DNA of 62,682 nt, the filler included, from Globobulimina sp. (Eukaryota), in the NCBI GenBank assembly GCA_003354225.1. It is 26 parts of 26 records of this genome, joined end to end, with 100 filler letters (N's around TTAATTAATTAA, not from the genome) between each part and the next. Parts side by side here need not be neighbours in the genome. Positions count along the whole stretch, not along the records: positions 2,417 to 4,732 come from PIVH01007435.1; 25 more parts are not named here. One strand, 5' to 3'. The notes below the pieces were generated by a model. The model had not been told where the DNA came from and made no database searches. It saw only the letters and a list, made by a program, of their open reading frames with translations. Within the stretch, counting starts at the first letter, position 1; each line of letters opens with the position of its first letter. This document shows, piece by piece, positions 1-62,682 of the stretch. The translations under genes were made by a program, and so were the position numbers.

Positions 1-753
1 CTCGGCGCCTAAACTTGCACTGCCTTTCCACATAAACTCTAAATTCTGTTTTGTTTGTTGTATATAATTAAATTAAATTAAATCAAATCGGAGGAGTATA
101 CAGTAAATTAAATCGAAACTTGCTCTTCTTTTCGTTTCTCTAAATCCAAATAATTGATTCTGTGCACACCAAATGCATCAAAGCCAGATTGTGCCCACAT
201 TCCGCCGGTGACCCAACTATGGCGATATAACTGCCAACTATGGCACTCCTGAATATGCATGCTAACAACGACAGCATGCTCGAACTGAGGTAGTGTTTTT
301 TTTTTTAAAACAGTGAAAGAGAAAAAATGAAGAGATTGCAAAAAAAAACATATTAATTTAACAAAAGTATGCAAATTAATAAAATGAGCCAGACACATAT
401 TCCAATGCTAATTGTTTACATATTGTATTCTCGATGAATGTATTTATTACAATATGGTCGAATACACAAACAATTTTTTCAACAAATCCACACTATTTGG
501 AGTACAGAAATTCACTGCTTAATGCTTGCAATTTTGGATATGTTATATAACTTATATTTGGTGACATTTTTGCATCATAATTATAAACTGTTAATGATTC
601 TATTTCATTATGTAATGCTTCAATAATATTACCTAAAAACATTCGATTTTGGCCAGAAACGAATAATATTAATCGTTTTACAAATGGAAACCATTTTTTT
701 ATTTCAGTTTTTTCAATTAAATTGGAACTATTACCATACTTAATTTGTTGCAG

Positions 754-1398
754 TCAAGGTCCAACGTTTGAATTTGTGTAAATTGTAAGTTTGATACTAA
801 AGCTTGAACTAATTTTGGTGTAAAAAAATGAAGGAGTAATGTTGTAATTAATTAATAATAATGTTTCATTGTAATTGCTATTAAATACTTGCAATGTATG
901 CAATGAATTATTATTAGACCATGTTTGCTTATTTGCTGCTGATAACTCATTGAAACGATCGGTTGAAATTGATAATTTTCCAATATTTTTAAATGCATTA
1001 AAATGCGCAGATTTAGGGTCAAACCTTTTAAATGCATTCAGATCTAATTCCTGTATTTTAGGAAATGCAAAACATGCAATATAGGTTTTTCTGTTGCATT
1101 TCGCCAATCGATAATATTCCTTATAATGTAAATACGATCCACATTCACTAATTAGTTCTGATGGCAATGCATCGATACAATCATAAGATAATATTTGTTG
1201 ATTTTCTTCTCTTTTTGTGATAATTCCGGATTGAATGTCTGTAATTGTTGCTATTTGGCTGGGATTACTGTTTAAATGATTGAATAATAATTTTGTGATT
1301 AATTCTCTTCCAACAGATTTAGTAAATTGATTAAAAAATTCATCATCGGTCAATTGCGTGTCCAAATGTCGAAATCTAATCAAAGGAAGCAAAGACAT
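754..1398 (-). CDS. F-box-like protein; 3' part appears frameshifted (possible pseudogene)
   Basis: ATG at 1398 (MSLLPLIR). F-box-like motif CIDALPSELISECGSYLHYKEYYRLAKCNRKTYIAC. Coding-like text continues in other frames below ~840 (KKWFPFVKRLILFVSGQNRMFLGNIIEALHNEIESL). Confidence 0.6.
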   Translation of the reverse strand: MSLLPLIRFRHLDTQLTDDEFFNQFTKSVGRELITKLLFNHLNSNPSQIATITDIQSGIITKREENQQILSYDCIDALPSELISECGSYLHYKEYYRLAKCNRKTYIACFAFPKIQELDLNAFKRFDPKSAHFNAFKNIGKLSISTDRFNELSAANKQTWSNNNSLHTLQVFNSNYNETLLLINYNITPSFFYTKISSSFSIKLTIYTNSNVGP

Positions 1399-1441
1399 GT
1401 TCACTTTGCGAGAAAAAAAGTAAAAACTCTTGCTAGCAATA

Positions 1442-2178
1442 ATGAAAGCAATCACTGGCTTGCTGGTGATGTTTATCTGTGGAAAAGTTGATACATATCT
1501 CGATAAAGTTGAGATTCAAGTACTTAATGAACTTTACAATGAGTGTAACGGATGTTGTTGGTCACCATGTACATGGAACATGTCAATGATAAATGATACA
1601 GATCCTAACAATTATGTCACTAATCAATGTGGGCTATATTTTGGCAATTCGCCCAAAAGTGATTCTAATTCAGCTCAATATGTTACGCACATTGAGGTCA
1701 GGATTTGTTCATACATAACTTATCCGGAACCATTCCATATTCAATTGGAAATCTTTCCGGTTTACGTAGATTTGATATGTGGTATACTGATTTATACGGA
1801 TCAATTCCTGACACATTTTGTCATTTCTACGATTTGAGATGGTTTGTAATTATTGGCTCTAATTTGAGTGGAGCTATTCCAGAATGTCTGTTTGCTATGC
1901 CATTCATGACCAGATTTGGTGTAAATACTGTGCCATTTTTATCATTGAATTCAACGAATATTGAACGGCTTTGTAAAAACAACAGTTTCCTCAACTTTTT
2001 ACAAATAACAGGCGCCAATTATTCAGGATCCATCCCAGAGTGCATTGGAGATTATTTACACACAAACTTAAAGTTATTGGAATTTTCTAATATGAGCCAA
2101 CAATACAACATTTGTTTTCATTTTTATTTTTATTTTATTATCAATATTCGACACGAAAATTTTGTATTTTTAATCTAA
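1442..2178 (+). pseudogene. Secreted/receptor-like LRR protein (LxGxIP-type LRRs) split by a frameshift near 1697-1702
   Basis: Signal-like MKAITGLLVMFICG and a Cys/Trp N-cap (LNELYNECNGCCW) in one frame. Repeats NLSGTIP, LYGSIP, LSGAIP and YSGSIP lie in the next frame. Confidence 0.7.
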
Positions 2179-2316
2179 AAAGCAATTTGATATTGTAAAA
2201 AAGATGAAATAACGTAATAAGCAATACTATCATGACAAAAATGCCTGCCGACCCCTAGTTTTTTTCTTAAGATATTTTATTTCCAAAACAATATAGTGAT
2301 GTCAACATCATGATGC

Positions 2317-2416
2317 NNNNNNNNNNNNNNNNNNNNNNNNNNNNNNNNNNNNNNNNNNNNTTAATTAATTAANNNNNNNNNNNNNNNNNNNNNNNNNNNN
2401 NNNNNNNNNNNNNNNN
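2317..2416. other. Artificial contig spacer (44 N + TTAATTAATTAA + 44 N); first of 25, recurring every ~2.41 kb (last at 60270-60369)
   Basis: The same 100-bp block recurs 25 times. TTAATTAATTAA gives stops in all six frames. Intervening segments shrink monotonically from 2316 to 2313 bp. Confidence 0.99.
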
Positions 2417-4643
2417 TTTAATATTGTTTGGAATCCATGTCACAAAGTCGTCATTTAATTTCTGTTGGATTTTAGCAATTTCGTCATCCACTTCTTGCGT
2501 TGCAATGCTCCCTCGATATCCACACGAAGCAGTCAAATATTTGCCATCTTCGGATTTAATTTTACTTAAAAAATTCCTGTTTGACCACATTTGATCCGTC
2601 AATTCTTGCACCGTCAATTTAACCTTTTCGCTTTGTCCCGGAGCAAATAACGGCGAATGAGCCATTAAAAAGAAGTGCAACCTCGGAAAGGGCACCAAAT
2701 TCACGCCCATTTTCCTCAAATCTCCGTTCAATTTGCCACTAAATCTCAACGAAGCAGTCACACCGGACATAACCATCGAAATCACCCAATTCAAATCAGC
2801 ATATTTCGGCTCTTTCTGCTTTAAGATTTTATGCGAAATGCTAAACAATGCCTGGTTGTCAATCACAAATGTTTCATCTGAGTTTTCTAACAATTGGTTG
2901 ATTGCTAATGTCGCATTGTATGGTTCCACCACAACATCAGACACTTTCGGCGACGGATACACGCTGAAACTCGCCACTATGCGATCCGGATAATTGTCGC
3001 GAATCTTTAATAATAATAAGGTGCCTAACCCGGAGCCTGTACCGCCGCCGATACTGTGCATCAATTGGAAGCCTTGCGGACAATGACAGCCTTCAATCTC
3101 ACGGCGGACCATATCCACGGCCTCGTCGATCAACTCTGCGCCTTCGGTGTAATGCCCCTTTGCCCTGCCACAAAACCACACAATTAATTCTCATCAAACA
3201 ATATTTAAATGTACAAATTATACATACCAATTATTGCCAGTTCCGGCGGCGCCCGACAACATATTATCCGGTTTGAACAAAGAACCCATGGCCGATGACT
3301 TGATCCCGTCCATTATCGAAGGCTCCAAATCGATCAAACACGCCCTCGGCGTAAACCGCATAAACGACGCTTCCTGGAAATAAACACCAATTTTAGCTAA
3401 ACGCAATTCAGCGTCGCGTTGTTCAGGTTTGCCATAAAACTTTCCGCCTTCATCCAATTTATGTTCCTAATCACAGCAAATATATAATTATATATAGAAA
3501 ATATGGAATAAATTATACCTTAATCATGGTGCTCCAGAAGGTCTGTCCAATATTATTGCCACACTGTCCGACTTGAATATGAATGATCTCTCTCTGCGAC
3601 GCCATGGAGTCCAACATCACATATCCCGCACCACCACTTTTCAGCAAGTGCTCGTTGTCATCTTTTAAGCGGTCCACATCCACTGTTAACTGTTGATTTT
3701 GTTTATCAATTTGCGCCAACCGCTTCTTTAATTGTTGGATTTCTTTCTCATATTCCTCATTTTTATCCGCCCGTTGACTCAAATCCAACTCCAAACCTTG
3801 TATTCTCTCACTTTGTTCGTTAATTTCTTGTATGAGCTCGTCAGTATCTTCTTGTTTCTCCATTTCATTTTTAAAATCGTCAAAATCATCAACAAACTCA
3901 TCATCATCGTCGCCCATAATATTCATCACCGTCATCATCCGCGTCATTTGTCGCACCAATCTATTTTCATAAGCATCAATAAACCAATTCTGAGCCACCA
4001 AATTCTGAAACTCGAGGAAAGTAAGTTCGCCATCGCCATTTTCGTCAACCTCGGCGATGATGTCCTTGATCTCCTGCATGGATTTGCTTTGTCCAATTTT
4101 AGCCAAAGCGTGCTGCAGTTCGTCGGCATCGATGGTTCCACCGCCGTCTGCATCAAATTCGTCAAACACAGATTTCATTTCTTGCTGCGACATATTCACA
4201 CTCGCTTTGGCAGTGTCATCCAACCCCAAACTGTCCAAATCCACGCCGTCCAAATCATTGATAAGCATAGTTGTGGTGGACTGATGTCGCGAAATCATCC
4301 ACTTTTTGTCCTCGGCTTCAGCGTCGCTCATTTGTTTAGAAAGTTCGCTCATTCGATCCTGGATGGACAGCATTAACAAATCATGAGCATCGGCCTCGTC
4401 ATCACTGTCGCTGTCACTGTCATTGTCCTGCTTTACTTCTGCTGCGAATGAGACGGTTTTGGGCGAAACCTGCAATGCAGTGGTTGGAGCATCGCCGGTA
4501 TGTAAATGTTGAATGGTTTTATTCAATTCTTGGATATTAGTATTTTTATCGCCCAATTCTAATTTTAATTGTTCGATCAACTCATTCAATTCCTTGATAA
4601 TGGCGTCTTTATCTATCTTCACTTTGGCTTTTTGTGTATCGAC
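2417..4643 (-). CDS. Retarian type-2 beta-tubulin with in-frame N-terminal coiled-coil/EF-hand/coiled-coil extension; partial at both ends; exons 4643-3519, 3466-3228, 3164-2417
   Basis: Tubulin motifs REIIHIQVGQCGN, PRACLIDLEP, GNNWAKGHYTEGAEL, GGGTGSG, VVEPYNATL, DLRKMGVNLVPFPRLHFF, WIPNNIK. GT-AG introns 3467-3518 and 3165-3227 restore the frame. EF loops DADGGGTIDADE and DENGDGELTFLE lie upstream in the same ORF. An AG acceptor precedes 4643. Confidence 0.93.
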
Positions 4644-4832
4644 CTAAGTATCACATCATTAAATATGTAAAAAAAAAACGTGTTTTTAACATGTTTTATA
4701 AGGCTATATTTTGTTTTTGTGTCTCTGTTTTGNNNNNNNNNNNNNNNNNNNNNNNNNNNNNNNNNNNNNNNNNNNNTTAATTAATTAANNNNNNNNNNNN
4801 NNNNNNNNNNNNNNNNNNNNNNNNNNNNNNNN

Positions 4833-6026
4833 ACCTAACATTGTTCCAAGACTCACAAAATAAAACCAGAAATATTCCATTTCAGAGCTTGCATAAACTC
4901 CCAATAAGCCACAAACAATGGATAAGAACGAGGATGCGACCATAATCCAAATATATTTCGGTAATATTCGTTTGAGTAACAGTGGAATTGCAACATTAAC
5001 CACAGCAAAGCCAACAGCAAAGGACATGAGCATCGCAGTCGCATATAATATATCCACCTCATATCTATACAGCATAAACACCACAAAATACAGCGTTGCG
5101 AGTGCTTCAATGCACCACATTGCATTATTAATAATAATCGACAACAATAATAGTACATAATTATCCCTCTCATTGACCCAATAACCTTTCCAAAATTCAA
5201 TAAAATCAGCGACAACATTCTTTTTCTTGCCTTTCTCTTCAAAATTGTCGCATTCATTCCTCTCTTCGCTCAGCAAACACACCGGAAATTGCAGATCATT
5301 TTCGAGCTCACTAATCATAGCAACCGAACGTTGTTCATCCAGCAAATAATGGTAAGAGTTGCGTATAAACAGAACTGCAATGAGACAGCAAATACAATGA
5401 TAGACAGTGTCTACATAGTAAACACTTCTATAATTCGTATATTTTGCAATAACTGAACCAACGACTGGTCCTAACAGATATGCAATGGCACTGAGACTCC
5501 ACAATTGCCCGCACAATTTAACAGCATATTGGTGCGGTAACACTGATGGAATAAATGCAAATGCCACCGCTGTAGTTGGTGCCGAGCTGACAAATACTCC
5601 CAAAGCATACATCCAAAATGTAGTCGCTACAGATTTCAACATCAATCCTATGGTTGTCAGCAGCACAGTGACTACAAATAATGTGTCGTGAGCATACGTA
5701 TCCGTCATTGAAGTGAATACTAAACATGTGAAGCCATAATAAAGTTTAGCAATTGCCATCATAATGGCTATATCCGCAGTGCTAGCCGACGAAAACGACT
5801 GTACATACAGTATTTTAATTGGGTACAATATTCCGACCAAAAATGGTTCTGCCACAGTCACGAACATTATGATTTGTACTTTGGAAATGGTTTGGTTCAA
5901 TATTTGTTCATATTTTGTTTTCTGTTTCAATATTTGAATACGTTCAGCGTCCTTTTCATCATTATCTGTATCTATCGCATTTTCAGCAATAAATGGCACA
6001 TTTTCAGCATGGACGGCATCTAACAT
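4833..6026 (-). CDS. MFS transporter (MFS_1-like), 3' truncated
   Basis: About 10 hydrophobic helices in two bundles with a central loop; AYLLGPVVGSVIA resembles the MFS antiporter motif. Confidence 0.75.
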
Positions 6027-6068
6027 TTTGGCTGTGTTAGTAACTGTACTTCAAAAAAACTTCATCGA

Positions 6069-7148
6069 ATGGAAGCAATAATTTATTTACGAGATTGCAT
6101 CTTTGATGAAGGTTGCGACTGTGAAGAGAACATCGTCATTGATTTACAAAGACGAACATTATGGTTCGTTTCAGGCGACACAAAATCACACGAATTTGAT
6201 TTGGACGGCGACACTCCATTATTGTCCTCACGCAACACACCATACACCTTATACCAATTGTATTTATTCACCGCGTACTTAAAAGACAGAGATTGGGCGG
6301 ATTACATCATCGACGTAGGCATTGCCAAAGAAAACCCACTCAACGCTGGCCATGAAATACTATCCATTGCAGAATCAGCAGATGCAGACTGCGACGAATT
6401 ATACAATTATCTAAAAGCAAACATCCATATTCATAACGGACTGCATCTCGGCACTCCGCAGCCAAAACACTTCGCATTAAACAGCAAAAAACGCAAATTG
6501 AGCAACGAATTGACCGACGATATGAGCCAACCACCCAACAAAAAGCACAAAATCTCGCTGTCCAACACAAACAACCAACAGATGGACACCAATCATATCA
6601 TCCCCATAGACGTCGACAGCAACAATATATTCTCAGAAACGTACGATTTAACACTGTCCAATGTGGAGGAAAAGCCATTTTGGCAGTCGTTGCCTGATCC
6701 AATTCCAATCTGCGCCATGTCCAACAACGAGAGAATAAATTGGAAGGAAGATTATAGAGCAAGAATACGCGAATCAGCCACAAGGAACTCGATATTGAAC
6801 AGCTTAAACAACAAATCCTTCGGTGAGATCGCCAAGGAATTCCCGAAGATATCGCGCAGTTTACAGAAATTAATCCAATCGGGAGGCAGTAAGCAGATGA
6901 TCCGAATCAAGAAAAGCAAGGCGGAGAAGATCCGGCAATTACGGACAGAGTCACCGATCATCATCGTGCCGTACAGCAACAACTCGCTGCTGACCTTTAG
7001 TAATTGTTTGCCGTTCCTGCAGCACCACAAATATGTGCTAAATAACTCGCAGTCGCAAATGCATGTCGTCGGCAAGAAGAAGGGCGGGAGCTCTGCCACG
7101 AAGATTATGTTGCAATGCGCTGCCAGGCTTTGTCCTGACAGCCTCAAG
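6069..7148 (+). CDS. CDC73: Parafibromin/Cdc73 (Paf1 complex subunit), 3' truncated
   Basis: RESATRNSILNSLNNKSF and SPIIIVPYSNNSLLTFSNCLPFLQHHKYV match the Cdc73 C-domain pattern (R.R..IL....K.F; PIII.P....SL.T..N...FL...K.V). The N-terminal TPYTLYQLYLF...WADYI also fits. Confidence 0.8.
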
Positions 7149-7248
7149 NNNNNNNNNNNNNNNNNNNNNNNNNNNNNNNNNNNNNNNNNNNNTTAATTAA
7201 TTAANNNNNNNNNNNNNNNNNNNNNNNNNNNNNNNNNNNNNNNNNNNN

Positions 7249-8030
7249 CAAATTCATGAAAATAATAAGTATTTATCAGTGAACGGTGTTGGAGATTTCG
7301 CCAGATATTGTAACAACTGTACGATTGAAATGAATGGCGTCAACAATGTAACATTTGCTGGAAATAACAATAAGATCTCGTTAAATGGTGTAGGAAATGT
7401 GTTTATCACTGGAAACAATAATAAAATACAAGCAAATGGTACAAGTCTTACAATTGATTTATGTGGAAATAATAATGCAATGAATCTAAACGGAGTAAAT
7501 GTAAATGTGCACAACGACGGAGAGAGAAACAGTTTCGTAAACCACGGAATTAATAATACTGTCATGGCTGTCCCTAATTATCAGCGTCATATTGGAAATG
7601 CGCCAAACCATGTTGTTTATGATAACAATGTTAATGAAAATCTTCATCGTAATGACAATGGCAATGTAGCAAACCATGCAAACCATGCAAACCAAAATAA
7701 GGTTGTTATTGATGTTGATGATGATGATAAATCTAATAATGACATTATTAATCAATTACCAATGTGTGAGGCAACAGAATGTGAAGAAAAAGAGAAAAGA
7801 GAATGTAGGATTTGTATGGATGATTTTAAACAAAAAGAATCAATTTTGACTTTGCCGTGTTTCCATCGGTATGAAATATATTATATTTTTGCGGAACAAA
7901 CTTTTTGACTGATTGAGTTTTATTAAATTAAATCAACAGATTTCATTCAGAATGTATTCATAAATGGTTTCAACGCAGTGATGTTTGTCCAATTTGCCGT
8001 CATTCAATAAATCAAATTCATGAAATGTAA
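7249..8030 (+). CDS. RING-H2 E3 ligase with N-terminal Asn/Gly-rich repeats; 5' truncated; intron 7869-7939
   Basis: After splicing: CRICMDDF...LPCFHRFHSECIHKWFQRSDVCPICR (C3H2C3), stop TAA 8028-8030. N-terminal GNNN/NGV repeats. Confidence 0.88.
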
Positions 8031-8228
8031 TGTAATTTAATTGTTATTAAATTTGTTTGTTATTAAATTTTGCAGCATAGATTTTAATATAAAGTCATCA
8101 TTTTTGCCGATTCTTTATTATACTTTGTATTCACATGCAATTTGTTGACTTCTTTGTATTTCAGATAACAACCAAAAGGTTTGATGTTTGTATTTGTTAA
8201 TTAAGTGAAGTAGCACTTAAAAAGTAAA

Positions 8229-9005
8229 ATGGCAGAAGGTCAATTTGAATATACTTATAAATTGGAAGAAGAGGTGCTCGCATGGCTTCAAACCAATCGC
8301 TTAATGAAAATTAAAGATGTATTCGAGAAAGAACAAGTATCCATGGAAGATGTAAAGACAATGGATGCCAAATATATTGAAGGATGGATGGATGATTTAG
8401 GAATTACGCAAGCATTGCAACGCAATCGTTTTAAACAAGCTATAAATAAATTAAACAATGTTAACAAACCAGCTCCAACATCGACATCTAAAATCATTCA
8501 TATTGTTATGAGTCAACAAGAACAAGAATCGTGGACCAAATTAGACAAAAAAACTGAAGAAATTTCTACAAATATTTTACAAATCGAAAACGAAATAAAA
8601 AAATTAAAAGATATTTATCAAAAACAGAATAAAAAAATCGATGATAATTTTGAAGCAGTAATACAAGAAATTAATAAAAAACGATCAAAATTAAAACAAA
8701 ATTTAAAGAACGTCGTAACACAAAAACAGTGTATTCTTAAACAGCAAATTGAAACATTGTCCCTATGCCGTAATAATTTAATGCAATGTAAAAATGAGCA
8801 TGATCATATGCTAAAAAATAATTTAAATATGTTGGACAGAAAAGGCAAAGCAGTAAAACTTATTAATCAATGTTTGGGAAATAATCAATGTAATATTGAT
8901 GGAAAAGGCAATATAAATGTTCAATTGATTTGGAATAAAGAAGAAATTTATCAATTTATTAATAAAAAAATGGGTGTTATCAATTCTTTGACTGTTCCTT
9001 TGCCT
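8229..9005 (+). CDS. SAM-like domain plus coiled-coil protein, cut by a compositional junction at ~9005
   Basis: EVLAWLQTNRLMKIKDVFEKEQVSMEDV...MDDLGI...QRNRFKQAI is SAM-like, followed by a long heptad region. Confidence 0.55.
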
Positions 9006-9564
9006 GGCAGTGTTACCAGGTAAGTTTTTACGCCGGTGTCTTTGAAAGTCTCTTTCATAATTTCCCAGCTATGTTTTTCGACGAGTTCCTTGCATGAAGG
9101 CTGGAAAAACCGCTCTGATGTCTTGTTGGCCCGCACCAGCCTCTGCTCCTTGTCGAGCAGCCGAGATTGATCATCCTGGCGGATTTATCGAAATTATATG
9201 TACTGTAAATGGGATGCGGTAAAAGATCCTGGTCGGGTGCGGTGCCGCTTTCTTGACGCAGGTTCCTTCCGGACAGGGAAAAGCCCATAACAGCATTCAG
9301 AACTGCTGCTGGGAATAGGAGTCTCAGTTGCTTACCCGTCCTAGTCATAATAAAACCTTAGGTATCAGTAAGTGAAAGCTACTCAAGTTATGAAATATTG
9401 TCACACCAAAGCCAATTAATATAATTAATACTTCTTTAGGAAATATTCAACATTATTCAAATAAAAGTCAGGTTCTGGACCTGAAATATTCAAGTATTCA
9501 TTCAAAATTTCTTAAATGTGTTTTGAGGTCTGCGGCTGAAGATTTCTCAAGGTCCAGTCAACTT
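9006..9564 (-). other. Bacterial-looking, GC-richer segment with broken reading frames (PAS-like and periplasmic-protein-like pieces)
   Basis: Visible GC rise over ~9010-9350. Minus-strand pieces LLDKEQRLVRANKTSERFFQPSCKELVEKHSWEIM (PAS-like) and DLLPHPIYSTYNFDKSARMINLG lie in different frames. Confidence 0.5.
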
Positions 9565-9809
9565 NNNNNNNNNNNNNNNNNNNNNNNNNNNNNNNNNNNN
9601 NNNNNNNNTTAATTAATTAANNNNNNNNNNNNNNNNNNNNNNNNNNNNNNNNNNNNNNNNNNNNAAATCATAAATTCTATAATGTAGGATCACATTTTGC
9701 CTGGGAAATGTCGCCCAGACTTCTGTAGTCATACATTATGATCATTTGTATGATTCTTCCTCTTATAGGAGTTACCACTGTACCACAGCAAAAGACACTC
9801 TGAAAACAA

Positions 9810-10247
9810 CACAAAAACGATAAAATCGATTACGTTTGTGAATAATTAATTATGCACACATACCTCACGCAACAGACACAAATGCGACTCGCTCAAAATG
9901 ATCTGACGGACACAGAAACAGTCGGATTTTGTCGCTTTTGATTGGGTCATTTGCCTCAGTATTGCATAATATCGTTGACAATGGTGTCATTACATTGCAG
10001 TGTCCATATCAGATCACAAATCCTCCAAATCTGAGGCATATCACTCACAAAAACGATAAATCCGATTATTTTTGTGAATTATATGCACTCACATACCTCA
10101 CGCAACAGACACAAATGCGACTCCCTCAAAATGACCTGACAGACATGCACAGAAACAATCGGATTTGGTTGCTTTTGATTGGGTCATTTGCCTCAGCTAG
10201 TATTGCATAAATCGTTGGCAATGGTGTCATTACATTGCAGTGTCCAT
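9810..10247. repeat. Imperfect ~200-bp direct duplication (9810-10007 and 10047-10247)
   Basis: Shared blocks CACATACCTCACGCAACAGACACAAATGCGACTC, GCTTTTGATTGGGTCATTTGCCTCAG and CAATGGTGTCATTACATTGCAGTGTCCATA in both copies. Confidence 0.9.
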
Positions 10248-11396
10248 AATCATTCGATAGCAGACAAGACCGTATTGATATCATATGTAAAACGTAAATA
10301 GGTCACAAATTGAAGTCATTCAAACAAAAAAAACATAACAACAAACATGGTCACACAACTCGATGCCAATGATAAATGTGCATAAAATGTGCGTGTTCAG
10401 TGCAATATCTGCACTGGAAATGCACATTTTAACCATATTTACCATTGGATGAGTAGTTATGTTGTTATATTTATTTTTGTTTGAAGGTCCTCAATTAAGA
10501 ATCAGTGTCACAAAAAACAAAAAACATATCATTTCTTTGCATTTTTTTTCTTGTCCGCTTCAGCTGTCCTCAATTTCCTTCGTTGCGCTTTCGACATTCC
10601 ATTTGGTTATTTTGCTTGGTTTGGTTGATTTGATTTGACTGATTCCATTCGTGATTGCTTCTTTTCTTTCTCTTTCTTAGTCTTAGATGGACTCGACCTC
10701 ACTTTGATATCCATCAGAATCGTCACTATATTCACTCTGTCCTTGATATTCTTATTCATTTTCAAATCATAAATTCTCCGCATCAATGCCAATCATCCAA
10801 ATATTATTCATTTCTTTGCCGTTCATATACGGCGTGATTTTATAGAAATCTGAGCGTTTGTCGGCAGGGTTTGGCTCACCAATGTAAGCAACTATATAAA
10901 CAGCAAATAAAAATAACCAATTTGTTGGATAATATGTAGGAAAGATTGCTTTTGAACGGGAAAGGGAACATAAAAAGTAAAATTCATAATAACACAGCTG
11001 TCAAGTTAACTACGAACCGCTGATTGGGACCAAGCAACCGCTGGAGGAACATTGGTGACAGTGTAGCGCCCCAATGCCCCCTGCCAACTTGGGAACTCGG
11101 TCTTGTCAATGTATGTGTGTTGGTAAACCCAATCAGAGTCCACAATTAATTTGAATGAAGGGAATCAAAGAAAATAAGAAAGAAATCAAACAGAAAAATG
11201 CGGAGAATAAACAGAAAGAGATCCTTGCACTTGTTTGGGACCCAATGACTGATGCAAGTCGCAAAGCAGTCGATGATACAAAACTAGAGAAGACTGATGC
11301 ACGTCACAAAGCAGTCTGTAAGAGAATAGAAACTCTGAAACTGATGCAAGTCACAAACAGTTGAGAAGATTGCGAAAATGCGTAGATAAAATACGT

Positions 11397-11567
11397 AACA
11401 GTTTCAAATAAAATTGCCCTTTTTCGCCTAGACTGCTCTCTCCCAACAGTTTCAATAAAATTGCCCTTTTTGCCGAGACTACCCTCTCCCAACAGTTTCA
11501 AATAAAATTTCGCCTTTGTCGCCGTGGTGGGAGTCACTGCCCTCTCCCAACAGTTTCAAACAAAATT
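11397..11567. repeat. Minisatellite, ~46-58-bp unit, 4 cores
   Basis: Core AACAGTTTCAA(A)TAAAATT (one variant CAAAATT) starts at 11397, 11445, 11491 and 11549; three copies are preceded by CTCTCCC. Confidence 0.85.
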
Positions 11568-11646
11568 ATAAACGTTTCTAAAACTAGTTTGTGTGCAAGG
11601 ATACAAAAAATATAAACAAAACAGAAACTTTTGGAGGCGTCGTCAG

Positions 11647-11815
11647 GAATTGTGTCTGTGCCACACAGACGGGATTGAGCTCCTTTGTGGAAGGTTTCTT
11701 GGGCAGTAATTGTGGCTGTGACACGGAGGGATTGAGCTCGTTTGTGGCGGGTTTCTTGGGCAGTAATTGTGGCTGTGGCACAGAGAGGAGATTCAGCTCG
11801 TTTGTGGATGGTTGT
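11647..11815. repeat. Minisatellite, ~57-60-bp unit x3
   Basis: Unit AATTGTGGCTGTG...GATTGAGCTCGTTTGTGG..GGTTTCTTGGGCAGT. The minus strand reads TNELN..V.QPQLLPKKP three times. Confidence 0.85.
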
Positions 11816-12080
11816 GCTCTTTCCACCCACATAAAAAAAAATACATAAGAACTATTTATCTACATTTGCAATTGTTTCAAAATCATATTTGAGCATCCAT
11901 ATCGACTGAATGTCTGCGTGAAAACCACCAAAATGAGTTAAAATGGGCGAACAAGTACGAGGTCAATGCCTCGTCGTCTCNNNNNNNNNNNNNNNNNNNN
12001 NNNNNNNNNNNNNNNNNNNNNNNNTTAATTAATTAANNNNNNNNNNNNNNNNNNNNNNNNNNNNNNNNNNNNNNNNNNNN

Positions 12081-14359
12081 AACCAAAATCAGCCGACATC
12101 GATGGTATTAATATCATAGCATCGTACCATCAATGCTTAATCCGCGAAATACTTTCATTGGACACCAATTGTAATTATTTTTGTCCATTACAACCAAAGC
12201 CGACACCAAAAACGTATCCAAATCAACCGACGCCCGTTGGCGAATCACTTAATTGCATCATCCCACTCAAACCATTGGATACTACGCCGTACGCTGCGCC
12301 GTTTTATCCCAACTCATTCATCGATGATGTATCGAGTGCTACCACCGACGACGACGAACCTCAGCGTCACAAAGCACCGCCACCTGAGCTCGCCGACTAT
12401 GATATTACCACCGAGTCCGATGACGACGCCGCATATTTACCACCATATGCCACTGTGCCGTCCGACTCTGAACACCCAAAAATACCCACTCGCTCATCAC
12501 GCCGCAATAATAAAAATAAAAATCCATCGGATTATATCGACGATACACCATTGATACCTACGATTGGCACCGTTTACGATGCAAAACTATTGAAAGAATC
12601 CGTGGAATTGCGACAAAAACGTAATCTAAATAGGTGCAAACAAAAGGAATTAAATCAAAGAATAATAAATAAAAAAGCCTCATACCCGGTGTACAATAAA
12701 CAGATATTTTACCCGTTTTACAGTACACCAATCCAGGATTATTATACTTCGATAATAAATCCGGACAACGCCGAAACCCAGAAATTAATCGTTGAGAAGC
12801 AATGCGAAGATTGGTCCATATATGGCATTATCCGGTATCTCCGCGAAAATAATCCCGATCTCATTGCTAAATTACCAAAATATTTACGCCGATATGTGCT
12901 ATCCGGCCGATATAAATTAAACGAATATAATGGGATATTATATTATATCCATAATACCACGCAACAGGAATTGATTGTGGCTCCGTGGCAAATACGTAAA
13001 TCAATCATGAAATTTGCTCATTCTTCGCTCCATCCCGGCTCCACTGTAATGAATAGAATTATTATTAATAAAATGGGTTATTGGTGGCCGAAAATGCGAC
13101 GCGAAATACATTGCTATACGGCAACATGTGATACCTGCCAACGTGTGAAAATTGGATCGCATTCTCGCAGTAAAAAATCGCATAAAATAAAATTATTCCC
13201 CACCACGAAGCCATTTCAACAGATATCCGTTGATATTGTTGGTCCATTAATGCTCGCAAAGTCCAAAAATCGATATATTGTCACTATGATTGATAAATTT
13301 AGCCGATTCACGATGATGGAGCCTGTGCGCGACATTCGAGCCATTTCCGTCATCAAAGCCACGTTTGGACCGCCCGAAAGCATCCTATCCGATAATGGCA
13401 GCCAATTTATATCATCTATGTATAAGAATTATATGTTAAATCATGGAGATATAACAAGAAAATATACAACCACATACCATCCAGAATGTAATGGCCAGAT
13501 CGAACGATTGCATCGGTGGCTGAAGGAACGGCTGGCGTTGATTGCGCAGGATGGAGGCCTCAACTTTTTAGATGGGACCGATGATTGGTCCGATTACCTC
13601 CCAATAATTCAGTATACATACAATTCATTGCCGAATCGTATGACCACGTACTCGCCCATGAATATTATATTTGGCCGCGATCCGTATAAAATATTGCATT
13701 ATGAGTTTGACCGTAATAATCCATTGGAATATACCCGATTTATGGCTAATCGCTTGAATATTATTCGTAACGACGCGAACGAGGCCCAGCGGATTTACGA
13801 CGAACTCCGAACAAAAACATATGATAAAAATAAAATTGATGACCCATTCGTCATCGGACAGCATGTATTATATAATATGGCCTCGCATTATATCGGAAAT
13901 CGGCAGAAATTCGACGATCGCTGGGTTGGACCGTTTGAAATAATAAAAATTTATGGCAATGACTCCTATAAAATCCGCTCATTGATACCTAACAATGAGA
14001 ACGCGGACATGTATGACAATCCACCCGATGCCGAATATAATACATTTAATGCGCCCAAAGTCCATCTCAAGCTCTATTATTATGAGGATACACCGCATGA
14101 ATACGTCTCAAAACCACCCGCATTGATAATGTGCCACGCTCTCGAATCACAGCTCTGTTTATTATCAAATCAATACATTAAAATAAAAAGAGAGAGTGAA
14201 CGGATACCTCTGTCCCCGACAACCATCCAAGAACAATTTGAATTGTATAATACATTGACAAATACCATCCCAAACCAATTTAATTCCATTAATAACACAT
14301 TATTAATCATGCAATCTCAGTTTAACTACAATGAGATGCATGAATGTATATATTTATAA
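12081..14359 (+). mobile_element. Ty3/gypsy-type LTR retrotransposon pol, 3' part (integrase); ORF open from the contig edge
   Basis: Zn-binding H..H...YWWPKM...CDTCQ; catalytic FQQISVDIVGP, SDNGSQF, YHPECNGQIER; WSDYLPIIQYTYN; GPY/F module RWVGPFEI. Confidence 0.93.
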
Positions 14360-14525
14360 TAAATAAATTGTTCTCGGCAATTTCATGATGTTCCCGNNNN
14401 NNNNNNNNNNNNNNNNNNNNNNNNNNNNNNNNNNNNNNNNTTAATTAATTAANNNNNNNNNNNNNNNNNNNNNNNNNNNNNNNNNNNNNNNNNNNNTAAC
14501 AAATAATTATAAACATTGAAGAATC

Positions 14526-16236
14526 ATGACAGATATTTTACAAACAGTGATTTGTTGCATTTTATTGATGCTGATTGCATTGGTTGTAATTCCGTCAATC
14601 AGTTATTATACATATGTATATTATTCGCATCGCGCAAATCCTGTGATTTATAAAAGACATTACGATTTAGTTATAATATTCAATTTGTTATTAATGCTGA
14701 GTTTAATCGGTGATAAAGGATTATATATGATTAGTATCCTAATTACAAATAATTTAAATCAAGCACATAACCACATATTATATTCCATATCAGATTATAT
14801 TTATTTTTTCCTTGGTCCAACATTGCTGCTATTCATATCCAGTCGAGTGTGGTTAATTTATTATAATCTTAAATGGACAGTAGTTACAAATCCGAATGAT
14901 GAATGGACTCATTTTATTGACCCACAATATAAAGACATTGATAGCCAAAAAATATCCAATTTACAATTTAGCAATAATTGGTTTATTAAACACCAATCAA
15001 CATTTGGCAATTCGAGATGGATAAAAAAATGTATTATTTTGCCGAGCTGTTTATTAATATATCTCATATTATCGATCTCTTTATTAATTCATCCGGATTT
15101 GCATTATTATATATTTTGTGCCTTTTGTGGTTTTTTAGCAATTACAGTCGGTACAACTTATTATCTAATCCCTAAAATGCAAATTGAAATTTTCAAAATC
15201 AAAATTGAAATTGGTATGTGCGATATACACTCTTTGCAGTCAAAAACGTAAACGTTTTGTAAACAAATATATTGATTGAATATTCTAGATTGTAATATGA
15301 TACTTTTTAATATAAAATTATGCAAAAAATAAATGCCATAAAACTGATGCGATCCTTTGTTTACATGCATTTTTACATATTTGTTTCAAAATGTTCAATA
15401 GCGTCACAATTCCATTTAACATCAAAAACACAGACAAATTATTGAAAGTTGGCATATGGTTTTTACTTTGTTTCATGATGTATGTTGCATTAAGAACTGT
15501 GATTGTTGATGAAAAGTATCAATTTATACTAATTATGCCATTTCAGTGGATGTTTACTGCTATTTATTGGCTTGCTGCTCTGATTGCAACCCGATGGGTT
15601 TTGGCCAATTCTCACTTGTTACAACCTATTGACAACACTACAACGTTAATACACCAAATAAGTTTTTGCTCTTTGCATAAAATATTACGCAACAAATTAT
15701 CGTTCAATATTTTTATGCAACATTTATTGAAAGAATTTAGTTCCGAAAATCTATTGGCTACTTTAGAATTTTTGCAATTCAAATTAATGTTAAACGAATT
15801 GAATTGCAGTCAATTGCAAGTATCTGACAAAAGTGGGAATGGAAATGGAATGTATACAACGCTACAAAATGAGCAGTTGGAGTTAAATGAAAATGTATCT
15901 GATTTTAAATTGTCGTCAATGGACAGCAATATGCCGCGTTCGGTGATTGTGTATGATGAGAAATTGTCGATAAATGAGAAAGTTAATTTATTAATTCGAA
16001 AATATATTTTTAACAACCAACAAAGTATACAATTTGAAGTGAATATAAGTTCGCGATGCAAATATAATATTCTTGATAAAGTTGCTAATATGCAAGAGAA
16101 TGAATTTTGTTTACAAGAATATTATAATTTATTTGATAATGTAATCATTGATTTAGAATTTTTGCTAAATGATAGTCATTTGAGATTTGTTCGTTCTGAG
16201 GATTATGAAAAATTAATTTTACATGAGTTGGCATGA
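14526..16236 (+). CDS. Multi-TM (7TM-type) RGS protein; intron 15214-15433
   Basis: About seven hydrophobic segments, then RGS motifs FMQHLLKEFSSENL...F, IRKYI...FEVNISSRCK and FDNVIIDLEFLLNDSHLRF. The phase-1 GT-AG intron joins the two ORFs in frame. Confidence 0.85.
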
Positions 16237-16512
16237 TTTGTTTTGTGTTTTTTATACGTGTTTTTTTGTGTTTTTATTACGTACACGTGTTTTTTTATTT
16301 GTGTTTTTTACGGTGTTTATATATTTGTTCATTTTGTGTTCATGCGCATTATCTCCTAGGCAAGTCCTAGCTTCGTTTATCAATGTTTTGAAAGTGTTTT
16401 TCATTTTAGTTTTCAAACAAAATTATTTTTTATAAAAAATCTTTTTTCTATATTCCTGCTGCCTTGTGGTACATGCCACCGTTTCAACAATTCAACTCCT
16501 CAATTATCACAA

Positions 16513-16811
16513 ATGTCGTTACAAGAAAGTCAAATGGAATTGCATGCGCAACAAAGAATATATGAATTAACAGAGAAATATGAAACTCTGCTGCAGTCCA
16601 CTGTACTCATACAATTAGAAAAAGAAGAATATTTAAAAGAAGTTGAAGGACTAAAATATAGCAACACAGAATTGGAGGAAAAACTAAATTTTCTTCAGAC
16701 AATAACAAAGGATTCGACGCAGCAAACGAGGTTATTAACAAAGCAATTATCAACAAACTCATTCGAATTGGATGCTGAAAGCATTGAAAATAAAGAATTA
16801 AAAAACACACT
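16513..16811 (+). CDS. Coiled-coil protein, 3' truncated
   Basis: ATG-initiated E/K/Q/L-rich heptad ORF running into the spacer. Confidence 0.5.
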
Positions 16812-16911
16812 NNNNNNNNNNNNNNNNNNNNNNNNNNNNNNNNNNNNNNNNNNNNTTAATTAATTAANNNNNNNNNNNNNNNNNNNNNNNNNNNNNNNNN
16901 NNNNNNNNNNN

Positions 16912-17241
16912 AATCGTGTGCAATGGTTTGAAATGTATGGTGAAAAGAATATGATTGATATGCTGTGTCCGGACTTATGTTTAAATGCATGGTTGGATAA
17001 AAATGCTAAGTTTAAAGAAAATTGTGATTCCATGGCATTTCTAAGAGGTCGAAGACAATGTGTTGGTAAAACTTTTGCAAGAAAGCAAGTTTATGCTGCA
17101 TTCGGATTATTGATCATGAAATATCAATTTATGCCACCAGGTAATGATCCCAATAATGTTGACTTAACGCAAAAATTTGATTACGGCTCAAGTTATCTTG
17201 CAAATCCTTCCGGTGTTCAATTAATTGCAAGATCGGTATGA
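16912..17241 (+). CDS. Cytochrome P450, C-terminal fragment
   Basis: Heme-ligand motif FLRGRRQCVG (FxxGxRxCxG) followed by L-helix-like KTFARKQVYAAFGLLIMKYQF. Confidence 0.8.
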   Translation, partial: NRVQWFEMYGEKNMIDMLCPDLCLNAWLDKNAKFKENCDSMAFLRGRRQCVGKTFARKQVYAAFGLLIMKYQFMPPGNDPNNVDLTQKFDYGSSYLANPSGVQLIARSV

Positions 17242-17404
17242 TTTTATATAGCATCACCCGTTGTATTTATTATATGCATTGGACATTTGTAACTCTATCA
17301 TTTTTGAATGACTCACTAACATTTATTTTGAATGACTTTGTGATTTTTTTAAGCTGGTTTTCATCTCAGTTAATGCCTTATATATACCCTGCCTATTAAG
17401 CTTA

Positions 17405-18140
17405 ATGACCAACCTCAAGCAAAGAACCCCGAAAGTTTCCAAAAAGAACCGGGTTTATTATAATGATGGCAATACCCATTACAAATATTATTCTTGTGTG
17501 GAACATCAAACTCACACTTTCTATCTCGGGGAATCAATTGAATTTTTTCTTGGCAGCAATAAATATGGATTTGCTAAAATAAATAAAATTTATATGGACA
17601 CATCAGCACACAACAAATATCCGTTACATCCGAAAGCTGAAATAATTTGGTATTATGTTGCAAATATGGATATTATTAATAAATATAAACAACCGATCAC
17701 TGATATTGGCAGCAATAAAATATTAGTATATCATATCAAAAATTATACGGATATTTATATTGCATCAATCAATAAAAGAATACACATTAATCACAATGTT
17801 GGTGATTATAAAAAGTCAATCAATCCAAAATATTTTTGTAATCTCATTCAAAGTGGCAAAAAAAATGCATAATTATCACACATATTCGAATAAAAGAAAA
17901 ATGAACAAAAATGCTTATTTAAATACTGATAAATTAAACCAAATATATCAATATAATCAAATAATTGAGAGCGATAATACGCGAACACCGGAATATTTAT
18001 TAAATTATGTTCAATATTTAGTTGAAAACGATTTAAATGAGAAAATATTTACAGATGTTTTACCATTTCGATCAAGAAATGATAATTTTAAATCTGATGA
18101 TTGGCCAACAAAGCATGCCATATATATCACAGCAAACTGA
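17405..18140 (+). pseudogene. BAH-like domain followed by a possible N6-adenine MTase N-terminal half; 1-nt frameshift in an A8 run at ~17858-17865; ends next to the foldback element
   Basis: BAH-like TFYLGESIEF...FAKINKIY...AEIIWYY...DIYIASINKRIHI...YFC. Removing one A fuses the ORFs. The second part reads SDNTRTPEYL...FTDVLPF...DDWPTKHAIY. Confidence 0.45.
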
Positions 18141-18163
18141 AAACTTGTTTTGACTCTCAAAAT

Positions 18164-19226
18164 TGTGTCCGTTCAGAAATGCCAGCCAGTTTTCAAAATG
18201 CCAGCTAAATGTTGCGTTTCTAACTTTAGGTTCACCTCTCTAGTCTCTGCTCTCTCGTCATTTTTCTTTCTGTCTTTTATGATACAGATAGGACACTTAA
18301 GAGTCATATCAATTTATTAAATGGAAATGGAAGGCTTATTTTAATTTAGGTTTTATACACGAATGGGTGAAACTGGAATTTTGGATGATTGTATTTTGCC
18401 AATCTGCCATTGTAATATTATTCATTTATAAAAGTGGAGCAAAGGACGGTGGACTGTGGACATAGTATACATAAAAGTGGCGCAACCATAAGGCATAAAA
18501 CAAGTGCACAGAAAAGAGACATAAACGTGGTATAGAAAAAAGTGGTTGTGACAAGGGAAAAGGAACATATGTAATATGGTTGATATTGCAAGGTTTATTT
18601 TTAACATAATTTATGTTCTGTGCGCATAATTGCCGCATTTTTTTTTGATATCCTTGCACTTTATAATCCTTGCACTTCATTGTTTTAAAAAAAATGCGGC
18701 ATTTATGCGCACAGAACATAAATTATGTTAAAAATAAACCTTGCAAACAAGTTTAGTTTCGACCATATTATCTGTTGCTTTTCCCTTGTTTACTACCACC
18801 TTTTTCTATGCACCAAGTTTATGTCACTTTTCTGTGCACTTGTTTTATTTATGGTGCACCACTTTTATGTACTTCCTATTCCCCACTTTTATGTCCTCCA
18901 CCGTCCTTTGCTCCACTTTTCTATAATTATTTGCATTGGCAATTGGTACCATGTATTATGATGTATAAATAAATGAATAATATATTCCAATGGCGAACTG
19001 GTAAAATACAATCATCTCCAAATTCCAGTTTGACCCATTCGCGTATACATAAATTAAAATAAGTCTTCCATTTCAATTTATTAAGTGTCTTATCTGTATC
19101 ATAAAAGACAGAAAGAAAAATGACGAGAGAGCAGAGACTAGAGAGGTGAACCTAAAGTTAGAAACGCAACATTTGGCTGGCATTTTGAAAACTGGCTGGC
19201 ATTTAAAAGCAGAAATTACGGACACA
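18164..19226. mobile_element. ~1.06-kb imperfect palindrome (foldback/large MITE-like element)
   Basis: Ends TGTGTCCGT and ACGGACACA. Outer ~120 bp are near-perfect inverted copies (e.g. GTTCACCTCTCTAGTCTCTGCTCTCTCGTCA / TGACGAGAGAGCAGAGACTAGAGAGGTGAAC). Arms meet at a ~40-nt loop near 18647-18686. Confidence 0.85.
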
Positions 19227-19326
19227 NNNNNNNNNNNNNNNNNNNNNNNNNNNNNNNNNNNNNNNNNNNNTTAATTAATTAANNNNNNNNNNNNNNNNNN
19301 NNNNNNNNNNNNNNNNNNNNNNNNNN

Positions 19327-21151
19327 TTGCGCACAATTTAGTTTTGATGTCGTTCATTATTGATCGCACATAAAACATCCTAAAATATGATTGCATTGTT
19401 AATGCCCCATTTTCTTTCCTATGTTTCTGTGTAATCAAATAATTCGTTCTCTCGTTTTTACACTTTCTGAATGATGTAATTTTCCGCTTTAATATGGCAA
19501 ACTTAGCTTTATTTCGAAAGTAACACAAAGTCTGATACGTTTTATGTTTATTTATTTTTTTTGTAAAACATTCAATCGCATATTGTCTACATTTCATACA
19601 TTTTATCCATGAAATTAAAATGTTTTCTTTCAATGGATTTTCTATATAATGTTTCCTGAAAACACATAATTTGTTGATACCATGTAATATTTGGAACATT
19701 TTTCTTTTGTTCGTTTGATGTTTATACCAAATTGATATTTTTATCACAGATAACCTGCGTTGTTTATAATACTGAGCTGTTTCACATATAAATGGCAAAC
19801 AATTTATTTTCAAATAATTCCGATGATTTATCATTTTTTGGTAGCTTTGCTCAAAATGGAACATAATGTAATCGATCACATTGGTTTTCCAGCAATAATT
19901 GGCATGGATTTCATTCATAGTATTTTTATGTTGATATTTTATAATTAAATTGCTCCATAATTTGAGTCTGTGCTCTTTAGTTTGGAATCTAATCACTGTT
20001 TTATTCATTAATCTCACCACAATACATTCCATATCTTTAGTTAGCTGCAAAAATATTATGTTTATATGCTCTAGATCTTTACACACAATACCTAAATAAA
20101 CAAAGTATACAAACTTTGATTAAGCGCAATTTCTTTCTTTTATTCCGTTCCCATTCCACTTTCCATCCACAAAAACATTGCGTTATTATCAATATCTCTT
20201 TATCTCTGTTTATTTTTTGCGTCGTTTCTATGTATTCATCGTATAATTCTCTATTTATTCAATACATTGAGCTGTAATATAAAGCTGGAAACAGTAAATA
20301 AAACACACACTTTGATTCATGTAACAGCGTTGACCATTTCACTGTGGAATTTATCTGCAATTCCTGATGGTGTGCTTCTGTCTGTTCCTTTCAAATACAG
20401 TCAATGTACATAACCTCAATTCAACCAAAAACATATAAGTATTTGTACATACTTTCAATTCGTTTTCCAGTTTCTGCAGTTCTGTGTTGTAATCAACTTT
20501 GTTTTCAGAATTGTTGTAGATAATATCTGGAGATGGTGATGGTGTGATGTTAATCTTGAAAGTATTTGTGTTTTGTGATATAATTTCTGTGGTTGTATGT
20601 TGTTTTGTTGACAAGTCTTGTTTGTGTATCTTGTGTGGAGTTTGAGGACTGGTTATTGACGATATTGGTTTAGATTGGTGTTTTGTTGGTGATTCTGCAG
20701 TGACATAAGATGGTATGCATGGATTTGTTGTTATTACTTCCTGTGTAGTTTGGATGAAGTCAGTGTTTTGTTGAGGACTGATTGGTGTTGCAATAATTTT
20801 ATTTTCTATTTTTGGAAAAGAGATAATATTGGTTGTTGTGTTGGTGTTGCACATTTTTAATGTGTCAAAACACGTTTGCTTCATTTGACAGAGTATGTTT
20901 TGAGACTCATTCAAATATTTGTGTTGTTCAACTGTTATTTTATTGAAATATGATTTCCAAATGTTGTCATTTTCTTTTGTTATTGTGTCATTAGTATCAA
21001 ATTCAAATAATTTGTAATCATCCTCAGAGGATGAGAATATATCTTCAATTTCAATATTATCAATATGTTGCAGTGTATTATCTTCCTGAAGCAATTCTAA
21101 TTCTGCTTCCAACTCAACCTCCAACAAGTTATCTGTGATTACGTCTGACAT
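19327..21151 (-). CDS. Multi-exon hypothetical protein with an IQ-like motif, 3' truncated
   Basis: Collinear minus-strand ORFs (21151-20351, 20086-19327) separated by GT-AG intron-like gaps; ALTMQSYFRMFYVR is IQ-like. Confidence 0.5.
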
Positions 21152-21217
21152 TATTATTCTATATATATGATCTAGTGACTCAACTTAGTGGGAAAAAAAA
21201 AGAGAAGGATCATTTAC

Positions 21218-21641
21218 ATGTCAGCATCAAATATGAACTCGAAGGATCTTCCCAAGCCAGGCATGAAAAGAATGATTCAAAATGAAATTCCAAACTCAGA
21301 CTTAAGAGTATCATCTCATTCAATAACAGTATTACAACATGGAATGCGTGAAATGCTTAATTTATTGTCTTGTGAGATTGTAAAAATATGTGATGCAGCA
21401 AATAAACACATTGTGACAGCATCCATCATCATTAAAGCAATAAATAATTTAGGTTTTAATGAATATTGTGATGAATTGACTAAATTTTCAAACATAAAAT
21501 TAAATGAAGAAGCAAGTAAAAGGAAACTGAATAAAAAGAAACGAAATAAAGATAATGCAATCGATAAGGAATTAGTTGATGAACAAGAAAGATTAATTCG
21601 AGAGGCTACACAAAAATTATACGGAAATATAAATAATTTAA
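21218..21641 (+). CDS. DR1: Negative cofactor 2 beta / Dr1 (histone-fold), 3' end at the contig edge
   Basis: Histone fold LPKPGMKRMIQ...LRVS...LNLLSCEIVKICDAANKHIVTASIIIKAINNLGFNEY, plus the Dr1-like C-terminal ELVDEQERLIREA. Confidence 0.75.
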
Positions 21642-21741
21642 NNNNNNNNNNNNNNNNNNNNNNNNNNNNNNNNNNNNNNNNNNNNTTAATTAATTAANNN
21701 NNNNNNNNNNNNNNNNNNNNNNNNNNNNNNNNNNNNNNNNN

Positions 21742-22270
21742 GTTTTGCTAAACATTTCATGAAATGATTGGATTCTTCATCCCAATATTCATCTAAATGA
21801 GATTGTTGTGTTTGAACCTCTCCTTTTAATGCTTCTGATTGATTTTTCACTATACAATAATTAATTAATTAACATATTATATTAGAAATATAATATAATA
21901 TTTAACTGGAGATCCATTCACCAATTCCCATACTAAAAGAACTCGCCACCAATCCGGCAAAGCCGGTCTCCACAATGGTCTCGGCTGCTTCATCAATGTC
22001 TACACTCTGCGAAAGAGCAAATTGAATGCCTAATATAAGTAATAAATTAGAGGTCATTCCATCACTGAAACCTAAAATAGCAGCACGAAAACCGCCGTCA
22101 CCGAGATTTTTATGATGATTGGCAAACATCTCCACTTCCATCACTTCTTCTTTATCGTCAATATCGTTGGACATTGCTCTCAATTCAACATCGGAATGAA
22201 TGGAACTCGAAGCTAATGAGGCTCCTGATTTAGTTGCGACTGGTAAGTATTTCGCTTCTGTGTTTGCCAT
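21742..22270 (-). CDS. VIT1/CCC1 vacuolar iron/manganese transporter, 3' truncated; intron 21850-21906
   Basis: FRAAILGFSDGMTSN and GFAGLVASSFSMGIGEWISMKNQSE (after splicing) are VIT1/CCC1 signatures. Confidence 0.9.
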
Positions 22271-22380
22271 GGTACCTGATTAAGTTTTTTGGGGTAAAAG
22301 GTTTTAAATGATGAAAACAGTTAAGATAAACATTCACCACAAGCACAAACAAACATTTCAATAATAAACATAAATAGGTA

Positions 22381-23770
22381 ATGTGTGTAAGCAGCGCAAC
22401 TGTTGTTGCCACGTTTGGATTGGTTTCATCGTATCAAATTACAAAAAGAATTGAGAAAAATGGATGGAAAGAAATACAACAAAATGTATGCAACACACGA
22501 AAAATCTATTAAATTCTTATTGATTAATTGCAAATTGTTTTTTTGTTTGAAAACTGAAAGGTTAAAATAGCACAAATCACAGATAACGAATATTTTAATC
22601 GACCAATGATTAAAGAAGAACTATGCAAACAATTGCAATCCAACAACAATAATTCATTCATTATAAGTGGACGAAAAAACTTCGGTAAAACCGCAACGAT
22701 AAAAAATGCATTTCAACATTGCAACTTTCCTTACATATCCTTAGATTTTCACGGCAAACAGTTAGATGACAATGATAATGATACATTTATTGAGATATTT
22801 GAAGATAATATGAACGATCCAAAATGGTACAGACGTTTAATGCGCAGATTTTATCCAAATTATAACAATTATGTAATAAAGCGATGGATTGACAGCATTC
22901 AAACATTAAGTTCCGAGATGAAAATTAAAAACAAAAAGGATATCCGATGGATTATATTGGATGGAATTGATATAAATGATATTTTGCGAAATAGTAAATT
23001 AAAAAATGACATTAATTTATTGAATCAACAAATGTGTGATTTTGCATCAATTATAGTGAGTGTAACAAGTGAATCTCCGCTAAAATCCGCAAAATTGTTT
23101 AATAAATTGGATGGATGGAATAGTAATATATGGATTGGACAATTTAAAAATAGAGCCATTGCTTTGGAATATGTTGAATCGAAACTATGTGTTTTTAAAA
23201 ATATATCGGAGAATGACAGACATTGCGTTGTTGATTTTTGTCGACTTAATATTGCTGATATAAATTATTGCATTCATCGACTTGAACAAAACGAAAAGAA
23301 TGAACAGAAAAAGACATTTGATGATATTTGGAAAGATATAAAACAAAAAAGAATGGATTTCTATGTGGAACAGCAACCATTATTACATTGGACAGATGTT
23401 AATTTTTGGAAGGAATTTATGAATGAAATGGTTGGCGGTATTGAAATATCAAAAGAATTTGAATTAAATGCATGTAAATATTTGTTATATTCATATTTTA
23501 CATCAGTTGTTATTGTTGGATGCACCGCATTTGATTTAATACAACATTTTGGTGGAAATATAGAAATTGTAAATCTTTTAATAGAGAATGGATGTTTGAG
23601 TCAATATGGTGGCGAATTGACACAACCATTTAATTTATTTAATAAATCTGTATTAATGCCGTCATCGCAAGTAAAATATACAACATTTCAAGAAATATTT
23701 AATGATCAAAATAATACGGTATTATCGGATATGGCATTATTTGTGACGAGACATTACATATTTAATAGGG
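22381..23770 (+). CDS. P-loop ATPase (ATPase_2/STAND-like) with N-terminal hydrophobic anchor; intron 22486-22560; possible extra micro-exon from 22308
   Basis: YFNRPMIKEEL, Walker A GRKNFGKT, Walker B WIILDG. The upstream exon MCVSSATVVATFGLV splices in frame. Confidence 0.65.
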
Positions 23771-24056
23771 AATTAATCCGTGCCCAAACTGACACTGATA
23801 CAATAAAAGCAGATCTTGATTCAGGTCTAACAATCTCTCCGGATGGTGGTACTCGTCAGGATATTCAAAATCAAAGTACATTCTTGTATCTCTTGATAAT
23901 TTCATTAATTTGTATTTTCTTGTTTCTTGTGATTCTTTTCGAGAGCTTTATTGATCCTTGCATCGCATTTATTACTGTGCCACTTGCAACATTTGGTGGT
24001 TTCTTTGCGCTTTGGATGTACGGAGGATACTTTAGTACATTAATGCGTATGGGCTT
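23771..24056 (+). other. Bacterial AcrB/AcrD/AcrF (RND permease)-like fragment in frame with the eukaryotic ATPase ORF; junction position approximate
   Basis: LDSGLTISPDGGTRQ...LICIFLFLVILFESFIDPCIAFITVPLATFGGFFALW matches the RND pattern L...FESF.DP..I...VPLA..G...AL. Confidence 0.75.
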
Positions 24057-24156
24057 NNNNNNNNNNNNNNNNNNNNNNNNNNNNNNNNNNNNNNNNNNNN
24101 TTAATTAATTAANNNNNNNNNNNNNNNNNNNNNNNNNNNNNNNNNNNNNNNNNNNN

Positions 24157-24415
24157 CATGAAGAGTAATCAGATTTATAAAAGCCAACATCATATAACTT
24201 TTTCGTGAACCTTTCAATTTCATCATTCTCAATTTTATTCAGTAGTCGATTTAAATGGAGACTTTGAAACTTATCCTCTGTTGGATGATTTATAATATTT
24301 TGAAATATTTTTATTAATATCTTACGTGTGTTAATATTAACCCTGTTTCTATTTCTATCATAAACATTAAATGGTTGAAGTAAATAATCTGAATTAACTG
24401 GAGATGGTTTTATAT
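24157..24415 (-). CDS. PUB-like domain fragment
   Basis: Minus strand reads RKILIKIFQNIINHPTEDKFQSL...KKLYDVGF, resembling the PUB pattern; open to the contig edge. Confidence 0.4.
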
Positions 24416-24687
24416 CTAATTATTTATTTTCATTATGGATCTATGTATATACAGTATATATATATGGACATAACATGTTCTGTGAAGCTCTTCATTCAAC
24501 GCATTAAGTTGTTTCATATTTAATTTTGTGTTGGTTGAGGAAATAACTGATTCTGATGCATCATGCATGTACCACTTAGGAAAAATTATCATTTATTTTT
24601 TAATCTCTTCTAAAAAAAACTTGTTTTATTAACTCAATCTCAACATTTAAATTGTATTTTATCAACATCAACAAATAAATTATCAAA

Positions 24688-26471
24688 ATGTCCCAGTCTC
24701 CAACGATTGATACATGTGATTCAATACAAACATGTGTATCCATAAACAGAATCGTTTCATATTTGCACGTGTATCAAACAATGGATATCGAAACGATTAG
24801 TAAAACATTCACAAAATCAAATTATCCATTTTTAACGGATGATTTTAATCACGTTCTAATTCACCATTTATGTGATGCGTATTCTCTTTCTCAAACAAGA
24901 GGTGAATTTGAAGCAATACATAATTATATTATGTCAAAACTGAAACATTGTAATATAGAAACATGTGTTGGATATCAACGGAATAATCGAAACCGAGAAA
25001 AAGAAAACATATCACTACGTAACAACGATGGGAATGAATCAAGAATTGACGACAAAGCAGAATATTATGTCGATACATTAGACACAATGCATTCTTTTTT
25101 TCTCCATACATTCGATGTCGGCTTCAGAATAAAATCGACGGAGTTTAATATTAATCAAGATTCAAATGCAGACGATGTGGATGTTGAATTATATCAAGAT
25201 TTAGCAATGAAGAAATTATCCACTTTGCTGAGAAGCAAAAGGCAGCGATTAAAAAATATTCGTGGGACAGAAAGAACCACGAAAACCAAATTTATTACAA
25301 ATATTGATTCACAAAATGTTATTTATGAAACTCATAAAGGTACAAAATATATACTTTTATAACATATACAATTTCTGATCGGATCTGAATAAATATTAAA
25401 TGTATAAATAGATATTAAAGTGGATGAAAAGGATGAAAAAAAAGATGACACGAAACCCAGCAAAACGAAGAATAAATCGTATTCGTTTGGCATTCGCTAC
25501 AATTATTGGAATAGAAAAGGTAAAAATTATGTAACACCAAAATATAAAAATATGAAGCATGAATTATTAGATAACGCCATATTTAAAATTGATTTAGCAA
25601 ATTATAACTCAGCAAAACAAAAAGCAAAAAGGAAATTAAGCAGTAAATATGCAAAAAGTTTAAAATCCGATGGTTATGCGGAGAACGAATATGGCATTAA
25701 AGCAGAATCGGTGATAACTCGCCCACATTTAATGGCTGTCATTTTTTATACAGATTTTGATGTATTGTCATATAATTTCAGTTCAACATTCAGAGCATTG
25801 CAGAAAGAAAATAAGACAAAAAAGGGGAAGGCCAGCATTGATAGCTGTAAATTACGAAACAGTGAGTATGCAATGTTAAGCAGATTATTATGTGAAACTG
25901 TGAATGCATTTGGAAATAGGCAATCAAAGCATATTCCAGTTTATTATCATGGCATCAGTGGTTTATTAATCTTTTCATCTTTTTTAGCAACTTTTAATTC
26001 GCCAACATCCACCACTATGCAAATCGAAGTGGCTGTAATATTTGCAAAAAATAATGGCGCTATCTTGGAATTACAAAAACATTCAAAATGGTTATCCTAT
26101 TTTAATTGTTCGTGGCTGAGTGCATATTGTAATGAGGATGAACGATTATTTATAAATCCGATTGAAAGATATCAATTAAAGTTTTCCTCCATTCGATCGA
26201 TTACAGAACTACAGATATTAGATTATCGATGTTATATTCATGCGTTGACTGCTTTAAATTATGCGGTGAATTGTGATAAACCAAAAGGAAGAGATGTTAT
26301 CAACAAAACGGATATAAAAATAATCAGAAAATTGGTGATGAATGAAAGCAGCAAATTTCCTCAATATATACAAGATACATTTACTGCATTCAGCAAAAAG
26401 AAAAAAAGAATTGCTTTTAAAATGAAATATATTAATAAATATTATCCACAAATGTTATCCTTATTTTTTTA
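24688..26471 (+). CDS. ADP-ribosyltransferase-like protein with Cys/His-rich N-terminal domain; intron 25340-25411; 3' truncated
   Basis: Motif order AVIFYT...VYYHG...PTSTT...VA..FA...GAILEL...SWLSAYCNEDERLF follows the R-S-E ART core. The phase-1 intron joins the two ORFs. Confidence 0.65.
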
Positions 26472-27456
26472 NNNNNNNNNNNNNNNNNNNNNNNNNNNNN
26501 NNNNNNNNNNNNNNNTTAATTAATTAANNNNNNNNNNNNNNNNNNNNNNNNNNNNNNNNNNNNNNNNNNNNAATTTAATTTAATTTTTTGTTGTTGTTTA
26601 ATTATTCATCGGTTTTTTTAACATAATCAAATGGATACTTTGTATTTTATTGTTTTAAAAATATTTACTCCTTTTACTGTACTTCACGAATGAATGAATA
26701 ACTAATTCTTTTTGTGTTACTTTGTAATTTCTTCGTGTAAACGTTTTAGTGTATAAATTTTTTTTTATTTTGTTTTTTTTTTGCGTGTAACACTTAAGTA
26801 TTATTGCACATTGATTATCTCTTTAAAATTGTTTATTGTTTTATAACTCTCCAATTTTTTTATTTTCTTTTAGCGTTTTGTCCAACATTTTTTACTCATA
26901 TTACAAATTCTAAAATGTTTCTTTTGTAATATTTTCTTCTCTCTAATTTCATTTCTTTTCAATTTGCTTTGTTTTGTTAAATTTTTTATTTTTTGTACGT
27001 AATCTCGTATGTTTTTCTACGTTGACTGTGATTGAATCGATTTAGAAACTAAAAAAAAAACATATCTTTATTTATTGATCAATTTATATTTACCATGTTC
27101 CCCCTTTTGTTTCAAAGTGACTTATAGAAACTGTCATTATTATAATAAAGAAACGTTCGTTTTTGCAGAATTTTTCTTACTTCGAGCTTGATGATTCCAA
27201 AAAAATAGGTCATGACTGATAAAATTGTGATACAGTAAACAACAGCAAGCGTAGAGTTGGTGCAGCGGTCGCACCGAATAACAGTACATTTATAACTGCA
27301 CTAAAGCGGTCGCACATAGGCTCAGAATTATATGGATCGCACTAATATTTTAACTTGGTGGGCACCAATCAGATCGCAGTCGTTTGTTAGGTGTTCAAGA
27401 GTTTTCGAATTAAACATTTTACCCAAGAAGTTGCAAAAAACCCTTTAATTTTTAAG

Positions 27457-28886
27457 ATGGTGTTATTAAGTGTGATCAAACAGAAATTGAACCCGGAGAA
27501 TCCATTTGAGCGAGGCCATCCAGTTCAATTATTACTATATTTATTCAATCAATTTAATCAAGAATCAGTAATATTATTATTAGGTAAGATAGAAACAACA
27601 TTACCATCAATATCAAATGAATCAAAAACATTAATTGAAAAGGCAGAATATTTATTTGCTTCTGCATTTAAACAACATGAATATTATCAGAACGCAACAG
27701 ATGAAGAGAAAGAATATATTGAACAAGAAATTAAACTAAAAAAACATAAAAACAATGCCAATAACACAGACGAAAAAGACACAGAATTCGATGATCTAAA
27801 ACAAGAAGAAGAATGTGTTGATAATCAGAGTTATAACACAAACAAAACAACAAATGATTCTGAACAATGGATCGATAAACAATTTAGAGTTTGTGATTTA
27901 TATTTTCGTAAAGCATCCACATTGAGTCCAAAATGTATTAAATGTTATTTAAAACACATTAAATTTTTATTTCAATGTAAAAAAATAAATCAAGCAAATG
28001 AAATATTTGAAAAAGCATTAGCAGTCATTCGAACTCTACAAAAAAGAAAAAAAGAAAATAAAAAATTAAAAAAATCAAAGCAATCGAATAATGATAAAAT
28101 GCATTTATTAAAAATCTCCGAATTAAATGCAATTTCAACATTAATACGTTTTTATTTTGGATATTTATATTATATGAACGATGATATTGAGAATTTTAAT
28201 AAATATTTACAAGAATGTTTAGATTACGAACCGAATAATATCGGAATGCGCTGTCAATTCATTGTTTGTCTAATCACACAAATTAAATATGAAGAAGCAT
28301 ACAATTATTTACTACGAACACTTCAATTATTAAAAGAGAAAGAAAATGAATATATTGCAAACAAAGAGAAAGACAAAAATGATGTTACAATGGATATGAT
28401 AAAACATTATCGCGTAATTTGCGGCATTGGAGCAGCATCGATTCGTTTTGTATTTGGTATTAATTATGACGATGTAACCAAACATTTACAGTTTGTAATG
28501 GAAAATGACGATGCAAACATTGGAATTATTAAATATTGTTTAAGTTACTCATTATATAAAAATGCGCAATATGATGAATGTCTTTTTTATTATGATCAAT
28601 TTGTCAAATACATAAATAAAAAAAAAGCAGATGCAATTGCTACAAAACAGAAAAGTACCAATAAGTCGGAAATTGAAATTGATGATGAAATAACAGAGCG
28701 AAAAAGTAAACAACAAGTTATGAACGAAGCAGCATCACAATTAACTATGGATTTTTTTAAATGGCATCCAAATTCACAGGGAAATAATATATCGGAAATA
28801 TTAGAGGTTGGACTCGATATTGTTGCTGTTTTTATTTTTATTTTTGCGACCTATACAATTTCTGGATATTCACCGAATTTTGGTAA
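27457..28886 (+). CDS. TPR/helical-repeat protein, 3' truncated
   Basis: TPR-like units (FRKASTLSP...QANEIFEKAL; YLQECLDYEPNN...KYEEAYNYL; YKNAQYDECLFYY). Confidence 0.6.
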
Positions 28887-28986
28887 NNNNNNNNNNNNNN
28901 NNNNNNNNNNNNNNNNNNNNNNNNNNNNNNTTAATTAATTAANNNNNNNNNNNNNNNNNNNNNNNNNNNNNNNNNNNNNNNNNNNN

Positions 28987-31301
28987 AAAGTATTAATAAA
29001 ACGGATTGGAGCAGTACCGATATTTGAAAAATATCCAAATTTAATTGAGATATTATTACATTCGTATTGCGTTGTTGGTGGCGTCGCAATCACATTGTTA
29101 CAATTACTATTAAATTTGGCCAAAAATGAATATGATAATCTGGAAAAATGGAGAGAATTATGGATGGATCCTGTTTGTAAAGGATTGCTGGATTCAAATA
29201 AAATGATACAGAAAATTACAAATGTTGCTTTATTAAAATATTTGATAAGAAATGATCCAAAGTCATATTTCCCGTTACTTGAACATATATTAATGTCAAA
29301 TAATTTGTCTTCGTTAATTGCAATATTAAAATATGGCAAAAGAAATGGAAGCATCACCAATAATATGTTAGAAGAATGGTTGACATCCAACAATAAGTCA
29401 ATTAAGTTAATTAACAGAGATTTAATATTTAAATGTTCATTGCATAATGACATAGAAATTAGAATGTCCACATTGGAAATAATTTGTGTATCATCACTAA
29501 GCACAGACATTCCAGGAATAAATCAATTTAAATTGTTACAAACAATATTGCCATATTTAATGAAATTGCAAATGAGTAAACATCGGGATGAGTTTGTGCA
29601 ATGTATACAAAAATTATTGTTACGAATGAAAAATGGATGTTATAAAATATTGCATCAAACGCGTAAGTCAACAGATACAAGTCCTAAAATTGTAAATTGT
29701 TTAGATTTTATTGAATGGTTTCGATTATTTTTATTAAATAATTTATATTCAGGTGCTCCAATTGAAAGAATGTCAACTTCCATTACTTTGTATTATTTCT
29801 TATTACAAATTTGGACCCACAATGAAAATGAAAACAAAACAAAATATCAAATATTAGAAATACCATTGTTAACAAATAATAAATATATAGTAAATATATT
29901 ATTAAATTGCATGATGAGTGGTAGGGATCAAATACGTTTGTTATCACATAAAATATTACAATTATTACCATCACCACTTCCTGGATATGACACTGAGCAG
30001 TCAGTGATTAAATTAATTAAAAAATGTTTGCTTTTAGCGACTTCCCCCAAATTATTAGAATCTGATTGCGGCGCCTTGTCATTGTCAATTATATTTAATA
30101 AATACGTAAAAAAATTAAAATGGTCAGTTGATTTACTTTCTGTCTTTAATAATTTATCCGCAAATAATATTAACATTAATATTAAAATTAATCAACACGA
30201 AAAAGCAGAAGAAGCAATATTATCATTTTTAAATAGTTTTAATGGGATATTAAATACACATATTTCAATTATATCAGTTATACCATATCATAAACGATAT
30301 CGATCATCACATCACAGAGTACATGGATTATTAACATTTTTTAGGCAAATTCTACCAAATTTAAAATTAAAATTACAATCAAAATGGAAAAAAACATTGT
30401 CAAACATTCTGAAAAACGTTTTTGAAATTGGTGAAATGTCGTTAATTCTTCATACCAGAAATCCAAAACAAAAACAAATTGAAAATGCAGAAATTAAACA
30501 GAATGAAAAGGAAAATGTGAAATTAATTGGAATTGATTGTAGAGGACATATGACATTTTCTGGTTTAAATGATTATAGTGATCAACAAATGGAACAAATG
30601 ATTGTTGTTTCGAGTTGGTTGGCTGTAAAAGAATCGTGTTTATCATTAGCTGCAATTATTAAAAATTGTATAACATTATTAGAGATTGAAGATATACAAA
30701 AAATGGGAGCATTTTTCCTTCAAACTTTACAAACAACGCGACATAATGGGGTCATACAAAAATCCCATGCTGGTTTTGCGACGTTATGTAGCTGTTTGTT
30801 AAGATCTGATAAGACATATTTAAAAGATATGGTTAAAAACTGGCTGGACACACTATTAAATATTGTTAAAAATGATGCGGAGCAACATTGGATTCGTAGA
30901 TCCGCCGGATTTCCATATGGATTTTTAGCAATACTTGAGGCAGAATGTAAAATAAAAACAAATAATAAACAGTTATTTAAATATGCAATGAAGCAATTAT
31001 TAATTGAAGCAAATCAAAATAATACATGGCAATCAACAGTTGTATCATTAAATATTATTATGTTTATATTTCGAAATTCTTTATTTTCTTTATCTATCAC
31101 ACCGTTTATATCTGAAACATTTCAAATTGTTTTGCCAGGATTTGCTAACAAACAATGGGCGGTTCGCAATTCAAGTATGCTTTGTTTAACTGCTATTATT
31201 TCACGAGCAATCAGCAAAGCTCACGATATCATGAAAATTGATACAACCCATAATAATAACCAAGAAAGTGAATTTTTTAATGGATTATTACTGTTAAATA
31301 T
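28987..31301 (+). CDS. THADA: THADA / Trm732 armadillo-repeat protein (DUF2428), internal fragment
   Basis: VSSWLAVKESC, TTRHNGV, IRRSAGFPY, VVSLNII..IFR and WAVRNSS motifs. The ORF spans the whole contig. Confidence 0.9.
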
Positions 31302-31597
31302 NNNNNNNNNNNNNNNNNNNNNNNNNNNNNNNNNNNNNNNNNNNNTTAATTAATTAANNNNNNNNNNNNNNNNNNNNNNNNNNNNNNNNNNNNNNNNNNN
31401 NTGATGGTGTGAGATGAACCAAGTTATAATATTTTTTTTTGTCGTGAATTTTTTTTGCTGACTAATCAAAACATTCTCTAATTTCCAGAAATTTCTGGAA
31501 AATAAATTAGAATTTTCCGGAAATTTCTTAAAAAATTTCAATAATTCCTATACAAATCCTTAAGAAAATTCTGGAAAATTCTGAATTGTTTTTTCTG

Positions 31598-31686
31598 AAA
31601 ATTCGTTTCTGAAAATCATGTAAAAAATTCGTTTCTGAAAATCATGTACAAAATTAGTTTCTGAAAATCATGTACAAAATTAGTTT
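31598..31686. repeat. Tandem repeat, ~26-27-bp unit x3
   Basis: AAATT(C/A)GTTTCTGAAAATCATGTA(C/A)A repeated three times. Confidence 0.9.
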
Positions 31687-32392
31687 TTTTTAAATGTAGT
31701 ACTACTACTACTATTTTCATCAAAATAGAAATTAACATCGAATAAGGAAATTAACATCCTTCCTGGAATGCGATGTTGTTTAACATATAATACTAGTATT
31801 TGCAATCTCTATTGCTCTTGCTATTGCGTCTCTTTAATATGTAACATAATCATTCTTTTTATTTTCCTCTTCATCGCCAATTAATAATTCTTTTTTTCTT
31901 TTTCTTTTTTATTGATCCACAATGTATATAATTTTAAAATGATTTTAATTCGTTCAAAACATCAAGTTCTCAAAGCACCAGTCCGAGAATTTTTTGGCGA
32001 CTTCGTATAATGAGTCGAGAGTGAATTTGGATATTTGGGCAGTATTATGAATGTATGGTTTATTTTATGTGGATTTTATGAGTTATTTTGTTTGTTTGTT
32101 ATGTTGTTTGTTATTTTATTTTAATAGAGTTTTCCTATTTGACCTTGATTTTGCTCATGATCAACATTTTTTTATCAAAATTGTTAGATCAAAAGCTGTT
32201 GAACAAAATTCACAACATGTTCAACATGTTTTGCTAACCCACTGAAAATCAACTTTAGTTTACTAAATTAAAATGTTAGGAAAATCAGGCCGGAGGTTTC
32301 ACAATATCATAAAAAAACACAGTCACAAAAAGTTAATTGGGGCGATAGACCCTTATTCGATGTTAATTTCAATTTTTGAGTAATGTTTTTGG

Positions 32393-32747
32393 TTTGCACT
32401 TTGTGCCCGGTGGCTTGTCTAGTGCTCAAATCAAATACAATTTGAAAAATATATAAATACAAACACCAATCGAAAGTTTCTTTCCAACACCAATCAATAT
32501 AAAATCTGTCATGTAAAGGATTGGTATGAAAACAGGAAAAAAATAATCATCAAATTTATCAAAATTAGAGTAATCTTTTTGGCTTTAGCACTTTTAGGAT
32601 TATGAATAATTATATAATTAGATTTGCACTTTGTGCCTAGTGGCTTGCATGGTGCGCAAAATAAATACAATTTGAAAAATAAATAAATATAAACACCAAT
32701 CAAAAGTTTCTTTCGAACATCAATCAATATAAAATCTGTCAGGTAAA
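32393..32747. repeat. Imperfect ~125-bp direct repeat pair (32393-32517, 32623-32747)
   Basis: Both copies read TTTGCACTTTGTGCC..GTGGCTTG...AAATACAATTTGAAAAATA...CAATCAATATAAAATCTGTCA.GTAAA. Confidence 0.85.
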
Positions 32748-32949
32748 TGTTTGCTTAGAAAAAATAAACATCTGGCTGCACTAAATATAATCATGCATGT
32801 TGAACAATATGTTTAACATGTTGCTTATCAGCCTGATCAAAATATAATATTCACGGGCGCATATTTTGCGGATCAGCAATGTGGTGCTTTTGGTGTTGTG
32901 GAACATCAATGTTGAGGTTTTCGAACTGCGACTCCAAGCTTTTTCATGT

Positions 32950-33716
32950 TTAACATTAAATGCTCGACATGGAAAACTTTACCTATGTAATGTCCAGCAT
33001 GCACTGGATAGATATATCCAGAAGATTCAGGTTCAAAGCCTGAGGCTGCCCCAATTACGAATTTCAGTGAGATTTCAATAGGATTCTTTCAACAATTTAC
33101 GCAAGAATTTCGCGGATTTTTTATTGGATTCTTTCAACAAAAACAAGTTAAACAACATCAAGTATGTCATTGAATTGGTGCAGAATGCCACAAATAGCAT
33201 CGTCCCGGATTTAGAGGGCATGGCTGGCGAGGTTTTGGTGGCGAATTCGTTGGAGATATTGGCTGAGTAAATTATTTTATGGCGATAACGGCCTTCGTGA
33301 TGCCAACTCATTCCATGGCATGCTTGCTTTTAACGTGTGCGATGCATGAATATCGCGACTATTTGGCGCCGTTTTTGAATGATCACAACGGTGAGGATAA
33401 TATCGGCACATTTTGGCAGTGCAATGATGAGATTATGGATAAAATAATTTCGTATCAAAGCATTTATTATGAGAATCAGGACGATTTATATTGTTTCAGT
33501 GCATTGGGCAAAGCCATTGAACAGCGATGTGGAACAAAGTCAAATTAGACTTGAATGCATTCGCCGCGCCGCCATGTTTGATCAGTGCGATATTGACGGC
33601 GTGCATAGAGAGTGCGAGGATGGACTGTGACGTTTTAAGTGAGATTAAATAGTTGATTAAGGCGGTTATGAATGGAGAGAAGCATGGTTTGAGCGGCGAT
33701 GAGTTGTGAGTTAATG
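32950..33716 (+). pseudogene. Degraded coding remnant of unknown family
   Basis: Protein-like stretches (NLRKNFADFLLDSF...ANSLEILAE; LLLTCAMHEYRDYL...FSALGKAIE) interrupted by stops and frame changes. Confidence 0.35.
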
Positions 33717-34147
33717 NNNNNNNNNNNNNNNNNNNNNNNNNNNNNNNNNNNNNNNNNNNNTTAATTAATTAANNNNNNNNNNNNNNNNNNNNNNNNNNNN
33801 NNNNNNNNNNNNNNNNAACATATCCTTTTGACAAATTATTATTCGTTTTCATAATACCCAATGCGCGGCAATTTAATCTTTTCCAACGCGCGGCGTTTAT
33901 ATACCTATATAATAATATTTGATTTGTTATGTTTGCATTATAAATTTTAAAATCCCATTTGCATTATAAATTTTGTAAATGTTAATCCCATTAAAAACAT
34001 GTCTGAACCAAAAAAATGGCTTCCAGTTATTTTACATCAAGACATGCCTTTAATAATTTTGATGATTTGTTTAAATATATATATATAGTATTTAATATTA
34101 ATGGTATTTAATATCGTAATTTATAAACTGTATAATTATATCAATGC

Positions 34148-35644
34148 TCATTCACAAACAGCATAGTTTTGTTTTTGTTTCTGTCTTTTATTTTGAATCA
34201 CAAATTTTGCCGCAATTAAAAAATGATCCGATGGATAATTCGAATTTGGCAATCTACATTCAAATCTTTCAATATCTTTTCCTTTCCATCCGGACAATAC
34301 CTCCCTCGCCACAAACAAATCCGTATCAATCCGTTTATCCCTATTATCAATCCACTCTCCAACCATAATATAATCAAAACAGGCCTTAACGTCTCCATTC
34401 TTATACCCTGCATACACACTGAATCTATTCTCATTGTTATTCCATACCGATTTGAACCTCAATCCATGGCCATTCTCACTCTCCTCCCTATCACTCACAC
34501 CATTCGTCAATAACTTATACGCATCGTTATTAACCACAATGCCTTCCTCATTAATAACATCCTCAAAATGGAGATTCAAATCGCCACAGAGTAACACTGG
34601 CATTTTATACGAATATTCCTGCATAAACTCCATCAGAATTCCACATTGCTGCACTCGTTTACTCTCACATTCGTTGGTTATGCCAGCCTTTAAATGTGTG
34701 TTCCAAACATCAAAACTAACATTTTGCCGATTCAATTTCAGCCGCACTCCCAACGCAACTTGACAGCAAATATGCTCCTCACCCAAAATGCACTGAAATT
34801 TCTGGTTCAAGGAAGAGATCTTATTCCTGTTCCAAAAGATGGCCACCCCGTCCTGGATCTCGTTGTATATCTTGTTTTTCATCAAATAGACGCCTTCGTA
34901 TTTCAACAATGCTAAATTCGGTTTATAAAAGGAGTAAAAATGCGTTTTGTCGATCTCTGTGAGGCAGATAATGTCAGATTGATACTGCAGTATTTCAAAT
35001 AAAATCCGTTTGCACCGATACTCCCAAACTAAATATTTCGGCTCGCATTTGAAGGTAAAGGTGATGCCGTCGCTGCCGCCTTCACAGAGAGACTGCGCCA
35101 AGCAATTAAACTGAGAGACTGTTATCTTTTGATCACTTTTGCCATTCACTTTTAATATTTGCCACTGTCTCTGCGCGATATCTAATTTCATTTCGCGTAA
35201 TTGCTTGATGGAGAATAAGCGTATGGTGTCATCGGGGATATGTTTGGGTGGAATCCGTGGTTTTTGCTGCAAAATGTGTTTAAAGCGACAGGTGTGGCGT
35301 CTAGCACAACCAAATGGGGAATTGAAGTATTTACATAATTCATTGGTGAGATAGAAGCCGTTATAATGATTATTGTTGTTATTCTGCATGCGTATATTAC
35401 GTATATTTTTGTTGAATCTTTGGATTTGTTTTCTGACTGATTTACCATATTTCACCTACTATTTCGTTATATAGGTGCATGGTGTGGGTAAAATGTATAT
35501 ATTGACAGGTAAACTAACCTCAAGCCATTGTCCTTCTGCATCATTAAATATTTTTATTATTTCTCCGTCAAACCATTTTTTCTTCGAATTTGAGTATATT
35601 TCGCATAATGATCCTACGTTGCATGCAGTCTCCTGGAAGGACAT
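34148..35644 (-). CDS. Nocturnin/CCR4-family EEP phosphatase with N-terminal SH3/Tudor-like module and CCCH zinc finger; intron 35456-35518
   Basis: QFNCLAQSL, WEYR, DIICLTEID, DGVAIFW, THLKA, LCGDLN, FDYI and LPNSNYPSDH; CCCH finger CKYFNSPFGCARRHTCRFKH. Confidence 0.88.
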
Positions 35645-35903
35645 GGTAATTATATGCAGTCAACAAAAATAAAGTTTTTTGTGAATTCAGTCAAAAAGGA
35701 CATGGAAAGCAATAAGCAGTCATTTGCAGTTTGCCAGTTCAACGCGTTCTATAGTCTCAAGCATCAACAGATTCGAACAATTATGTACAACTTTTGTAAT
35801 ACAACATTCATAAAAACAGATTGGAACAATTAATGTCATCCAAACATATACTGTCTCCTTATTGGAACAATTTATTCTGTCTCCTTATACAATAATTACA
35901 ACA

Positions 35904-36131
35904 TCATTTATTCTGACTCCTTATTTCATCATCCAAACATATTAAGTGTTTATTTTTATATTTAACCCATTTATCAAATTCATTATTTTCTTTCAATTCC
36001 ATTATTTCTTTTCTTACATTTATATGTCCGGTTTGTCTTTTTCTAATCCATTTATATTTCTCCGGTTTATGATTCGGATCAAAAATTAGCAAACAACAAG
36101 GAAATTTTGTTTGAGTTTTATATCCAACAAA
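35904..36131 (-). CDS. C-terminal fragment of a hypothetical protein
   Basis: Frame open from the contig edge: FVGYKTQTKFPCCLLIFDPNHKPEK...stop. Confidence 0.4.
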   Translation of the reverse strand, partial: FVGYKTQTKFPCCLLIFDPNHKPEKYKWIRKRQTGHINVRKEIMELKENNEFDKWVKYKNKHLICLDDEIRSQNK

Positions 36132-36443
36132 NNNNNNNNNNNNNNNNNNNNNNNNNNNNNNNNNNNNNNNNNNNNTTAATTAATTAANNNNNNNNNNNNN
36201 NNNNNNNNNNNNNNNNNNNNNNNNNNNNNNNCGTCAGTAATATTATGTACTGTTTCGGTTGTAGCCTGAGAGAGTTTTCTTTTTTTATGTGGATTAATAT
36301 CATCCAAATATAAATTTGCTTCGTTTGCTTGTCGTTTTATGTTGCAGCGAGTCGACATGTTCAAGTTCAGATGTTTAATGTTCAAGTTAGTATAATAAAA
36401 AGAGTAAACAACAACAAAAAACCTTCAAAATAGCATTATATAC

Positions 36444-38464
36444 ATGGCAGAACAAGTAGGATTAATAGATAAAGAAAAGACAAAATCACAAGTAGAACTA
36501 GTAGATGTTGAATTAAATCCAGCGACAAAATCAAAATCACAGCCAATTGGTCTTCATGCAGTGGCCAAAATGCGCGCTGAAGATGATGTCGACCAAGCAA
36601 TGGATTGGTTGGAGATGTCCGCCTCCTCTCTTTTATTGTCATTAGAAACAGCAAAGCATCCGAAAGTAGTAACAAAACGGCAACAAATGAATATTTACAT
36701 TGTTTATTTCTCCGTTTTTCTCGACAATATGGGCGTTTCTGTGGTTCAGCCGATTTTGCCATATTACGCAGCAGAATTTGGTTGCACCAGCATCCAGTTA
36801 GGAATGTTATATTCATCCTACTCATTAATGGCTACATTTGCTACTATATTCATGGCAAAAATGTCGGACCATTTTGGAAGGAGACCGATGATTTGTTTCA
36901 GTTTATTTGGTACAATGACCGGTTTTTTATTGACAGGGTTTGCCTGGAACTATGCATCGTTGCTAGCCTTTAGATTCTATACCGGCGCATTTGGTGGCTC
37001 TTTCAGTGTGGCCCAAGCTTACATGGCTGACGTTTGTCCGCCAGATGTTATCGAGAAATACTTGGCCGGTGTTGGCGGAGTGATGGCCTTGGCCTTTATA
37101 GTCGGTCCGTTATTAGGTGGAGCTCTCAGTTCGTTTGGTTTAAATATTCCTTTTTTCGCATCTGCAGCCTTTGGGGCTATTGGCTTCCTCATTGCGTTGA
37201 TATGGTTACAGGAATCGTACTTTCCTCAACAAGTTAAACACAGAGATGCTATAATGAAGAAATTAAAATCGAAACAAAAAACTGATGAATATCAAGCGAT
37301 TTCTGCCGTCACTGATGATGAGATTGAAATTGATGCCAAAGCAGATAGTGTTACTGAAACAGAAAAGAAAACAGAAACAGAAACAGAAACAGAAGAAAAA
37401 GAAAAAATTAAGATTCCAGTACAAGTTTGGATCATTATGACTTCATATTTCTTCTCCTCGTTGGGATTCTGTTGCTTTTCATCCATGTTCGCGCAATATT
37501 TAATTGATATGTTCGGTTTGGACACTGGTTTGTTTGCTTTTTATTTGTATATTCCAAGTGAATCAATTCAGAAACGATTACAAATTAATTCTGAATTACG
37601 CACAAATTAATTTATGTTTATATATACTGTATACACGAAAAACAAAATCATTTGTCAGGACAAGTAAGTTTATTGACATGTATTATTGGAACGATATTTG
37701 TGATTGCAAACGTTGTGGTATTTACGTCGTTGTCCAAATATATGGGTTTATATTGGCTGGGAGTCGCTGGTTTAAGTTTGTTTGCTGTTTGTTTGGGTCT
37801 AGCCCCGGTCAGTGGAGAAGTATGGGGCCTTTTGGTGTTTATGTGCGTCGGTTTAGGTTTAGGTTATGGTGTAATAATGCCTTGTATGAGTGCCATGGGC
37901 ACAGACTATGCAGATGAAGAGAACAGAGGGGCTGTGTTGGGATGGATAACTGTCGGAAATCAAGTGGCTTACATCTTTGGTCCGATTATAATGGGCGCAG
38001 TGTATGCAGTTGACGCTGATTTGATATTTTATACAGCTGCGGCATTTGCCGGCGCTGCCTGCGTGATCCAAGCAACTTTGTTGATATTTTGGCCGGAAAC
38101 CCGTGTTCCTAAGAAACATAAAGAAATTGATGTGGATGAGGAAATTCAACGATATATTGAGCATCCTGAAACATGGAAATATGAAATGGATAAACCATCA
38201 AAATCTGACTTTAGAAAAATGGGAAAATTGTTTGGCACAATGCTTGTCGAAAGGGGTTATAATTGGAAACGATATCATGCAAAGTTTGTGAAAATATTGG
38301 ATTTGGCATTCCCTGCAATTCGGACTGATTCATGGGAACATTTTTATGAGGATAATAGATTTATGAGGTCTAGATTTGAGAAAATATCATTTGATTTTGA
38401 ACAGGTTAAAGCTTTGGGACAAGTAGGTTTGATGGGGGAAACGCATAATGTCGTTATTTCATAG
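36444..38464 (+). CDS. MFS transporter (DHA1/TetA-like); intron 37528-37658
   Basis: VFLDNMGVSVVQPILPYY, motif A KMSDHFGRRPM, AQAYMADV, AFIVGPLLGG; about 12 TM helices after in-frame splicing. Confidence 0.92.
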
Positions 38465-38855
38465 TACATTACCACTTTATAATAAGACTTAAAAATAAGT
38501 CCGCTTGTATAAAAGCTATATTTATACTTTGTCTTTACTACTACTANNNNNNNNNNNNNNNNNNNNNNNNNNNNNNNNNNNNNNNNNNNNTTAATTAATT
38601 AANNNNNNNNNNNNNNNNNNNNNNNNNNNNNNNNNNNNNNNNNNNNTGCAAACAATATACGGTCATATGACAACGCTATACTGTCAGATAGAAACAATAT
38701 AGGGTCAAATGGAAAAGGTATTTGTACTTTGTAGACTTGTACATACAACAGTATATTGTTTCAGTTGTACATACAACCTTGTTTTAGATTTATTGGATGG
38801 CTCCGAAATTTCTTGCCATATCTAAATATATTAAAATCAAAAACTAAATAAATAG

Positions 38856-39020
38856 GTTCATAATGATAACGCCACGGCAATTCCAACAAATGGAGGTTTA
38901 GAATATAGCTATCCGTCAGTTTTACAAAGTGGAGATGGAATAATACACTCAAGTTATACCTATAATAGGCAGACAATAAAATATTTACAATTTAATCAAA
39001 CATGGGCTCTCCTCGGATAA
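38856..39020 (+). CDS. Last exon of a BNR-repeat (sialidase-like) protein
   Basis: After an AG acceptor the frame reads EYSYPSVLQSGDGIIHSSYTYNRQTIKY, the typical C-terminus of BNR_2 neuraminidase-like proteins. Not listed in the ORF track. Confidence 0.7.
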   Translation, partial: VHNDNATAIPTNGGLEYSYPSVLQSGDGIIHSSYTYNRQTIKYLQFNQTWALLG

Positions 39021-39035
39021 ATTGAATGCGAAATT

Positions 39036-39222
39036 ATCACAAGTCAGAATTTGTGTTGCAAAAAAATTCCTGAAATCTGAAATCACTTTTACTGCCGTCG
39101 ACACGCTTATTATTCGTTTCAGGTTCTTGTGAGCAGCTCAACGTACAACAGAAACGTTTCTAGATTTCAAGATTTCAGATTTCAAATTAAGTTTTTTTGC
39201 AACTCAAATTCTGACTTGTGAT
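39036..39222. mobile_element. MITE-like element, 187 bp, 31-bp terminal inverted repeats
   Basis: ATCACAAGTCAGAATTTG(T/A)GTTGCAAAAAAA is inverted at the two ends (1 mismatch), with an inner TGAAATCTGAAATC / GATTTCAGATTTCA pair. Confidence 0.75.
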
Positions 39223-39438
39223 GGTTAATTTATAAAAAACTTGTGTTTAAGCAATTTGTGTTCCTGTCTATTTGATAATTATGGTAACAGTTCTGATTAA
39301 TGCATTTTTGCTTTATAAATTATCGTAAACATTAATCTGTTTTTAAACAGTCACAAAATAGATTCTTACGGAAAAGCAAAATTGCCTAATATTAATGTTG
39401 AGAAAACAAAAAAGTCGACTTTTTCATAACATGAAAAT

Positions 39439-39852
39439 TTATGATTTTAAACAATAATTGAATAAGAGTACAATTATGACCACTGTCATTAAAATTGTTA
39501 TTGACATAATAACCATAGTCGCCGTGTTTGAATCATTCCCATCTTTTGGTTGTATTTGATCTGCAGCAAATTGCGTAGATTCCTGTTGGAATGCGGCTTC
39601 CTCGAGTTCCGCCAGCCGCTCTTTTTCCTCTGCCTCCTGATGGATTGTGTCATTTGTTTCTGGCACTTTCATTTGTTCAATGCTTGCAGTTACCATCGGA
39701 GCTCCGTCTGCAATCCTTCGGTAACGCAGCTTTGCTGCATCAAACTCTGCGATTTCTGCATCTAACTCTGCGATTGCTGCATCTGACTCTGCTTCAGAAC
39801 CATTTGTTATCATACAAACTAGTGCTGATATTATGAGGATTGCCAACATCAT
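39439..39852 (-). CDS. Small signal-peptide protein with a C-terminal TM anchor
   Basis: Hydrophobic N-terminus, acidic middle, C-terminal MVIMSITILMTVVIIVLLF. Confidence 0.6.
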   Translation of the reverse strand: MMLAILIISALVCMITNGSEAESDAAIAELDAEIAEFDAAKLRYRRIADGAPMVTASIEQMKVPETNDTIHQEAEEKERLAELEEAAFQQESTQFAADQIQPKDGNDSNTATMVIMSITILMTVVIIVLLFNYCLKS

Positions 39853-40028
39853 AGTGTATTAACAATGAAATAGTGATTGAAAATATTGAAATATAATTGC
39901 GTGCGAACAACCGTAATTACAATTACATAGCCGAATTAATTTTATGCAGCTACCTGCTCTGTGTACCATGATTTTTTGATGTGAGCATCATGATTTTATG
40001 ATTTTTTGAAGTGAGCTAGCCATCGATA

Positions 40029-40625
40029 ATGTTCAAATTCAAAGACCAGAACATGCTGGATCTGTATCGGGAATTTAATCCTAACATTCTGCAAAGAATG
40101 ACAAATCCCAAACACAAAGACGATTCTCTTCAATATTCAGAATTTGTGGTGGTAGCAGCTACGCTATTGGCTGGGTTTTGTGTCTCTACATTAACCGCAT
40201 TGCCTGAAAAAGAACGTTTGAATACTTTGGAAGTTACAATGTATGAATTAGTAATTATTGGTACTTGTTGTATAATTTTGTTGTGTTTAATGGCGATTCA
40301 AATCTCTGCCATTGGCCCCTGGTTTCATTGTCGAGGGTTACCGTCATATCCACATTCTCGTCGAGGTAGACGTTTGTTTAATTTTGCTGTAATCGGATTT
40401 GGATTAATGATGCCATTCACTGTTTTTGTTTTCATTCCAAACTGTTTAAAGCATGCAAGAGGTGCAACCTGTACAGTGGTTGGAATATTGGTTATGATGG
40501 CATTCGCATTTCATAAAATAGGCACTGGCTCTGCCAATAGGGCATCAAAAAATGCTTACAAACAATATTATGATATTGAGGAAGATCTACAACCTTGGTT
40601 TGTGGCGATGGATGATCGAAATTAA
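40029..40625 (+). CDS. Four-TM membrane protein
   Basis: 198-aa ORF with four hydrophobic helices; VVAATLLAGF starts TM1. Confidence 0.6.
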   Translation: MFKFKDQNMLDLYREFNPNILQRMTNPKHKDDSLQYSEFVVVAATLLAGFCVSTLTALPEKERLNTLEVTMYELVIIGTCCIILLCLMAIQISAIGPWFHCRGLPSYPHSRRGRRLFNFAVIGFGLMMPFTVFVFIPNCLKHARGATCTVVGILVMMAFAFHKIGTGSANRASKNAYKQYYDIEEDLQPWFVAMDDRN

Positions 40626-41266
40626 ACATTTGACATTGCTTTTAAATTTAAAATAATGCTACTGTCTGCTATTTAATCTTCTGATAAAATACTAAAAAAT
40701 CCGCCTAATTTAATTCCAAAACGTTTCTCATCAAACGTAATTAGTTGACTATGATTGAGAAACGTTTTGTATCAAACGTTTGATGAGAAACATTTTAATG
40801 AAAGTGATTTTGAAAATTAATATAAAACTATTCGCGTTTATGCTGTCCGTGCTAGTAGTACTGGGGCTGGGGCTGTTGTAGAAAAAAAAACCACCACTGG
40901 CACTAAAAGAATTTATAAATTACTGTTCAGTTTCTTTAACATTTTAAAATATTTGACCAANNNNNNNNNNNNNNNNNNNNNNNNNNNNNNNNNNNNNNNN
41001 NNNNTTAATTAATTAANNNNNNNNNNNNNNNNNNNNNNNNNNNNNNNNNNNNNNNNNNNNGTTTGCTTGCTAATTTTTGCTTTTTTTTGCGTCAAAATCA
41101 TTGTGTTGATTGCTAGTTTTTGCATCATTCGATCAACAATTTTGCATTGAGTGTCTATATCCATATATGATAAATATACAATATTAACAAAATTAAAATG
41201 TACAGCAAAATTTATGACCATTGTCCGGCCGTCGTGACATTGGTAGTGTTTTGAAGAAAAAACATA

Positions 41267-41378
41267 CTTTGGAATAGGACGTGTTAGAAACAGCTCGTTT
41301 TGGGAAAATGAACCACAAAATGACTTGCGAATGTGCGAATTTTTAAAACGAACTGTTTCTAACACGCCTATTCTAAAG
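41267..41378. mobile_element. 112-bp MITE flanked by TA (Tc1/mariner-type non-autonomous element)
   Basis: Left TA|CTTTGGAATAGGACGTGTTAGAAACAGCTCGTTTT; right AAAACGAACTGTTTCTAACACGCCTATTCTAAAG|TA. TIR ~34 bp with few differences. Confidence 0.75.
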
Positions 41379-41392
41379 TAGTAATATTAGAA

Positions 41393-43374
41393 TTGTTATA
41401 TAAAAGTTTTTGGAAAAAAAACGCTTTTGAGCTACTTTGGACAATTGATCACACTGTGAATGGCATGCAAATAAATACTGTTTGCAATATATTTTGTTTT
41501 AAAAACCTAAAAAAATCATCAAATCATGAACAATTAATTGAGCAATACCACCAATGCATTAAACCAATCATTAATGCACAAACACAGCAATCGGAATTGT
41601 TAATCATTAATATTTATATTTGTTTGCCTATTTTATGCCAGAATGTACAATAATACATAGAAAAAAGCTCACACGAACATATGGTCGGCCTTTAATTCGT
41701 TTGAGCAATAATTTGCAAAAAGAATTATCGACAGAAACAAAACAAATCTCGCAGAACGTGGTCAAAATCCGTCACACTTTGTTACAGATTGCATTTCTGA
41801 CCGATCAATGTTTAGTGAAATTGCAATCTGTTTTAAAAATGAAGCAGTGGTCAATCGAAAGAATGTGGAATAGTTTCTTATGTCGTGCTGTTTCATATAG
41901 ATTTGTTAAGTGAATCCTTGCGCTGTCATTTAATATATATTTATTTCCTTATTTCCGTGCAATTAAACAGTGGGATTTACTAAATATTGAATGTGACATA
42001 TTTTTGGATTATTTAAATTGTTTACCTTCTGAATCGTTTTCCAACGCTGATTTTTCCGAATATATTTCCCTACGAACCTCAAATATATACAACAAATCAA
42101 GAGCTTTGATCGAAATTAATTTTGATAAAAACTATAATGAATCCATCAAATTGTTACAAAGATCCATTAAATTATGCTGCAAACACATGGATATCGACTG
42201 GAAAATATCATATTTAGATCGGACCTTCAGAGTCATCAACAAAATAGTTACTGATTTTTGCCACCATCACACTAATAACACCGAAGAGTTTGCGCTGAGA
42301 TCTCAAGCTTTATATTGTTTATTAATAAAAAAAAAATTGACCTGTGAAAAAAACGAATATCCCGAAAATATCAATGCGAATTCGACAAAAAAACATGATT
42401 CGAATATAACTTTTTGGGATATCACATTTCAATATATGCGATTTGTAAAAAATAGATATAACGAGACCGATTTAATTCGTTTTCGAAAAATAATAATCGA
42501 AATTTATATGCAATATAATTCGCAACCAATTGGAAGTGAATACGATATTAATTTTATTAACCTTTGCATTGATTACATAATGAGCATTGGTCAAAGCGTC
42601 GCAAAATTAAAAATTGAACTTTTATCCAAAATCATGCAACAATTTCTAAAATATATTGAGAATTTAAATGCAAAAATAGAGCTTGGAATGATTTTAAATA
42701 TCGTTATTTCTGTGGCCATCTCACAAATGGCCATCAAACATGATTTTGAATGCATTAAAAATGCAAATGAAGCATGGGATAATACATTAAAATTATTAAC
42801 AGAAAATAAGGGTTTATTTTGCGAGAATAATAATACTGATTTATGGCGATTATTATCGAAATCTATTCGAAATATTCCCTATTTTGCCAGACATATTGAA
42901 GATGGATATTCCTTTAAATCTGGGCAGAAATACCACAGTTTGAACGCACGCGTTATAAATTTATGCAAAATTGTTGTGTTAAATGTGGAACAATTATTTC
43001 TTATTTGGACTGGTTGCAATGTACAAAGCGTAGGTTTGCAAACTGACAAATTAAAAAACGCAAACCATCGATTGTTTGATACCTTAATTACAATTTTAGC
43101 CATTGAACAGTTATATTTTTTATTGCAAGTAAATGATAAACATAAAAATGAGCTAAGTGCCGTCGATGAATATATATTAAATATTTGTGACATTTTGGAT
43201 TTGTTGAAATTGACTAAACATTATTTATGTGACACCATTTGCGATCCGAATTTGTTTAAAAGTTTAGCCACAAAGGGATATAATATCGCGGTGCAAATAT
43301 ATAATACACACAATTATTACGAGCACGTATTAAATATCACGGAGGTTATTCGTAATTTGTGCGCTCAGTTCAAA
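41393..43374 (+). CDS. Large multi-exon alpha-helical protein, possibly separase N-terminal region; start uncertain; 3' truncated
   Basis: Three collinear ORFs linked by GT-AG gaps. SIERMWNSFLCR and KGYNIAVQIYN are only weakly reminiscent of separase. Confidence 0.4.
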
Positions 43375-43474
43375 NNNNNNNNNNNNNNNNNNNNNNNNNN
43401 NNNNNNNNNNNNNNNNNNTTAATTAATTAANNNNNNNNNNNNNNNNNNNNNNNNNNNNNNNNNNNNNNNNNNNN

Positions 43475-44317
43475 ACAGTCATTTATACTGCAAATCTTAA
43501 TCTATTGAGATATTCCAATCAAATAACTACCAATATTACTGCTGTGGGCAATACGTCAATGATAATGAATGGTACAGCCGTAAGATTTGATATATTCGAT
43601 GATGATCTTAACAAATTTCAAGCATTCGGCACAAATGAATATTATCTCGCAGTATCTAACAATTTTGATTTGGATTTTTGTGAGGTAAGCAAACAGGCAG
43701 TGATAACTGGAGAGGCTATATGGGGCTTAACAATTTATGTTATTATCGATAGATTAGAGACTGCAGAATGGGATTATCCTTTTTTTGGCTTTGATGATGG
43801 CACAGTCGATGCAGATTGGTTTTATGGGCTTATTGAAAATGTTTCTATTGATGTCCAATGTGAATTAATTGATTATGATTATTGTATTTTAGATGTTACC
43901 GAACAAATGACCAAACCAATTGATTTACCATTTGATATAGAACAGTTTATTCAAGTCGAGAACCATCAATATATGTTATTGAGTTCAGAATTAGGGACGG
44001 AATGTAGCAGTCGATGGGAGACTATGTGTATAGATTCATTTGATACCACTGGTTTATGTCAAGCATTGCATATATCGCCATTTGCGTGTACCAGACAAGA
44101 ACATAACTCTTTGTGGGCTATAATATCTTTGGCATTTGCGAGTTCTTCGCTAGCATCGACTGTTTTAATTTGGTTTATGGGGAAATTATTTGAGCGATAT
44201 TCAAAACCTGTGGTTGAAGATGATTCTAAAGTAGAGATGGATAAAAATATTGAAATGCAAATGGCAGAAACTATTGATACAAATGACAAAGAACAACACG
44301 AGACTCAGAATGATTAA
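43475..44317 (+). CDS. C-terminal part of a membrane protein
   Basis: Long ORF near the contig start with Cys-containing ectodomain, TM LWAIISLAFASSSLASTVLIWF and acidic tail. Confidence 0.55.
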   Translation, partial: TVIYTANLNLLRYSNQITTNITAVGNTSMIMNGTAVRFDIFDDDLNKFQAFGTNEYYLAVSNNFDLDFCEVSKQAVITGEAIWGLTIYVIIDRLETAEWDYPFFGFDDGTVDADWFYGLIENVSIDVQCELIDYDYCILDVTEQMTKPIDLPFDIEQFIQVENHQYMLLSSELGTECSSRWETMCIDSFDTTGLCQALHISPFACTRQEHNSLWAIISLAFASSSLASTVLIWFMGKLFERYSKPVVEDDSKVEMDKNIEMQMAETIDTNDKEQHETQND

Positions 44318-45152
44318 TTATCTGTGATATTTGCGTTTTTGCGGCATTCTTGTATGATATTTTCGTTTTTGCTGTTTTTGCTGTTTTTGCGGCATTCTTG
44401 TATGATATTTCGTTGTTTTGTTTTATAAACATTTCTGAATCATGTCGTTATAGGCTTAGTTCGATACGAAACCATCTGATTTGGTTTGAAGACAGGAGTG
44501 TGACGAGTGTCTGGATGTGGCGGCCCAAATGTATTGATTGGTTGATTCAGCACAAACAATCAATCAAAATGGAACAAGTTTAACACTTATTTACGACAAA
44601 ATGTCTGATCATAAACCTTGCTTTATGTCAATTACAACTGTAAACATGTGTTTATGTACAAAATTAAATATATACTGACTCACAGACTCAGGTAGGATTC
44701 AAACCTACATCCATGTGCATTATAATTACAACATTTCATATGATGATTTCTATGTTGATAAAGTATCGTTTATGAGGATATAAACACTGTAAAAACAATA
44801 TGTTTTAAAAAAAAAGCAAATGAAATTAATGTTGGTGGAACAGCATAAGCTGCAGACACATGCTCTATCATAAACTCGTTGAGCTACTGAGTCTTTTTTA
44901 TCAATACCTGATATAATATGTTGTATTTAATGAACGAAAATACCACTCGTAATATATTGTGGGAAACAACATATAAATGAAGAAAAACGAAAAAACGAAA
45001 CAAGTAACAGGAAAAAGAAGAATCAATTGAGGATGCATTCACAACACCAAATCCATTGGAAAACAATCAAATTCATTACCCGAGCAATTTTGCATCAAGT
45101 TTGAAGTTCCTGATTCGTTCGAATATCATCTTTTGAAAAACTTTTCTGAATC

Positions 45153-45788
45153 ATGTCGTTAGGTTTAGTTCGATATGAAAGCATCATACCACTAATCAAG
45201 ACCTGCACCAAAATAGAAGCTTGTAATGCATCACAAATATCACAAATATTAGGTGACATTGTCAACAAATTAAACCAAAATAATTCTGTTGATCTATGGA
45301 TTAAAATGTTAATATATGGACTGAATAAAAATTGTATCCGAATATCCACTGATTTATTGTATGAAATTCAATTAATACTTTCAAATCACATCAATGTTGC
45401 ACCACAAATGAAACACTCAATATCATTGCTCCAAATTCCCCACAATTTACAAATTTATATTTTCGCACTGTTGGAAAATGAGGATTTAAATCCATTAACA
45501 ATGTCATGTACGCAATTAAATATATTTAATATGATTTATAACAATCGATCTGAATATGATGATGGTGCGCGAAATGCTCATAAGGCCCTTTGCTTATTAA
45601 CAATATACAAAAAACTAAAACAGTTAAATACAGCTCAATTATCGCAATGTATGAAGAAATTACCACAATTATTTGAAAAAAAATCATCATTTCATGTATT
45701 TATTAGTATATTATTAGCTGCATTCAGTAAATATCATTGTGAGATATCTGCCATTTTATTTGATGAAATTCTATCCATTTTACCAAAT
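45153..45788 (+). CDS. F-box-like protein with duplicated helical module, 3' truncated
   Basis: SLLQIPHNLQIYIFALLENEDLNPLTMSCTQL is F-box-like and is flanked by two similar helical blocks. Confidence 0.55.
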
Positions 45789-45888
45789 NNNNNNNNNNNN
45801 NNNNNNNNNNNNNNNNNNNNNNNNNNNNNNNNTTAATTAATTAANNNNNNNNNNNNNNNNNNNNNNNNNNNNNNNNNNNNNNNNNNNN

Positions 45889-47566
45889 GACCCAGTACCC
45901 ACAGCTAAAACAATCCCACAGACCGTCAATGCTCCGGCAATATCATCTGTTCCAAACAAACCAAATGTAACATTACCAACAATGGACCCAAATCTACCGC
46001 ATGCTGCAAAAAAACCATACGAGGTCGAACGAATAAAAGTCGGTGCCAAAGCTGTGGACACCACATTGAGCGAACTCCAGGCAATCACTGTCACCCCGTT
46101 GAACACACACATTGTCGCCACAATTTCCTGACCATTGTGCAAATACGGAATGGCAATAATAGAAATTGCACCCAATCCAATTGAGACTGCCAATGCTGTC
46201 CTAGCATCACAACAGTATTCCAATAGCCACATTGTCAAAATTGCGCCAGGGAATTGTGCCACACTCGTTAGGATGGACGATTTATACTCATTCACTTGAT
46301 TTATATGTTGGAAGTATGTGGGAAGCCATTCAGCTAAGCCATAAAATCCATAACTGAATATTTTTAATTTGCATGCATCAAAATATAAATACATAATACA
46401 TCGTTTCTATATATACCTTAATGCAAACCATACAATGGACATTAATATATGCGAACGTCTGTATTCTCTAGAAAATAACATCAATGTTTTCAGCCAAACG
46501 TTGTGGAATTTAGCACAGAAAGATTTTGCCGAACCACCTTTATAGATTGGCTTTGGATCATTGATAATGATCGATGTGACATCATCATCCGTTTTATTGT
46601 CATCGCTGCTGTACTTAGCATATAACTGAGCCAATGAGTGCTCATCAGTGTCATCCTCCGAGTCTTGCGCCAAAGCAATGTCATCAAGTAACAAAAACTG
46701 AGTGTCCGATGCATCCATTCCATCATTTTTGACCCATTGTTTTAATGTTTCTGCATCAAACATATGTTTTGCATCTTGGATGGGAATGGAAGAATAACTT
46801 CCATTCATTTTTGCAATGTTTACCAGTATTTTACTGGCTTTCACATAATTATGTTTCGAATAAAGTAGCCATTTCGGTGAACAATCCACAAGGTCGGAAT
46901 AAAAAGAAAACGAAGCTAAAAATGCGGGGAAACTGCATGGGATTAAAAATAATCGCCAACTTTCAAAAGAAATAGAACCAATATGTAGTGTGTCAATATT
47001 TGGTATAATTGCATAGGCCATTAACGATGTTAATGTTGCGCCGATTGGCCAGGAAACAGCCAACAACGCCAAATACTTTGCTATTTTTGTTGTTGTTTTG
47101 TGTATAATTATTGCACAAAGATACATAACACAGTAATACCTCTTTTTTCTTTGGGTAAAAATTCTGCCGCATAGCTAAAGTTCACAGGTATCGAACCACC
47201 AACACCTACGCCACTGCAGAACCGCAATACTAATAACATATAAAAATCATAAGCAACACAGGATAATAAACCGAATATAGCATTAATTAGCAATGAATAG
47301 AATAATATTTTTTTTCTACCATATTTGGGTTGATCAGCCATTGAGCCCCATAGCCATCCGCCAATCAACATTCCTAAGAATATTATTGCTGTTAATACGC
47401 CTTCATCGAAATTGTTCATTCCTAAATCCTGTGAACCAGAAGATATTACAAATGATATGGCAACAATTTCAACTGCATCCGCAGCGTTGGCCAATGCACA
47501 ATAAAATATTAAAAAATAATGGTATTTTCCAACTCCGATCAATGATAATAATGCTTCGTATCCCAT
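45889..47566 (-). CDS. MFS transporter, SV2/SVOP-like; introns 47081-47139 and 46354-46416; start uncertain; 3' truncated
   Basis: IGVGKYHY...ANAADAVEI, GMLIGGWLWGSMAD..YGRK, RFCSGVGVGG, YAAEFLP, SWR, PTFIRSTSYG...GRFGSIVG. Both introns restore the frame. Confidence 0.9.
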
Positions 47567-47813
47567 GTCTTTCAAAAGAGTATATTTTAGTATCGATATC
47601 ATTAAATTTTGACAGTACACATCATTAACTTAGAATTTCCGGAGGAGTATTATCCTGTTTTTGAATGCAAATCATACATAAAAACAACAAAGAAACGAGA
47701 AGCAACAACTTAACTCCAATCAGCGACCTGGTTTCAAGTGAATCTTCACGCGCTCTCATGCGCATTAACGTTGCTAGTAGAAAAGAAAATATGTCTCTAG
47801 CTTAGATACTACA

Positions 47814-48202
47814 ATGTCAACTTTCGTTAACTTTTGCATGGATGATTCGTTAATTTTCGATATTAGTTGCTTAACATTACAGTGTATAGCGTTAATTATA
47901 TTGTTAACAATTGGAGTAACATCAGTTTTACAAATCAGAAGAGCAACAAAAACAGAAGACAGTCAAGACACAACAATCGAACCAATATTTGCATGGTTAT
48001 TATATGTATCAATTTCCATATGTCTTACTGAATCAATATGCAATATTTCACTTTTCTTTGTATGCAACGTCAACATTATATTTGCTGTATCATTGACATT
48101 ATTTTCAATGCTTTTTCTATTAATTCTTGGCATTCTAATCATTAGATTGTATGTTGTGTTCCAGGGATCACAGTATGAATTATCGCGGAATAAAATGATA
48201 AT
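47814..48202 (+). CDS. Multi-pass (GPCR-like) membrane protein, 3' truncated
   Basis: Three TM helices ending in ILIIRLYVVFQGS. Confidence 0.5.
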
Positions 48203-48302
48203 NNNNNNNNNNNNNNNNNNNNNNNNNNNNNNNNNNNNNNNNNNNNTTAATTAATTAANNNNNNNNNNNNNNNNNNNNNNNNNNNNNNNNNNNNNNNNNN
48301 NN

Positions 48303-48767
48303 GCCATTATATTGTATACCGGCACTGATTGTAATTATAAAATGTGCGAAAAGCAAAGAAGTAACGATTATATTACATGGAAGTGGTTTGATTATTGCTT
48401 ATTTAATGCAATTGAGTTATTGTCAAGGAACGAAACTGGGAAATTTGCATTGTATTCAGGTTTAAACAAAGTGAAATTGGATCGATCAAACGTAAAGAAT
48501 GGCTGTTTCAAAACGTATCAGTCGTCATCGTGGAAAGTGGATATTGCAAAAGCATTTGTATCGAATGGGTGCGGAATGATACTTGTAATGAATGAGGAGT
48601 TCAGAAAACATACATCGTCATGCGATGTGTCATGGATTTCAAAGTGGCCGAAAGAATGTGAGGTGTTAATATCACGGACTTCAACCACAAATAACAATCG
48701 TTTTTCGTTGCAAGTCGTTGATCAAAGACCGAATAATATACAAATAGTGTCGTTACATTGGAAGTGA
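48303..48767 (+). CDS. ADP-ribosyltransferase-like domain, 5' truncated
   Basis: AIILYTG...LYSG...TYQSSSW..DIAKAF...GMIL...CDVSWISKWPKECEVL follows the ART R-S-E motif order. Confidence 0.75.
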   Translation, partial: AIILYTGTDCNYKMCEKQRSNDYITWKWFDYCLFNAIELLSRNETGKFALYSGLNKVKLDRSNVKNGCFKTYQSSSWKVDIAKAFVSNGCGMILVMNEEFRKHTSSCDVSWISKWPKECEVLISRTSTTNNNRFSLQVVDQRPNNIQIVSLHWK

Positions 48768-48840
48768 GGGTAGTAATATTTATTTAATTTTCTTTACATT
48801 AACTGTCTTAGTAACTTCACACCTCACTCACTTTAAAAGC

Positions 48841-49854
48841 ATGTCGTTAAGAATTGTTTTATCATTGTACTTAATAACATATTTAAATATTTGTCGTGCT
48901 CTGTCACTTCCAAACTGTTCTGTATATTTTGCCAAAAATATATCAGATTCAGACATAGTTTTATTGCAAAACAAGAATTATGATGGAATTGCTGCAAATA
49001 TTACCTTTTCGATTGTATATGTGGTTGGAAACCAAACTGAGTACCAACTAGTGATTGATTTATTGTCCACATCCTTTAAACAAACAGTCAAAAATGAATA
49101 CAGCAACATTAGCGACGAACAAATTGTTATTTATCACGTAATGACAGAGCAACGTAATATTAGTAACGCAGAGCAGTTTACCTTTGCAACAAGAATAGTT
49201 ACAGTATTTTTAGCATATTCAATGAAAGAATTACAAAACATAAATAATTTTACTTTATCAACATTTGGAACGAAATTACAAAGCATATTGAACCATACAT
49301 TAAATACACAAAATATCAAATCATTAAAGTCAATCATTGTGAATGCGGATCAAATAAAAATAAATAATTTCAAAATAGACACAAATGAGTTATACGACAT
49401 TAATAATGTGGCACCAAATAATAAGGAACATAGTATTGACAAAGAATTGTTGTGCATATTTATTGTGGTTGCAATTGTGACAATTGTTATTATTTCAGGC
49501 TTTGCGTTATTTTTCATGAAAAGAAATGCCGCCAAACGCAAAGTGGTGGATTTCGTGGAAATACCATTGATACAAAGTGATATATATAATAAAAATAATA
49601 ATGAATCTGTTGCATCTGTACCAGCATTCAAAATGGAATTAAATCGTCAAAAATCATATAGTGCTAAAAGAGAGAAAATAACATCATATGATTTTGACAC
49701 ACCGCGATATGATGGGAATACCATATATAATGCTCCTGATATTGCCAACGATGAAGTTGATGACTATTTAGCTAACAACGATGATGAGGATGAAAATGAT
49801 GATATGTATACGTATGCACCATCAGAGGCCACCAACGACACTCCACACCAATAA
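48841..49854 (+). CDS. Type I single-pass membrane glycoprotein
   Basis: Signal peptide, several N-x-S/T sites, TM LLCIFIVVAIVTIVIISGFALFF followed by MKR, acidic Tyr-containing tail. Confidence 0.7.
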   Translation: MSLRIVLSLYLITYLNICRALSLPNCSVYFAKNISDSDIVLLQNKNYDGIAANITFSIVYVVGNQTEYQLVIDLLSTSFKQTVKNEYSNISDEQIVIYHVMTEQRNISNAEQFTFATRIVTVFLAYSMKELQNINNFTLSTFGTKLQSILNHTLNTQNIKSLKSIIVNADQIKINNFKIDTNELYDINNVAPNNKEHSIDKELLCIFIVVAIVTIVIISGFALFFMKRNAAKRKVVDFVEIPLIQSDIYNKNNNESVASVPAFKMELNRQKSYSAKREKITSYDFDTPRYDGNTIYNAPDIANDEVDDYLANNDDEDENDDMYTYAPSEATNDTPHQ

Positions 49855-51300
49855 ACATAAAAATATATCGTTTGTTACATGTTTTTATTGTTTTTTTTCA
49901 AGTATCGAAGAATAGTATCTCCATAATTCACTATTAATTGTACAACCTTATATTGCTGGAAAATATCAACAATATTAACACATTTCTCATTTGCCAATAA
50001 TCCAACAATACCAATATAAGATTTCAGCACATTAATGGCCAACGGTTCCTTCTTAAACGCGCCTTTCCATAATATCGAACTCTCTGCGGTCGAAACCTTT
50101 GTCCATCACGCTCAGAAAATCCGTTCCTACGATTTGAATGAATTCGAAGAGATTATTTTTCAGATTATTATTATGCAGTTTTCACTCTGTTTTGTGCGCA
50201 TTTCTTGAACAAGTAAACAACGAGAAAAGTGACTGAATGGTATCTGTATTTCTTAAATAAATCAGGGTGGAGGTTCAATAAATAATGGTATTATCATTAC
50301 CAACCAACACAAAACAATGCTACAAAATGCTACAAAATGTTTTTTCTTTTATTAATGCAACATCTGAAACATTTCTCAGTTCCAAAAGACTGAATCTTTT
50401 CCAATCAGATCGAATGTTTTTTAATTTTGTAATTAACTCAGACATGAATTCTGCATCAACGCCATATTGCAATATTGCAAATTCTGTAACATGTAAATGC
50501 CAAATTAACTCCTTATGATAAAATATAGTGCCCAGCGATGTTATCAATCCATCACAATTTGCTGTGTTGTCATGTTGATAATTGTAATAAGAAAGTTCAA
50601 CAACAAAATATATCCANNNNNNNNNNNNNNNNNNNNNNNNNNNNNNNNNNNNNNNNNNNNTTAATTAATTAANNNNNNNNNNNNNNNNNNNNNNNNNNNN
50701 NNNNNNNNNNNNNNNNTATATGTATGATCACATGCACTTGAGTTATCCATATGAATTTGATCATACATTGACTTGTACATAGTTGCAAGTTATGACTATA
50801 ATTTGGTGGAAAAGTTCCTCCATACTTTATAGTCATAAAAAAATCATAATAATATGATTCTGCGTCTTATAGCAGTTATGCCTGTAATTGTATGTTATGT
50901 TGTGTTTATTCGTGTTGTTTTTCATTGTAACTAAAAAAAAACAGTCGTTATCTGCATTAGAAATTGCTTATGAACATATTAAGAAGAAACATGAATTAAC
51001 TCAAGATTCAATAACAAGGCAATATGAAGGAGAAATATCTGAGTTGATACAAGTAAATGAGTCATTTGTTTGATTTGTGTGTATCCCAAGGAATATAAAT
51101 AAAAGATTGCCAATTGTATGGCGCAACAGTCATGATACAGCAAATTATACATTGATGGTTTGCTCTCTGCGCATTTGGAGGAGACTAAACAGGCATTGTC
51201 TTCATTGCAGATTGAATATGAAAATACAAAGCGACATCAAACAAATATTTCTAAATTGAGGAAAATTAATGTTGCGTTATGTTTTTCTGTCATACAATAT

Positions 51301-53030
51301 GTATACAATAAAAAATAAGCAACAAAAACAGGATGATATTCACAATGAATCGCAGCAAAAATTAGTAAAAGCACAACAACAAATCGTTGAATTAAAGAGT
51401 GACATAAATGCAGTTGAAATTGCATACGAATTAAATACAGATTCCATCACAAAACAATATGAAAAAGAAATATCTGAATTGACAAAAATGAATGATTCAA
51501 TATCTGATCAGAATGCTATTCACAATGAAACGGAGCAAAAATTAGTAAAAACACAGCAAAAAACTGTCGAATTACAACAGTCATTATTTGCATTACAAAT
51601 TGCATACGAAAATATGAACAAAGCGCATGAATTAAATACAGATTCCATGGCTAACCAATATGAAACAGACATATCTGACTTAACAAAAGTGAACGAGTCA
51701 ATATCTGCACAATTAAAGGACACTGAACACTCAATATCTTCATTGCAAATCGAATATGAAAATGCAAAACAAAAACATGAATATGAAATATGTAAATTGA
51801 GAACAATGAACGTTTCGTTATCGGATGAAATCATTCATTTAATGAAGGAATCAGCCGTGGAACAAACAAATGAGACAGAGGTCAAAGTGGATGATTGTTG
51901 GTTATTTGGTGATGTCTCAAGAAATAAATATATGGACTCAATTGTGCTGACTTCTGAACAGCAACAGTTAGTAACGCATATTGGAGGATATTTAAATCGT
52001 ATTATTCCGACTTCTGATGATTTACAACCAATCTCATTGCAAAAACTATATGTTCCAATGGATGAAAAGGATGCAAAATATGTGCTTCATACTTGTTTTG
52101 ATGGCGTACTCTTTGCCACATTAATTAATTTGATGCAGAATGATTTTTTAGAATTGCGCGCATTGAATATGCCACATCATAACGAGGAGAAAATGAATAT
52201 TAATGTTCTAACTAATGAGCAAATTAAGGAGAATATATCAATAATATTAAGCAGTGTTCGTGCATTGGATATTTGTCAATTTCCAGCAGGCACTAATCCA
52301 TTAAATGATTATTTTGATAGTACGCCATGTCGTTATTTAATGGGTATTTAAATAATCGGATAAACATTAAAAGCTATCCTGAGTTGATTCGTTTTTGTCA
52401 GAATGAGAATGAAAAGCAGGACTTTAATACAAAACTTTTATGGTTACTATTTGTCAAAGAACCAAAATTAAAGCATCAGCGATCCAAATCCATTGATTTA
52501 AGCCATTCTGAACAAGAAATACTAAATGATCCGGCGGCTGCTGTTGAGCTTGAAGATGAAACAGCATTTTTAGACTACGAAGACGAGGAAAATGATACAA
52601 AAACATCATTTTTAGACTATAACAAATATGAATCAATCAGAGATTATCATGATGACATTGTTCTGGTTTGTTCCAAATTGGATACAACATTTGATATTAA
52701 ATCAGTAAATGAGTTTATTGACAGCAATGAGCTTATTGAGATTAATAATAACTTTAAAGGCTACCAATTGATTATGAAATGTATTAAAAACAAGATTGGA
52801 ATACAAAATACATTGAACATTACGATTAATGATATTCGAAATCATAATTATTTATTGCAACAAGTGTTATTATCGGAGATATTTATGATTAATAACCTCA
52901 TTAAAAAAATATCTTTGAGCGAGAAAAAAAATATAAATAACTTAATTAAATCCAAATCAAAATATGATAAATCGATGATAGCTTGGATTAATTCGTTTGG
53001 ATGGAAGCAAAAGTTGTATGTAAATAACTT
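51301..53030 (+). CDS. Coiled-coil-repeat plus fimbrin/plastin-like calponin-homology protein; frameshift at ~52330-52350; start uncertain; 3' truncated
   Basis: YVPMD...CFDGVLFATLINLM...LRALN...IKENISIILSS matches fimbrin CH1. RINIKSYPELIRF and MIAWINSFG...YVNN match later fimbrin segments in the next frame. Confidence 0.65.
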
Positions 53031-53130
53031 NNNNNNNNNNNNNNNNNNNNNNNNNNNNNNNNNNNNNNNNNNNNTTAATTAATTAANNNNNNNNNNNNNN
53101 NNNNNNNNNNNNNNNNNNNNNNNNNNNNNN

Positions 53131-53579
53131 ATTGACCCGCTTGAATATGCAAGCAACGCCTGATCACCACCTACATCAGAGGTATTTATAGTTGTCCACG
53201 CTCCGGGAACCGCATCACCATTTTTGTAAAATTTATACTCACATGTAAAGACCGGCTCGTCGGCTGAACTCTGTATATAATGGATATGAAGAGTTATGTC
53301 AGAATCCATTTTTTTTCTATGATCCATCTGTGCTGATATATATACTATTTCTGTAGCATCATTTTGAGGAAACAATAGCCCTATATTTGTATAATCAAAA
53401 TCTGGCTTTGACAAAGCCCCCTGCCTGGTGGCTGTCGCAGGTGCTGAAAAATCTGTCCATGTTGTGGCATCACCATGTAATATTTTTGTCCCGTCTGATT
53501 CTATCTCAAAATAATTACCGGCACCAATTGAGCCGACTTTTAATTTAATACCTGTTACAAGGCTTGACCATACACTCAT
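53131..53579 (-). CDS. Phage hypothetical (probable virion-associated) protein, 3' truncated
   Basis: Start abuts the upstream stop (TAAATG). YFEIESDGTKILHGDATTWTD...LHIHY is beta-rich. Confidence 0.65.
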
Positions 53580-53924
53580 TTATTGCACCCTCACAAGCAA
53601 TTGTGTTGTTCCTGACACATTGACCTGCCTAATGGCCGAAACAGGCTTACAGGCGTCTTCTGTGGTCTCTGTGACGACTCCAAGAGGCCAGTCTACAGCG
53701 GTAGGCGTTCCTGTTAATATTGTATCGTTGGTATCGTTGGTTATTTGTATTTTTCCCGATCCGGTAGTGACTTTCAGTGTAACTGAAATATTATTTATTC
53801 CTGAAGGTATGCGCACCCATGCGCCATCAGCAGCACCGCCTGTGATTGTTTCATCAAATTCGAATGAAAACTCACCCTGTCCGGGGTCTGACAGTTCAGA
53901 GACGCGCGTCATATTTGTACTCAT
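53580..53924 (-). CDS. Phage hypothetical protein
   Basis: 114-aa Thr/Gly/Val-rich ORF with AAGGG upstream of the ATG. Confidence 0.65.
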   Translation of the reverse strand: MSTNMTRVSELSDPGQGEFSFEFDETITGGAADGAWVRIPSGINNISVTLKVTTGSGKIQITNDTNDTILTGTPTAVDWPLGVVTETTEDACKPVSAIRQVNVSGTTQLLVRVQ

Positions 53925-53984
53925 ATTATTTATACCCTTTATTTTAATTATGACTAAAATACTACAATAACAGCTTTATGTCAA

Positions 53985-54353
53985 TTACTTTTCAATGTAG
54001 TGTTTGTGGTTATTTATACGATCGAGAAATATGCATATGTGACCCGCCTGTCCTTTTTTACCGGGAATTTTAATACAATTTAATTCCAGCACATTTTTAT
54101 CATCATCGATGATACCGGAGTCTTGCATAGCATCGAGGATGGGCTTTATAGGGTTATCGATATCCACATATCCCTTAAAGAGTATTGTCACTTTATACGG
54201 TGGGTCAATAGATATACTTATGAGATTTGACTGTATAAGTTTTTTGAAATTTCTGTATTGATCGGAAAGGTAAAAACGACCTGTTGACTTGCTGACACCA
54301 TATTTATTATTTATACTGGCTATCTTTATGTTTTGCAGATCAAGAATAATCAT
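53985..54353 (-). CDS. rusA: RusA-family Holliday junction resolvase
   Basis: SINNKY...DIDNPIKPILDAMQDSGIIDDDKNV (D.DN..K...DA.....I..DD..V); AAGGA upstream. Confidence 0.9.
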   Translation of the reverse strand: MIILDLQNIKIASINNKYGVSKSTGRFYLSDQYRNFKKLIQSNLISISIDPPYKVTILFKGYVDIDNPIKPILDAMQDSGIIDDDKNVLELNCIKIPGKKGQAGHICIFLDRINNHKHYIEK

Positions 54354-54521
54354 AGCGTATCCTTAGCTTTTATTTGAATATACAAATTTTTACACTATAC
54401 AGAGTACTATATATAGTATATATAATAATAAAAAAAAATAGTTATAAATAATATATAAACATATAAAAATAGACAAAAAGGTATTATTAACTACTTTTGT
54501 AGATAATAAATTAAGAAATTC

Positions 54522-54587
54522 AAGAAATTCATAACTTCAAGTACTGTTCTTCTTTTATAGACATGGCCTTGAAGTTATGAATTTCTT
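54522..54587. repeat. Perfect 20-bp inverted repeat with 26-nt spacer
   Basis: AAGAAATTCATAACTTCAAG (54522-54541) and CTTGAAGTTATGAATTTCTT (54568-54587). Confidence 0.92.
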
Positions 54588-54600
54588 AGCCCCATACGCA

Positions 54601-54630
54601 GGAAAGCCCCCCATTTCTGGGAGGCTTTTA
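54601..54630 (-). terminator. Probable intrinsic terminator hairpin downstream of the DUF669 gene
   Basis: AAAGCCCCCCA-TTTC-TGGGAGGCTTT stem-loop with only short T-tracts. Confidence 0.5.
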
Positions 54631-54726
54631 ATTGCGGAGTGAGCTTTTTTAAGCGCACTTTTTAGTGGACTTAGTTGATACACGTCAAATAAGATCCACT
54701 ACCCTTACCTTTTTGTCAATCATTTT

Positions 54727-55179
54727 TTACAGCGCCTTGCCCTTTTTCCATTCTGGCTGTTCGTCGCCTGGCTGCTCAGATCCCTGAGCAGCTTCTTTTT
54801 TTCCCGTGTATACCTTGTGTTTGAAATTATTATTGTCTTTATTTATGCTGACAATAAGATTAACAGGTATCCCGTGCATCCGTGCGGTGTTGTCTGCTCC
54901 GACGGTGTCAGTGGCAACTTGTAGCGCTCCCAGTGCCCTCTCTCCCTGCGACCTGACACTTGGCTTGTCATGAATATAATTTATCCACTCACTTACATGG
55001 GAGCCTTTTTGCGGACCCTCTAATATCTGCCACTTAAGATACACATACCGACCGGTACCCGACTTATTTGCGGATTCATTTGATTCTACTATCACTGCGA
55101 CATATGTGCCGGCAGGGAAGACGTCAAATTGGTCTTCGTTGATATTCGTTGGGTCTGCCTGAAAATTTAATTGAGCCAT
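54727..55179 (-). CDS. DUF669-family phage ssDNA-binding-like protein
   Basis: FDVFPAGTYVAVIVES...KSGTGRYVYLKWQILEGP.KG; C-terminal PEWKK; SD GAGGTG upstream. Confidence 0.85.
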   Translation of the reverse strand: MAQLNFQADPTNINEDQFDVFPAGTYVAVIVESNESANKSGTGRYVYLKWQILEGPQKGSHVSEWINYIHDKPSVRSQGERALGALQVATDTVGADNTARMHGIPVNLIVSINKDNNNFKHKVYTGKKEAAQGSEQPGDEQPEWKKGKAL

Positions 55180-55180
55180 A

Positions 55181-55443
55181 TTACTTCACCTCACTTTTTT
55201 TAGTCGTTTTTTTAGTAGCGTTCTCATTCTCTGTCAATAGCCATTCCATGACACCGGAGCAATCGGAAAGTCCGATATTGCCAGTGTCCTGGAATCCGTA
55301 TGAATTACCGGAAATCATTGACGGCTTTGAGCCTTCAAGAAAAAGTTTCCTTACATTGTTGGATATTGCCTTTGCTTTTTTACCGGTTCCTTCGCTATCA
55401 ACCTGTACAAAAATCTCTTTGTCATAATCGGCGATAATGTCGG
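55181..55443 (-). CDS. Phage AAA_24/Sak4-like NTPase, C-terminal fragment
   Basis: Frame from 55441: DIIADYDKEIFVQ...GKKAKAI...RKLFLE..KPSMISGNSYGF, stop at 55181, directly upstream of DUF669. Not listed in the ORF track. Confidence 0.65.
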
Positions 55444-55543
55444 NNNNNNNNNNNNNNNNNNNNNNNNNNNNNNNNNNNNNNNNNNNNTTAATTAATTAAN
55501 NNNNNNNNNNNNNNNNNNNNNNNNNNNNNNNNNNNNNNNNNNN

Positions 55544-56266
55544 CAACGTCCTGCGATGATGTTGTGCAGGAATCAAATGCGGAATCGACATAAGAATATG
55601 TATGCAAAGTTGATGTTGATATTGGCGCTGTTCCCGTATGCTAACAACTTTGCAACTTTATTTGCAGTGTTTTGTTATGGACTATGTTTAGGCGAAAGCA
55701 TTGAACATTTGGTGGACTCAGAATCGCAATTCAGGATTTATCAAAATTATAGAAGAAATTTGCTGGCAGCCATGCAATATCCATCTGAGGTCATTGATAA
55801 AATGAGAATGATAATTAACAAACAATATGATCATAAACCAATTGCGAGATTGATTCCTTTATTGTTGCATATTACGAGTATTATATTGACGTATTCGTTG
55901 ATTGGAACCCCCGAAAGGTTGCAGATTCAGGCGGTTCGAGCGTATAAATCAAGGAAGTTTTTGAGTGTTATGGGAATGAGTACGTTTATGTTAGGATTGA
56001 TTGGACATTTAGGAAATTCAAGCTATATTACATCGGGTTATTATTATCATTTTCCAAAAACATATAGTTTTAAAGATTATAACAATGATATAAAAAACCA
56101 GACGATTGAATACCATCCGCCACCAAGGGATTTATTTGAATGTTTTAGTTTTGGATTGATAGTTTATGAGGAATTTTTGTGGAAATTATATGACAAATTC
56201 TTGCTGATATCCAATGTTATACATCATAGTATCAACCAAATAACCACACGATTTGACCCATCTTAA
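55544..56266 (+). CDS. Membrane protein, C-terminal part
   Basis: Long ORF near the contig start with several hydrophobic segments. Confidence 0.5.
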   Translation, partial: QRPAMMLCRNQMRNRHKNMYAKLMLILALFPYANNFATLFAVFCYGLCLGESIEHLVDSESQFRIYQNYRRNLLAAMQYPSEVIDKMRMIINKQYDHKPIARLIPLLLHITSIILTYSLIGTPERLQIQAVRAYKSRKFLSVMGMSTFMLGLIGHLGNSSYITSGYYYHFPKTYSFKDYNNDIKNQTIEYHPPPRDLFECFSFGLIVYEEFLWKLYDKFLLISNVIHHSINQITTRFDPS

Positions 56267-56421
56267 ACTCGAAAAAAAAATAAATTTTAGTTTTCTTGTG
56301 CATCTGAAATAAATTTAATCTTTGATGGTCCGATAATCCGATATATATATTTCTGACAGATTTGTAGACAGTTTCTGGCCAAAAAGATTTATTTAAATCT
56401 AAAAGCATTTATCATTTGAAA

Positions 56422-57551
56422 ATGAGTCGTTTCTTCCGTGCCATCAGACCGTTCATTAGAACCATTGGTAATGTATCAGCACCATTATGCGTCTCATTTG
56501 GCGTGGCATCAACTGTCCCCACAAGTAATGACGCACCAGCTTATGTTCAAGATGTATTTAAACAATTCAATCATACATATATCCAAAAAACGACAGACGA
56601 TAAGCATCTAAAAGACACAATTAAAGTGCAATGCACCGAACCAGATGAAAAACAGCAATCTGAATCTGCGCCGCAACCAGAACCTGACGCAGAACCAACA
56701 GAATTAATAACACCAACTGCAGCATTAGAAAAAACAAAACCAATATCAACATCCAATTCAAATCAATATCTCTCCCGCTTTATTGACCATACTGTATTAA
56801 AACCAAAAAGCACACAACAAGATATACGTAAAATGTGTGCCGAAGCAATGGAATATGATTTTTACTCAGTATGTTGTAATCCGTGTTGGGTGAGTTTATG
56901 CAAAGGATTATTAAGCGACAGCAATGTGAAAATATGCTGTGTTGTTGGACTCCCATTAGGTTCAAACACGACACAAATTAAAGTGTTAGAGGCGCAAAAT
57001 GCTGTTCACGATGGAGCTGATGTTCAGTGATGATATCTGTATAATTTCTCGTTGTTTTACATAGATTCATACAAATATAACAGGAGATTGATATGGTGAT
57101 GAATATTGGCAATGCATTGTCTGGTAATTGGGATTTTGTCCATGATGATATAGCGATGGTTGTGCAATCAGTGCCGCATAATGTCGCAGTGAAAGTTATA
57201 TTGGAAACATGTTTGTTGGAGGATTCAGACATAATTGAAGCATGTGGTTGCGCAGTGAATGCGGGTGCTAAATTTGTAAAAACGTCAACAGGATTTGGAG
57301 GTGGTGGCGCAACGCTAAATCATGTTAGTTTGATGCGGCAATGTGTTGACGAAGAAGCTGTTAATTTAGGACTGGAGAGTGGCAGTGTTTTAGTGAAGGC
57401 AAGTGGCGGTATAAGGGATAGTATGACAGCGAAGGAGATGATAAAGGCTGGTGCGGATAGAATCGGTGCTTCGTCGGGAATCAAAATTATTGGAGTCATT
57501 GATGCGGGAATAAAAAAAGTATCTGGTGCAAAAAAACAAGAACAATATTGA
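56422..57551 (+). CDS. deoC: Deoxyribose-phosphate aldolase with long N-terminal extension; intron 57022-57083
   Basis: IDHTVLKP, VVGLPLG, GADEIDMVMNIG (spliced), KVILET, FVKTSTGF, VKASGGIR, AGADRIGASS. Confidence 0.95.
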
Positions 57552-57956
57552 TTCATTTAAATAATTACTCAGTTCCGTGAGTTCACATCCAAACAATTTT
57601 GTAAATGTATCAATACAAACATGCATGGTAGATGGGCATAAGTATTTTATATTGCATTTTTGATATTAATTTATTACCGTTTCTAATTTTATGATAAGTT
57701 TAGGACTTTGTTGGTCAGTAACTCAGCCTTTGCATGTACAAAGTTATCAAAAAAGTTGAATTTTGGCGTAATATGAAACGACACTAAATTCGCATGCAAA
57801 TATATAATGGTTTCTTTGATTTATTTTAAAATTACAAGAGTTATTTATGCTGATTTNNNNNNNNNNNNNNNNNNNNNNNNNNNNNNNNNNNNNNNNNNNN
57901 TTAATTAATTAANNNNNNNNNNNNNNNNNNNNNNNNNNNNNNNNNNNNNNNNNNNN

Positions 57957-58522
57957 GAATAGGTGTCTACATGTAAGGGGATCACATTATAAATATTCCG
58001 ATCATTAAAATCAGTCTCGCTACATTTCAATGCAGACAATAAGTCATGTTTGCCACGATTCCATCCGAAATAATCGTCACCTTTAATAATTATTGGTGCT
58101 TGATGTCGAATTACATTTTGATGAATAACTGCTTTCCAATTAAAACATGGCGGATGGTTTGCTGGTGCACATATTCTCTGTTTGCAAATGTAGAATATTT
58201 TCATATTCATATCACTTAATTCTTTCATCTTTTTAATATTGACAAATTCATCATTGATGCTTATAATCATCCAATGCATTTTATCTTCATGGGATTTTAA
58301 TTTTGATTTTATGATAAAATAATGTGATGATTGAGGTGAATTTGATTGGTGTTGGAATAATAATTGTATATTATTGTTATACAATGTGATATTACCTGGT
58401 TTTGTTAAAGGCATTTCCTTGTAGTATCCATTTGCACCATTTATCTCACCACCAAACAGATAAATGCTATCTTTTTCAATTTTAATACCATCAATGCCCA
58501 CTGGACTAGCTTTATGCTTCAT
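57957..58522 (-). CDS. Hypothetical protein, 3' truncated
   Basis: ATG-initiated ORF of ~188 codons running to the contig edge. Confidence 0.45.
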
Positions 58523-58746
58523 TATGTTTAATAAACGCTGAAGCTAGAAAAAAAACACTCTTTATTCATCTCAAATTACATGTCAACCCTTGTAGTATCA
58601 AATCAACAACAAATATATAATATAGTCTCTTTTTTGTGACAGCTGTTCTTGAACGTAGCAACAGAAAAAAAAAGATAATTACGCAGAAATTTCTGTCATA
58701 TTTATCTCCGATAAACTAATCCATATTAACTATACATAACAACCTC

Positions 58747-60269
58747 ATGAACCAACAAACAATCACCGCATTCCATACCTTTAACTCCGACTTATCAAAT
58801 GCAGTCAACACATTACACGAAGCCTTACAACAAACAAACGCATTCAATTCAATTGCAATGTACGTAGATCAATTCAACGACATCATCAAATTTCAAGAGA
58901 AAGCAAAAGCATTTACCTGTTTCTTACAAGAACAGAACGAATATCATAACTTAAAATATTCCCAGTTCAAATCCAAAATGAATTCGAACCCCAACACAAA
59001 ACCAGCATCCTCTCAAATCTCCATCCAATCCACACCACAATCACTCAACGATTGGAGTTTCACCGCAAACGATCGTGTCTCCACTTCCTCTACGCCAGAG
59101 TACCAACGTTGGCGTGGCTACGATCCACAGCCCAGCTGCAGCGCCTATAATGACTATCTCTTCAACAATGCAGAAATTGAACGCATTCCGTTCAAAGTGA
59201 TTGACACCGACAACGATAGCGATTGCACCTCGGAAGCACAGTTTGTGCCTAGTTTACCGCCATCGATCAAAGAGGAACATAAAGAAACGCATAATTATGA
59301 TGTATGTGATGGTGCAGAAGACGATGAAAAATGGGATTTATACCCTTTGATAAAGACACATGCATTTACTGGTTTTTTTGCCGCCGCACCGACTGCACCG
59401 CTCGAATTCAAAAACGATAAAGTATTAAAACCACCACCTTCCAAATGGCAAGAACGTGAGGAACAAAATAGAGAAATTATGAATATAATGGCCATGGAAC
59501 GTGAGGAACAAAACCAATCCGATGCTTCAGCACAACCACTATATGGTAGTAATGAAGAAGCAATTGCAGAATATGTAGAAAGTGAAGAAATTGCAAATGG
59601 AGTTTGTGCAGATAACAATATTGCAGCGGCAGCAAATGGTGATAAAGCGACTGCCGCTGCGGATAGGAACATTCGTAGTATTATCGGGATGAAAAGAAGG
59701 CGGAGTATGCATGATATGGACGATAGCGCAGATGACAGCGGAGGCGGTTTAGTGTCGAAGAATGTATCTTTCATTAAAGGACAACAACCGCCCATTAGGT
59801 TTATAGAATATGAGGCACCGAAGCCGAGTATCTATAATAATATAGAAGAACATCCACATTTTCATCCATTAATTCATGGCGAAGAGGACGCAGAAGGCAA
59901 AAATGAAGAAGAAACTAAGCTGAATGATGATAATGTTAATGGTGAAGATATGGACAATCAAATAACTGAAGTTATAGACGCAACATCGCAACATGGCAAG
60001 AAAAGCAATTGCAAACTACACCAACATGCACGTGTAGATATGCGTGGATATGGCAATGTGAATGGGAACGAAGCACAAGAGATCAATAAAGGGATTGTTA
60101 CATTAAAGGATGCATTGGATAAACATTTTCATGTAAATCATAATGATTTGAAACAAATGACGAAGGCGATTTATTCATTGCGTCATAACAGATATAATAA
60201 TTATAATAGTAATACTAATGCAAATGCTAATATAAAGAGAAAAAAAAGAAGCGGTAACAATGGAGAAGC
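58747..60269 (+). CDS. Low-complexity acidic hypothetical protein, 3' truncated
   Basis: ORF of ~500 codons with no recognised motif. Confidence 0.55.
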
Positions 60270-60693
60270 NNNNNNNNNNNNNNNNNNNNNNNNNNNNNNN
60301 NNNNNNNNNNNNNTTAATTAATTAANNNNNNNNNNNNNNNNNNNNNNNNNNNNNNNNNNNNNNNNNNNNTTTTTTGATGAGTAGACAGTAGTAAGTCCGA
60401 TTCCAGACTCACAGATTGCTGGAACATTCTGTGAAATCTTGTATGGATCCATCACTGGATCCTCGTGATGAACTGAAGCATTTATATTTTGCATAATGTG
60501 CGGAATTAATATATTATAATATTTGATTGCATATTGTAGACTTGTTTGGGTGAGGATCATTTGTATGTCTATGATGTGCATGTTTTCTTTAAATAAGACA
60601 ATTATATTTGTGAATACAATAAGACAAAATGAAAGCACTCTGTTTTGTGTTCAGATCATATGAGAACTCATTAAATTCAACAAAAAACATATT

Positions 60694-61725
60694 TTATTCA
60701 TAAACTTTATAAACAATACAACCTGACTGACAAAGGGGGCATTTCTTATTAATAAACTCTTTGCATTTTTGGCATAAACACAAATGGCCGCATGGTATAC
60801 AAACATAAATTGGTTTATTGTCCATGCATACAATACATTCATCGCCGTCGCTTGAATTCTTTTTAATTGGCTCAAGTTCGGCATTTCTGCTTTGTAAATA
60901 ACCGATTAATCGCATAGCACATTCGTAATCTGCCTGTAAATTATGGTATTTATCCAATAATGATTTATATTTCGCAGCATTTTGGTTCTGTTGATAATTA
61001 TCATTCATTTTTAATTCACCATTTTTCTCTCTTTTATAAATTTTCGAAATAACAAAGATTTTACTGTTTACAGTCTTGATCATAAAAATATCACTAAAAT
61101 ATAACGCTAATTTCTTTAATTTTCCATTAAACTCCGATTTGATATCACATTCAAAATATTGTGCATAATATTGTGGCAATGCAGATAAATCAAACTGTTG
61201 TACATTTTTAGCAATGATTACCATTCGTTTTCTATGCGTTTCCATAGATTCATTATTTTTATTTTTGCTTAATACGTTATGTTGATTTAAAACAGAAACT
61301 TGTCCATTTTCGTTGTATATTTCAAAGACAGTGATTGATACTCGGATTGTTAACTTATTATAATTTTTTAGTGTTGATAATTGTATTGATTTTTCTTTCA
61401 AAATAATACAATCTGTGCTTTTGTTAATTCTTCGACGTTCCATTGATTTATTCATTTCAACCAATGATATTTTACATTTTACAGATAATAAAGAGATGTT
61501 TGGTAGTTTTGATATGAGATAAACGAAGAATGAAGCATCACCAATATGTTTTTGTGAACTTCCATATGGATAAAATTTAATTTTCCACTTTAATTGTCCG
61601 ATAGAAATATTCCGTCCGAAACATTGTTTGACTGTCGCATTTTGTATGTCATCCAAAGAAGGATCACTATTGGACGATATTACCCATTCTTTTGTCACAG
61701 AATATAAAGGTTTTGGTTGAGACAT
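60694..61725 (-). CDS. MATH-domain plus C-terminal RING-HC E3 ligase
   Basis: MATH-like IGQLKWKIKFYPYG...GDASFFVYL; RING CIVCMD...CIPCGHLCLCQKC...KCPLC. Confidence 0.85.
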   Translation of the reverse strand: MSQPKPLYSVTKEWVISSNSDPSLDDIQNATVKQCFGRNISIGQLKWKIKFYPYGSSQKHIGDASFFVYLISKLPNISLLSVKCKISLVEMNKSMERRRINKSTDCIILKEKSIQLSTLKNYNKLTIRVSITVFEIYNENGQVSVLNQHNVLSKNKNNESMETHRKRMVIIAKNVQQFDLSALPQYYAQYFECDIKSEFNGKLKKLALYFSDIFMIKTVNSKIFVISKIYKREKNGELKMNDNYQQNQNAAKYKSLLDKYHNLQADYECAMRLIGYLQSRNAELEPIKKNSSDGDECIVCMDNKPIYVCIPCGHLCLCQKCKEFINKKCPLCQSGCIVYKVYE

Positions 61726-61787
61726 ATCTGTGAGAAACTTTTCGATGACAAAGAACTTATAATTTGGTGCACTAACTTAAATACTCC

Positions 61788-62682
61788 ATGTCCTCCGAAG
61801 TCGTCCCTAAAATTGACTCATCGGTCCAATATATGTACCAAAACCATGACCAACTACCACATACAGATAGAGAAGAAAAGAGCAACTTTATTCTATCAAA
61901 CATGAAATTCATTGAACCCATTAAATCAGAGTCAGATAAGCGAAACTATCGCATTTTTACATTACGAAATGGTTTAGAATGTATTATCGTTTCTGATCCA
62001 GAAACGAAAAAAGCCGCATGCTCAATGGATGTGAATGTTGGACATTTCTCAGATCCAACACACGTAAAAGGTTTAGCACACTTCTTAGAACACGTTACGT
62101 AATACCTATCGATATCTGTTTTTATCATTAATTATTTTCTATATCACATTTTTGCAAATTTCGGAAAAACCATTGCAAACAGATGTTATTTTTGGGAACA
62201 AAAAAATATCCAAATGAAGCAGAGTACGATCAATTTATTAAAGATCATGGCGGCTCAAACAACGCCGCAACATACAGTCATAATACAAACTATGATTTTG
62301 ACGTCGATGCTTTATATTTGTCTGAAACATTGGATCGCTTCGCATCATTTTTTATTTGTCCATTATTTACTGAGTCAGCCACCGCTCGCGAACTAAATGC
62401 CGTTGATAGCGAACATTGTGCCAATTTGCAAGATGATTACTGCCGAATCTTCCAATTTGATAAGTTACAGTCATTAGCAAGCCATCCATGGTCAAAATTC
62501 GATACTGGCAATGTGCAGACATTGAAGCATGATTTAATTAGAAATAATGTACATTTACGACAGGAATTACTAGACTTTCATAGCAAATATTATTGTCCGA
62601 GCATTATGAAATTAGCACTCGTTGGAAAAGAAGATTTAAATCATTTAACCAAACTTGTTTGTAATACATTTGGTAACATAGC
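61788..62682 (+). CDS. Insulinase-family (M16A) metallopeptidase, IDE-like; intron 62094-62182; 3' truncated
   Basis: KSESDKRNYR, VGHFSDP, GLAHFLEHMLFLGTKKYP (HxxEH, spliced), LDRFASFF..PLF, RELNAVDSEH. Confidence 0.95.

Follow-up and report, generated by a model that had tools for sequence, protein, structure and literature searches.

A foraminiferal kinesin-like gene with an EF-hand pair in its stalk and a beta2-tubulin as its tail

Kinesins bind their tracks non-covalently, and several of them (through the kinesin-1 tail, in kinesin-14 Ncd and in kinesin-5) cross-link microtubules or slide them by means of a second, non-motor microtubule-binding tail. To our knowledge, tubulin is among the most constrained of eukaryotic proteins and is almost never fused. 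Kinesin-1 is Ca2+-regulated through Miro/TRAK (excerpt of PMC12227652). The Foraminifera and Radiolaria have a divergent beta-tubulin paralogue, the retarian beta2-tubulin (Habura 2005 and Hou 2013, as cited in an excerpt of PMC5455982), and the helical filaments of foraminifera are described as a storage or transport form of tubulin that is reversibly induced by Ca or Mg (extract from PMC4990898). Microtubule bundles splay actively in lysed Reticulomyxa (passages of PMC2113829), and bidirectional organelle transport in the same organism has dynein-like, not kinesin-like, nucleotide requirements (passages of PMC2288898), an observation which, as far as that extract goes, counts against a kinesin-based mechanism.

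Here we describe a gene of Globobulimina sp. (GCA_003354225.1) which, we hold with high confidence, encodes one polypeptide consisting of a kinesin motor, neck, acidic stretch, EF-hand pair, second coiled coil, 13-residue linker and complete beta2-type tubulin. This order of parts is also present in at least three other foraminifera, and the gene is transcribed and spliced. An earlier note on this DNA had read the locus as a tubulin carrying a Ca2+ sensor; the fusion, the beta2 type and the EF-hand pair all stood, and what did not was the reading of the extension, which is a kinesin-like stalk whose motor had been missed. The gene is better described as a kinesin with a tubulin tail, based on the fact that its upstream exon ends in NFAKQTQLVK and that its orthologues begin with a kinesin motor.

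The window (the whole stretch of DNA that was analysed, 62,682 nucleotides) is composed of 26 contigs joined by artificial 100-base spacers of the form N44-TTAATTAATTAA-N44, of which 26 linkers were counted versus 0.18 expected, ~2415 bases apart. The gene is confined to one 2316-base contig at 2417-4732, a single record flanked on either side by such a spacer with unrelated DNA beyond, and the window matches obtained by tblastn with one orthologue (P0001, see below) fall inside 2417-4643 only. As the window is a series of spacer-joined contigs, the gene is truncated at both ends of its own contig.

All of the gene's features are on the minus strand. The contig begins with the 3' end of an intron (4644-4732), which is AT-rich with a T10 tract and an acceptor AG at 4645-4644, the upstream motor exons lying off the contig. 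That an acceptor is present at 4643 is confirmed by a contig of run X6 that departs from the window exactly at this position, with other sequence beyond. The large exon that follows (3519-4643, 375 codons) encodes the neck and stalk, EF-hands, coiled coil 2, linker and first 25 tubulin codons, as defined by its open frame, Pfam matches and collinear alignment with P0001, P0002 and P0016. Its frame is uninterrupted, being open from stop to stop over 376 codons (3513-4643), and the chance of such a frame at the contig's own base composition is ~2e-12. Two introns, both GT..AG and AT-rich, interrupt the tubulin: one of 52 nt (3467-3518, GC 0.17), which is skipped in one contig each of X5, X6 and X8, and one of 63 nt (3165-3227, GC 0.27, phase 2), which is skipped in X6 and X8 and splits a Trp codon between NNW and AKGHY. 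Tubulin exon 2 (3228-3466) is assigned from Pfam Tubulin (E 3.2e-07) and the contigs, and exon 3 (2417-3164) runs off the contig at ...WIPNNIK, with ~100 C-terminal residues missing. With both introns joined out the spliced model has 704 codons and no stops. The frame, acceptor and two clean introns that the earlier note had reported, along with its other features, were all found where it had placed them.

The large exon opens on coiled coil 1, the kinesin neck (residues 12-48, 4500-4610, IDKDAIIKELNELIEQLK...), around which I10, D11, K12, D13, I15, I16, L19, I23 and L26 hardly vary across 19 family members. A variable, partly acidic stretch (DNDSDSDSDDEAD, 4194-4499), in which the interspecies alignment is poor and gap-rich, leads to the EF-hand pair (3996-4184), which is matched at residues 154-216 by Pfam EF-hand_7 with an E value of 1e-14 and a score of 55 bits versus a cut-off of 30, and in two stretches by EF-hand_1. 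Loop 1 of the pair, DADGGGTIDADE at 4119-4154, has D, D, G and E at positions 1, 3, 5 and 12, the Gly being at ligand position 5, and loop 2, DENGDGELTFLE at 4011-4046, is fully canonical (a 12-residue loop with ligand positions 1, 3, 5 and 12). Across the family there is almost no variation at positions 1, 3, 6, 9 and 12 of loop 1, or at the EF-hand residues F160, F163, D164, D166, G169, D172 and E175. The pair looks canonical and the extension may serve in Ca2+ sensing and cross-linking. Coiled coil 2 (residues 267-337, 3633-3845), which has weak matches to the Pfam Tropomyosin, bZIP and APG6 coiled-coil families, ends 13 residues ahead of tubulin. The intervening linker (KSGGAGYVMLDSMASQ, 3594-3632) contains an internal ATG at 3605-3603, and the beta2-tubulin start (REIIHIQVGQCGNNIG..., 3519-3593), assigned by Pfam and alignment, is without its own start Met. 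From the GGAG linker the frame passes through ...KSGGAGYVMLDSMASQREIIHIQVGQCGNN without a stop, and the stretch from linker to tubulin reads ...GGAGYVMLDSMASQREIIHIQ....

Both coiled coils that had been proposed for the extension are paired in parallel by a dimer model. Made without a supplied alignment for two copies of the 346-aa extension, this model scored 0.35, versus 0.01 for the best of three controls, and its contacts are parallel and in register at residues 12-48 and 267-337, with contact agreement of at least 45% and a partner pLDDT of at least 52 in these runs. The mark for a dimer had been reached by 21 of 30 microbial proteins solved as one-chain pairs and by none of 23 solved as single chains; for eukaryotic proteins the counts were 17 of 29 pairs and none of 30 single chains, with only one of seven reaching it where there was no older solved relative. 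Because coiled coils resemble many solved structures, the pass may reflect structures that the model had learnt. Based on the model, we infer that the protein dimerises in parallel via its two coiled coils, like other N-terminal-motor kinesins.

The earlier note had put the extension at ~345 aa, but it runs on upstream into a kinesin motor that is off the contig. Record 21 of X6 matches 4024-4643 and then has 129 further letters outside the window, the first 30 of which encode NFAKQTQLVK in frame with VDTQKAK; this decapeptide is the conserved end of the motor domain in the family (consensus ...LNFAKQTQLVKVDT). The window gene's own motor is represented by these last 10 codons only, from an RNA-type contig. 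Its orthologues begin with a kinesin motor domain of ~355 aa, and it is in these and the family proteins, not in the window, that Pfam Kinesin scores 80-122 bits versus a cut-off of 29.3. The RxRP, P-loop (GQSGSGKS), SSRxH and DxxGxE motifs are all present in the orthologues, and SSRGH and DLAGSEGQ do not vary among 15 family members. An AlphaFold model of the motor, of moderate confidence (pLDDT 69, pTM 0.74), had Foldseek TM values of 0.63-0.72 to kinesin motors. The motor is very divergent, with an E value of 1.6e-13 to its best solved relative, and kinesin-2, CENP-E (kinesin-7), kinesin-1 and Eg5 (kinesin-5) score nearly alike with it, all at E 1.6e-13 to 1e-11 and ~20% identity. By our reading DLAGSE is followed by a ~35-residue insertion, and the L12 motif has degenerated from its usual form. 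Judging from its sequence, a motor as divergent as this may not walk.

Full-length transcriptome proteins from Nonionella stella (P0001, 1161 aa) and Elphidium margaritaceum (P0002, 1190 aa) have the order kinesin motor, coiled coil, EF-hands, coiled coil and whole beta-tubulin, and they were the two of 15 matches from a search for longer proteins to combine Kinesin, EF-hand, Tubulin and Tubulin_C in one ORF. A fragment from Bolivina argentea (P0016) comprises coiled coil 2, linker and tubulin with a matching junction. The four fused proteins align collinearly, the tubulin start Met is replaced in all of them (by Q, S, T and Q) and the junction motif GG.G[YF][VMI]M[LMV] is kept in all four. 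Two of the four species retain the Met at 3605, the other two having Leu and Pro. There may be a conserved internal start, since 4/4 junctions retain a Met 9-10 residues ahead of REI. Motor, neck, EF-hand pair and coiled coil 2 are held in common with paralogous foraminiferal kinesin-EF-hand proteins (P0004-P0009, P0019 and P0052), whose motors are 67-81% identical to P0033, except for P0052 at 53%, and whose tails replace the tubulin, for example with a long coiled coil in P0005 (811 aa) or a SAM domain in P0052 (1016 aa).

To see how common N-terminally extended tubulins are, we also scanned 20 of 150 listed representatives, chosen for their length or for a late start of the tubulin match. 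Nineteen of these long proteins had tubulin domains, the exception being P0052, the kinesin-EF-hand-SAM protein, and none of the 20 had kinesin together with tubulin, in a library whose clustering at 50% identity hides full-length fused forms. Six of the 19 join canonical beta-tubulin to an unrelated domain (7tm, CAP, pseudouridine synthase, exostosin, PQQ or Ig/Sushi); we take these six fusions to be gene-model errors. A search of the ESM Atlas gave no usable match.

The tubulin domain in the window is matched by Pfam Tubulin (E 4.3e-35) and Tubulin_C (E 7e-20, over positions 1-90 of 126 only, where the contig ends), and the GTPase signatures T1 GQCGN and T4 GGGTGSG are both present. In a phylogeny of 22 of 120 listed proteins, three cluster members and five canonical rows, the domain falls in the divergent retarian clade (100/100), apart from canonical beta, in agreement with its earlier assignment to the beta2 type. 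Within this clade, which also includes the Globobulimina-cluster beta2 P0298 and the Astrolonche beta2 P0300, P0303, the four fused domains form one clade (99/97), a result that a chimera with the abundant stand-alone transcript would not give. Among the matches listed, the window tubulin reaches an identity of at most 89% over exon 3, with a protein of Globobulimina turgida, and P0178 and P0183-P0185 (86-88% identical) are truncated at the N terminus. The N terminus is retained in 11 of the 120 listed proteins, all 11 of which start M[VA]REI. Stand-alone beta2-tubulins of ~450 aa start MVREI, whereas the window tubulin is embedded after ~700 residues of motor and stalk. Nineteen alignment columns are common to the fused and stand-alone beta2-tubulins versus canonical beta, only five being specific to the fused proteins, and the beta2 motifs quoted in the earlier note are among the columns shared with the window tubulin. 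Identity to P0001 is 287/354 in the tubulin domain versus 161/334 in the extension, and from these alignments the tubulin domain looks to be under purifying selection. The fused clade has its own changes in the nucleotide loops T1, T2 and T3, which could reflect altered or lost GTP handling.

Evidence for transcription came from contigs of three other sequencing studies (X5, X6 and X8); transcript starts are not visible in contigs. Record 12 of X5 (1233 nt, 7 differing letters), which covers 4256-3518 and 3465-3210 with intron 1 out, joins the EF-hands, junction and tubulin exon 2 in a single contig. Both introns are out in record 18 of X6 (3632-3518, 3465-3227 and 3163-2747), and record 23 of X8 covers 3695-3518 and 3465-3227. 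Based on the splice joints seen in their contigs, X5, X6 and X8 hold processed transcripts, and record 5 of X1 is unspliced and spans the junction over 3269-3899 with no differing letters. The mapping across the junction that the earlier note had proposed as a check thus has contigs of three studies crossing it spliced and the X1 assembly crossing it unspliced, and confirms that the fusion is real, transcribed and spliced and not an assembly chimera. The motor-to-tubulin order of the window gene is pieced together from separate contigs, those of X6 and X8 breaking between 3632 and 3700, and window stretches without RNA-type contig cover, e.g., 4679-4732, are uninformative. Contig depth, which cannot rank the parts of the gene, is alike across the junction (20.4 versus 18.7-22 in X8 and 107 versus 128-149 in X6). 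A second variant of ~96% identity is present in run X1.

The architecture suggests a motor that would be anchored by a polymerised tubulin tail. In a parallel dimer both motor heads would lie together, and both beta2-tubulins would sit next to each other at the opposite end. The tubulin, occupying the place of the coiled-coil or SAM cargo tail of the paralogues, would form a heterodimer with alpha-tubulin and either be built into a microtubule or helical filament or cap it. With the motor covalently fixed to one tubulin polymer, its heads would walk on a neighbouring microtubule; the expected outcome would be cross-bridging, microtubule-on-microtubule sliding, or the carrying of stored tubulin polymer over the tracks of the reticulopodia. 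Binding of Ca2+ by the EF-hand pair between the coiled coils may alter the stalk or switch the motor. We consider the architecture and the anchored motor, taken together, to be marginally probable; the anchoring mechanism on its own is a tentative proposal that could well be wrong.

Several other readings were weighed against the anchored motor. We regard it as unlikely that the protein is instead a seed or cap, in which a lateral pair of beta2-tubulins together with alpha-tubulin would nucleate or cap microtubules or helical filaments, with Ca2+-gated delivery at plus ends. With 13 residues between the end of the parallel coiled coil and tubulin, the two beta2-tubulins would be held side by side, the dimer model being in register to residue 337 of 346, and the changes of the fused clade in the exchangeable-nucleotide loops would fit an end-specialised subunit. 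Helical filaments are also regarded as strands in which heterodimers join laterally, induced reversibly by Ca or Mg (extract from PMC4990898), but the anchor model fits the same data equally well. A further reading, in our view quite unlikely, is that the tail never polymerises and is a built-in ligand of the motor, binding the heads of its own or the next molecule in autoinhibition or in chains until released by Ca2+. Many kinesins are autoinhibited through folding of tail to head; kinesin binds across the alpha-beta dimer, however, so alpha-tubulin would be needed anyway. The position of the EF-hand pair at a natural hinge between the coiled coils and the occurrence of PDB 8rhb, a "kinesin-1 tail complex", among the fold matches of the motor are consistent with a built-in ligand, while the 19 shared versus five own columns and the GTP-binding motifs amount to more constraint than a docking pad needs.

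Two readings would dispense with the fusion protein altogether or with its function as one molecule. It is very unlikely, in our assessment, that the gene is a source of tubulin only, with free beta2 produced from an internal start, an internal promoter or cleavage of the linker and the motor-EF-hand part acting separately. The in-frame ATG at 3605 could serve as such a start, but this Met is kept in only two of four species, and the Met within [YF][VMI]M[LMV] that is kept in all four junctions has neighbours which are conserved too, indicating constraint at the level of the protein. Transcript starts are invisible in contigs, yet the X5 contig is unbroken over the junction. In other Rhizaria actin is made as a cleavable ubiquitin fusion; by Pfam, neither ubiquitin nor a known cleavage module is present at this junction. 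Stand-alone beta2 genes starting MVREI exist, so there is no evident need for a second source, and the fused tubulins are a separate, old clade. That the locus arose as a chimera of assembly or of transcripts, or is a dead gene, is highly improbable: the very short contigs of the assembly and the many false tubulin fusions in public protein sets (6 of the 20 long proteins scanned) would be expected to favour such an artefact, but the junction matches in four species, the independent X1 assembly spans it in unspliced form and three further studies have spliced contigs over it, 704 codons are without a stop, and the tubulin domain is conserved and has its own clade. This reading is already largely refuted.

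A conserved, expressed kinesin-tubulin gene with a predicted Ca2+-binding stalk is a natural experiment in the coupling of motor and track. It links the divergent retarian alpha2/beta2 tubulins directly to a motor, and is a candidate for long-standing foraminiferal puzzles, namely very fast microtubule assembly, microtubule sliding and the conversion and transport of helical filaments, which a defined protein renders testable. The engineering of self-propelled filaments could also take the fusion as its natural template. Taking the anchored motor further, we think it doubtful, but worth stating, that Foraminifera build motors into their tracks, the fusion co-polymerising with alpha-tubulin to give polymers that carry covalent kinesin heads. 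If so, such polymers could propel themselves along neighbouring microtubules, switched by Ca2+, they would be the machinery by which reticulopodia slide microtubules very fast, splay bundles and deliver stored tubulin, and a motor peptide-bonded to its own track subunit would be a new category of cytoskeletal element.

In agreement with the earlier note, which knew of no description of this architecture, our literature search found no account of it, the 2014 Reticulomyxa genome paper and its supplements being outside the scope of the search. Control of a kinesin by Ca2+ through EF-hands would be common to the fusion and to KCBP with calmodulin or KIC (PDB 3h4s, 1sdm and 3cob are among the fold matches). 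The Ca2+ sensor of both KCBP and the Miro/TRAK system, however, is a separate protein, whereas the EF-hand pair of the fusion is in the heavy chain, between the coiled coils. The fusion is also not of the KCBP type, since KCBP has a C-terminal motor and a calmodulin-binding helix and the motor of the fusion is N-terminal. With the sliding kinesins the fusion has in common an N-terminal motor with the four nucleotide motifs, a coiled-coil stalk predicted to be dimeric, and a tail directed at tubulin polymer. It differs from them in the EF-hand pair of its stalk and in matching no one family closely, and, while their tail is a tubulin-binding peptide, the tail of the fusion is tubulin itself.

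In window positions 1–62,682, a word count finds 26 copies of TTAATTAATTAA, each between two runs of 44 N and ~2415 bases from the next, against an expectation of 0.18. The window is accordingly made up of ~26 contigs of ~2316 bases each, joined end to end. It is not one chromosomal stretch, and features that cross the 100-base N44-TTAATTAATTAA-N44 joins are artefacts. The whole finding discussed here sits in a single contig, 2417–4732 (2316 bases), in which the gene is cut at both ends. The adjoining contigs are unrelated; one, e.g., carries an MFS transporter at 4833–6050. The closest relatives of the proteins encoded by the window contigs are foraminiferal. Other contigs carry a retroelement pol fragment [12083–14356(+), a 758-codon frame; Integrase_H2C2 E 5e-11, rve E 6.6e-09] and an intronless THADA/Trm732 homolog that fills its contig [28987–31299(+); DUF2428 E 4e-45, TPR_Trm732 E 2.2e-20]. 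A 499-codon frame at 22558–24054(+) resembles the bacterial-type AcrB/AcrD/AcrF transporters over its last 90 residues (E 6.9e-14); it may stem from contamination or gene transfer, or may encode a eukaryotic relative of RND proteins.

No stop interrupts the 376 codons of the minus-strand frame 3513..4643, which has a chance of ~2e-12 given the base composition of the contig. Pfam places an EF-hand pair at residues 154–216 (EF-hand_7, E 1e-14; EF-hand_1, two stretches) and a tubulin domain that begins, in the EF-hand frame, at residues 352–373, with the downstream pieces matching Tubulin (E 4.3e-35) and Tubulin_C (E 7e-20). Removal of two GT..AG introns, intron 1 at 3467–3518(-) (52 nt, GC 0.17) and intron 2 at 3165–3227(-) (63 nt, GC 0.27), joins three exons into 704 codons with no stop. 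The EF-hands, tubulin, introns and other elements named in the earlier note were each found at the position it had given.

Contigs assembled from four public sequencing runs (X1, X5, X6, and X8) were aligned to 2417–4732; these show continuity and splicing, not transcript ends or levels. Run X1, which may be the source sample of the window, is identical to it and retains the introns, and its record 5 (3269–3899) crosses the linker-to-tubulin junction at ~3600 in an independent assembly. In the other runs, which come from three other studies, intron 1 (X5, X6, and X8) and intron 2 (X6 and X8) are skipped exactly at their GT..AG borders, which makes these contigs products of processed RNA. One of them, X5 record 12 (1233 nt), extends from 4256 across the EF-hands, the second coiled coil and the linker to tubulin exon 2; from the tubulin side X6 record 18 extends to 3632 and X8 record 23 to 3695. 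The uninterrupted junction claimed earlier is borne out by an unspliced contig (X1) and by spliced ones (X5, X6, and X8). X6 and X8 diverge from the window by 3–4%, and these differences, together with variant contigs in X1 (~96% identical to the window), imply that a second allele or copy exists. One X1 contig joins 3478 to 3549, omitting 70 bases, and another matches the window up to 3210 and continues with 255 GC-rich letters absent from it; taken with the X1 variants, they point tentatively to another copy or allele that differs in the regions of introns 1 and 2.

At the other end of the frame, X6 record 21 matches 4024 to 4643 and continues with 129 letters foreign to the window, the first 30 of which translate to NFAKQTQLVK in the reading frame of the window's VDTQKAK. 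Since this contig departs from the window at 4643 in frame, that position is a true exon start, as had been proposed from its acceptor. A search of the exon translation against longer proteins returned 15 matches, two of which combine Kinesin, EF-hand, Tubulin and Tubulin_C in one ORF: P0001 from Nonionella stella (1161 aa; 47% identity across 95% of the query) and P0002 from Elphidium margaritaceum (1190 aa; 37% identity), both EukProt accessions. Six others (P0004–P0009) have a kinesin and EF-hands without tubulin, and the remaining seven match the query in the EF-hands alone. P0001 carries ...LNFAKQTQLVKVDTVKAKKKIDKDAIIKELN... at the point matching the window exon start, and the extension, i.e., the residues N-terminal to tubulin, is the stalk of a kinesin. 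A second search for near relatives (14 matches) yielded P0016 from Bolivina argentea, a 332-aa fragment with the second coiled coil, linker and tubulin, and the window model aligns collinearly with all three proteins. In these four fused forms the junction reads GG.G (or KN) [YF][VMI]M[LMV] ... [QST]REI[IV]HIQ.

Public protein sets also hold false tubulin fusions: P0031, P0043, P0044, P0053, P0056, and P0152 join a canonical beta-tubulin to 7tm, PQQ, CAP, pseudouridine synthase, exostosin or Ig/Sushi domains and are probably gene-model errors. They warn against trusting any single fusion, and it is for this reason that a junction kept in four species and a separate clade matter. We consider it very likely that the kinesin-EF-hand-beta2-tubulin architecture is real; the earlier note was right about the EF-hand pair, coiled coils and tubulin but missed the kinesin motor. 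No description of a kinesin-tubulin fusion was found in the open literature, although the 2014 Reticulomyxa genome paper or its supplements could mention one, and the accessible portions of the Reticulomyxa and foraminiferal literature on kinesins, tubulins and EF-hands (PMC5455982, PMC13371060, PMC13746701, PMC10284544, PMC3079666) do not mention such a protein. As far as this search reached, the architecture is undescribed.

The last tubulin exon, exon 3 [2417–3164(-)], is up to 89% identical to marine-metatranscriptome tubulins and to a Globobulimina turgida protein. P0298, in the same cluster of exon-3 relatives, is a stand-alone tubulin with the N terminus MVREIIHVQVGQCGNQIG, which tubulins of Astrolonche (Radiolaria) share. 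An intact N terminus is present in 11 of the 120 listed exon-3 relatives, from a search whose length limit shuts out fused forms, and all 11 begin M[VA]REI. In a careful tree of 34 rows (the four fused domains, 22 of the 120 listed relatives chosen by coverage, three cluster members and five canonical beta-tubulins, one from Echinococcus), a divergent clade splits from canonical beta with support of 100/100, and the fused domains group as a single clade within its foraminiferal part (99/97; 97 in a quick tree of 67 rows). In the literature the divergent clade is known as beta2, and the accessible text of PMC5455982 describes it as restricted to Retaria. Fused domains and stand-alone beta2 share 19 columns relative to canonical beta; of the columns invariant in the fused forms, only five are theirs alone. 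Nucleotide loops hold two of the five (T2, LEPG to LEPS; T3, GAGNN to GTGNN), and the Gln of T1 GQCGNQ is Asn or His in all four. Conservation is much stronger in the tubulin domain than in the extension (287/354 vs. 161/334 identities to P0001).

The motors of the family are 67–81% identical to that of P0033, with invariant SSRGH and DLAGSEGQ and a P-loop GQSGSGKS. The paralog P0052 (Nonionella stella, 1016 aa), a kinesin with EF-hands and a terminal SAM domain, is 53% identical. These motors are remote from all solved kinesins (best E 1.6e-13 among 136 matches), and kinesin-2, CENP-E, kinesin-1, and Eg5 score alike. An AlphaFold model (15-row alignment; pLDDT 69, pTM 0.74) resembles kinesin motors from end to end, with TM 0.63–0.72 and ~20% identity. 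By eye, the sequence has a ~35-residue insertion following DLAGSE and a degenerate L12 motif; in kinesins, these regions are tubulin-contacting surfaces. Folded as two copies, the 346-aa extension scored 0.35 vs. 0.01 for the best of three controls. The pass mark was reached by 21 of 30 proteins solved as one-chain pairs and 0 of 23 solved singly, and among eukaryotes by 17 of 29 pairs and 0 of 30 single chains, but by only 1 of 7 without an older solved relative. Across runs, made without use of the supplied alignment, at least 45% of contacts agreed and partner pLDDT was at least 52. In the prediction the two chains pair in parallel and in register along residues 12–48 and 267–337, the two coiled coils, the second of which stops 13 residues short of tubulin. 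This pass may reflect mere likeness, since coiled coils are common among solved structures.

The tail of a kinesin selects its cargo. We read the family as kinesins with the motor at the N terminus and an EF-hand pair in the stalk that swap their tail module: coiled coil (P0005), SAM (P0052) or tubulin (window gene, P0001, and P0002). The conserved beta2-tubulin would then serve as a "cargo adaptor" and, on the simplest reading, pair with alpha-tubulin and so enter the tubulin polymer. A polymer bearing motor heads could act on an adjacent microtubule, with cross-bridging, sliding or haulage of stored polymer as the outcome. We hold this anchor, slide or carry mechanism as a tentative proposal, somewhat short of an even chance.

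Three other readings compete with it. The tubulin might seed or cap a polymer as a lateral pair instead of anchoring in it, or it might be a built-in pseudo-track that inhibits the motor. It might also be produced separately from the motor part. At the junction, the tubulin start Met is replaced in all four fused forms, and just two of them keep the Met at 3605. The hydrophobic [YF][VMI]M[LMV] lies 9–10 residues ahead of REI at all four junctions [3594–3632(-) in the window]; its role may be to cap the tubulin structurally or to supply a conserved internal start codon.

Against the anchor, slide or carry mechanism counts the bidirectional organelle transport of Reticulomyxa, for which dynein-like nucleotide requirements are reported in the accessible part of PMC2288898. 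Two observations, each from the accessible text of its source, fit a polymer-borne motor: helical filaments are seen as a storage or transport form responsive to Ca or Mg (PMC4990898), and in lysed Reticulomyxa networks microtubule bundles are actively splayed (PMC2113829).
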